Virus record (IMG/VR): IMGVR_UViG_648276660_000001
DNA: 30,880 nucleotides
Source of the DNA: a virus
Lineage: Duplodnaviria; Heunggongvirae; Uroviricota; Caudoviricetes
Reading direction: 5' to 3' (one strand)
Part shown: piece after piece, positions 1 to 30,880 of the stretch
Layout of the letters: the number at the start of each line of letters is the position of its first letter
Numbering within the stretch: position 1 is the stretch's first letter
Notes under the pieces: model-generated
What the model was told of the DNA's origin: nothing
The model's input: only the letters and a program-made list of their open reading frames with translations
Database searches by the model: none
Made by a program: the position numbers and the translations under genes

Positions 1-117
1 GGCGGTCTTTTCATATCTATTCGTACCTCAAAGGTAATAAAAAACCAAATCTGGTTGATCTTTTTTTTGTGTCAGCACAAAATGACCGTAATCCCAATAC
101 TAATAACAGGGCTTACC

Positions 118-318
118 ATGGAAATCATTACACGTATTGATGCCGCAAAGCGCGGACTTAAACGCTACTACACCGGAAAAACATGTAAGCACGGACATGA
201 CAGTGAACGCTGGGTTTACAACGGACACTGTGTTGAGTGCACCATGGAATCAAACCGTCGTATCAGGGCAGAGATTAAGCAGATCATGATTAATTCCTCC
301 CCACAACATTCAAGCTGA
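118..318 (+). CDS. Hypothetical small Cys/His-rich (zinc-binding-like) protein; start uncertain (ORF open from 55, alternative ATG at 82)
   Basis: ORF 55..318; motif C-K-H-G-H ... H-C-V-E-C in translation; no strong RBS at any candidate start; palindromic operator-like site lies upstream at 23..38. Confidence 0.4.
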   Translation: MEIITRIDAAKRGLKRYYTGKTCKHGHDSERWVYNGHCVECTMESNRRIRAEIKQIMINSSPQHSS

Positions 319-333
319 TAGCGGAGATTAATC

Positions 334-1131
334 ATGAGCAGACATGCAACAGATTGGGCCTGGGAGACAGATCCAGGTAGCTCATCATTAAAGCTCATAC
401 TGCTCTCGATGGCTGACAGAGCCGATGAATATAACCTCTGCTACCCCAGCATAGAACGCCTCGTTAAAGACACTTGCCTGAATAAAAAAACCGTGCAGGC
501 CGGGCTTATATCGCTCATGAAAATGGGGCTTATTTCAGATACCGGAGAGAGAAAGGGAGCGACAAAAAGAGTGCGGGTTTTCTCTCTTAATATAACCAAA
601 AACGGGAACATTAAAGGCAACCGGGAGGGGGGCAATGAACCCGAAAACGGGAATATTCCCAAAAACGGGATGTTGAATGATCCCAAAAACGGGATGTTGA
701 ATGATCCCAAAAACGGGATCCAGAACCAGTCATATAACCAGTCATTTAACCAAGAGAGGGAGAGCAGGACAAAAAGCGGGGATTCTGTGCCTCATGACCC
801 CGGAGCAAACAACGCCGTGATGAATAACTTTGTTCCTCCTGGTGGGCCAGGGCAATTAGGCAAATTTGTCATGCATGAACAATGGCAGCCATCAGATGAC
901 TTTCTTCGGAAAAGCTCATTGCAGGGGATCTACCTGGACAGTCTGCCAACGGCACAGGAACTTGCAGAGTTCAGAATTTACTGGATGGCTGAGGGTAAGG
1001 CATACCATCAGGCACAGTGGGAGCAGAAGCTGGCAAGGCGGCTGCAGATTAGCAGACAGAAGCAATCAACATTACCTGATAACAACGTTCCGCACTGGAA
1101 CAGCCCTGAAGCATGGGAGGATTTCTTGTGA
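334..1131 (+). CDS. Phage replication initiation protein, lambda O-like, with the origin iterons embedded in the gene
   Basis: GGAG RBS 7 nt before ATG 334; N-terminal region looks like a helix-turn-helix initiator domain; central repeated peptide PKNGMLNDPKNG is encoded by the iteron array; position immediately upstream of a lambda P-like gene. Confidence 0.8.
   Translation: MSRHATDWAWETDPGSSSLKLILLSMADRADEYNLCYPSIERLVKDTCLNKKTVQAGLISLMKMGLISDTGERKGATKRVRVFSLNITKNGNIKGNREGGNEPENGNIPKNGMLNDPKNGMLNDPKNGIQNQSYNQSFNQERESRTKSGDSVPHDPGANNAVMNNFVPPGGPGQLGKFVMHEQWQPSDDFLRKSSLQGIYLDSLPTAQELAEFRIYWMAEGKAYHQAQWEQKLARRLQISRQKQSTLPDNNVPHWNSPEAWEDFL
596..718. repeat. Iteron array (five copies of CC(C)AAAAACGGGA, last three spaced 24 bp) - probable replication origin inside the initiator gene
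   Basis: Direct repeats read at 596, 640, 658, 682, 706; arrangement matches lambda ori lying within gene O (established knowledge). Confidence 0.7.
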
Positions 1132-1913
1132 ACAACGTTTTTACCGCGATACAAAACCGTGACGGAGAAGCCCTTTCTCGCATGTCAGGTTATGAGCATC
1201 AGTACGTCAACAATGACAATGTGGTGAACATGTCAGCAGAGAGGCTTGTTGATGCCCTTTTTAAACAGCTGAAACAACTGTTTCCGGCGGCAGTGGTAAC
1301 CAACCTGAAGACGCCAGAGCAGGAAGTTGCTGCAAAACAGCAGTGGATTGCTGCGTTTGCCGAAGGGGGGATCCGAACCCGTGAACAGGTTTCTGCTGGT
1401 ATGCGCCACGCCCGCGCCAGTGAATCTCCGTTCTGGCCGTCTCCAGGGCAATTTATCAAGTGGTGCAAAGACAGCAAGATGGTTCTTGGCGTCACCATTG
1501 ACGATGTGATGGCGGAGTTTCACCGGTACAGCAAGGAAAAAAGTTTATATCCTGGTGGTCCCGAAAGATTCCCGTGGCGACATCCGGTTATGTACTGGGT
1601 CGTATGTGATACCCGCCGTGCAATGTATCAGCGCCAGCTTAGCGAGATTGAGGTTGAGAAACACGCACGCAGGCTGCTCGATGATTGGGCGAAAAAGGTG
1701 GCTTCCGGACAGCAGATACCCGATCCGGTGATCAGCATACAGGCAAAGCCAGAGCCCATGAGTACGCCTCCGGACACAGGGAGAGACGTTTACCATCCAC
1801 CAGGGCGAAGTTTCGGGTGCATGCCTAACGCCGCCACCCTTGGGGGAATAACACCGGCGCAGTGGCTGATGGAGGAATACAGGCGGGGAAAGGCGGCAGG
1901 ATTTATCAAGTAA
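1128..1913 (+). CDS. Replication protein, lambda P-like (DnaB helicase loader)
   Basis: Translation shares a recalled block with lambda P (FPAAVVTNL...QQWIAAFAEGGIRTREQVSAGMRHAR...PFWPSPGQFIKWC...YPW...YW); GTG 1128 overlaps the upstream TGA stop (GTGA) with GGGAGG RBS 7 nt upstream; ATG 1113 is the alternative start. Confidence 0.8.
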   Translation: MNNVFTAIQNRDGEALSRMSGYEHQYVNNDNVVNMSAERLVDALFKQLKQLFPAAVVTNLKTPEQEVAAKQQWIAAFAEGGIRTREQVSAGMRHARASESPFWPSPGQFIKWCKDSKMVLGVTIDDVMAEFHRYSKEKSLYPGGPERFPWRHPVMYWVVCDTRRAMYQRQLSEIEVEKHARRLLDDWAKKVASGQQIPDPVISIQAKPEPMSTPPDTGRDVYHPPGRSFGCMPNAATLGGITPAQWLMEEYRRGKAAGFIK

Positions 1914-1984
1914 TACCAGCGCGATAGCGCATTTTTTTACGCCTCGACAATTACCTGTTAGGTAATAAAATATTCTAAAATCTA

Positions 1985-2028
1985 TTGATTTCGTGTCTTA
2001 TGTGGTTTTTAATTACCTCAGAGGTAAA
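1985..2028 (+). promoter_or_regulatory. Predicted sigma70 promoter (-35 TTGATT 1985..1990, 17-bp spacer, -10 TTTAAT 2008..2013) overlapped by palindromic operator ATTACCTcagAGGTAA (2012..2028); a second operator copy lies at 1950..1966
   Basis: Read directly from sequence; the right operator half-site AGGT doubles as the Shine-Dalgarno for the gene starting at 2031. Confidence 0.55.
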
Positions 2029-2030
2029 TC

Positions 2031-2375
2031 ATGAGAAAACAGATACAGGCTCTTGGTCGACTCAAAACAGGTCAGATGAACAAAACAGAATCTGCGTATT
2101 GCCAGCACCTTGAGCTGCGTAAACGTGCAGGAGAAATCGTCTGGTATCGATTTGAGGGTATCAAGCTGCGGTTAGCTGACAACACGTTCTATACGCCCGA
2201 TTTTGCTGTGATGCTCGCCACCGGCGAGATGGAACTGCACGAAGTGAAAGGTTTCTGGACCGACGACGCCAGGGTGAAAACCAAAGTCGCCGCAGATCAG
2301 TATCCGTTCCGAATCATCGGGGTAACGGTTAAACCAAAGAAAGCAGGTGGTGGCTGGATCATCGAAGAGTTCTGA
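2031..2375 (+). CDS. Hypothetical protein, tentatively DUF1064-like (nuclease-fold family common in phage nin regions)
   Basis: ATG preceded by GAGG RBS; 114 aa; pattern ...YTPDF.V......E.KG...D.....K...AAD.YP resembles recalled DUF1064 proteins (not verified by search). Confidence 0.6.
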   Translation: MRKQIQALGRLKTGQMNKTESAYCQHLELRKRAGEIVWYRFEGIKLRLADNTFYTPDFAVMLATGEMELHEVKGFWTDDARVKTKVAADQYPFRIIGVTVKPKKAGGGWIIEEF

Positions 2376-2436
2376 ATCGACGATCTTTTTAGTTATCAAT
2401 GTTATCAATAAGTTATGTGGATAAGCGAGGGTAAAG

Positions 2437-3000
2437 ATGGAAAGTAATATCAAATGGTTAGTTGCCGCCGGGCATGAGATGGCTTCTGAACTGAAAGCAG
2501 AATGTGGTGCCGTTGATATGCGCAGTGTGGCAAAGCTGATCAGCGATTTGGCAACGCAACTGGAAGTGCAACTGGTGCGTGCTAATGCGCTGGCCGAAGA
2601 CCAGCAGAAAGCGATTGAGTCAATTAAGCAGGCTGATGCAGCTGTTAAGTTGGCACACGAGAAGTTTTCGGCGCTGGCAGCGGAGAATGCGGGGCTAAAG
2701 TCTGGCGCTATGGACGAAATCAAGGTTATCAACCGTGGAGGGCAGGCATATTGCGTAAAAGATGGAGTGCAAGTTAATCCCATGTATGCAAGAGGGTGGA
2801 ATGACTATCGCGCAAAGTCTCTGCAATCAGACACCCCAGCTACCGATGCTTTTCTGGCTGAAATTGAACGCAAAGCAATCCGCAAGTTCATTAACAGCAT
2901 TGAACACATCCTGCGTGACAAGCTGTCTCCGTATGACACCGAAGAGATGCTTGAGGCTATGCGTATTTTTCTGGAAGAACAGAGTGGTGAGCAAAAATGA
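2437..3000 (+). CDS. Hypothetical protein
   Basis: 187-aa ORF with GAGGG RBS upstream of ATG; same strand and operon context. Confidence 0.65.
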   Translation: MESNIKWLVAAGHEMASELKAECGAVDMRSVAKLISDLATQLEVQLVRANALAEDQQKAIESIKQADAAVKLAHEKFSALAAENAGLKSGAMDEIKVINRGGQAYCVKDGVQVNPMYARGWNDYRAKSLQSDTPATDAFLAEIERKAIRKFINSIEHILRDKLSPYDTEEMLEAMRIFLEEQSGEQK

Positions 3001-3314
3001 CAATCACAAAACAACGGGTAGAAGAAATCATATCCCGCATTGAAATGTATGGACATGGTGCAGGATATACCGCTGACGAGGTTTATGACCTAGCTGTACT
3101 GGCGCTGAATTTATCAAATATCGCAAACCTGAAGCGATACGAGCTTGATATGGGTGGTTGTGACTCGTGCGGTCAGGATTGTGGCGCTGACATGACTGAA
3201 GATTCTGATGGCAATTATGTCCTGTTTGATGACGTGGTTAAGTTGTTTGAGTTTGATACAACCACTCAGAAGTTAGAAGGCCCAGCAAAGGAGGCAACCA
3301 GTGAGCAAGATTGA
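2997..3314 (+). CDS. Hypothetical protein
   Basis: 105-aa ORF; ATGA start/stop overlap with the upstream gene (translational coupling). Confidence 0.6.
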   Translation: MTITKQRVEEIISRIEMYGHGAGYTADEVYDLAVLALNLSNIANLKRYELDMGGCDSCGQDCGADMTEDSDGNYVLFDDVVKLFEFDTTTQKLEGPAKEATSEQD

Positions 3315-3876
3315 CTATCAGGCACTGCGTGAAAAGGCAGAGAAAGCAACGTGTGGTGTGTGGTCGCTCGAATATGGAGAGGGACGATTTGATGGTGATG
3401 ATGCACTAATTCATCGCGAGGTTGCTGGATATATTCCTATTTGCAGAATTGAAGGAGCGCATCCTGAAAGCGGTTTCGATGAAGATTTCCAAACTGAACA
3501 GCAGGCCAATGCTGAATTCATCGCCGCAGCCAATCCGGCTACTGTGCTGGCGCTTCTGGATGAACGGGAAAGAAACCAGCAATACATCAAATCACGCGAC
3601 CAGGAGAACGAGGATATTGCGCTAACGGTAGGGAAGCTGCGCGTTGAGCTGGAAGCCGCAGAGAAGCGCATAGCAGAACTGGAAGCGCGGGAAGTTCAAT
3701 TACCGACTCGCTACGACCTTCGATATGGACATCCGATAAATGCAGATGAGCGACATGTCATGATACCTAAAGAAAATGGCAGTTGGCTTTACCTGATTGA
3801 CCTAGAACACGCATTACGCGTCGCTGACATTCGCATCAAAGGAGACGCAGGAGAACAAAACGATGAAAAACCGTAA
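3301..3876 (+). CDS. Ead/Ea22-like family protein (tentative)
   Basis: GTG start with AGGAGG RBS 7 nt upstream; translation contains NAEFIAAANPATVLALLDERE and a coiled-coil-like segment recalled from Ea22-like prophage proteins. Confidence 0.65.
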   Translation: MSKIDYQALREKAEKATCGVWSLEYGEGRFDGDDALIHREVAGYIPICRIEGAHPESGFDEDFQTEQQANAEFIAAANPATVLALLDERERNQQYIKSRDQENEDIALTVGKLRVELEAAEKRIAELEAREVQLPTRYDLRYGHPINADERHVMIPKENGSWLYLIDLEHALRVADIRIKGDAGEQNDEKP

Positions 3877-4035
3877 AGCAAAATTACTTCTTTTATCGCG
3901 TTCGACGGGGTACGAGAGGCTACCAATCAGCAATCACAAACGGGCGGTGATCGGCATGTTTGGTAGGGTGGTATTCGCATTTAACTATAAACCCACCGCG
4001 TCGCGGAACAGACGAGAGAAGGGGGACGCAGTGCG

Positions 4036-4224
4036 ATGAAAAACCGTAAGGAAAAAATTCTGTTAGCTCGCAGAAACGGTGTTGGGGTCTGGCGATGGTT
4101 GAGGATTAGTAACAGACGAGTGAGGTTGACGGGGTGTTGCGGGGTGATGGGGCACAGTTGTTGCAAAAAGCCCAGCGCGGCGCAAAACCGCTGGAAAAAC
4201 CACCTGCGCGCTAAAGGAGACTGA
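4036..4224 (+). CDS. Doubtful small Arg-rich ORF inside a G-rich, repeat-containing intergenic region
   Basis: 62-aa ORF with weak RBS; its first ~25 nt duplicate the 3' end of the gene ending at 3876, so it may be a recombination scar rather than a gene. Confidence 0.2.
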   Translation: MKNRKEKILLARRNGVGVWRWLRISNRRVRLTGCCGVMGHSCCKKPSAAQNRWKNHLRAKGD

Positions 4225-4225
4225 T

Positions 4226-4435
4226 ATGGCTATTGCCGCAAGTTACACCATGCATCTCTACTGTGATTGTCGCCAGTGTACAAATGGTAAATATCAAACG
4301 CCAGACTTCGGTGAGTATATCGGTACGTCATGGGCTGGCTGTGCAAAAGAGGCGCGCAAGGACGGCTGGCGAATAAGCAAAGACAAAACACGTGCTTTTG
4401 CGCCAGGGCATAAAGTTTTAAGGATTAACAAATGA
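4226..4435 (+). CDS. Hypothetical small Cys-containing protein
   Basis: AGGAG RBS 7 nt upstream of ATG 4226; 69 aa. Confidence 0.6.
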   Translation: MAIAASYTMHLYCDCRQCTNGKYQTPDFGEYIGTSWAGCAKEARKDGWRISKDKTRAFAPGHKVLRINK

Positions 4436-4944
4436 CCACTATTACCAGAGAACAGGCACAGAAAATTATTGAAGCAGCCGATGAGGTTATTAGTGCGCTG
4501 GCCGGAACTAATGAGGATGTTAACCCTGATAGCGATAACATGCTACGTCTGTGGGATGACCTGAATGACCGTCACGCGCCCCCTGAAGTTGTGCGTGAGC
4601 TGGCACGTATTGTGCTGGCATCGCTGGAAGCAGAACCGATGGCATGGCGATATCGCTACGTGAAAAAAGGCATTACGGACTCACAGGGGGAGCCGTGGGT
4701 TGGTGACTGGAAATATGTACCGACAAAAGAGGATTGCAACGACAGACCGAACTATGAAATTCAGGCGTTATTCACTGCCCCGCCTGTGCCACTGACACCA
4801 GAAGGATTGATTAAAGCAGTGCGCTTCTATGAACAGGTTAAGCGTGAGAATCCGCCAGTCGAAACCGGAGCATGGAAAGACGCTGTTGACTGGGTGCTCA
4901 AAGAGGCTTGCCAGGCTGTAAACATTGGTACCAAAGGAGAGTGA
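4432..4944 (+). CDS. Hypothetical protein, MTTIT-family paralog 1
   Basis: ATGA overlap with the upstream stop; N-terminus MTTITREQ; shares ELARIVLASLEAEP block with the paralog at 5140. Confidence 0.7.
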   Translation: MTTITREQAQKIIEAADEVISALAGTNEDVNPDSDNMLRLWDDLNDRHAPPEVVRELARIVLASLEAEPMAWRYRYVKKGITDSQGEPWVGDWKYVPTKEDCNDRPNYEIQALFTAPPVPLTPEGLIKAVRFYEQVKRENPPVETGAWKDAVDWVLKEACQAVNIGTKGE

Positions 4945-4945
4945 G

Positions 4946-5137
4946 ATGAACGGACAAATATCAATTGTTCGACCGGGAGCATGTGACGATAGCGAGATAC
5001 GAATGATTATTCGTCTGGCGATGGGGAAAACAATAACCGCTCTCATTACTCCAGAAAATCTCGCATTAGCATTAACCGGAAAGTCAGACCTACCAGTAGA
5101 GCTAAAGCTGCGAAATGTTGAGATTAAGGTGAAATAG
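4946..5137 (+). CDS. Hypothetical small protein
   Basis: RBS AAAGGAGAGTGAG immediately before ATG 4946 (same RBS string as the gene at 5555); 63 aa. Confidence 0.5.
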   Translation: MNGQISIVRPGACDDSEIRMIIRLAMGKTITALITPENLALALTGKSDLPVELKLRNVEIKVK

Positions 5138-5139
5138 CT

Positions 5140-5553
5140 ATGACCACTATAACCAAAGAGCGACTACTGACAATCAAGCAGTGGCGCGAAACATACGGAC
5201 CTGGTAGCAACGTTGTACTGCCAGCAGAAGAAGCGGAAGAACTGGCGCGGATTGCTCTGGCAGCGCTGGAAGTCGAGCCGATAGGTTTCCGTTGCAGGCG
5301 CAATGATAACCTTGGTGATTGGAGTTACGTATATCATCGAGAGCCAGATGATTTTGAGCGCAAACATTTAGTGATAGAGGGCATTTACGCCGCCCATCCA
5401 GCACCGGTAGTGCCTGAAGAAGCAACTCCGGAAAACGTAGAAATGCTCTCTGGCTATGTTTCCACGTACAAATTAACCGATAGCGAGCGCGATATTGCTG
5501 CCGAAAGATGGAACGCCTGCCGCGCCGCCATGCTTCAGGGTAAAGGAGAGTGA
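5140..5553 (+). CDS. Hypothetical protein, MTTIT-family paralog 2
   Basis: AGGTGA RBS; N-terminus MTTITKER; ELARIALAALEVEP block shared with paralog 1. Confidence 0.7.
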   Translation: MTTITKERLLTIKQWRETYGPGSNVVLPAEEAEELARIALAALEVEPIGFRCRRNDNLGDWSYVYHREPDDFERKHLVIEGIYAAHPAPVVPEEATPENVEMLSGYVSTYKLTDSERDIAAERWNACRAAMLQGKGE

Positions 5554-5554
5554 T

Positions 5555-6118
5555 ATGACCACTATAACCGATAAGAAACAGTATCCAGGCGAGCAATATC
5601 TTAATGAGCTGATCACCAACATAGAGTTTGCTGCAAGGGCACCAGTTGAAGTCGTGAGAGCAATGGCAGCAGAGCTACAGAAGCGGCGCGAAGCTGATAG
5701 TGCAGAACCTGTAAGTAATCATGAAGAGTTGCCGCTTGATTATCTCCAAGGTCAAAAAGATGGTCTTGAATGGGCTGCGCAGCTTGCAGAAGCAAATCAC
5801 CCACAAACTGGCGACTGGCTTTACGATGACCCGCTGGAGCTGGCTAAAGCTATCAGAAAAGGTCCTGACATGCCTGAATTCGATGGACCAACTCCGGTAA
5901 CTACGGATGGTTGGATAAGCTGTAGTGATCTAATGCCGGAAGACACCAAAATGTTACTGGCATTTAGTCAAGGTGAAATCGTGGCAGCATATTGGAACTG
6001 GGTTGTAAATCCAATTGATTACAAAAAATATAGAGCTTTCACGTATTTATCAGGAAATATCTTGGATGACGTAACTCACTGGATGCCGCTACCAGAGCCG
6101 CCGCAGGAGGTGAAGTGA
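5555..6118 (+). CDS. DUF551-like prophage protein (MTTIT N-terminus, paralog 3)
   Basis: AAAGGAGAGTGAT RBS then ATG 5555; C-terminal region (...[13 protein letters not shown]...HWMPLPEPP) resembles recalled DUF551 domain. Confidence 0.7.
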
Positions 6119-6459
6119 TGGACTATTCACAGTTAAGTGATTTTGAAATTAACAGAATGGTAGGAGACATAATTTTTAAAGGCCTTTGGGCATGTAAACC
6201 GGAAACATCAGGGAATAACACCAACAAATGGTATTACGGAAATACTGATACAACTTTTGAGCCATTAAACCATTTACCTGACTACTGCAATGATCCTAGC
6301 GCCTCATGGCCGATTATTGAGAAACACAGGATTTCTATCTTAGACCAGTTAACTGAATGGTGTGTTGATGCAAAAGGCGTAAGACCAATATTTGATACCA
6401 GACCTCTCCGCGCCGCCATGATTGTATTTCTCATGATGCAGGAAAATCAGAATGGCTAA
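6118..6459 (+). CDS. Hypothetical protein (nin-region type)
   Basis: AGGAGG RBS 7 nt before ATG 6118, overlapping the upstream stop; 113 aa. Confidence 0.6.
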
Positions 6460-6790
6460 ATCAGCAGCAGAGCGCAAAGCCGCTCAGAGAGCCAGACAAG
6501 CTGCATCTGGTGTGCGTAAGCTGGAAATTGTGCTTGATGCTCAGGAAATTGAAATGCTGGAGCGTAACTGCGCCGCCCGGCGCCCTGGTCGCGATCCCTA
6601 TGAAATGGCCGAGTACATCGCGCTGCTGATCCGCCAGGATGATGCACGCGTGCGCGGGCGTATAAAATCGATCAGCAGAAAACGTTGCGGTAAGTGCGGC
6701 GAGAGAGTTCCAGTTAATTCATGCCCGTGTAATGGTGACTCGCAATGCTGGGTGACTAAAGGCTGGCATGAAACGAAATTAATAGTGTGA
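6452..6790 (+). CDS. Hypothetical basic protein with C-terminal Cys cluster (CGKCG...CPC...C); possible DNA-binding or regulatory protein immediately upstream of the late operon
   Basis: ORF with start overlapping the upstream gene end; zinc-ribbon-like Cys spacing in translation; the stop codon lies inside the GTGACATGTCAC palindrome. Confidence 0.6.
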
Positions 6791-6798
6791 CATGTCAC
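6787..6798. repeat. Perfect 12-bp palindrome GTGACATGTCAC, copy 1 of 3
   Basis: Exact string read in sequence; other copies at 9052..9063 and 26595..26606. Confidence 0.9.
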
Positions 6799-6839
6799 GA
6801 GTAGATTATGCATGATGAATTTGATGGGTTTTGAATACT

Positions 6840-6865
6840 GCCGCCAACTATGGCGGCTTTATTTT
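6840..6865 (+). terminator. Putative intrinsic terminator (GCCGCC-aactat-GGCGGC followed by TTTATTTT) at the end of the early/nin region
   Basis: GC hairpin plus T-run read in sequence; lies upstream of the predicted terminase start. Confidence 0.45.
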
Positions 6866-6875
6866 GCATGGTATT

Positions 6876-6892
6876 ATTACCACAACGGTAAC
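6876..6892. promoter_or_regulatory. Variant copy of the TTACC-N5-GGTAA palindrome (ATTACCacaacGGTAAC) just upstream of the terminase small subunit start
   Basis: Half-sites TTACC and GGTAA separated by 5 nt as in the eight consensus copies, but central flanking bases differ. Confidence 0.35.
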
Positions 6893-6908
6893 AATTACCA
6901 CGGTGGTT

Positions 6909-7505
6909 ATGATGCCTGCTGAACCTAAAACCTATAAACGCAAATCAACGCAATTTAAGCCGCTCACAGCAATGCAGGAGGCTTATTGCCAGTCATACAT
7001 CAAAACGCCTGAAAACCAGACTCAGGCAGCGATTAACGCAGGATTCTCCCCAAATACAGCGGCAGTTAAAGCCAGTGTCATGATGCGCGATGAACGCATT
7101 CAAAAACGGATTGCCGAGTTGATGGAGGAGCGCAACAAACGAATGCGCGTCAGTGCTGATTACGTTCTCATGCGCTTGGTGGAGATCGACCAGATGGACG
7201 TGATCGATATCCTCAACGACGATGGGAGCCTTAAACCAATCCGTGAGTGGCCGAAAATCTGGCGCACTACGCTTAGTGGCTTTGATCTGTCATCGACCAT
7301 CATGAACATGAACGAGGATTCGATAGAGACAATCCTCAAAAAAATTAAATGGCCTGACAAGGTGAAGAACCTAGAACTGATTGGTAAGCATGTTGATGTC
7401 AACGCGTTCAAAGAACGTCTGGATGTTAATGTGAATGTGACAATTGCTGATCGCATAGCAGCAGCCAGGAAGCGACTCAAAGAACGTCAGGATGGTAATC
7501 AGTGA
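6909..7505 (+). CDS. Terminase small subunit
   Basis: Translation contains LTAMQEAYCQSY...TQAAINAGFSPNTAAVKAS...RIQKRI, resembling recalled terminase small-subunit HTH domains; directly precedes the large subunit; start set at ATG 6909 after a GGTGG RBS (ORF is open from 6831). Confidence 0.75.
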   Translation: MMPAEPKTYKRKSTQFKPLTAMQEAYCQSYIKTPENQTQAAINAGFSPNTAAVKASVMMRDERIQKRIAELMEERNKRMRVSADYVLMRLVEIDQMDVIDILNDDGSLKPIREWPKIWRTTLSGFDLSSTIMNMNEDSIETILKKIKWPDKVKNLELIGKHVDVNAFKERLDVNVNVTIADRIAAARKRLKERQDGNQ

Positions 7506-8977
7506 CAGATACAGCGTTATCTCCTGAAGAGCAGTTGATCGAGGATATTGCAGGGTTCACTCACGATCCGCTTGGCTATGCCCTCTATGCGTTCCCGTGG
7601 GGGGAAGAGGGGACTGAATTAGCACATGCCACCGGTCCACGTAAGTGGCAGGCTGATGCGTTCCGAGAGATACGTGATCACCTGCAGAATCCAGAGACGC
7701 GCTATCAGCCGCTTATGCTGGCACGTGCTTCTGGTCATGGTATTGGTAAATCCGCATTCATCTCAATGCTGATCAACTGGGGCATGTCCACTTGCGAGGA
7801 TTGTAAGGTTGTGGTGACCGCCAACACCGACAACCAGCTACGAACGAAGACCTGGCCGGAAATTATCAAGTGGTCGAACCTTGCCATCACGAAAGACTGG
7901 TTTACCTGTACCGCTACCGCGATGTACAGCAATGATCCTGGGCACGACAAGCGGTGGCGAGCTGACGCAATCCCCTGGTCTGAGCACAACACTGAGGCAT
8001 TCGCCGGACTACACAACGAGCGCAAACGCATCATCGTGGTATTCGATGAAGCGTCGAACATTGCGGATCTGGTGTGGGAAGTTGCTGAGGGTGCGCTTAC
8101 GGACGAAGACACTGAGATTATCTGGGTGGCGTTCGGAAACCCTACACGTAATACCGGGCGTTTTCGCGAATGTTTCCGCAAATACAAACACCGCTGGAAA
8201 ACTGCGCAGATTGACAGCCGGACGGTGGAAGGTACTAACAAACAGCAGTTGCAGAAATGGGTTGATGACTACGGGGAAGACAGCGACTTCGTTAAAATCC
8301 GTGTGCGCGGCATATTCCCTGATGCATCTGAATTGCAGTTTATCCCTACCGGTCTTACTGATGAGGCAATGAAACGGGTGGTAACCGCTGCGCAGGTGGC
8401 TCATGCTCCGGTGATAATCGGTGTTGACCCGGCATATTCAGGCGTTGATGACGCGGTGATATACCTGCGGCAGGGGTTGCATAGTAAGGTGCTATGGACT
8501 GGCAACAAGACCACTGACGATCTGATTATGGCGAAGCGTATCGCTGACTTTGAAGACCAGTATCAGGCTGACGCGGTGTTCATCGACTTCGGTTACGGAA
8601 CCGGTCTGAAGTCAATCGGTGACGGCTGGGGGCGCACATGGCAACTTGTTCCGTTCGGTGGTGCGTCAACTGACCCTCAGATGCTCAACAAGCGCGGGGA
8701 GATGTTCAACTCATGCAAGACATGGCTGAGGTTGGGCGGGATGCTGGATGACCAGGAAACAGCGGACGATCTGTCGGCGGCAGAGTACAAAGTTCGCGTG
8801 GACGGTAAAATCGTTATCGAACCGAAGGAAGATATCAAAGAACGACTTGGGCGTTCGCCGGGTAAAGGCGATGCGCTACTGCTGACGTTTGCTTTCCCTG
8901 TGTCGAAGCGTCTGCGAATTCCCGGGCAGCAGAACCAGCAAGGCAAGGCCATCACAGATTACGATCCCTATGCTTAA
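7502..8977 (+). CDS. Terminase large subunit (ATPase plus nuclease)
   Basis: Walker A-like ASGHGIGKS, Walker B-like IIVVFDEAS, C-terminal nuclease-like GVDPAY segment; GTGA overlap with the small subunit stop. Confidence 0.9.
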   Translation: MTDTALSPEEQLIEDIAGFTHDPLGYALYAFPWGEEGTELAHATGPRKWQADAFREIRDHLQNPETRYQPLMLARASGHGIGKSAFISMLINWGMSTCEDCKVVVTANTDNQLRTKTWPEIIKWSNLAITKDWFTCTATAMYSNDPGHDKRWRADAIPWSEHNTEAFAGLHNERKRIIVVFDEASNIADLVWEVAEGALTDEDTEIIWVAFGNPTRNTGRFRECFRKYKHRWKTAQIDSRTVEGTNKQQLQKWVDDYGEDSDFVKIRVRGIFPDASELQFIPTGLTDEAMKRVVTAAQVAHAPVIIGVDPAYSGVDDAVIYLRQGLHSKVLWTGNKTTDDLIMAKRIADFEDQYQADAVFIDFGYGTGLKSIGDGWGRTWQLVPFGGASTDPQMLNKRGEMFNSCKTWLRLGGMLDDQETADDLSAAEYKVRVDGKIVIEPKEDIKERLGRSPGKGDALLLTFAFPVSKRLRIPGQQNQQGKAITDYDPYA

Positions 8978-9028
8978 TCCGCTGGTGGGGATAATGTCGT
9001 TGATATCCTCTGATGAGGATAAAACAAA

Positions 9029-9051
9029 GCCAGCTCATCGGCTGGCTGTTT
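9029..9051. terminator. Bidirectional intrinsic terminator (GCCAGC-tcatcg-GCTGGC, T-rich on both sides) abutting palindrome copy 2
   Basis: Hairpin and flanking T/A runs read in sequence between convergent genes. Confidence 0.55.
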
Positions 9052-9063
9052 GTGACATGTCAC
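9052..9063. repeat. Perfect 12-bp palindrome GTGACATGTCAC, copy 2 of 3
   Basis: Exact string read in sequence. Confidence 0.9.
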
Positions 9064-9067
9064 GGTG

Positions 9068-9487
9068 TTATTTAATGGCATTAAATCCAGCGTTGATGGC
9101 TTCCGCAATATTGATGGCACTTGTTTTATCGAAGTGCCCATTCTGAATAAGCGCCGCATGCAGGCATTGTAACTTCATGTTGTATAAGTGTTCGCTCATG
9201 TAATCATTATCACTTTTTGCTTTAGCGTAAACAGCGCGAGAAATATCAAACACATCGCCTTTTTCCATTTCAGAACGTTGTGCTGTTATCCAGTCATGGA
9301 ACGTAACGCTAGTACCATGGTCTTCGCTAAGAGTTAACCCGGCCAGTCCCTCACTCTGAATTACTTCGTAATGCATTTCATTATCAGCAAAAACGCCATA
9401 AAAAATGCAGTCTTCAGCCTGAACGATACGAGAATATTTTAATGGCCATTCATTTAGATACTTAGCCAACATATCAATTGTCTTCAT
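9068..9487 (-). CDS. Hypothetical cargo protein (139 aa) on the opposite strand between terminase and portal
   Basis: AGGTGA RBS 5 nt upstream of ATG (minus strand); no recognisable motif; opposite orientation to flanking structural genes. Confidence 0.65.
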   Translation of the reverse strand: MKTIDMLAKYLNEWPLKYSRIVQAEDCIFYGVFADNEMHYEVIQSEGLAGLTLSEDHGTSVTFHDWITAQRSEMEKGDVFDISRAVYAKAKSDNDYMSEHLYNMKLQCLHAALIQNGHFDKTSAINIAEAINAGFNAIK

Positions 9488-9498
9488 GATCTCACCTT

Positions 9499-9522
9499 AA
9501 AAAAATGCCCGGCGAACCGGGC
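9499..9522 (-). terminator. Intrinsic terminator-like hairpin (GCCCGG-ttcg-CCGGGC plus T7 run on minus strand) ending 1 nt before the RBS of the 139-aa gene
   Basis: Read in sequence; unusual placement suggests an attenuator or read-through control. Confidence 0.45.
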
Positions 9523-9596
9523 GAACTGGAAGCAATGAGTTATGCCTTCCGTGGCTGTACGGGTTTACAGCATGAAGTCATCGCAATGGCGTCCTG

Positions 9597-9642
9597 CTGT
9601 AAAAAGGGCGGTGATAGTCCTTCAAGGGAAACTATCACCGCC
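9597..9642 (-). terminator. Terminator of the tRNA transcript (12-bp perfect stem GGCGGTGATAGT/ACTATCACCGCC followed by CTTTTTA on minus strand)
   Basis: Inverted repeat and T-run read in sequence immediately 3' of the tRNA. Confidence 0.55.
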
Positions 9643-9685
9643 AAGCACCTGGAGCTTCTGGCATCACGGTCCTTAGGCGTGATTC

Positions 9686-9762
9686 TGGCGTGGCATGCAG
9701 GATTCGAACCTGCGACCAACCGCTTAGAAGGCGGTTGCTCTGTCCAACTGAGCTAATGCCAC
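9686..9762 (-). tRNA. tRNA-Arg (anticodon UCU), phage-encoded
   Basis: Minus-strand 77 nt: GTGGCAT-TA-GCTC-AGTTGGACA-GAGC-A-ACCGC-CTTCTAA-GCGGT-TGGTC-GCAGG-TTCGAAT-CCTGC-ATGCCAC-G-CCA; 7-bp acceptor stem, canonical D, anticodon and T arms; anticodon loop CTTCTAA gives TCT; encoded CCA end. Confidence 0.9.
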
Positions 9763-10084
9763 AACGCTGAGAGCACTTAGCCTGTTAAGGCGCCACACTT
9801 TGTCGCGGCTCCATAAATGCTCTCATCGTTGTACCCTCGTCTCTTCCGAGGCGTCACACCGAATCGCCGGGATGGTGAATCCCCGTGCGCGGAATAAAAC
9901 CGCTCGACTTGCACATTCCGGCTACCTGGTTCGTTTGCCCGAGCAAGGGAGGGTGCCCCTTAAACGTATCCAGACCGCTATCGGCGCATGTGCCATACGC
10001 CGTACTGCTCAAAATAAAAGCTCACTCCACCTGTTCAATTTAACGACAAGCCAGTCAGGTTAGTAACCGGAATGAACTCTTTGG

Positions 10085-10121
10085 TTACCTAAAGGGTAAT
10101 AATTAGCGCGTTAAATGTCAA
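10085..10121 (-). promoter_or_regulatory. Predicted minus-strand sigma70 promoter (perfect -35 TTGACA at 10116..10121, 17-bp spacer, -10 TACCCT at 10093..10098) whose -10 is the half-site of operator palindrome TTACCTaaaGGGTAAT (10085..10100)
   Basis: Read in sequence; directs transcription toward the tRNA and the 139-aa gene. Confidence 0.45.
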
Positions 10122-10189
10122 CTTTCTACGATAAATAAATCATATGTGGTTAAATTGGTAATAATTTAATTGCGTACGGAGTCATTGAT

Positions 10190-10396
10190 ATGTGCATGGG
10201 TAGCTCACCATCAGTGCCTGCAACACCAGAAGTTCAGGCAGCACCACAGGAGCAGGATGCCGCCGTTGTTGATGCCCGCGACGAAGAAACACGTCGCCGT
10301 CGCGCTGCTGCTGGTCGTAGTTCTACGCTGCTTACCGGTTCTCAGGGCGACACATCAACTGCTAATACCAGCGGTAAAACGCTGCTTGGTCAGTAA
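10190..10396 (+). CDS. Small virion-associated protein, T7 gp6.7-like (tentative)
   Basis: GGAG RBS; 68 aa starting Met-Cys as in T7 gp6.7 (recalled); its RBS string CGGAGTCATTGA is duplicated before the portal gene; sits immediately upstream of portal. Confidence 0.5.
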   Translation: MCMGSSPSVPATPEVQAAPQEQDAAVVDARDEETRRRRAAAGRSSTLLTGSQGDTSTANTSGKTLLGQ

Positions 10397-10410
10397 CCGG
10401 AGTCATTGAA

Positions 10411-12090
10411 ATGGCGGAAACAACTAAAGAGCGATTGAACAAACAGTTCGCACAACTTGAAAGCGAGCGTCAGTCGTTCGAGCCGCACTGGCGCGAGTTG
10501 AGTGATTACATCAACCCGCGTGGTTCCCGCTTTCTGACTTCTGAGGTCAACCGTAACGATCGACGCAATACACGCATTATTGATTCGACCGGGACTATGG
10601 CGGCGCGCACTCTCGCCAGCGGCATGATGTCAGGCATCACAAGCCCTGCGCGTCCGTGGTTTCGCCTGGCTACGCCAGATCCTGAAATGATGGATTATGG
10701 TCCTGTTAAGTTGTGGCTCGAGGCGGTGCAGAACCGCATGAACGATATGTTCAATAAGTCGAATCTCTACCAGTCTCTTCCGCAGTTATACGGAAGCCTC
10801 GGCACATACAGCACTGGTGCAATGGCGGTGCTGGAGGATGACGAGGACATCATTCGCACAATGCCATTCCCGATAGGCAGTTACTACCTGGCTAACTCAC
10901 CTCGTGGCAGTGTGGACACCTGTTTTCGCAAGTTCTCTATGACTGTTCGTCAGCTTGTTCAGGAGTTCGGGCTAAATAACGTCAGCGAATCCGTAAAAAG
11001 CATGTGGGAAAGCGGCACCTACGAGAAGTGGATTGAAGTGATGCATTCGGTTTACCCGAACATTGACCGCGATACATCGAAGCTGGATAGCAAGAACAAG
11101 CCATTCAAATCGGTTTATTACGAGTTTGGCGGCGATAACGACAAGTTGTTGCGTGAGTCCGGATTCGATGAGTTTCCAATTATGGCTCCGCGCTGGGAAG
11201 TTAACGGCGAAGATGTTTATGGATCATCATGCCCGGGTATGCTGGCGCTTGGACCTGTTAAGGCATTGCAGCTTCTCCAGAAGCGCAAGTCGCAGTTGAT
11301 TGATAAAGCCACCAATCCGCCGATGGTTGCTCCGACTTCCCTCAAGAATCAGCGCGCCTCCCTTCTTCCTGGCGACATCACGTATATCGATCAGATTACT
11401 GGTCAGGATGGTTTCAGGCCTGCTTATCTGGTTAACCCCAGTACAGCAGATCTGGTAGCAGACATTCAGGACACTCGTCAAATCATTAACAGCGCCTACT
11501 TTGTCGATCTGTTCATGATGTTGCAGAACATCAATACCCGCTCGATGCCTGTTGAAGCGGTGATCGAAATGAAAGAAGAAAAACTTCTGATGTTGGGTCC
11601 GGTTCTGGAGCGTCTGAACGACGAATGTCTTAATCCTCTCATTGACCGCGCTTTCTCGATGATGGTGCGTAAAAACATGCTGCCGCCACCGCCAGACGTG
11701 ATGGAAGGTATGCCCCTGAAGGTCGAATACATTTCCGTCATGGCTCAGGCGCAGAAGTCTATCGGCCTGTCCAGTCTGGCGTCCACGGTTAACTTCATTG
11801 GTCAACTTGCGCAAGCGAAACCAGAAGCTCTCGACAAACTCAACGTTGATCAGGCGATCGATGCATTCGCTGATATGTCCGGAGTGTCTCCAACCGTCAT
11901 TGTTCCGCAGGAACAGGTTGAGCAGGCTCGCCAGCAACGAGCACAGCAACAACAGCAGCAACAAATGATGGCGATGGGGATGGCGGCGGCACAGGGTGCC
12001 AAGACGCTAAGCGAAGCTAAAACTTCGGATCCGAGTGTTTTGTCAGCTATGGCGAATGCAGTTAGTGGTCAGGGGGGGCAATCACAATGA
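10411..12090 (+). CDS. Portal (head-to-tail connector) protein, T7 gp8-like
   Basis: 559 aa; Gln/Ala/Met-rich C-terminus (QQQQQQQMMAMGMAAAQGA...) resembles recalled T7 gp8 C-terminus; position after terminase and before scaffold/capsid. Confidence 0.85.
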   Translation: MAETTKERLNKQFAQLESERQSFEPHWRELSDYINPRGSRFLTSEVNRNDRRNTRIIDSTGTMAARTLASGMMSGITSPARPWFRLATPDPEMMDYGPVKLWLEAVQNRMNDMFNKSNLYQSLPQLYGSLGTYSTGAMAVLEDDEDIIRTMPFPIGSYYLANSPRGSVDTCFRKFSMTVRQLVQEFGLNNVSESVKSMWESGTYEKWIEVMHSVYPNIDRDTSKLDSKNKPFKSVYYEFGGDNDKLLRESGFDEFPIMAPRWEVNGEDVYGSSCPGMLALGPVKALQLLQKRKSQLIDKATNPPMVAPTSLKNQRASLLPGDITYIDQITGQDGFRPAYLVNPSTADLVADIQDTRQIINSAYFVDLFMMLQNINTRSMPVEAVIEMKEEKLLMLGPVLERLNDECLNPLIDRAFSMMVRKNMLPPPPDVMEGMPLKVEYISVMAQAQKSIGLSSLASTVNFIGQLAQAKPEALDKLNVDQAIDAFADMSGVSPTVIVPQEQVEQARQQRAQQQQQQQMMAMGMAAAQGAKTLSEAKTSDPSVLSAMANAVSGQGGQSQ

Positions 12091-12383
12091 CAGATTACGA
12101 AGACGATCAACTGAAAGAAGAAAACGCCCGTAAGCAACGTGACATGGCAAAGCGTGAAATTGATGACATTCGCTTTGTCATGAGCAGTGAACAGGGGCGT
12201 CGCGTTGTCTGGTCTGTGCTGGAGAAAGGCCGGGTGTTTTCCGCTATCTCTCCGATGGATGCTATGGCAATGGCATTTAATGAGGGGCAACGCAATCTGG
12301 CGCTGGAACTGTTTCAGCGCGTTATGGCGCATTGCCCTGAACAGTATTTGAAGATGGCCAAAGAGGCCAGTGAACAGGAGTGA
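12087..12383 (+). CDS. Hypothetical protein (98 aa, charged, helical-looking)
   Basis: ATGA overlap with the portal stop; G-rich RBS. Confidence 0.55.
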   Translation: MTDYEDDQLKEENARKQRDMAKREIDDIRFVMSSEQGRRVVWSVLEKGRVFSAISPMDAMAMAFNEGQRNLALELFQRVMAHCPEQYLKMAKEASEQE

Positions 12384-12385
12384 TC

Positions 12386-13081
12386 ATGAATTTATTTGAG
12401 CGTTTGCTGTATCGCCGTCTTTGCAATGAGCAGCCAGCCGATGGCGGGGCAGCTCCGGCTGCGTCAGAACCGTCAGCGCATGCAGGTGATAACCCTGCTC
12501 CAGTTGGTGATCCATCACAACAGGAAGGTGATAAGCCACAACCTGTTGCTGATGGCGATAAACCTGCTGATGACAAAAAGCCTGAAAACGATAAGCAGGG
12601 TGAAAAAAAGGACGGCGATAAACCAGAGGGTGCGCCTGAGAAGTACGAGTTTCAGGCTGCCGAAGGCGTAGAGCTGGATACAGAAGCGTTGAAGGAATTC
12701 GAGCCGGTGGCGCGAGAACTTAACCTGACCAACGAGCAAGCGCAAAAGCTGGTTGATGCTTATCCGAAGATTCTGGCAGGTGTTCAGCAGCGCCAGGCAG
12801 AAGCCTGGCAGAAAACAACCGAGCAGTGGGCTGCGGATGTAAAAGCTGACAAAGAAATCGGTGGCGACAAGTTGATTTCTAACCTTAGCGCCGCACAGCG
12901 TGCGCTTGACCAGTTCGGGACACCTGAGCTCAAAGAATATCTGAACACCACCGGGCTGGGTAATCACCCTGATCTGGTCAAAACGTTCGTGAAAATCGGA
13001 AAGGCGATGTCTGAAGATGGCATGGTCACCGGTGGTAATGAAGGCCAGCGTAGTGCGGCCGAAGTGCTCTATGGCAAATAA
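12386..13081 (+). CDS. Putative scaffolding protein
   Basis: CAGGAG RBS 5 nt before ATG 12386; acidic, Pro/Asp/Lys-rich low-complexity N-terminus and helical C-terminus; located between portal and capsid. Confidence 0.65.
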   Translation: MNLFERLLYRRLCNEQPADGGAAPAASEPSAHAGDNPAPVGDPSQQEGDKPQPVADGDKPADDKKPENDKQGEKKDGDKPEGAPEKYEFQAAEGVELDTEALKEFEPVARELNLTNEQAQKLVDAYPKILAGVQQRQAEAWQKTTEQWAADVKADKEIGGDKLISNLSAAQRALDQFGTPELKEYLNTTGLGNHPDLVKTFVKIGKAMSEDGMVTGGNEGQRSAAEVLYGK

Positions 13082-13095
13082 GAGAGGAAATGACA

Positions 13096-14082
13096 ATGGC
13101 TGTTAAAGGCTTAACTGCGCTAACGCTGGCTGACTGGGGTAAGCGCGTCGATCCAAACGGGAAAGTCGATAAGATTATCGAGCTTCTCGGTCAAACTAAC
13201 CCGATCCTTCAGGATATGCCTTTTGTCGAAGGGAACCTTCCTACCGGACACCGAACCACCATTCGTTCTGGTTTACCTTCAGCTACCTGGCGTTTGCTGA
13301 ACTATGGCGTACAACCAAGCAAATCAACAACGGTGCAGGTCACTGATTCCATTGGCATGCTGGAAACCTATGCTGAAGTCGATAAGTCTCTGGCTGATCT
13401 GAACGGTAATACTGCCGAATTCCGCCTGTCTGAAGACCGAGCATTTATTGAAGCGATGAATCAGGCGATGGCGCAGACGCTGTTTTACGGTGATTCCAGC
13501 GTTAACCCTCAGCAGTTTATGGGACTGTCCTCCCGCTATTCCAGCCTGTCTGCGGGTAATGCTCAGAACATCATTGATGCTGGTGGCACGGGTACAGATA
13601 ACACTTCAATCTGGTTAGTGGTGTGGGGCGAAAACACCGTGCATGGCATCTTCCCGAAAGGGCAGAAGGCTGGCATCCAGATGGAAGATAAAGGCCAGGT
13701 GACACTGGAAGATGCTAATGGCGGCAAGTACGAAGGTTATCGTACCCATTATAAGTGGGACAACGGGCTGACATTGCGTGACTGGCGCTATGTTGTTCGC
13801 ATTGCAAACATCGATGTCAGCAATCTTGACGCTCCTTCTACTGCTGCGAATATCGCAAAACTGATGATTCGTGCCCTTCATCGAATCCCAAATCGTGGGA
13901 TGGGACGTCCTGTTTTCTACATGAACAGAACCATTAACGAAGTGCTTGACCTGCAATCTCTGGAGAAGAGTTCTCTGGCGATCAGCGTGAAAGAGACAGA
14001 AGGCGAATGGTGGACAGAACTTCGTGGTGTGCCGATTCGCGAAACTGACGCACTTCTGGAAACAGAAGCCCGCGTGGTGTAA
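13096..14082 (+). CDS. Major capsid protein
   Basis: GAGAGG RBS 8 nt before ATG 13096; ~328 aa; position after scaffold; followed by a GC-rich stem-loop. Confidence 0.8.
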   Translation: MAVKGLTALTLADWGKRVDPNGKVDKIIELLGQTNPILQDMPFVEGNLPTGHRTTIRSGLPSATWRLLNYGVQPSKSTTVQVTDSIGMLETYAEVDKSLADLNGNTAEFRLSEDRAFIEAMNQAMAQTLFYGDSSVNPQQFMGLSSRYSSLSAGNAQNIIDAGGTGTDNTSIWLVVWGENTVHGIFPKGQKAGIQMEDKGQVTLEDANGGKYEGYRTHYKWDNGLTLRDWRYVVRIANIDVSNLDAPSTAANIAKLMIRALHRIPNRGMGRPVFYMNRTINEVLDLQSLEKSSLAISVKETEGEWWTELRGVPIRETDALLETEARVV

Positions 14083-14098
14083 CGCCTGTTATTAACCT

Positions 14099-14118
14099 GT
14101 GGGCCGCAACAGGCCCAC
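14099..14118 (+). other. GC-rich stem-loop (GTGGGCC-gcaaca-GGCCCAC) after the capsid gene; no T-run
   Basis: Inverted repeat read in sequence; T7-type phages carry a terminator after the capsid gene (established knowledge), but here it may be only an RNA stability or processing element. Confidence 0.4.
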
Positions 14119-14133
14119 TAATGGAGAAAGAAG

Positions 14134-14571
14134 ATGATCACCGACAAACTGTTGATGTTCTCCGAAGCTCAGGCGGTTACGAATACCGCGGCTTCTACTG
14201 ACGTAATCGATCTCGGTCCAATTGATGGAAACCGTCGCGATATCGGCGTGGGTTATCCGCTTGAGTTTTGGGTGCTGGTTAACGAAGCCGCCACGGCAAG
14301 TGGTGAGGCAACTGTAAACATCCAGTTGCAGACGAGTGAGAATAACAGCTCATGGTCCACTATTTATGATAGTGGCGCACTGGCAAAGGCCACCCTGACA
14401 GCAGGTAAGCGAGTTGTTTCTGCAAAGGTGCCAGCCGGTGTTCAGCGATATCTGCGTGTTAACTACTCCGTCGCAACTGGCCCACTAACGGCTGGCAAAT
14501 TCACTGCGGGTATCAATCTTGATGTTGATGCCAATACGCCGTATCCGATCCGCTCAAAAGTAACTGGTTAA
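14134..14571 (+). CDS. Hypothetical virion protein (possible capsid decoration/accessory protein)
   Basis: GGAGAAAG RBS; 145 aa, Thr/Ala/Val-rich beta-like composition; position immediately after capsid. Confidence 0.6.
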   Translation: MITDKLLMFSEAQAVTNTAASTDVIDLGPIDGNRRDIGVGYPLEFWVLVNEAATASGEATVNIQLQTSENNSSWSTIYDSGALAKATLTAGKRVVSAKVPAGVQRYLRVNYSVATGPLTAGKFTAGINLDVDANTPYPIRSKVTG

Positions 14572-14581
14572 GGTGATATTG

Positions 14582-14917
14582 ATGTCAGGTGAGAAACCAA
14601 GATACCGCGTTCTGCGCCTCTCTCATATCCATAACACTCTGTGGCCGGAGGGGGCAGAAATCGAATACGAAGGTGAGCCTGGTAGCGCACTGGAACCTGT
14701 TAACGATGCAGCCAGACAGGCAAAAGCAAAAGTTGCAGGAAAGGTGTCAATGGCAGCAACCAGCACCAAAATCATCAACGATGTGTCAGATGATGGTGAA
14801 CTGGATAAGCTCCGTGAAGAGTACGAATTGCTCTTTAACGAGAAGCCACACCATAACGCCAAAGCCGAAACGCTCCGCGAGAAGATCGCAGATAAGCGTA
14901 AAGAACTGGGCGTGTAA
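14582..14917 (+). CDS. Hypothetical virion-module protein
   Basis: AGGTGA RBS 6 nt before ATG 14582; followed by a hairpin plus T-rich stretch. Confidence 0.55.
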   Translation: MSGEKPRYRVLRLSHIHNTLWPEGAEIEYEGEPGSALEPVNDAARQAKAKVAGKVSMAATSTKIINDVSDDGELDKLREEYELLFNEKPHHNAKAETLREKIADKRKELGV

Positions 14918-14967
14918 GCCTCGCGAATCAGACAAGGGGCTTCGGCTCCTTTATTGCAGGAGTGTAT

Positions 14968-15291
14968 ATGGAACTCGTAAACCTCAAAACCGGCACTGAC
15001 AGCTACCAGGATGAGAGCGGAGAAACCAGAACTCGCGATGAATACCCGTGGGGGCTGTGCATCACTCTTAATAACGACACATTGAATAAGCTGAAGGCAC
15101 AACCTCAGGGCGTCGGAACAGAAGTGATGATAACTGCAAAGGCTGTTATTCGAGGCCTGTCTGCCAGAGAAACTGACGATGGTGTTAATCGCAGCGCCGA
15201 TCTGCAGATCACTGATATGGCGATCGCTCCTGTTTCCGGGGATGTAGAAAAATCAGCGGCTGAAACTCTGTACGGTAACGGAGGTGAGTGA
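14968..15291 (+). CDS. Hypothetical virion-module protein
   Basis: AGGAG RBS 6 nt before ATG 14968; 107 aa. Confidence 0.55.
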   Translation: MELVNLKTGTDSYQDESGETRTRDEYPWGLCITLNNDTLNKLKAQPQGVGTEVMITAKAVIRGLSARETDDGVNRSADLQITDMAIAPVSGDVEKSAAETLYGNGGE

Positions 15292-15896
15292 TGGCCTCTG
15301 TAGTAGAGATCTGTAATCGTGCGCTGTCCAATATTGGCAATAGCCGCAGCATTAACAGCCTGACGGAAGCCAGCAAGGAAGCGGGGGAATGTTCGCTGCA
15401 CTTTGAGGCCTGCCGTGATGCTGTGCTTTCTGATTTTGACTGGAACTTTGCTACCAAACGCGTGGCGCTTGCAGATACGAGCAATCCACCGCCTGACTGG
15501 GAATATGCGTACCAGTACCCGTCCGATTGTCTGCGCATTACTGAAATTATGCTTCCTGGTGTACGCAATCCAACAGCAGCAATGCGCGTTCAGTACGAAG
15601 TAGGTGTAGACACCAACGGAACAGGAAAGTTGATCTACACAGACCAGCCTCAGGCATGGCTCAAGTATGTCTCTCGCGTTACAGATGTGAACATGTTTGA
15701 TGCCATTTTTATGGAGGCGTTGGCCTGGCGTCTTGCGGCAGCTATTAACATGGCGCTGACTGGGAATGCAGACCTCGGTACGTTTGCCCTCAATATGTAC
15801 AATCGCGTGATTCTTAGTGCTGGCTCGCATAGCCAGAATGAATCACAGGAACCACAGCCACCGGTTGACGAGTTTACCATTGCGAGGTTGTCCTGA
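15291..15896 (+). CDS. Tail tubular protein A-like (T7 gp11-like adaptor), tentative
   Basis: GGAGG RBS; ~200 aa; N-terminal pattern I..R.LS.IG...I.SL.E resembles recalled T7 gp11; precedes a gp12-sized gene. Confidence 0.6.
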   Translation: MASVVEICNRALSNIGNSRSINSLTEASKEAGECSLHFEACRDAVLSDFDWNFATKRVALADTSNPPPDWEYAYQYPSDCLRITEIMLPGVRNPTAAMRVQYEVGVDTNGTGKLIYTDQPQAWLKYVSRVTDVNMFDAIFMEALAWRLAAAINMALTGNADLGTFALNMYNRVILSAGSHSQNESQEPQPPVDEFTIARLS

Positions 15897-18367
15897 TGGC
15901 TATCAGTTGGATCCAGCCCAGCTTTGCCGGTGGTGAGATTGGACCGTCGTTGTACGGTCGTATCGACATGGCGAAGTACCAGGTGGCTTTGCGCAAGTGC
16001 GATAACTTTATCGTGCGGCAGTATGGCGGCGTTGAGAATCGACCTGGTACGCGTTTTGTCGGTGCCGCCAAATACCCAAATCGGAAATGCCGCCTGATCC
16101 CGTTCCAGTTCTCGACGGTTCAGACCTATGCTCTGGAGTTCGGACACCAGTACATGCGCGTTATCAAAGATGGTGCGTTGGTGCTGAACAGCAGCAATGT
16201 TATTTATGAAATTGCCACGCCATATACTGAAGCCGATCTGTTCCGAATTAAATTCACGCAAAGCGCAGACGTGCTTACGCTGGTTCATCCGGCATACCCG
16301 CCGAAAGAGTTGCGCCGCTATGCGCATGACAACTGGCAACTGGTTGATGTGGTAACGAAGAACGGGCCATTTGAAGATATCAATATTGACGAGTCAGTGA
16401 CGGTTTATGCCAGCGCCAGCACCGGGACAATTACGTTAACGGCAAGCGCCTCTATTTTTGGCGCGGAGCAGGTAGGCAAATTGTTCTATCTGGAACAGCC
16501 TGCAGTGGATTCAGTGCCGGTATGGGAAACCAGTAAGAGTACGTCGATTGGCGATATTCGCCGTGCAGACAGTAACTACTATCGCGCCGTTACAGCAGGC
16601 AAAACAGGCACTTTGCGCCCTTCGCATACAGAAGGCACATCATGGGATGGCTGGGGCGGATCCGGTGATGATGATACTGGCATTGAGTGGGAGTATCTGC
16701 ACAGTGGTTTTGGCATTGCCCGTATAACTGCTGTAAATGGCACTACTGCAACTGCTGAGGTGATTTCCTATATCCCTTCGCAGGTCGTTGGCGAGGATAA
16801 TGCCAGCTATAAATGGGCTAAATATGCCTGGAACAGTGTTAATGGTTATCCTGGCACTGTTGTTTATTATCAACAACGTCTTTACTTCGCCGCATCGACT
16901 GCGTTCCCTCAGACTATCTGGGCCAGCCGTACTGGGGATTATAAGGATTTTGGCAAAAGCAATCCTACGCAGGATGACGACAGAATTATCTACACCTATG
17001 CCGGGCGTCAGGTTAATGAGATCCGCCACCTGATTGATGTCGGTTCGCTGGTGGCACTGACTTCCGGAGGTGAGTACGTCATCACCGGCGACCAGAACAA
17101 AGTGTTAACCCCATCATCATTTGCATTCAGCTCTCAGGGATCAAATGGCTCAAGCAACGTCCCACCAATTGCCGTGGCGAATATTGCTCTGTTCGTCCAG
17201 GAGAAAGGCAGTGTTGTCCGTGATCTGGCCTACTCATTCGATGTTGACGGCTATCAGGGGAGCGACCTGACCATCCTTGCCAATCATCTTTTTCAGAAGC
17301 ACAGCATTGTTGACTGGTGCTTCTCTATTGTCCCTTACTCCAGCGCCTTCTGCATTCGTGATGACGGTAAATTACTGGTGATGACCTATTTGCGTGATCA
17401 GCAGGTTTTTGCATGGGCACCACAATCCAGTACCGGAAAATATGAAAGCACATGCAGTATCAGCGAAGGAAATGAAGATGCGGTGTATTTCGTCGTTAAC
17501 CGAACCGTTAACGGGCAAACAGTGAGATACATCGAGCGACTGTCCAGCCGTTTATTTACCAGCGATGAAGATGCTTTCTTTGTTGATTCTGGCCTTAGCT
17601 ATGATGGAAGAAACACGTCTGACAGAACGATGACCATCACTGGTGGTTCTGGCGAATGGGATTACCGCGCGGAATATACAATCAGTGTTTCTGGTGGTGC
17701 GTACTTCACCAGTAGTGATGTCGGTGCGCAACTACAGTTCCCTTATACCGGAACTGATCCTGATACTGGCGATGAAGTGTCAAAAGAATTACGTTGCGAC
17801 ATTATTTCTGTAACCAGCAACACCGCTGTAGTGGTTCGTGCTAACAGGAACGTCCCGCCATCCCTCAGGAATGTGGCCACCACGAACTGGCAGATGGCGC
17901 GCCGGGCATTTGGCGGCTTGTCTCATCTTGAAGGTCAGACCGTAAACATCCTCTCTGATGCGAACGTGGAACCACAGAAAGTAGTTTCCGGAGGTGCCGT
18001 CACGCTGGAATCACCGGGGGCTGTAGTGCACATCGGCCTGCCAATAACTGCTGAATTCGAAACACTGGATATCAACATTAACGGACAGGAAACGCTGCTG
18101 GACAAAAAACAGGTGATCCCATCCGTTACTCTGGTTGTGAATGCCAGCCGCGGCATCTGGGCGACTACGCCCGGCGGTAAATGGTACGAATATCCACAGC
18201 GTGAATTCGAGTTCTACGATGATCCTGTTGATGACGCTACCGGAAAAGTAGAAGTGAAACTGGACAGTAACTGGGGCAAAAACGGACGTGTAAGAATCCG
18301 TCAGCTTGACCCGTTGCCGCTGTCTGTTCTTGCCGTTATTCCTCGTCTTACTGTTGGGGGATTCTGA
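15896..18367 (+). CDS. Tail tubular protein B-like (T7 gp12-like nozzle), tentative
   Basis: 823 aa; TGATG start overlap; size and position match T7 gp12 (794 aa). Confidence 0.65.
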   Translation: MAISWIQPSFAGGEIGPSLYGRIDMAKYQVALRKCDNFIVRQYGGVENRPGTRFVGAAKYPNRKCRLIPFQFSTVQTYALEFGHQYMRVIKDGALVLNSSNVIYEIATPYTEADLFRIKFTQSADVLTLVHPAYPPKELRRYAHDNWQLVDVVTKNGPFEDINIDESVTVYASASTGTITLTASASIFGAEQVGKLFYLEQPAVDSVPVWETSKSTSIGDIRRADSNYYRAVTAGKTGTLRPSHTEGTSWDGWGGSGDDDTGIEWEYLHSGFGIARITAVNGTTATAEVISYIPSQVVGEDNASYKWAKYAWNSVNGYPGTVVYYQQRLYFAASTAFPQTIWASRTGDYKDFGKSNPTQDDDRIIYTYAGRQVNEIRHLIDVGSLVALTSGGEYVITGDQNKVLTPSSFAFSSQGSNGSSNVPPIAVANIALFVQEKGSVVRDLAYSFDVDGYQGSDLTILANHLFQKHSIVDWCFSIVPYSSAFCIRDDGKLLVMTYLRDQQVFAWAPQSSTGKYESTCSISEGNEDAVYFVVNRTVNGQTVRYIERLSSRLFTSDEDAFFVDSGLSYDGRNTSDRTMTITGGSGEWDYRAEYTISVSGGAYFTSSDVGAQLQFPYTGTDPDTGDEVSKELRCDIISVTSNTAVVVRANRNVPPSLRNVATTNWQMARRAFGGLSHLEGQTVNILSDANVEPQKVVSGGAVTLESPGAVVHIGLPITAEFETLDININGQETLLDKKQVIPSVTLVVNASRGIWATTPGGKWYEYPQREFEFYDDPVDDATGKVEVKLDSNWGKNGRVRIRQLDPLPLSVLAVIPRLTVGGF

Positions 18368-18831
18368 TGATCGATGTTCAAATTATTCCCGCCACCGAAG
18401 AGCATCTTCAGATGATTTTGCCGGATGTTCGTCAGGCTGATATTGACGAACTGTATGCGGTATCGCTGATGACTACCGAAGATGCGCTGCGTGTTGGTCT
18501 TCGCACTGCGACTATGGCCTGGTCAGGATTTGCGAACGGAGAACTGGTAACCATGTTTGGCGTATCTCCGGCGTCAATGATCGGTGGCAATGGTACGCCC
18601 TGGCTGGTAGGAACCAGCCGTATTGAAAAATATCAGAAGACATTTCTGCGCCACTGCCGCCCTGTATTGCAGCAGATGCTGGCAGTTTATCCGCGCCTGG
18701 AAAACTACGTCGACGAGCGAAACCATGTTGCCAAAGCATGGCTGCACTGGCTTGGATTCAGGCTTGAAGAAGCCGCGCCTTATGGTGCTCTTGGTCTTAA
18801 TTTCCACAGATTTCACATGGAGAGAAAATAA
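18367..18831 (+). CDS. Hypothetical protein at the gp13 position; C-terminus (NHVAKAWLHWLGFRLEE) looks like a GNAT acetyltransferase motif
   Basis: 154 aa; start overlaps upstream stop; the GNAT resemblance is a recalled pattern, not a search result. Confidence 0.55.
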   Translation: MIDVQIIPATEEHLQMILPDVRQADIDELYAVSLMTTEDALRVGLRTATMAWSGFANGELVTMFGVSPASMIGGNGTPWLVGTSRIEKYQKTFLRHCRPVLQQMLAVYPRLENYVDERNHVAKAWLHWLGFRLEEAAPYGALGLNFHRFHMERK

Positions 18832-19376
18832 TGTGCGATCCGGTTATTGCTGGTGGCGCAATGCTCGCCATGAGTGGCATTCAGGCATACACCCAGTACC
18901 AACAGGGAAAGTATGCCTCGAAGGTTGCAGAAGCGAACGCAGATATAGCCACAGCTCAGGCAAATGATGCAATAAACAGAGGTAACGCTGAAGCTGAGCA
19001 ACGGCGCAGAGAGACCCGACAGCGGCTTGGTACACAGGCGGCGACAATGGGGGCTACCGGCGCTGATTTATCTACAGGTAACGCGCTGGATATATTTGGC
19101 GACACTGCCCAGTTTGGCGCTCTTGATTCTCTGACGACGGTGAATAACGCGCAACGCGAGGCTTACGGTTATCAGGTTCAGGCTGCCAACTATAAAGCAG
19201 AAGCCAGTTCAGCCCGTAAACAGGGGAATGTGGGAGCAGCAACAACATTGCTCACTGCGCCTCTGAAGGCATACGGTGCGTACCAGATGTTTGGTGGGAC
19301 GTGGAGTCCGTTTACTCAAAGCACCCCTGCGCCAATCGGAGCAGCAGCAGGAACCAGATTACCCGGAGGATTATAA
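18831..19376 (+). CDS. Internal virion protein B-like (T7 gp14-like), tentative
   Basis: 181 aa beginning MCDPVIAGGAMLAMSGIQA, comparable to T7 gp14 N-terminus MCWAAAIPIAISGAQA (recalled); Ala/Gln-rich. Confidence 0.6.
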   Translation: MCDPVIAGGAMLAMSGIQAYTQYQQGKYASKVAEANADIATAQANDAINRGNAEAEQRRRETRQRLGTQAATMGATGADLSTGNALDIFGDTAQFGALDSLTTVNNAQREAYGYQVQAANYKAEASSARKQGNVGAATTLLTAPLKAYGAYQMFGGTWSPFTQSTPAPIGAAAGTRLPGGL

Positions 19377-21889
19377 TGCCAGTCGTACCAACAGTATCCG
19401 GACGTCAGGTTGAGAGCCGTGGAGTTCAGTCAGCAGGCTTGCAGACGTTTTCTCAGCCAGGTATTGGTGATGCTTTTGTTCGGGCAGGGGCAGAGGCAAT
19501 TGATGTTTTGGGGCAGGCAAAACAGCGTGCCAATATTGCCTTGGCTCAGGAGGCATCTCTTAACCTCAGTCAGATAAGCAGTGATTTGCTGAATAATCCT
19601 GAAACAGGATTGCTTAACCTGAAAGGGAAAAATGCTATTGGAAAAGGCCATGAGTATACGCAGCAGTTTGATGCTCAGGTCGAACAATTGGCTATGTCGC
19701 TGCCGGATGAACAGGCTCGTAATGCTTTCATGCAGCAGGCGCAGCAGCAGCGCATTCAGTTCACTACGCAGGCCGGGCGGCACGAGATAGGGCAAATAAA
19801 TGCCTACGAAGAAGGCCAGTTTCAGGCTACGCTGCTGAACAATGGTAAAAATGCCGCAGCATTGTATGGCGACAACGCCGCATACGTATTGGCTAATAAG
19901 CAAACTTTCCAGCAAATTGAGGATTACGGCATTGCACATGGCTGGAGTGACGAGCAAATCCAGGCCAAGAAAATCGAGTTTAAAGAAGCAACAGCAAAAG
20001 CAACTGCTCAAAATGCTATTGGAGCAAACTATCTTCAGGTAAGATGGCAAAACGGCGAGTTAAGCGATACTGCTGCTGGATCTCGCCGTGCTGTAGCAGA
20101 TAGTGGCTCTTCCGATCGTACCCGCGGTATACGCAACAATAACCCCGGCAATCTTGAATACAGCAAAACTAATCCGTGGGTTGGGCAGACTGGTGATGAT
20201 GGTCGCTTTGCCAAATTCGAAACCCCTGAACACGGTATTCGTGCATTAGGGCGGAACCTGATGTCGTATCAGCGGCAGGGTATTGATACCGTCAGCGAGA
20301 TAATTAATCGCTGGGCACCGCCTACTGATAAAAATGACACTATGTCGTATATCAAAGCAGTGTGCGAACAACTTGGCGTTTCTGCTGATGAGCCTCTCGA
20401 TGCATCAAATCCTGATACCCTGAAGGCGCTTTGTGCAGCCATTATCCATCATGAAAACGGTAGCCAGCCATACAGTGATCAGCAGTTAACTGCAGGTGTT
20501 AGTGCTGCGCTGGGGCTTTCTCAGCTACCGACAAAAAATAAACGTTATACCGGTGTAGCCTGGTTCGATGCTTTAAGTGAATCAGATCAGGCCAGCGTGT
20601 TGCGACAGACTGATGCACTAGCCAGACAACAGCAGGCTGAATATAAAACGATGCTCGACAGCCGGGTTCGCGATGCGACGGCTGCGTATATGCGTGGCGT
20701 TGAATTTCCTAACCCACCTGGTGAGGATGATTTTATTGCAGCTTATGGAGTCAGAGAAGGAAACCTGCGATATACCGAGTTTAAGAATACGCAGATCGCC
20801 GGACAGTATATAGGCTCTTTCCGCAACATGCCGACAAGCAGCATTACAGCATATGTTGAGCAATTACGCCCGGATACTGGTGATACAGGGGAGGGGTATG
20901 CGGCACGCGCAGCTCTTTATGACAACGTTGTTTCGGCTGCAAATCAGGTGATAAAGCAGCGGCAGTCGGATCCTGTGCAGTTCTCTCTTGCCTCCGGACA
21001 GGCAAAGCCTATCGACATGAGCAATAAGGATAACTTTGGACAGAGCGTTGCCTTGCGTGCCGCTCAGGTCAGTGACCTTGCTAAGTCATATGGCACTCCA
21101 CTGACGTTCTTTTCCAAAGACGAGGCCAATCAGATCGGTGTTTTCTTTCGTGATGCGCCAGTTTCCCAACAGGCAGCATATCTCGATACCATCAGGCAGA
21201 GCACTGGTGGTGGGCAGGTGTATATGTCAGCACTACAGCAGATCAGTGCCAACGCTCCATCTGCTGCCGTTGCCGGGATACTGATGGATAAGCCTGGTGG
21301 TATTTTGGCAGAAAAAAACTGGTTTAATCCTGATGTTTCCGTGTCTCCTGAAACCGCAGCGCAGACAATTCTTGCTGGTGCGGCGGCTCGTAAAGGTACT
21401 GATGACGCGAAAGGTATTCCGATGCCTAAAGATGCTGATCTCCGCATTGAGTTTTCTGACATGGTGAAGGATGCATTTGCTGGTGATGCTCAGGGGGCAT
21501 CAATGGCATACGAGATCGCAAAGGACTATTACGCTGGTGTGATGGCGAAAAAAGGCGTGGTATCAGGCGAAATTGACAATGATATCTGGAAACAGGCTGT
21601 TAACGTAGCTACAGGTGGCGTGCATGACTATAACGGAATGGGGAATGTTCTTTTGCCGTGGGGAATGTCTGCAGAGCAATTCGATAAGCAGGTTAATCAG
21701 GCTTGGAATGAACAAGTTGTCGGCACAGGGATAAAAACACCGCTTGGTCAGTATGGTTTGCAAAGTTACGGCGATAGTCAGTACCTGGTGAAACTTGGTA
21801 CTGGTTATCTGCTAAAAGATGATGGTTCTCCCGTTGTTCTTGATCTGACACAGAAGCGTCAGAGATTCTCCGGAGATATTCCGCAATGA
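19376..21889 (+). CDS. Large internal virion/ejection protein with a conserved central block (GIRNNNPGNLEY ... IIHHENG), possibly a cell-wall-acting domain
   Basis: ATG 19376 with GGAGGA RBS and TAATG overlap (the ORF-track extension from 19301 overlaps the upstream gene); 837 aa; position after gp14-like gene. Confidence 0.7.
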   Translation: MPVVPTVSGRQVESRGVQSAGLQTFSQPGIGDAFVRAGAEAIDVLGQAKQRANIALAQEASLNLSQISSDLLNNPETGLLNLKGKNAIGKGHEYTQQFDAQVEQLAMSLPDEQARNAFMQQAQQQRIQFTTQAGRHEIGQINAYEEGQFQATLLNNGKNAAALYGDNAAYVLANKQTFQQIEDYGIAHGWSDEQIQAKKIEFKEATAKATAQNAIGANYLQVRWQNGELSDTAAGSRRAVADSGSSDRTRGIRNNNPGNLEYSKTNPWVGQTGDDGRFAKFETPEHGIRALGRNLMSYQRQGIDTVSEIINRWAPPTDKNDTMSYIKAVCEQLGVSADEPLDASNPDTLKALCAAIIHHENGSQPYSDQQLTAGVSAALGLSQLPTKNKRYTGVAWFDALSESDQASVLRQTDALARQQQAEYKTMLDSRVRDATAAYMRGVEFPNPPGEDDFIAAYGVREGNLRYTEFKNTQIAGQYIGSFRNMPTSSITAYVEQLRPDTGDTGEGYAARAALYDNVVSAANQVIKQRQSDPVQFSLASGQAKPIDMSNKDNFGQSVALRAAQVSDLAKSYGTPLTFFSKDEANQIGVFFRDAPVSQQAAYLDTIRQSTGGGQVYMSALQQISANAPSAAVAGILMDKPGGILAEKNWFNPDVSVSPETAAQTILAGAAARKGTDDAKGIPMPKDADLRIEFSDMVKDAFAGDAQGASMAYEIAKDYYAGVMAKKGVVSGEIDNDIWKQAVNVATGGVHDYNGMGNVLLPWGMSAEQFDKQVNQAWNEQVVGTGIKTPLGQYGLQSYGDSQYLVKLGTGYLLKDDGSPVVLDLTQKRQRFSGDIPQ

Positions 21890-23688
21890 GTTACTTTGGC
21901 CTTAATCCAGTAAACCAGAATCAGCAGCTTGACGAAGCAGCATCAAATCCAGCTGGCTTTAACAGCGATGTTGGTTTTTTCGACAATGCTGTAGGAGCGG
22001 CATTGTCTGGTTTGTACTCCGGGCTGGTGGCAAAGCCAGATCAGTTGCTCTGGGCAGGGATGGATAAAATCGTATCCCCGATTGCTCAGTTTGTTAACGA
22101 AAACACCTCGCTCAATGACACTTCAGTTTCATACATTGCCGAGCAGAGAAAACTAGCAGAGCAGCAGGTTAAGCGGCTGACGCCTGATGCCGCGACAACT
22201 GGAACCGCCGGGCAGGTTCTTTATGGGTTGTTCGATATGGGCGGGCAGGCTGTTGTTGGTACAACGCTCGGTGGTCCGGTCGGAGGTGCTGCGGCGGTAA
22301 CTTCGCTACAGGGTTTTTCTGAGTTTGAACGGCTGACAGCACAGGGTGTTGATTTCAGGACGGCGCAGGAAGCGGGATTAGTGCAGGGCATTACTGCTGG
22401 TGCCGGAACGCTGATCCCTATAAGCCTCGGGTTACGTGCTGGTGGTGCGCTGGCGGAAGGTGTGGCGGCTCAGCTTGCGCGGACGGGTGAAAGTTCAGTG
22501 CGACGCGCCGCAGCAACAGCAGTACGTGCAACGCCAGATATTGCCTATGCCGCAGGTACAAATATTGCGTTCGGTATGGCACAGCGTGGGCTTACTGCAA
22601 AAACGCTTCGTGATGGTGGCTATAGCGAAATGGCTAATCAGTATGATGTGTTGGATCGACAGGCAATTGCTATTGATGCTGTTCTTGGAGTGGCGTTTGG
22701 TGGTGTCGGCAGATTTATTAACTCTCGCGGCGAGTCTACAAGCGCACCAAATTTTTCACCAGTTGATGTCGATGCTGCACTGGCGGCGAATGCCGCTCAT
22801 CATGCTGAAATTGATATTGCTCCCGGTGTGCCGATCAACGTGCTTTCGCGTAATTCGCACATTCAGGCTCTGCGAAAAGCCATGTCTGATGTTAGCCAGG
22901 GGAGACCTGTAGACGTTGCCAGCATTGTTGAGTCTGCATCTTTCAGTGAAATTCCTGGGCGCAAGAGTCTGCTTTCTCAGGCAGTTAATGAGGCTCTGTC
23001 ATCTGTAGATGATGGAGTAACGGCGCGCGCTATAGAAAATCGGTTGCTTGAAGAACAGGCCGCGCAGCTTTTGCCGCGTGGCGATAGACAGGTTTACCAG
23101 TCTGAAATCGCTAATAGCCAACGAATTATTGAAAATCTCACTGAACAGCGCGCACAAATTCTTGCAGAAGAGCCAACCGGTAGCGGTAAAGCTTTGTCTC
23201 GTGCTCGATCAGATAAACAGGCCAGACTTCGCGATATTGATCAACGAATCCGGCAGGCACAAGAACGCCTGGAGTTTTCCCGTAACGCGTTGGCACCGCA
23301 CGAGCCTGGCGGTCAGTTTTTTGAAGCTCGAGCAGAACTGGCACGACGACAGCAGGCAGAAAGTGAACTTAATGCTCAGGCTGTTTCATTCTATAAAACA
23401 GCAGAGGTCAGGACGCCAGACGAAGTAGCTCCTTTTGAGCCCGGTAAGATATTGCAACAGACAGAACAAAAAATGATGGCAGATCCGGCAGGAGATATTG
23501 ATCTGCGTATAGCTGAAGACTCGCTGCTTGAATCTCCGGACATGATAATCACCGTGCTGGATGATGATGGTAATCCACAATCGCGCAGTGCGCGTGAAGT
23601 ACTGGATGAAGCGAACAGGGAAAGTGAGCAGGCAATACAGGATTCCAGCCTGTTTGATGTTGCTGTGGCGTGTTTCTTGAGAGGTTAA
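21886..23688 (+). CDS. Large internal virion/ejection protein (Gly/Ala-rich N-terminal half, charged coiled-coil-like C-terminal half)
   Basis: 600 aa; ATGA overlap with upstream gene. Confidence 0.7.
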   Translation: MSYFGLNPVNQNQQLDEAASNPAGFNSDVGFFDNAVGAALSGLYSGLVAKPDQLLWAGMDKIVSPIAQFVNENTSLNDTSVSYIAEQRKLAEQQVKRLTPDAATTGTAGQVLYGLFDMGGQAVVGTTLGGPVGGAAAVTSLQGFSEFERLTAQGVDFRTAQEAGLVQGITAGAGTLIPISLGLRAGGALAEGVAAQLARTGESSVRRAAATAVRATPDIAYAAGTNIAFGMAQRGLTAKTLRDGGYSEMANQYDVLDRQAIAIDAVLGVAFGGVGRFINSRGESTSAPNFSPVDVDAALAANAAHHAEIDIAPGVPINVLSRNSHIQALRKAMSDVSQGRPVDVASIVESASFSEIPGRKSLLSQAVNEALSSVDDGVTARAIENRLLEEQAAQLLPRGDRQVYQSEIANSQRIIENLTEQRAQILAEEPTGSGKALSRARSDKQARLRDIDQRIRQAQERLEFSRNALAPHEPGGQFFEARAELARRQQAESELNAQAVSFYKTAEVRTPDEVAPFEPGKILQQTEQKMMADPAGDIDLRIAEDSLLESPDMIITVLDDDGNPQSRSAREVLDEANRESEQAIQDSSLFDVAVACFLRG

Positions 23689-23693
23689 ATTAA

Positions 23694-26168
23694 ATGAGAC
23701 AGGAATGTATACAAGCGGTCCAGCAGGCGGCGCAGCGCACGTTAACGGCGCGAGAAATACAGAACATTGAAGACCGCATTTATCGAAATATGCGCTCCAT
23801 TGCTCGTGATGACCCGATGTCGTGGCGACAACTTTCCGAATCAGAACGGTTGTATCGTGCAGCACAATTGGCATCTGAAGAATTACAGCGAGAAGCGGCA
23901 TTAAAGAAACGTCGTGTGGCCCTCACTATAGCCGCACGTCAGAGATTGGATAAATTTATCAATAGCTATCAAGGGGCTGATGGGAAACTTGGCGCTCTTA
24001 ACCGTACTATTGCTTTTAATGCAGACGGTAAATCGAATTTCCTCTCTGTTGAATCCAGAACAAAAGCCACCCGTGATTATGCATTGAGTCAATTGCAGGA
24101 GGCATTCGAAGCAGTTGATCCTCGCTTTTTTGGTCTGTTTGAAGATGAAGCGGGCGTACGTGACCTGGTATATGAAATGCGGGGGCAAAATACTGGCAAT
24201 GCTAAAGCAAGAAAAGGTGCTAAGGCGTGGAGAGAAGTTACAGAGCTGCTGCGCCGCCGGTTTAATGATGCTGGTGGGGACATTGGCTATCTCGAAAACT
24301 GGGGGATCCCTCAACATCATTCTATGGAAAAGGTTGGGGCGGTATCAAAGGATAAGTGGGTTAGCGATGTTATAGGTAAGCTGGATCGCAAATATTATAC
24401 CCGAGCCGATGGACAACTGATGAACGATGCCGAGTTGTCTGAATTTCTTGGAGAGGCTTATAACACGATCGCTACTGGTGGGCTGAATAAGCTTACTGAT
24501 ACCGGAATGCGAATTTCCGGCGCACGTGCTAACCGTGGTAATGCATCACGACAGATACATTTCAAAGATGCAGATTCCTATCTGCAATATCAGCAACTTT
24601 ATGGCGATCGCTCTCTATGGGAAATCATGGTCGGTCACCTGGAAGGTATCAGTAAAGATATTGCGCTGGTGGAAACATATGGCCCAAACCCCGATCATGT
24701 TTTCCGCTCCCTTCTTGATCAGGTTAAGGCAGAAACGGCAACAGCTAACCCGAGTAAAACCGGTAGCGTCGAGCGTCTGGCGAACAAAACAGAGAACTTG
24801 TACAACTTTATTTCCGGAAAAACACAGCCTGTAGCGAATCCGCACATCGCGCGATGGTCTGACAATATCCGCAACTGGCTGGTTGCCAGCAGACTCGGAT
24901 CCGCGTTGCTGTCATCGTTCTCTGATCTTGGAACCATGTATCTGTCTGCGAAGGTTACCAACCTTCCAATGAACCAGTTATTTCGCAACCAGCTTGAAGC
25001 TATGGACCCAACGAACCGTACAGAACTTGCGCGGGCGCGCCGCGCTGGCCTGGCGATGGAATCTCTACTTGGCAGCGTTAACCGCTGGGCGATGGATAAT
25101 ATGGGGCCGTCTGTGTCTCGTTGGGCGGCAACGGCGGTAATGCGTGCCAGTGGGCTTACAGCATGGTCAGATGCGCACAAGCGCGCCTATGGCGTAACCA
25201 TGATGGGAAGCCTGGGAGAAGTAGTGTCACGGACACCAGACCTTCGTAGCCTCGATGACTCTGATTTTCGTATCCTGAAAAGCAAAGGGATTACTGACAC
25301 AGACTGGAGCGTATGGAAGCTGGCGCAACAGGAGGACTGGGGGAACGGTAATAATACGATGCTGACACCGGAAAGCATTATGCGTATCCCTGATTCAGCA
25401 GTTAAACATCTTGGTGAGCCTGAACGCGTGAAATTTGAGGCAATGCGTAAACTGCTCGGTGCCGTAACTGAAGAAGTTGATATGGCTGTTATTACACCGG
25501 GCGCACGTGAACAGATGTTCGTAGGGTCTGGTCTTCAGCGTGGAACATGGAAAGGTGAATTAACGAGAAGTGTTTTCCTGTTTAAATCGTTCCCTATCTC
25601 GGTAGTTATGCGTCACTGGCATAGAGCTATGGGGATGCCGTCTGCTGGTGGGCGTGCGGCATATATAGCAACGTTTTTAGCAAGCACAACCATGCTTGGT
25701 GCTCTTTCCATGCAGATTACTGATCTTATTAATGGGAGAAATCCAAAAGAAATGACCGGTGACAACATGGTTAAATTCTGGATAAATGCATTTTTAAAAG
25801 GTGGTGGGGCAGGGTTGTATGGTGATTTTCTTTTCTCTGACCACACCAGGTACGGGAGCGGCGCACTAGCGTCGATGCTTGGCCCGGTAGCTGGTCTGGT
25901 TGATGACGTAGTGAAGATTGCTCAGGGCATACCGTTAAATGCTGTGGAAGGGAAGAATGAGCAGACTGGTGGTGATCTGGTTAAGCTTGGGAAAGGTTTG
26001 ATGCCTGGTGCGAATCTCTGGTACTTGAAGGCGGCTCTCGATCACATGATCTTTAATCAGATGCAGGAGTATTTTTCACCAGGCTATTTGCGTAAAATGG
26101 AGCAACGTTCGAAGAAAGAGTTTAACCAGACATACTGGTGGCGACCTCAGGATGTCACTCCGCAATAA
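23694..26168 (+). CDS. Large internal virion/ejection protein
   Basis: 824 aa; last large gene of the late operon before the accessory island. Confidence 0.7.
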   Translation: MRQECIQAVQQAAQRTLTAREIQNIEDRIYRNMRSIARDDPMSWRQLSESERLYRAAQLASEELQREAALKKRRVALTIAARQRLDKFINSYQGADGKLGALNRTIAFNADGKSNFLSVESRTKATRDYALSQLQEAFEAVDPRFFGLFEDEAGVRDLVYEMRGQNTGNAKARKGAKAWREVTELLRRRFNDAGGDIGYLENWGIPQHHSMEKVGAVSKDKWVSDVIGKLDRKYYTRADGQLMNDAELSEFLGEAYNTIATGGLNKLTDTGMRISGARANRGNASRQIHFKDADSYLQYQQLYGDRSLWEIMVGHLEGISKDIALVETYGPNPDHVFRSLLDQVKAETATANPSKTGSVERLANKTENLYNFISGKTQPVANPHIARWSDNIRNWLVASRLGSALLSSFSDLGTMYLSAKVTNLPMNQLFRNQLEAMDPTNRTELARARRAGLAMESLLGSVNRWAMDNMGPSVSRWAATAVMRASGLTAWSDAHKRAYGVTMMGSLGEVVSRTPDLRSLDDSDFRILKSKGITDTDWSVWKLAQQEDWGNGNNTMLTPESIMRIPDSAVKHLGEPERVKFEAMRKLLGAVTEEVDMAVITPGAREQMFVGSGLQRGTWKGELTRSVFLFKSFPISVVMRHWHRAMGMPSAGGRAAYIATFLASTTMLGALSMQITDLINGRNPKEMTGDNMVKFWINAFLKGGGAGLYGDFLFSDHTRYGSGALASMLGPVAGLVDDVVKIAQGIPLNAVEGKNEQTGGDLVKLGKGLMPGANLWYLKAALDHMIFNQMQEYFSPGYLRKMEQRSKKEFNQTYWWRPQDVTPQ

Positions 26169-26177
26169 GGAACAACA

Positions 26178-26591
26178 ATGAAGGAATTATTGCTGTTATC
26201 GGTATTTTTGATATCCGCTTGCTCGACATCCTATGATGTTTATGACGGTGTTGATAAGGCATATTGCGACAAAGTTAAAATGGATTTTTCTCTTGCCAAG
26301 ACGGCGAAGGATAGTTGTATTGATCACTACGTCAAGACTTATACCAAGCCAGCCTCATCGGCATCTGATATTGCTGAAGGTGCTGTGTTTGAGTGTAACA
26401 AGGTGATATCCATCGCAGCGAGTTCTTCATACGATGCTGCTGTATGTGCAATGGCTGAAAGAAACGGCATGTCAGTGCAAAAAATTAATAGCATGATAAG
26501 CAGTAATGACGAAGCCAAAATAAGAACTGATATCAGCTCGGTGAAAAAAGATGCCATGAACAGAGTTGTAAAATATCAGTCATCTTTATAA
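26178..26591 (+). CDS. Putative lipoprotein (cargo gene; candidate superinfection-exclusion or envelope protein)
   Basis: AAGGAA RBS; N-terminus MKELLLLSVFLISAC has a signal peptide with lipobox-like LISA-C; AT-rich relative to neighbours; followed by palindrome copy 3 and a terminator. Confidence 0.65.
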   Translation: MKELLLLSVFLISACSTSYDVYDGVDKAYCDKVKMDFSLAKTAKDSCIDHYVKTYTKPASSASDIAEGAVFECNKVISIAASSSYDAAVCAMAERNGMSVQKINSMISSNDEAKIRTDISSVKKDAMNRVVKYQSSL

Positions 26592-26594
26592 GTC

Positions 26595-26606
26595 GTGACA
26601 TGTCAC
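26595..26606. repeat. Perfect 12-bp palindrome GTGACATGTCAC, copy 3 of 3
   Basis: Exact string read in sequence. Confidence 0.9.
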
Positions 26607-26607
26607 A

Positions 26608-26631
26608 GGCCGCTTTCGCGGCCTTGTTTTT
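26608..26631 (+). terminator. Intrinsic terminator (GGCCGC-tttc-GCGGCC followed by TTGTTTTT)
   Basis: Read in sequence between convergent genes. Confidence 0.7.
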
Positions 26632-26791
26632 AACGAATGCCACCGCCACCCGGGCGGGAATCCGCAGAACGCCCACCGCAGCGGGAGCCGTCAGCAGCAG
26701 TGTCGCTGTCGTGCTGACAACGACCGGCAAAGGCCTGAGTTGAAGCTACCAGAGACAACAAAACGAACAGTGCAGCAAATGCTTTTTTCAT
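26630..26791 (-). CDS. Small secreted peptide (53 aa precursor, about 31-aa Gly/Arg/Cys-containing mature part)
   Basis: Minus-strand ATG at 26791; textbook Sec signal MKKAFAALFVLLSLVASTQAFA with AxA cleavage motif; weak RBS; ORF track gives a longer N-terminally extended version. Confidence 0.45.
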   Translation of the reverse strand: MKKAFAALFVLLSLVASTQAFAGRCQHDSDTAADGSRCGGRSADSRPGGGGIR

Positions 26792-26861
26792 TGTGAAATT
26801 TCCATCTATAAGCCACCTCAATGTGGCGTCAATGAGTGTAGCACTGACTTTTGTTTCGCCC

Positions 26862-26884
26862 ACAAAAAAGCCCGCAGCGCGGGC
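26862..26884 (-). terminator. Intrinsic terminator of the minus-strand two-gene operon (GCCCGC-agc-GCGGGC then TTTTTTGT on minus strand)
   Basis: Read in sequence; hairpin overlaps the stop codon at 26884. Confidence 0.65.
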
Positions 26885-27324
26885 TATTCTTCTTCATCAT
26901 TAAAAAGCGGATTGTTGTTTCCATCTGATGAAAGGAAAGGTATGTGTTCTCTTGAAAATCCAACAATGACAATTTCATTATCATTTTTTGCATAATGAAT
27001 GCATTCATTAGAATGCCTTCCGCCAGGGTTGAAATTTAAGTTAATGGTATAATTCTTAAATGTGTTTGGATACCATGTTGGCCCACAATGATAATGCCAA
27101 TAATTCTCTTGCTCATAATTGTCTGAGCCGGGAATTTTATCATGGTTATCATCAACCCACGAGGGCTTGTTTTTTCCAACAAGCGCCCTTCCATTGGCAA
27201 CATCCTCTAAAAAACTTTGTATGATTTTTATTTCATCATCAGTAAGGAAAGGTCCGTCTACAGCGAAAGGGGTGTTGCTTTCCCCATGTAGAAAACTATT
27301 AGATATTCTAATGTTAAACTTCAA
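26884..27324 (-). CDS. Hypothetical cargo protein (about 146 aa; His/Cys-containing motif WHYHCG ... GGRHSNECIHY), second gene of a two-gene operon
   Basis: Predicted TTG start at 27324 with AGGAG RBS 6 nt upstream; the ORF-track N-terminal extension to 27465 overlaps the upstream small gene in another frame; markedly AT-rich. Confidence 0.5.
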   Translation of the reverse strand: MKFNIRISNSFLHGESNTPFAVDGPFLTDDEIKIIQSFLEDVANGRALVGKNKPSWVDDNHDKIPGSDNYEQENYWHYHCGPTWYPNTFKNYTINLNFNPGGRHSNECIHYAKNDNEIVIVGFSREHIPFLSSDGNNNPLFNDEEE

Positions 27325-27344
27325 GGAAAACTCCTGATGTGCTT

Positions 27345-27512
27345 CTATTTGGAGCGAAATGCCGCCTTGAAGTCGCTGAAAGATGTTCCTGTCTGGTAAA
27401 CCATATCCTTGTCGCGCTCTTTGCTTGCGCGGCCAAGCATAACTTTTCCAATGACATCCCAGCATTGCTTGGCTTGTTCATTGTGCTGAGTACGATTTTT
27501 CAACGCTGTCAT
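27345..27512 (-). CDS. Hypothetical small protein (55 aa), first gene of the two-gene operon; absent from the ORF track (below size cut-off)
   Basis: Hand-translated from minus strand: MTALKNRTQHNEQAKQCWDVIGKVMLGRASKERDKDMVYQTGTSFSDFKAAFRSK; AGGAGG RBS 6 nt upstream of ATG 27512; stop TAG at 27345. Confidence 0.55.
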   Translation of the reverse strand: MTALKNRTQHNEQAKQCWDVIGKVMLGRASKERDKDMVYQTGTSFSDFKAAFRSK

Positions 27513-27523
27513 ATCGCGCCTCC

Positions 27524-27567
27524 TTTACCTTTAAGGTAATAGTACGCTATTCACCCACAGTCTGCAA
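27524..27567 (-). promoter_or_regulatory. Predicted minus-strand promoter (-35 TTGCAG at 27562..27567, 17-bp spacer, -10 TACTAT at 27539..27544) with operator palindrome TTTACCTttaAGGTAAT (27524..27540) at the transcription start
   Basis: Read in sequence. Confidence 0.5.
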
Positions 27568-27611
27568 TCTGTACAGAATTATTTAAAGGCACATCCCTGT
27601 GCCGCCGCCCG

Positions 27612-28298
27612 TCAGAAGAACCCAGCCTTGTCGTTGATGTACTCCGCGTGGGTCTGGATATCACGCAGGCATTTGCTCACACCAACAATGTAGCAGAACA
27701 TGGTGGTCAGCTCCGCCGCCGCGCCCGATACGTCGTGCCCGTCTTCCTGTAACTGGTTCAGCAGATTCATCAGCAGTGAGTTCTCCGTCAGGCCGAGAAC
27801 ACCAGACGGAGAATGAATCAGGCTGCGGTAGCCGGGCTTCAGTGGGGCACTGTAGGTTTTGTTCTCTATCTTCATTGCCTGCATCACTGCTGATGCTGTG
27901 GCGTTGGCTACCTGGTCGGCAACTATCTTTATGCGTTCTTCCTGCGGGAGCGAGTTTTTAATGTAACTTCCGGTGCGGCGGATCTGAGGAAGAACCTCAC
28001 CTGTAACCCATTTACGAAAGCGGTAGGGGATAGTGCCTGGTGTCACTGCGTCGCGGCAGCGGAGGATCAGTGTGTAGAGGCCTGACTCGTTGATAATATT
28101 GGTTTCACCTTGACGGCCTAAGTTAAATTTAGCCCTTTCATCATCATCAAGAGATTTTATTGACATAGTGGGGTTTGTCAGTTGAAGAGCTTTAATAACG
28201 TCTTTGGCAACAAACCAAGGATTTCCATCAATAACAATGGCTCGAATGGTGGCTTCTGATTCAAAATGAAAAACAGATGGGGTTACGTTAGCAGTCAT
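27612..28298 (-). CDS. Antirepressor (Bro-N N-terminal domain plus Ant/KilA-C-like C-terminal domain)
   Basis: Translation contains FHFESEATIRAIVIDGNPWFVAKDVIKALQL, typical of Bro-N/AntA domains (recalled); ATG 28298 with GGTGA RBS 6 nt upstream (GTG at 28307 is the alternative). Confidence 0.8.
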   Translation of the reverse strand: MTANVTPSVFHFESEATIRAIVIDGNPWFVAKDVIKALQLTNPTMSIKSLDDDERAKFNLGRQGETNIINESGLYTLILRCRDAVTPGTIPYRFRKWVTGEVLPQIRRTGSYIKNSLPQEERIKIVADQVANATASAVMQAMKIENKTYSAPLKPGYRSLIHSPSGVLGLTENSLLMNLLNQLQEDGHDVSGAAAELTTMFCYIVGVSKCLRDIQTHAEYINDKAGFF

Positions 28299-28456
28299 AG
28301 TGATCACCTTTTAGTATGGTTAATCACCACCTGAGGTGCAAATCTCGTTGGTGGTGAGACGTACAGGGTTTGCACTACCGGCTAAAAGGACCCGGCGCAC
28401 CTTTCGGTGCCCCTGCACGTCCCACCATAATTCTGGCATGACTGTGCTATACGCAT

Positions 28457-28478
28457 AAAAAAACCACGTCTGGCGTGG
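28457..28478 (-). terminator. Intrinsic terminator inside the antirepressor leader (CCACG-ccaga-CGTGG followed by TTTTTTT on minus strand)
   Basis: Hairpin plus U7 read in sequence, about 160 nt upstream of the ant start. Confidence 0.5.
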
Positions 28479-28640
28479 TATGCGCCTTTTAGTAATCCGG
28501 GGTGCAAATCCCGGCACTGGATTTTGCCAGTGCCCGATTACTATGGCACAAGAGGAGTGCGATGTAAATTTACCGAAAAGGTAATGATAAGCGCGAAAAA
28601 ACATTAAAATCAACCGTATTTGGTTGATTGCGTTTAACGC

Positions 28641-28678
28641 TTGATCACCTGAAAGCAAGATATTACCTTTAAGGTAAT
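28641..28678 (+). promoter_or_regulatory. Predicted plus-strand promoter (-35 TTGATC 28641..28646, -10 TACCTT 28664..28669) overlapped by operator palindrome ATTACCTttaAGGTAAT (28662..28678)
   Basis: Read in sequence; drives the gene starting at 28698. Confidence 0.45.
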
Positions 28679-28697
28679 GTTATTGTGAGGAAAAGCA

Positions 28698-29426
28698 ATG
28701 GAAGTTTTCTGGATAGTTGTTGGTGTGGTTGCGGTGATTATTTACGTTATCAACCAGAACAAGACTAAGATCTCTGATCGTACGGTCGTTAATCAGAACA
28801 AAACGATAAAGACCGAAGATGGGGAGATAACGATTAATCGTACACAGGTGATAGAGCACACATCTACTCAGTTTCAAAAAACTGGAGGTAACGCGCCTGA
28901 TATTTCCGTACCTCCTGCTTATGATAGTGCGGTAATCCAGACATATTATAAACAGCAGGAGTTAGCAAAAGAGAGGCAACTGATTCAGCCAAAGCCGTTT
29001 ACAGCTGAGCTTCCACCTGGAGTGTCAACGCGTCCGGCATATCATGGAAGATTCCCTGGTGATGACATATCGTCTCAGTCATTTAAAAAAGCACCTCAGG
29101 CAGTATCAGAGCCAGCAAGAATATCTTCTGTATCGCCGCCAAAAGAAGAATCAGCTAACAGAGTTTCAAGCGGTAGCAAGCAGTGCTTGCGATGCAGAAT
29201 AAACCTTCCATATGAAAAATTCAGGAAATCGTCAAAAAATCCGGATGGATTGACTAAGTGGTGTGCAAGGTGTCTCGATGGCCCAAAGAATACACGTCAT
29301 ATGAAGTGGTGCCCAATTTGTAATGTCCGCAGAAAACGAACCAGCTTTTACCCTAATAATCAAAATGCGGACGGCTTAATGGCATGGTGCAAAACGTGCT
29401 GGGACGAGCACAAAGCGAAACGATAG
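28698..29426 (+). CDS. Membrane-anchored protein with C-terminal repeated zinc-ribbon motifs (cargo gene)
   Basis: GAGG RBS; N-terminal hydrophobic helix MEVFWIVVGVVAVIIYVI; C-terminus has four CxxC pairs, two in near-identical context (PDGLTKWCARCLD and ADGLMAWCKTCWD); followed by a terminator. Confidence 0.7.
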   Translation: MEVFWIVVGVVAVIIYVINQNKTKISDRTVVNQNKTIKTEDGEITINRTQVIEHTSTQFQKTGGNAPDISVPPAYDSAVIQTYYKQQELAKERQLIQPKPFTAELPPGVSTRPAYHGRFPGDDISSQSFKKAPQAVSEPARISSVSPPKEESANRVSSGSKQCLRCRINLPYEKFRKSSKNPDGLTKWCARCLDGPKNTRHMKWCPICNVRRKRTSFYPNNQNADGLMAWCKTCWDEHKAKR

Positions 29427-29428
29427 GC

Positions 29429-29452
29429 CGCTCTTGCGGCCTTTAAATTTAC
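29429..29452. terminator. Bidirectional intrinsic terminator (GGCCGC-tcttg-GCGGCC then TTTAAATTT)
   Basis: Read in sequence between convergent genes. Confidence 0.6.
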
Positions 29453-29706
29453 CGGGTTTGTTTTCGTAATTGTTCGGCACAATAGTCGAGATGTGTTTGC
29501 AGATCCTGCATAGACATCTGTGAGCTGGTGACGTAGTTAATCAGTGCAGTCAGTTCGGCAAGTGGGCCATCGACATTAAATCCATCCTTATCGAGATCCC
29601 GGAGTAATTTCATCAAGTGCGATCCCTCCACCAGTGACCTGACGCCTCCCGGCGTGTGAATCCTTTCGGTAAATCCGTCTTCCAGTGGATAGTGATACTG
29701 CTGCAT
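29449..29706 (-). CDS. Small Ant C-terminal-domain-only protein (about 85 aa), candidate SOS-inducible antirepressor
   Basis: Translation from MQQYHYPLEDGF... is homologous to the C-terminal third of the 228-aa antirepressor at 27612..28298 (shared SLL.NLL..L...G..V.G..AELT..F.Y); GGAG RBS 8 nt upstream of ATG 29706; LexA box 22 nt upstream; ORF track shows a longer version without RBS. Confidence 0.6.
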   Translation of the reverse strand: MQQYHYPLEDGFTERIHTPGGVRSLVEGSHLMKLLRDLDKDGFNVDGPLAELTALINYVTSSQMSMQDLQTHLDYCAEQLRKQTR

Positions 29707-29727
29707 CTTATCTTCTCCATGCAATAA

Positions 29728-29743
29728 CTGTATATTTATACAG
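29728..29743. promoter_or_regulatory. Canonical LexA (SOS) box CTGTATATTTATACAG
   Basis: CTGT-N8-ACAG with AT-rich centre read in sequence, overlapping the likely -10 region of the minus-strand gene starting at 29706. Confidence 0.7.
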
Positions 29744-29781
29744 TAGCAAATAATTTGTTTGCTATCCAGCACGTTTTGCAA

Positions 29782-29798
29782 ATTACCTGAAAGGTAAT
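29782..29798. promoter_or_regulatory. Operator palindrome ATTACCTgaaAGGTAAT adjacent to a TTGCAA -35-like hexamer of the SOS-box promoter
   Basis: Read in sequence. Confidence 0.5.
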
Positions 29799-29901
29799 AT
29801 CTATTCGTATTCACAGTCTTTCTATCCATATATGGTTTTTCAGGTAATAGAATAACCAGATATGCGGCGCAACGGGTGCTGCGACTATCTGGAGATTTAA
29901 C

Positions 29902-30880
29902 ATGACGGTCTCAACCGAAGTTGACCACAACGAATACACCGGTAACGGCGTTACGACATCATTTCCGTATACCTTCCGTATTTTCAAAAAAACCGACCTG
30001 GTTGTTCAGGTGTCTGACCTGAACGGGAACGTAACAGAATTGGTTCTGGATACCGGTTATAAGGTAACTGGAGCGGGCACTTATAGTGGCGGTGAAGTGG
30101 TTCTCCCGTCGCCGCTTGCTGCTGGCTGGCGAATTACGATAGAGCGTGTGCTTGATGTGGTGCAGGAGACTGATCTTCGCAATCAGGGAAAATTTTTCCC
30201 CGAAGTTCATGAAGATGCATTTGACTACCTGACGATGCTGATCCAGCGATGTTTTGGGTGGTTCAGACGTGCATTGATGAAACCATCTTTGCTTGCAAAA
30301 TATTACGATGCAAAGCAAAACAAAATTTCTAACCTTGCAGATCCATCATTTGAGCAGGACGCTGTAAATAATCGCTCAATGCGTAATTATGTCGATGCTG
30401 CAATCGCCGGGGTTGTTGGTGGTTTTGGTTGGTTTATACCGTCAGGAAGCGGGGCAAGACAACGAACATTTCAAAGCAAAATGAGGGATATAATTTCTCC
30501 TTGTGATTACGAAGATAATATTTTTATGATTAAGGAGTTGATATCCAAAGGCAAAAATGCCGCTGTTTTTAACTCATATTATACTTTTGTTATTACTGTT
30601 GGCGAATGGGGTGATTACCCTACACTCAAAGATGCAATCATTGCAGCCCAGTCAATGAGACCTATGTGGGATGGTGGTAATGCTTTCTGCGAAATAAGAA
30701 TTAAGACCGGGCATATTATCAACTATCAAATTGAATTCAGTTCAGGTGTTGATTTGTCTTGGATTAAAATAACATCAGAAGACTCAGTGGTTTTCTCTGA
30801 CACTCGTTTGTTTACTAAAATCGTTAGAACGTATTACGAATACAAGTATTTATTTTACATTTGCGATGCAGCAAAAAGTC
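29902..30880 (+). CDS. Tail fibre/tailspike protein, 5' partial (T7 gp17-like N-terminal particle-binding domain followed by the start of a divergent, AT-rich receptor-binding domain); continues beyond the window
   Basis: GGAG RBS 7 nt before ATG 29902; N-terminal region resembles recalled T7 tail-fibre N-domain (...ISNLADPSFEQDAVNNRSMRNY...); then SGSGARQRTFQSKMRDIISPCDYED, reminiscent of tailspike/depolymerase beta-helix starts; no stop codon before the window end. Confidence 0.75.
   Translation, partial: MTVSTEVDHNEYTGNGVTTSFPYTFRIFKKTDLVVQVSDLNGNVTELVLDTGYKVTGAGTYSGGEVVLPSPLAAGWRITIERVLDVVQETDLRNQGKFFPEVHEDAFDYLTMLIQRCFGWFRRALMKPSLLAKYYDAKQNKISNLADPSFEQDAVNNRSMRNYVDAAIAGVVGGFGWFIPSGSGARQRTFQSKMRDIISPCDYEDNIFMIKELISKGKNAAVFNSYYTFVITVGEWGDYPTLKDAIIAAQSMRPMWDGGNAFCEIRIKTGHIINYQIEFSSGVDLSWIKITSEDSVVFSDTRLFTKIVRTYYEYKYLFYICDAAKS

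What the first reader, a model, noticed from the sequence alone, without database searches (positions are those of the whole stretch)
28698..29426. Membrane-anchored protein with repeated C-terminal zinc-ribbon motifs (unassigned cargo gene)
Seen in sequence: a single N-terminal transmembrane helix, a low-complexity linker, then four CxxC pairs, two embedded in near-identical DGL..WC..C contexts, suggesting tandem zinc ribbons on a membrane tether. It is expressed from its own operator-overlapped promoter, divergent from the antirepressor. This architecture does not match a standard phage structural or lysis function; it could be a superinfection-exclusion, signalling or defence-related protein.
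Basis: partly seen in the sequence, partly recalled or inferred. Interest (0 to 1): 0.55.

Follow-up and report, generated by a model that had tools for sequence, protein, structure and literature searches.

The report
Membrane-tethered double zinc-ribbon prophage protein
This is a real, conserved but uncharacterised prophage accessory gene for a protein anchored in the inner membrane with two zinc-binding modules facing the cytoplasm; it always sits next to the phage's lysogeny control genes, so it most likely protects the lysogen against other phages, though this is untested.

Summary
ORF 28698-29426(+) encodes 242 aa: one N-terminal TM helix, a conserved juxtamembrane segment, a variable disordered linker, and two homologous Cys4 zinc ribbons. 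All 8 Cys are invariant in homologues down to 20% identity. The window is an epsilon15/phiV10-like prophage of E. coli MS 198-1. PGAP calls the gene hypothetical, PHROG 6762 has no function, and PADLOC and NCBIfam give no hit.

The zinc modules belong to the Stc1-like type that accompanies HNH/endonuclease VII nucleases, but there is no nuclease motif. The domain is very basic (net +14) and under purifying selection (24 synonymous : 5 non-synonymous changes).

The gene is a self-contained cassette: a conserved promoter (TTGATC-17-TACCTT), a prophage-repressor operator (TTACC-N5-GGTAA) over the -10, then a terminator. It diverges from an isrK/C4-RNA/Bro-N antirepressor operon.

In six unrelated lambdoid prophages the homologue lies 15-54 bp downstream of cI. 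In a P22-type immI region it lies 11 bp downstream of mnt, where P22 carries sieA.

Best reading (about 0.4): a single-gene superinfection-exclusion or defence protein acting at the cytoplasmic membrane face. The repressor operator leaves an early-lytic role open. The function is inferred, not shown.

The parts
28698..29426 (+). Complete ORF (242 aa plus stop): a membrane-tethered tandem zinc-ribbon protein. It is WP_000451763.1, 'hypothetical protein', and matches PHROG 6762 over its full length.
28704..28757 (+). N-terminal transmembrane helix (residues 3-20). It is predicted to be an N-out/C-in signal anchor, with no positive n-region and no cleavage motif.
   Evidence: conserved
28758..28871 (+). 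Conserved juxtamembrane segment (residues 21-58: NQNKTK..SDRTV..TIKTEDGEI.I.RTQV). It is modelled as a beta-hairpin with low confidence (pLDDT 45-54).
28872..29171 (+). Variable, disordered P/S/Q/A-rich linker (residues 59-158). Among close alleles it shows 18 synonymous and 43 non-synonymous changes.
29178..29282 (+). Zinc-ribbon module 1 (residues 161-195; CLRC ... DGLTKWCARC).
29304..29408 (+). Zinc-ribbon module 2 (residues 203-237; CPIC ... DGLMAWCKTC), preceded and lined by basic residues (RRKR).
28641..28669 (+). Inferred sigma-70 promoter of the gene: -35 TTGATC (28641-28646), a 17-nt spacer, and -10 TACCTT (28664-28669).
   Evidence: Read from the sequence. The geometry is invariant in 8 lineages. 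The consensus scan did not report it.
28663..28677 (.). Prophage-repressor operator TTACCTTTAAGGTAA, overlapping the -10 hexamer.
28687..28691 (+). Shine-Dalgarno GAGGA, 6 nt before the ATG.
29425..29452 (+). Intrinsic-terminator-like hairpin (7-bp stem, 6 G-C pairs) with a T-rich tail. It lies between the gene and the convergent ORF that ends at 29449.
28570..28584 (.). Second copy of the operator (TTACCGAAAAGGTAA), 93 bp from the first. It abuts the leftward promoter-like site (TTTACA-17-CATAGT, 28568-28540) of the isrK/C4/antirepressor transcript.
28347..28533 (-). Context: isrK-like RNA (28457-28533) and C4 antisense RNA (28347-28432) in the leader of the antirepressor operon.
27612..28307 (-). 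Context: Bro-N antirepressor gene, divergent from the zinc-ribbon gene.

Best explanation
The gene is a self-contained accessory ('moron') cassette of an epsilon15-like prophage. It makes a single-pass inner-membrane protein whose two basic Cys4 zinc ribbons hang in the cytoplasm on a roughly 100-residue flexible tether.

The zinc ribbons are the same module that serves as the non-catalytic zinc module of HNH/endonuclease VII enzymes, but here no nuclease is attached. Expression is wired to the lysogeny switch. In this phage the prophage repressor's operator lies over the -10. In other phages the gene is co-transcribed with cI or mnt.

Most likely the protein works alone as a superinfection-exclusion or anti-phage factor, functionally analogous to P22 SieA. 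On this reading it sits at the cytoplasmic face of the inner membrane and uses its tethered zinc ribbons to capture the entering end of foreign DNA, or the cytoplasm-exposed part of the injection apparatus, so that the incoming genome cannot establish.

Shown: the architecture, its conservation, purifying selection, the cassette structure, the identity of the operator, and the synteny. Inferred: topology, zinc binding, nucleic-acid binding, timing of expression, and the exclusion function.
For: Architecture and conservation.

Nature of the zinc module:
- PHROG matches fall on the zinc modules of 'endonuclease VII', HNH, Lar-like and primase families.
- BFVD Foldseek matches HNH, beta-beta-alpha-Me and endonuclease VII nucleases and 'Stc1 domain' phage proteins, with E-values of about 1e-7 to 1e-4 (probability 1.0) for the hits so annotated. 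Single modules superpose at 1.4-1.9 A.
- The zinc domain carries net +14 and has pI 9.9.

Synteny with the lysogeny repressors:
- The homologue is directly downstream of and co-directional with a CI repressor (HTH_3 + Peptidase_S24) in six unrelated prophages. These are Aeromonas phiARM81mr, Acinetobacter HY1485, Marinobacterium, and loci L100, L105 and L106, with gaps of 15-54 bp.
- It abuts cI convergently in Oceanobacter.
- It lies 11 bp downstream of Mnt in an Ant<-Arc<-|->Mnt->gene immI region flanked by ejection-protein genes.
- It lies downstream of an Arc-like repressor in Acinetobacter corruptisaponis.

Comparison with P22: P22 carries sieA-orf59a-mnt contiguously, and the variable region lies between ejection gene 16 and tailspike gene 9. 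[quoted passage not shown] In all epsilon15-like relatives this gene lies in the equivalent interval, between the ejection-protein genes and the tailspike.

Moron features: the gene has its own promoter, operator and terminator. Its orientation differs between lineages. Among deposited phage genomes it occurs in only three phage types, six records in all. There is no conserved partner gene, and the neighbours are often unrelated secreted proteins or lipoproteins.
Against: - An exact copy of the repressor operator covers the -10. The gene may therefore be repressed in the lysogen of this phage, like the scattered C1-controlled operons of P1. That would fit an early-lytic role better than a lysogen-expressed defence.
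- There is no match to any PADLOC defence model and no sequence similarity to SieA families.
- DNA binding by this zinc module is inferred only from the company it keeps. The Pfam family it resembles (Stc1) is, from memory, a protein-protein interaction module in fission yeast.
- There is no expression or phenotype data, and no paper on the family was found.
Confidence: 0.4

Rival explanations
1. Early-phase helper of the phage's own development. The gene is derepressed when the repressor is absent, either on infection or on induction. The protein then tethers phage or host DNA, or a protein, to the inner membrane. Possible purposes are organising replication (as the membrane-anchored DNA-binding protein p16.7 does for phi29) or interfering with the host nucleoid or cell division (Kil/Icd-type takeover).
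For: - The repressor operator lies over the -10 and is paired with a second operator 93 bp away at the antirepressor promoter.
- The same operator is scattered over the prophage at early and late promoters, which resembles a P1 C1-type regulon.
- The immI-like C4 RNA/antirepressor module lies next door. In P1 that operon also carries the division inhibitor icd (from memory).
- The layout of an N-terminal TM, a linker and a basic C-terminal domain has the same logic as p16.7 (from memory).
- In cI-linked phages the gene would also be transcribed from an establishment promoter early in infection, so 'early after infection' is the one condition shared by both regulatory arrangements (inference).
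Against: - In at least six prophages the gene is 15-54 bp behind cI and must be made continuously in lysogens. This is hard to reconcile with a toxic takeover function or with a replication-only role.
- The gene is accessory and absent from most deposited relatives.
- There is no homology to p16.7, Kil or Icd.
Confidence: 0.25
2. Modulator of the lysis-lysogeny switch. A membrane-tethered zinc-finger protein sequesters or stabilises a regulator at the membrane, such as the antirepressor, the repressor, or a host factor like a protease. This would tune establishment or induction.
For: - Every context found is an immunity region: next to cI, mnt/arc, or Bro-N/Rha/KilA-N antirepressors.
- The gene shares the repressor operator with the antirepressor promoter.
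- The repressor of this prophage lacks an S24 protease domain, so induction should depend on the antirepressor. PMC9782041 shows a Bro-N antirepressor promoting lysis in a related phage.
- Stc1-type zinc fingers can mediate protein-protein contacts (from memory).
Against: - The family occurs both with cleavable CI (S24) and with non-cleavable repressors, and both with and without antirepressors, so no common regulatory partner exists.
- The gene is dispensable in most related phages.
- The region behind cI is a well-known landing site for lysogen-expressed morons such as rexAB. Adjacency alone therefore does not imply a regulatory role (established knowledge).
Confidence: 0.15
3. Lysis-related membrane protein (holin, antiholin or spanin-like), or a decaying remnant of an HNH homing endonuclease with no function of its own.
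For: - The protein has a single N-terminal TM helix and a charged C-terminus.
- The zinc modules are shared with HNH/endonuclease VII proteins.
Against: - A complete lysis cassette (two holins, a GH19 endolysin and an Rz-like DUF2514 protein) lies elsewhere in the prophage.
- The gene is never next to an endolysin in any locus examined.
- No holin or spanin family matches.
- Strong purifying selection on the zinc domain, 36 intact alleles, and a full-length family conserved from Escherichia to Acinetobacter and Marinobacterium exclude a decaying remnant.
- No HNH motif or invariant His is present.
Confidence: 0.04

Closest known systems
P22 SieA (superinfection exclusion A)
   Same: - Both are prophage-encoded inner-membrane proteins.
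- Both are single-gene and accessory.
- Both lie in the variable interval between the ejection-protein genes and the tailspike of a short-tailed temperate phage, next to mnt/arc/ant (PMC10883804).
   Different: - There is no sequence similarity.
- SieA is 162-164 aa with three predicted TM segments and no zinc ribbons. This protein has one TM and a large cytoplasmic zinc domain.
- The family also occurs in lambdoid prophages behind cI, so its target, if any, is unlikely to be specific to P22-type ejection proteins.
- Here a repressor operator covers the promoter.
Lambda rexAB and other lysogen-expressed genes placed directly downstream of cI (for example the lactococcal Sie2009-type membrane-anchored exclusion proteins next to the repressor; from memory)
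   Same: - The position is the same: 15-54 bp behind cI and co-directional with it in six prophages.
- The protein is membrane-associated.
   Different: - It is a single gene with no conserved partner.
- There is no homology to these proteins.
- The zinc-ribbon effector or sensor domain is unprecedented among them.
Stc1 domain (Pfam PF12898) and the non-catalytic Cys4 zinc modules of HNH, endonuclease VII and beta-beta-alpha-Me nucleases (PacI, Hpy99I)
   Same: - The module has the CxxC-(~20)-CxxC pattern with the F...DG..(W)C..C signature, present as a tandem pair with 8 Cys.
- PHROG and BFVD matches support the relationship.
- Relatives with arrays of the module pass the Stc1 threshold.
   Different: - The window protein scores 21.2 bits against a 24.8-bit cut-off.
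- There is no catalytic His-Me finger.
- The module is fused to a membrane anchor instead of a nuclease.
Phi29 p16.7 (membrane-anchored DNA-binding early protein; from memory)
   Same: - Both have an N-terminal TM anchor, a spacer and a C-terminal basic domain facing the cytoplasm.
- Both may be expressed early.
   Different: - There is no homology.
- p16.7 uses a helical dimeric DNA-binding domain and belongs to a lytic Bacillus phage.
- This gene is co-transcribed with cI in several prophages.
P1 immI region (C1-controlled c4-icd-ant operon)
   Same: The neighbouring operon has a C4 antisense RNA (77.8 bits) upstream of an antirepressor, with a repressor operator at its promoter.
   Different: - This comparison concerns the neighbour, not the gene itself.
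- P1 has no counterpart of the zinc-ribbon protein.
- An isrK-like RNA is added here.

Membership tests
Pfam Stc1 (PF12898) | Whole-protein score at or above the gathering cut-off (24.8 bits). | tested here: not met
   The score is 21.2 bits, E 4.4e-4. The best stretch, residues 160-193, aligns to profile positions 51-83 of 84. Relative P0181 reaches 25.0 bits, and multi-module proteins reach 29.0-60.9 bits. The module type is therefore the same, but this protein is sub-threshold.
Pfam Stc1 (PF12898) | Tandem zinc fingers with eight conserved cysteines. | tested here: met
   All 8 Cys are invariant in 35 sequences. Two modules are modelled at pLDDT 88-95.
HNH / endonuclease VII (beta-beta-alpha-Me) nucleases | Catalytic His-Me finger (HNH motif). 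| tested here: not met
   There is no HNH or Endonuclease_7 Pfam hit. No His or Asn is invariant across the family; the only invariant residues are K161, W188, D225 and the 8 Cys. PHROG hits fall only on the zinc modules of those families.
HNH / endonuclease VII (beta-beta-alpha-Me) nucleases | Accessory CxxC...CxxC zinc ribbon. | tested here: met
   phrog_1035 E 4e-12 and phrog_2633 E 1.5e-9. BFVD Foldseek hits to HNH/endonuclease VII proteins have E-values from about 2e-6 to 1e-4.
Holin | Small membrane protein encoded in the lysis cassette next to the endolysin. | tested here: not met
   The holin genes, a GH19 endolysin and an Rz-like protein lie together about 3 kb downstream. No holin family matches. 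The protein is 242 aa with a folded zinc domain.
i-spanin (Rz-like) | N-terminal TM with a periplasmic coiled-coil domain, encoded after the endolysin. | tested here: not met
   The prophage has its own DUF2514 Rz-like gene. The charge distribution predicts a cytoplasmic C-terminus. The Cys4 zinc sites and the disordered linker do not fit a coiled coil.
Moron (independent accessory transcription unit in a phage genome) | Own promoter and terminator, variable presence and position among related phages, and not required for the core life cycle. | tested here: met
   The promoter geometry is conserved. A terminator is present, and upstream terminators occur in relatives. Orientation and position differ between lineages. 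Only TL-2011b, three Yersinia phages and one Aeromonas phage carry it among 50,697 phage records.
P22 SieA-type superinfection exclusion | Sequence homology to SieA. | tested here: not met
   No SieA PHROG or Pfam family appears among the hits.
P22 SieA-type superinfection exclusion | Inner-membrane location. | tested here: inconclusive
   This is predicted only, from one TM helix and the positive-inside rule. No fractionation data exist.
P22 SieA-type superinfection exclusion | Expressed from the prophage and blocks DNA entry of superinfecting phage. | not testable with these tools
   Only synteny bears on this. Co-transcription with cI or mnt is likely in 7 loci. In this phage, however, a repressor operator overlaps the -10.
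Catalogued anti-phage defence systems (PADLOC-DB 2.0) | Match to any defence-protein model. | tested here: not met
   There are no hits at E <= 0.1 for this protein, three distant homologues and four neighbours.

The most novel reading that the evidence does not exclude
A new, widespread, single-protein anti-phage mechanism. A nuclease-derived DNA-binding zinc-ribbon pair, stripped of its nuclease and tethered to the inner membrane by a long flexible linker, intercepts incoming phage DNA or the cytoplasmic tip of the injection conduit at the point of entry. Temperate phages of several morphotypes carry it under direct control of their lysogeny repressors.
Probability: 0.3. Interest if true: 0.7.

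Novelty: new variant of a known kind. Interest (0 to 1): 0.5.

Why it matters
Accessory genes in prophage immunity regions are a proven source of exclusion and defence functions, such as rexAB, sieA, bstA and HK97 gp15. This family has not been characterised, yet it is common.

How common it is:
- One 90%-identity cluster holds 424 member sequences.
- The locus is present in 114 of 5,426 complete E. coli genomes.
- Full-length relatives occur in Enterobacterales, Aeromonas, Acinetobacter and marine Gammaproteobacteria.

If the protein blocks DNA entry from the cytoplasmic side through a tethered nucleic-acid-binding module, it would be a mechanistically new kind of exclusion protein. It would also be a small, single-gene tool.

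Even if the function differs, two results stand. The family gives a clean example of a nuclease accessory module being re-used on a membrane anchor. The operator mapping defines the repressor regulon of epsilon15-like (Uetakevirus) prophages.

Tried and rejected
- NCBIfam and PADLOC gave no hit.
- Pfam gave only a sub-threshold Stc1 match.
- A PDB sequence-profile search returned only marginal hits: PacI at E 0.084, and a thioredoxin-like protein at E 0.065 that is judged spurious.
- Foldseek against the PDB with the full model found nothing at E < 0.001.
- The afdb50 library was not available.
- The simple sigma-70 scan did not find the gene's promoter. It was recovered only by comparing relatives.
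- I looked for a conserved partner gene downstream or upstream in 20 neighbours. None was found, except that the small upstream ORF in Providencia is homologous to the window's 29449-29829 ORF. A two-gene (Rex-like) system was therefore rejected.
- The TL-2011b record annotates the region only as a misc_feature, which suggested a pseudogene. The ORF there is in fact intact, with 22 substitutions and no frameshift.
- A weak FtsH_ext hit on one distant homologue (17.9 bits against a 25.5-bit cut-off) was not relied on.
- Faint precomputed PF27269 'YonG_N' hits on distant members were also not relied on, because that family is not in the local Pfam copy.
- Literature searches for the family, for membrane-anchored zinc-ribbon exclusion proteins, and for Stc1 in phages found nothing relevant.

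Full report
**What is there**

The ORF 28698-29426(+) exists exactly as described. It has a GAGGA ribosome-binding site 6 nt before the ATG. All homologues begin with the same 'ME' start, with few exceptions.

The window is 100% identical to the chromosome of E. coli MS 198-1. There the gene is WP_000451763.1, 'hypothetical protein'. It lies inside an epsilon15/phiV10-like podovirus prophage, with portal, capsid, T7-gp14-like core and large internal proteins, a tailspike and a lysis cassette.

The nearest deposited phage is TL-2011b at 97% identity. That record marks the stretch only as a misc_feature, but its ORF is intact.

**Anatomy of the protein**

- There is one hydrophobic segment, residues 1-20. 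The flanking charges are -1 on the N side and +3 on the C side. It is modelled as a helix with pLDDT about 90.
- It has no positive n-region and no cleavage motif. The positive-inside rule therefore predicts an N-out/C-in anchor, which places the Cys-rich domain in the reducing cytoplasm. This is an inference.
- Residues 21-58 are conserved in sequence but modelled with low confidence as a beta-hairpin.
- Residues 59-158 form a P/S/Q/A-rich linker. It is disordered and varies in length.
- Residues 160-242 fold with high confidence into two small zinc-ribbon modules (pLDDT 88-95). The two modules are homologous to each other: 35% identity, no gaps, E 2e-7.
- All eight Cys are invariant in 35 full-length relatives at only 20-56% identity. 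K161, W188 and D225 are invariant as well.
- Among 36 close alleles none is disrupted. The zinc domain shows 24 synonymous against 5 non-synonymous changes, while the linker shows 18 against 43.
- The zinc domain is strongly basic, with net charge +14 and pI 9.9.

**What the zinc module is**

Pfam gives only a sub-threshold Stc1 hit, 21.2 bits against a 24.8-bit cut-off.

PHROGs place the whole protein in phrog_6762, which has no known function. The individual modules match the zinc modules of 'endonuclease VII', HNH, Lar-like and primase families.

An exhaustive profile search found 1,727 proteins at E <= 1e-3. Several dozen of the best 150 are full-length look-alikes, with TM, hairpin and two ribbons. 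In the others the module occurs alone or in arrays of up to ten copies, including in giant proteins with helicase and HEAT-repeat regions.

Against predicted viral structures the domain matches HNH, beta-beta-alpha-Me and endonuclease VII nucleases and 'Stc1 domain' phage proteins. E-values for the hits so annotated run from about 1e-7 to 1e-4, and single modules superpose at 1.4-1.9 A.

There is no HNH motif and no invariant His. This is the accessory zinc module of DNA-cutting enzymes, without the enzyme and fused to a membrane anchor.

**Regulation**

The 15-mer TTACC-N5-GGTAA occurs 10 times in the window, against 0.5 expected. Just left of the window it occurs twice in the cI-cro intergenic region and twice immediately downstream of the repressor gene. 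It is therefore the prophage repressor's operator.

That repressor is a 194-aa HTH_3 protein without an S24 protease domain.

One exact copy (28663-28677) lies upstream of the gene. A second copy (28570-28584) lies 93 bp away, at the leftward promoter-like site of the antirepressor transcript.

Aligning the upstream regions of eight lineages shows an invariant TTGA-C, a 17-nt spacer of free sequence, and an invariant TA-C-T. In the window this is TTGATC-17-TACCTT at 28641-28669. The left operator half-site forms the -10.

In a heteroimmune lineage the palindrome at the same place is TTAACC-N5-GGTTAA, which recurs elsewhere in that locus. The operator thus co-varies with the phage.

A hairpin with a T-rich tail follows the stop codon. 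In relatives an intrinsic terminator precedes the promoter.

The gene is therefore an autonomous promoter-operator-gene-terminator cassette. Its orientation relative to the antirepressor operon differs between lineages.

**Neighbours in the window**

On the other strand lie an isrK-like RNA (67.4 bits) and a C4 antisense RNA (77.8 bits). They form the leader of a Bro-N antirepressor gene. This is a P1-immI-like arrangement.

A Bro-N antirepressor of a related Uetakevirus has been shown experimentally to push the phage toward lysis (PMC9782041).

**Context elsewhere**

In all epsilon15-like relatives the gene lies in the interval between the last ejection or internal-protein gene and the tailspike. 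It is usually accompanied by an antirepressor.

Outside that group the picture is strikingly uniform.

- In six unrelated prophages the homologue follows a CI repressor (HTH_3 + Peptidase_S24) on the same strand after only 15-54 bp. These are Aeromonas phiARM81mr, Acinetobacter sp. HY1485, Marinobacterium sp., and three further genome or metagenome contigs.
- In Oceanobacter it abuts cI convergently.
- In one podovirus-type locus the order is Ant <- Arc <- | -> Mnt -> gene, with an 11-bp gap and flanking ejection-protein genes.
- In Acinetobacter corruptisaponis it follows an Arc-like repressor that is divergent from a KilA-N protein.

P22 carries sieA at this same place, as sieA-orf59a-mnt, in the variable region between ejection gene 16 and tailspike gene 9. 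[quoted passage not shown]

No partner gene is conserved next to the family. The following gene is often an unrelated secreted protein or lipoprotein.

**Interpretation**

The architecture, its conservation and the cassette structure are shown. The function is inferred.

The tight linkage to cI and mnt is typical of lysogen-expressed exclusion or defence morons. Together with the SieA-equivalent position, the membrane anchor and the nuclease-derived basic zinc ribbons, it makes a single-gene superinfection-exclusion or defence role at the cytoplasmic membrane face the best-supported reading. I put it at about 0.4.

The main counter-argument is the exact repressor operator over the -10 in this phage. 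It suggests repression in the lysogen and expression on infection or induction.

The one condition common to both regulatory arrangements is the period early after infection. An early helper or takeover role therefore remains open (about 0.25). A role in the lysis-lysogeny switch also remains open (about 0.15). Lysis functions and a decaying nuclease remnant are effectively excluded.

**Comparison with known families**

The protein is not a member of any assigned family.

- It fails the Stc1 threshold.
- It lacks the HNH catalytic motif.
- It has no holin, spanin, SieA or PADLOC match.
- I found no paper on it.

I classify it as a new variant of a known kind: a prophage immunity-region moron encoding a membrane protein. 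Interest is moderate, because it is a widespread family with an unusual and testable architecture but no functional data.

Noticed in passing
window 28347-28533 (-): The leader of the Bro-N antirepressor gene carries an isrK-like RNA (28457-28533, 67.4 bits) followed by a C4 antisense RNA (28347-28432, 77.8 bits), an arrangement like P1 immI. A 13-mer, GGTGCAAATC(T/C)CG, flanks C4 at 28335-28347 and 28501-28513. It is complementary to a C4 segment (28366-28375), which fits the C4 target sites known from P1.
   Followed up: partly
window 23, 1951, 2013, 6877, 6895, 10085, 27525, 28570, 28663, 29783; L099 3865, 3927, 4639, 4687: The palindrome TTACC-N5-GGTAA occurs 10 times in the window (0.5 expected). 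It also occurs at the cI-cro and cI-downstream regions just left of the window, so it defines a scattered repressor regulon. Sites lie before the portal operon, inside the 5' end of the small terminase gene, and at four places in the immI-like region.
   Followed up: partly
L099 3999-4583 (-), about 0.4-1 kb left of the window start: The prophage repressor is a 194-aa HTH_3 protein without a Peptidase_S24 domain. Induction is therefore probably antirepressor-dependent rather than driven by RecA autocleavage.
   Followed up: partly
window 29449-29829 (-) (PGAP calls 29449-29706): The small ORF convergent with the gene is homologous to the C-terminal domain of the Bro-N antirepressor (phrog_450, E 1e-47; about 40% identity to antirepressor residues 148-229). 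It has its own operator copy at 29783. A homologue sits upstream of the zinc-ribbon gene in Providencia.
   Followed up: partly
L001 (TL-2011b, NC_019445) 6001-6729: In TL-2011b the gene is intact (242 codons, 22 substitutions), but the record annotates it only as a misc_feature 'similar to hypothetical protein' that extends 360 bp upstream over the C4/isrK region.
   Followed up: yes
L058-L064 compared with the window: In the relatives at 60-63% identity the cassette lies after the antirepressor operon in the same orientation, preceded by a strong terminator. In the window it is divergent from that operon. The cassette or its surroundings have therefore been inverted or reshuffled.
   Followed up: partly
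window 28608-28629 (-): A terminator-like hairpin on the minus strand (AATCAACCAAATACGGTTGATT plus a T-run) lies between the two divergent promoters. Its role is unknown.
   Followed up: no
proteins P0047, P0084, P0105 and P0115: The same zinc module occurs in arrays of up to 10 copies in very large proteins that also carry ResIII/DEAD helicase, AAA_11/12 helicase or HEAT-repeat regions. This points to a nucleic-acid-related role for the module.
   Followed up: partly
distant homologues P0079, P0087, P0089, P0181 and P0183: Precomputed faint hits to a recent Pfam family, PF27269 'YonG_N', appear on these proteins. The family is not in the local Pfam copy, so the hits could not be evaluated.
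   Followed up: no
L100 8874-9716, L109 3330-4193, L089 8654-9307, L101 3019-3420, L108 5658-6017, L003 2646-3053: The gene next to the homologue is often a mutually unrelated protein with a signal peptide or lipobox. The family therefore seems to sit in clusters of envelope-directed accessory genes.
   Followed up: partly
window 9686-9762 (-): A tRNA-Arg(TCT) gene lies inside the prophage, between the terminase and portal regions.
   Followed up: no

What the first reader, a model, noticed from the sequence alone, without database searches (positions are those of the whole stretch)
29449..29798. LexA box directly upstream of a truncated antirepressor-domain gene: SOS-coupled induction switch candidate
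Seen in sequence: canonical SOS box CTGTATATTTATACAG (29728-29743) lies 22 nt upstream of a small gene (29706-29449, minus strand) whose product aligns with the C-terminal domain of the full-length Bro-N antirepressor 1.5 kb away. Established knowledge: several temperate phages (for example coliphage 186 Tum and Gifsy-type phages) use LexA-repressed antirepressors rather than RecA-cleavable repressors. Here the promoter appears to carry both a LexA box and the palindromic operator.
Basis: partly seen in the sequence, partly recalled or inferred. Interest (0 to 1): 0.6.

Follow-up and report, generated by a model that had tools for sequence, protein, structure and literature searches.

The report
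Known LexA-controlled phage antirepressor switch
This is the E. coli prophage copy of an already characterised switch, in which DNA damage removes the host LexA repressor from the promoter of a small phage protein (Ant) that then disables the prophage repressor; it is real but not new.

Summary
A near-consensus LexA box (29728-29743; 18/20 to the 20-mer consensus) is the only LexA-like site in the window. It lies 21 nt upstream of an 85-aa gene (29449..29706, minus).

The gene is not truncated. It is the full-length orthologue (88% aa identity) of Ant from Salmonella phage SPC32H, which is annotated "ant" in GenBank and solved in complex with its repressor (PDB 5D50). dN/dS against the Salmonella and Enterobacter orthologues is about 0.06.

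The box is conserved at the same aligned position in nine Uetakevirus phages. SPC32N differs from SPC32H at only two bases genome-wide, and one of them breaks this box.

The window is 100% identical, over the two stretches compared, to a prophage at guaA in E. coli MS 198-1. A non-cleavable Rep homologue (E=4e-42 to 5D50 chain A, HTH domains only) sits just outside the window.

The 17-bp palindrome at 29782-29798 belongs to the Rep-operator family (11 copies against 0.8 expected). It lies upstream of the predicted -35, so whether it acts on the ant promoter is unresolved.

The neighbouring Bro-N antirepressor has no LexA box. It is preceded by isrK and C4 antisense RNAs.

Verdict: an already known system, unannotated in E. 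coli; low interest.

The parts
29728..29743 (.). LexA (SOS) box CTGTATATTTATACAG. The 20-mer at 29726-29745 matches the consensus at 18/20.
   Evidence: the only LexA-like site in the window. It aligns column for column with the box of SPC32H, epsilon15, phiV10, Tyrion, BUCT554 and two Klebsiella phages. Among 7 E. coli variants the CTGT and ACAG cores are invariant and only the spacer varies.
29449..29706 (-). ant: small antirepressor, 85 aa, full length.
   Evidence: 88% aa identity to SPC32H ant (KC911856, SPC32H_020). E=4.1e-47 to PDB 5D50 chain E 'Anti-repressor protein'. phrog_450 at E=9e-48. dN/dS 0.04-0.07 against the Salmonella and Enterobacter orthologues.
29715..29718 (-). Shine-Dalgarno GGAG, 8 nt before the ATG at 29706.
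   Evidence: Read from the sequence. GGAG is invariant in all 9 phages.
29740..29768 (-). Predicted ant promoter: -35 TGGATA (29768..29763), a 17-nt spacer ending in TG (29748..29747), and -10 TACTGT (29745..29740). The -10 overlaps the distal half of the LexA box, and the start point would fall inside the box.
   Evidence: Inference from conservation. T.TG.TA.TGT and CTGGA are invariant across 9 phages of four host genera, while the spacer between them varies. Among E. coli variants the base between TG and TA varies but TG and TA do not. The consensus scan did not call it, because the -10 matches only 3/6.
29782..29798 (.). Rep-type operator palindrome ATTACC-N5-GGTAAT. It lies between the divergent ant and tailspike genes, 13 nt upstream of the predicted ant -35.
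   Evidence: 11 copies in the window against 0.82 expected. 18 copies in SPC32H, clustered on both sides of rep. The epsilon15 GenBank record annotates the equivalent sites, including the one next to gp19, as 'repressor' binding sites. Copies also flank the Rep homologue of the source prophage.
29425..29442 (.). G+C-rich hairpin between the convergent genes 28698..29426 (+) and ant (-). It is a likely terminator.
   Evidence: epsilon15 annotates a rho-independent terminator at the equivalent place after gp19.
29893..30880 (+). Tailspike gene, 5' part only, divergent from ant. Same synteny as SPC32H, epsilon15 and phiV10.
27612..28307 (-). Context: a second antirepressor, Bro-N domain plus an Ant-like C-terminal domain. 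The likely start is the ATG at 28298.
   Evidence: Pfam Bro-N at E=5.6e-20. phrog_130 'anti-repressor Ant', and phrog_450 on residues 148-229. 82% identical to ORF4 of phage vB_EcoP_ZX5, whose overexpression lowered lysogeny (PMC9782041). No LexA-like box lies upstream.
28347..28585 (-). Context: control region of the Bro-N antirepressor. It contains a Rep-type palindrome (28569-28585), the promoter-like site TTTACA-17-CATAGT (28568..28540), an isrK-like RNA (28533..28457) and a C4 antisense RNA (28432..28347).
   Evidence: Rfam at gathering threshold: C4 77.8 bits (cut-off 45) and isrK 67.4 bits (cut-off 50). Promoter scan. Palindrome. The same isrK-C4-Bro-N order occurs in vB_EcoP_ZX5.

Best explanation
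This is the ant locus of an epsilon15/phiV10-type (Uetakevirus) prophage, integrated at guaA in E. coli. It should work like the SPC32H switch.

In the lysogen, host LexA sits on the box at 29728-29743. The box overlaps the -10 and start point of the ant promoter, so ant stays off. The prophage repressor Rep, a two-HTH protein with no self-cleavage domain encoded about 420 bp before the window, holds the lytic promoters through ATTACC-N5-GGTAAT operators.

DNA damage activates RecA and LexA cleaves itself. The 85-aa Ant is then made, binds Rep and takes the Rep tetramer apart. Rep leaves its operators and the prophage is induced.

Shown here by sequence and homology: the box, the orthology of Ant and of Rep, the operator family and the synteny.

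Inferred: LexA binding at this site, the exact promoter, Ant-Rep binding in this phage, and any effect of the nearby Rep operator on the ant promoter.
For: Ant orthology. 88% aa identity to the gene annotated ant in SPC32H/SPC32N. E=4e-47 to PDB 5D50_E 'Anti-repressor protein'. Strong purifying selection.

LexA box. 18/20 to consensus and unique in the window. It is likewise the only LexA-like site in the whole SPC32H and epsilon15 genomes. It is conserved in register in 9 phages and 7 E. coli variants.

Genetic support from the relatives. SPC32H and SPC32N differ at only two bases. One converts CTGT to CTTT in this box; the other lies in the tailspike gene.

Rep. The source prophage encodes a 194-aa homologue: 42% identity to SPC32H Rep, E=4e-42 to 5D50_A, only HTH domains and no S24 peptidase domain. 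It is flanked by the same palindromes.

Literature. A review states that in several Salmonella prophages, citing Kim and Ryu 2013, LexA self-cleavage leads to synthesis of an antirepressor that inhibits the repressor by protein-protein contact (PMC7380047). The SPC32H Ant tetramer binds two Rep dimers and breaks the DNA-binding tetramer (PMC9638917).

A close E. coli relative, vB_EcoP_ZX5, has an identical small protein. Mitomycin C raises its titre from 10^7 to 10^9 PFU/mL (PMC9782041).
Against: Nothing has been measured for this E. coli phage's small gene. Rep is only 42% identical to SPC32H Rep although Ant is 88% identical, so the Ant-Rep contact is assumed rather than shown. The predicted -10 (TACTGT) is weak and was not called by the consensus scan. 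The only E. coli study of this phage group credits antirepression to the Bro-N protein and leaves the small gene as hypothetical. The two primary SPC32H papers could not be read here, so their details rest on citing papers and on my recollection of the abstracts.
Confidence: 0.9

Rival explanations
1. The small gene is a redundant or decaying duplicate of the Bro-N antirepressor's C-terminal domain. On this view the Bro-N protein is the real inducer in E. coli Uetakeviruses and the LexA box has little consequence.
For: The two proteins share a domain (40% identity). Overexpression of the Bro-N ORF4 of vB_EcoP_ZX5, which is 82% identical to the window's protein, reduced prophage counts about 1000-fold (PMC9782041). 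Databases call the small gene 'hypothetical'.
Against: dN/dS is about 0.06 and the small gene keeps its full length in every relative. SPC32H has no Bro-N paralogue, only the small Ant. The Bro-N gene has no LexA-like box, so it has no direct SOS input. The LexA box cores are invariant across all variants.
Confidence: 0.05
2. The ant promoter is an AND gate. The Rep operator at 29782-29798 acts on it together with LexA, so Rep also represses (or activates) its own antirepressor.
For: The operator and the box are 38 bp apart with the same spacing in the seven E. coli, Salmonella and Enterobacter phages; in the two Klebsiella phages the spacing differs by one base. At the Bro-N/isrK promoter a similar palindrome abuts the -35. 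The epsilon15 record marks this site as a repressor site.
Against: With the predicted promoter, the operator spans roughly -49 to -65, outside the polymerase core contacts. The site is about equally far from the divergent tailspike gene (95 nt from its ATG). Other copies sit 3-90 nt upstream of rightward genes, so it may serve the tailspike promoter instead. Full repression of ant by Rep would block SOS induction.
Confidence: 0.3
3. The LexA-like sequence is a chance palindrome, or it regulates the divergent tailspike gene rather than the small gene.
For: It lies in an A+T-rich divergent intergenic region of 186 bp.
Against: 0.08 sites are expected per window. The site is conserved in register across four host genera. 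It is 21 nt from the ant ATG but 150 nt from the tailspike ATG. The SPC32N mutation lies in the box.
Confidence: 0.02

Closest known systems
Ant/Rep/LexA lytic switch of Salmonella phage SPC32H (Kim and Ryu 2013, J Virol 87:11775; Kim et al. 2016, PNAS 113:E2480; PDB 5D50, 5D4Z)
   Same: Orthologous small Ant (88% identity). The LexA box is at the same aligned position upstream. Same place in the genome, between the 824-aa internal protein gene and the divergent tailspike gene. Homologous non-cleavable Rep, same operator palindrome and same genus (Uetakevirus).
   Different: The host is E. coli. Rep is only 42% identical. About 3.2 kb of extra genes, including a second antirepressor (Bro-N) with isrK/C4 RNAs, are inserted between the 824-aa internal protein gene and ant. 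Nothing has been tested experimentally for this copy.
Coliphage 186 Tum, Fels-2 Tum and the Gifsy GfoA/GfhA antirepressors (Shearwin et al. 1998; Lemire et al. 2011, PMC3121763)
   Same: Same logic: a LexA-repressed promoter drives a small antirepressor that inactivates a non-cleavable repressor by binding it (PMC7380047).
   Different: No detectable sequence relationship. The Pfam scan gave no DinI/Tum-type family. These phages have a different morphology and genome organisation.
P22 immI region (mnt-arc-ant, sar RNA)
   Same: An antirepressor module lies between the ejection-protein genes and the tailspike gene of a short-tailed temperate phage. This point rests on established knowledge, not on a test here.
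   Different: P22 Ant is controlled by Mnt, Arc and an antisense RNA, not by LexA. A P22 ant mutant remains SOS-inducible because its repressor is cleavable (PMC7380047).
P1/P7 immI (c4 antisense RNA-icd-ant) and Gifsy-1 isrK
   Same: This applies to the neighbouring Bro-N antirepressor only. C4 and isrK RNA matches above the Rfam cut-offs lie directly upstream on the same strand.
   Different: It is not part of the LexA-controlled small gene. No icd-like ORF was examined.

Membership tests
SPC32H-type (Uetakevirus) LexA-Ant-Rep antirepression switch | A small (~86 aa) Ant protein homologous to SPC32H Ant | tested here: met
   88% identity by tblastn. E=4.1e-47 to PDB 5D50_E over residues 2-84.
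SPC32H-type (Uetakevirus) LexA-Ant-Rep antirepression switch | A LexA box overlapping the ant promoter | tested here: met
   A perfect CTGT-N8-ACAG core, 18/20 to consensus, aligned with the SPC32H box that is mutated in SPC32N. The overlap with the promoter rests on a predicted extended -10 (inference).
SPC32H-type (Uetakevirus) LexA-Ant-Rep antirepression switch | A cognate Rep repressor homologous to SPC32H Rep and lacking a RecA-dependent self-cleavage domain | tested here: met
   Rep is outside the window but in the same prophage (NZ_CP146687.1 1470284..1470868). 42% identity. E=4e-42 to 5D50_A. Pfam finds HTH domains only.
SPC32H-type (Uetakevirus) LexA-Ant-Rep antirepression switch | Conserved genomic position, divergent from the tailspike gene | tested here: met
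SPC32H-type (Uetakevirus) LexA-Ant-Rep antirepression switch | LexA binds the site, ant is induced by DNA damage, and Ant binds and inactivates Rep | not testable with these tools
   Needs gel-shift, reporter and pull-down experiments. The only indirect support is mitomycin C inducibility of the close relative vB_EcoP_ZX5.
186 Tum / Gifsy-type antirepressors | Sequence homology to Tum (DinI-like domain) or to GfoA/GfhA | tested here: not met
   The Pfam scan at E<=0.1 gave only a sub-threshold DUF724 hit. PHROG hits are to phrog_450, phrog_15539 and phrog_1760. The locus works like these systems but is not a member.
Bro-N family antirepressors | An N-terminal Bro-N domain (PF02498) | tested here: not met
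   The small protein has no Bro-N domain. It matches only the C-terminal domain of the neighbouring Bro-N protein.
P1 immI-type antirepressor control (C4 antisense RNA) | A C4 RNA upstream of the antirepressor gene | tested here: not met
   There is no Rfam match between 29707 and 29892. The C4 and isrK matches lie upstream of the other (Bro-N) gene.

The most novel reading that the evidence does not exclude
E. coli Uetakevirus prophages may run two antirepressors that share one Rep-binding domain but receive different inputs. The small Ant is fired by LexA cleavage. The Bro-N-Ant fusion is held by a Rep-type operator at its promoter plus isrK/C4 antisense RNA. The small Ant would be the SOS trigger. 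The Bro-N protein, released only once Rep falls, would be a positive-feedback lock, or an anti-immunity weapon acting in trans on resident relatives at infection. The Rep operator next to the ant promoter could add Rep feedback on the trigger itself.
Probability: 0.25. Interest if true: 0.4.

Novelty: already known. Interest (0 to 1): 0.15.

Why it matters
The mechanism is already established in a Salmonella phage of the same genus, down to a crystal structure, so the finding adds no new biology.

Its practical value is annotation. The same locus is present in 531 of 5426 complete E. coli genomes and in phages such as phiV10, TL-2011b and vB_EcoP_ZX5. In every listed E. coli-phage and E. coli genome record that carries annotation at this locus it is labelled 'hypothetical protein'. 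The one experimental paper on an E. coli member credits antirepression to the neighbouring Bro-N protein.

Recognising the small gene as the likely SOS-linked trigger would correct how induction of these common prophages is interpreted. Some of them are serotype-converting or carried by EHEC strains.

Tried and rejected
(1) My first pattern search used the wrong spacing (CTGT-N10-CAG) and missed the site. I corrected it.

(2) I tried to read the primary papers: Kim and Ryu 2013, Kim et al. 2016, and Kropinski et al. 2007 on epsilon15. None is held. I used citing papers and GenBank records instead.

(3) I looked for Rep inside the window by tblastn and found none. It was found just upstream in the source genome.

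(4) I considered the 21-bp palindrome TAGCAAATAA/TTGTTTGCTA (29744-29764), next to the box, as a second operator. I rejected it as such. It is unique in the window, absent from the Salmonella relatives, and one arm is broken in 2 of 7 E. coli variants while the TG-n-TA of the extended -10 is kept.

(5) The sigma-70 consensus scan gave no ant or tailspike promoter in the intergenic region. The promoter proposed here rests on conservation only.

(6) The longer 126-aa reading frame from the ATG at 29829 was rejected. It would run through the operator and the LexA box, and no annotator or homologue uses it.

(7) The two other CTGT-N8-ACAG matches (9555, 14097) were rejected as LexA sites. Both have G+C-rich spacers and failed the 20-mer filter.

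Full report
**1. The observation**

The sequence is as described.
- CTGTATATTTATACAG occupies 29728-29743.
- On the minus strand an ATG at 29706 opens an 85-codon frame that ends at 29449.
- GGAG lies 8 nt before that ATG, and 21 nt separate the box from the start codon.

CTGT-N8-ACAG occurs three times in the window against 0.40 expected, but the copies at 9555 and 14097 have G+C-rich spacers. With an A/T spacer and up to one mismatch, this is the only hit (0.08 expected).

The 20-mer at 29726-29745 matches the E. coli consensus TACTGTATATATATACAGTA at 18 of 20 positions. No other position in the window comes within 7 mismatches while keeping the core tetramers.

The product aligns with residues 150-227 of the Bro-N protein encoded at 27612..28307: 40% identity, E=8e-16.

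The palindrome ATTACCTGAAAGGTAAT at 29782-29798 is one of 11 copies (up to 2 mismatches) in the window, against 0.82 expected.

The mechanical ORF list gives a 126-aa frame from 29829. Annotators of TL-2011b and of RefSeq use the 258-nt gene, as do all homologues.

**2. What it is**

The window belongs to an epsilon15/phiV10-type phage (genus Uetakevirus).
- The locus is 96-99% identical to TL-2011b, phiV10, vB_EcoP_ZX5 and others.
- The first 2.5 kb and the ant region are 100% identical to a prophage next to guaA in E. coli MS 198-1.

By tblastn the small protein is 88% identical to the gene annotated "ant: anti-repressor protein" in Salmonella phages SPC32H and SPC32N. Against the PDB it matches chain E of 5D50, "Anti-repressor protein", 86 aa, at E=4.1e-47 over residues 2-84.

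It is therefore the full-length small Ant, not a truncated gene. Nei-Gojobori dN/dS against the SPC32H, epsilon15, Tyrion and BUCT554 orthologues is 0.04-0.07, with dS above 1.4.

Synteny is the same in SPC32H: a 2475-nt internal-protein gene, then ant on the opposite strand, then the divergent tailspike.

**3. The LexA box in relatives**

I aligned the ant-tailspike intergenic regions of nine phages from Escherichia, Salmonella, Enterobacter and Klebsiella hosts. The box sits in the same columns in all of them. The two Klebsiella phages have ATGT in place of CTGT.

Among seven E. coli variants the CTGT and ACAG cores are invariant and all variation falls in the 8-nt spacer.

In SPC32H and epsilon15 this is the only LexA-like site in the whole genome.

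SPC32H and SPC32N are both 38,689 bp and differ at exactly two positions:
- 19960 turns CTGT into CTTT in this box.
- 20147 lies in codon 5 of the tailspike gene.

This agrees with my recollection of the abstract of Kim and Ryu (2013). There, a single change in the LexA site makes Ant constitutive and forces SPC32N into lytic growth. I could not read the paper itself.

A review confirms the general statement that in several Salmonella prophages, citing Kim and Ryu 2013, LexA self-cleavage leads to synthesis of an antirepressor that inhibits the repressor by direct binding (PMC7380047).

**4. The promoter (inference)**

Across the nine phages the string T.TG.TA.TGT just before and into the box is invariant, and so is CTGGA 17-18 nt further upstream. 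The sequence between them is free to vary.

I read this as an extended -10 promoter:
- -35 TGGATA (29768..29763);
- TG (29748..29747);
- -10 TACTGT (29745..29740).

The start point would be near 29733, inside the box, so bound LexA would occlude it.

Within E. coli variants the base between TG and TA changes from C to A. That change breaks the neighbouring 21-bp palindrome but keeps TG-n-TA, which favours the promoter reading. The consensus scan did not call this promoter because the -10 matches only 3 of 6 positions.

**5. The target**

Rep is not in the window. In the source genome a 194-aa HTH protein lies about 420 bp before the window start, at the position of rep.
- It is 42% identical to SPC32H Rep.
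- It matches 5D50 chain A "Repressor" at E=4e-42.
- It has only HTH-type Pfam domains and no S24 peptidase domain.

ATTACC-N5-GGTAAT palindromes flank it, as they flank rep in SPC32H. The epsilon15 GenBank record annotates them as repressor-binding sites.

According to a citing paper, Rep binds DNA as a tetramer, and the Ant tetramer binds two Rep dimers and breaks the tetramer (PMC9638917).

**6. The operator near ant**

The palindrome at 29782-29798 lies 38 bp beyond the box, about -49 to -65 from the predicted start. It is 95 nt from the tailspike ATG.

Other copies lie 3-90 nt upstream of genes on either strand. The equivalent site in epsilon15 is annotated as a repressor site next to an IHF site.

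Whether it acts on the ant promoter, the tailspike promoter or both cannot be decided from sequence.

**7. Mechanism**

The most likely sequence of events is this. LexA represses ant in the lysogen. DNA damage leads to LexA cleavage and Ant synthesis. Ant binds Rep, the Rep tetramer comes apart, Rep leaves its operators, and lytic genes are expressed.

I put 0.9 on this. The box, the orthology and the operator family are shown. The binding events in this phage are inferred.

Indirect support comes from vB_EcoP_ZX5, whose small protein is identical. It integrates at guaA, and mitomycin C raises its titre from 10^7 to 10^9 PFU/mL (PMC9782041).

**8. The neighbouring Bro-N antirepressor**

This gene has no LexA-like box. 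Rfam finds two RNAs directly upstream on its strand:
- an isrK-like RNA at 28533..28457;
- a C4 antisense RNA at 28432..28347.

A promoter-like site, TTTACA-17-CATAGT with TG, ends 7 nt before the isrK 5' end, and a Rep-type palindrome abuts its -35.

The protein is 82% identical to ORF4 of vB_EcoP_ZX5. Overexpressing ORF4 lowered lysogeny. That paper does not mention the small gene, which is "hypothetical protein" in its GenBank record.

In ZX5 the order ant-isrK-C4-Bro-N is contiguous on one strand. In the window a 242-aa gene on the other strand (28698..29426) is inserted between them.

**9. Comparison and novelty**

This is the same system as SPC32H Ant/Rep/LexA, in the same genus. Every sequence-level defining feature is met.

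It works like 186 Tum and the Gifsy antirepressors but is unrelated to them in sequence.

The system is already known. What is missing is annotation: 531 of 5426 complete E. coli genomes carry the locus, and in all twelve genome records listed from that search it is annotated as hypothetical.

The only part that may hold something new is the coexistence of two differently wired antirepressors with a shared domain. I rate that 0.25 likely to be a trigger-plus-lock arrangement.

Noticed in passing
window 28347-28533 (minus strand): An isrK-like RNA (28533..28457, 67.4 bits) and a C4 antisense RNA (28432..28347, 77.8 bits) lie directly upstream of the Bro-N antirepressor gene. This is a P1 immI / Gifsy-1 type RNA control. 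The same arrangement occurs in phage vB_EcoP_ZX5, where a CDS called 'ash family protein' (1779..1892) overlaps the C4 match and may be a mis-call.
   Followed up: partly
window 28540-28585: The promoter-like site TTTACA-17-CATAGT (with TG) ends 7 nt before the 5' end of the isrK match. The Rep-type palindrome TTTACCGAAAAGGTAAT (28569-28585) abuts its -35. The Bro-N module therefore looks Rep-controlled rather than LexA-controlled.
   Followed up: partly
window 22, 1950, 2012, 6876, 6894, 10084, 19358, 27524, 28569, 28662, 29782 (start positions): The family of 17-bp palindromes ATTACC-N5-GGTAAT has 11 copies against 0.8 expected. Most lie just upstream of transcription units on either strand. 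The same motif has 18 copies in SPC32H and is annotated as repressor sites in epsilon15. The motif is conserved although the Reps are only 42% identical.
   Followed up: partly
window 29744-29764: The 21-bp palindrome TAGCAAATAA/TTGTTTGCTA lies in the spacer of the predicted ant promoter, next to the LexA box. It is specific to the E. coli lineage and unique in the window, and one arm is broken in 2 of 7 E. coli variants. It is probably not an operator.
   Followed up: yes
window 29449-29706 versus Rep in NZ_CP146687.1 1470284..1470868: Ant is 88% identical between the E. coli and Salmonella phages, while the cognate Reps are 42% identical (about 55% in the first 60 residues). Ant may recognise a conserved Rep surface and could act across phages (crosstalk).
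   Followed up: no
window 28698-29426 (plus strand): A 242-aa ORF with repeated Cys-rich, zinc-ribbon-like motifs. It has weak Stc1 and endonuclease VII-type hits and matches phrog_6762 (unknown function). It is inserted between the two antirepressor modules, is absent at that place from SPC32H and vB_EcoP_ZX5, and is marked only as a misc_feature in TL-2011b.
   Followed up: no
window 26178-26591 (plus strand): A 137-aa ORF with a lipoprotein-like signal (MKELLLLSVFLISAC...) lies immediately after the 824-aa internal-protein gene. It matches phrog_8691 (unknown function) and is a possible moron or exclusion gene.
   Followed up: no
window 9686-9762 (minus strand): tRNA-Arg (anticodon TCT), as in SPC32H.
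   Followed up: yes
window 29820-29853: The blocks GGTAATAGAAT and CCATATATGG are invariant or nearly so across nine phages in the tailspike-proximal half of the intergenic region. They include a lone GGTAAT half-site and a TAGAAT that could be the tailspike -10. epsilon15 annotates an IHF site nearby. The tailspike promoter is unassigned.
   Followed up: no
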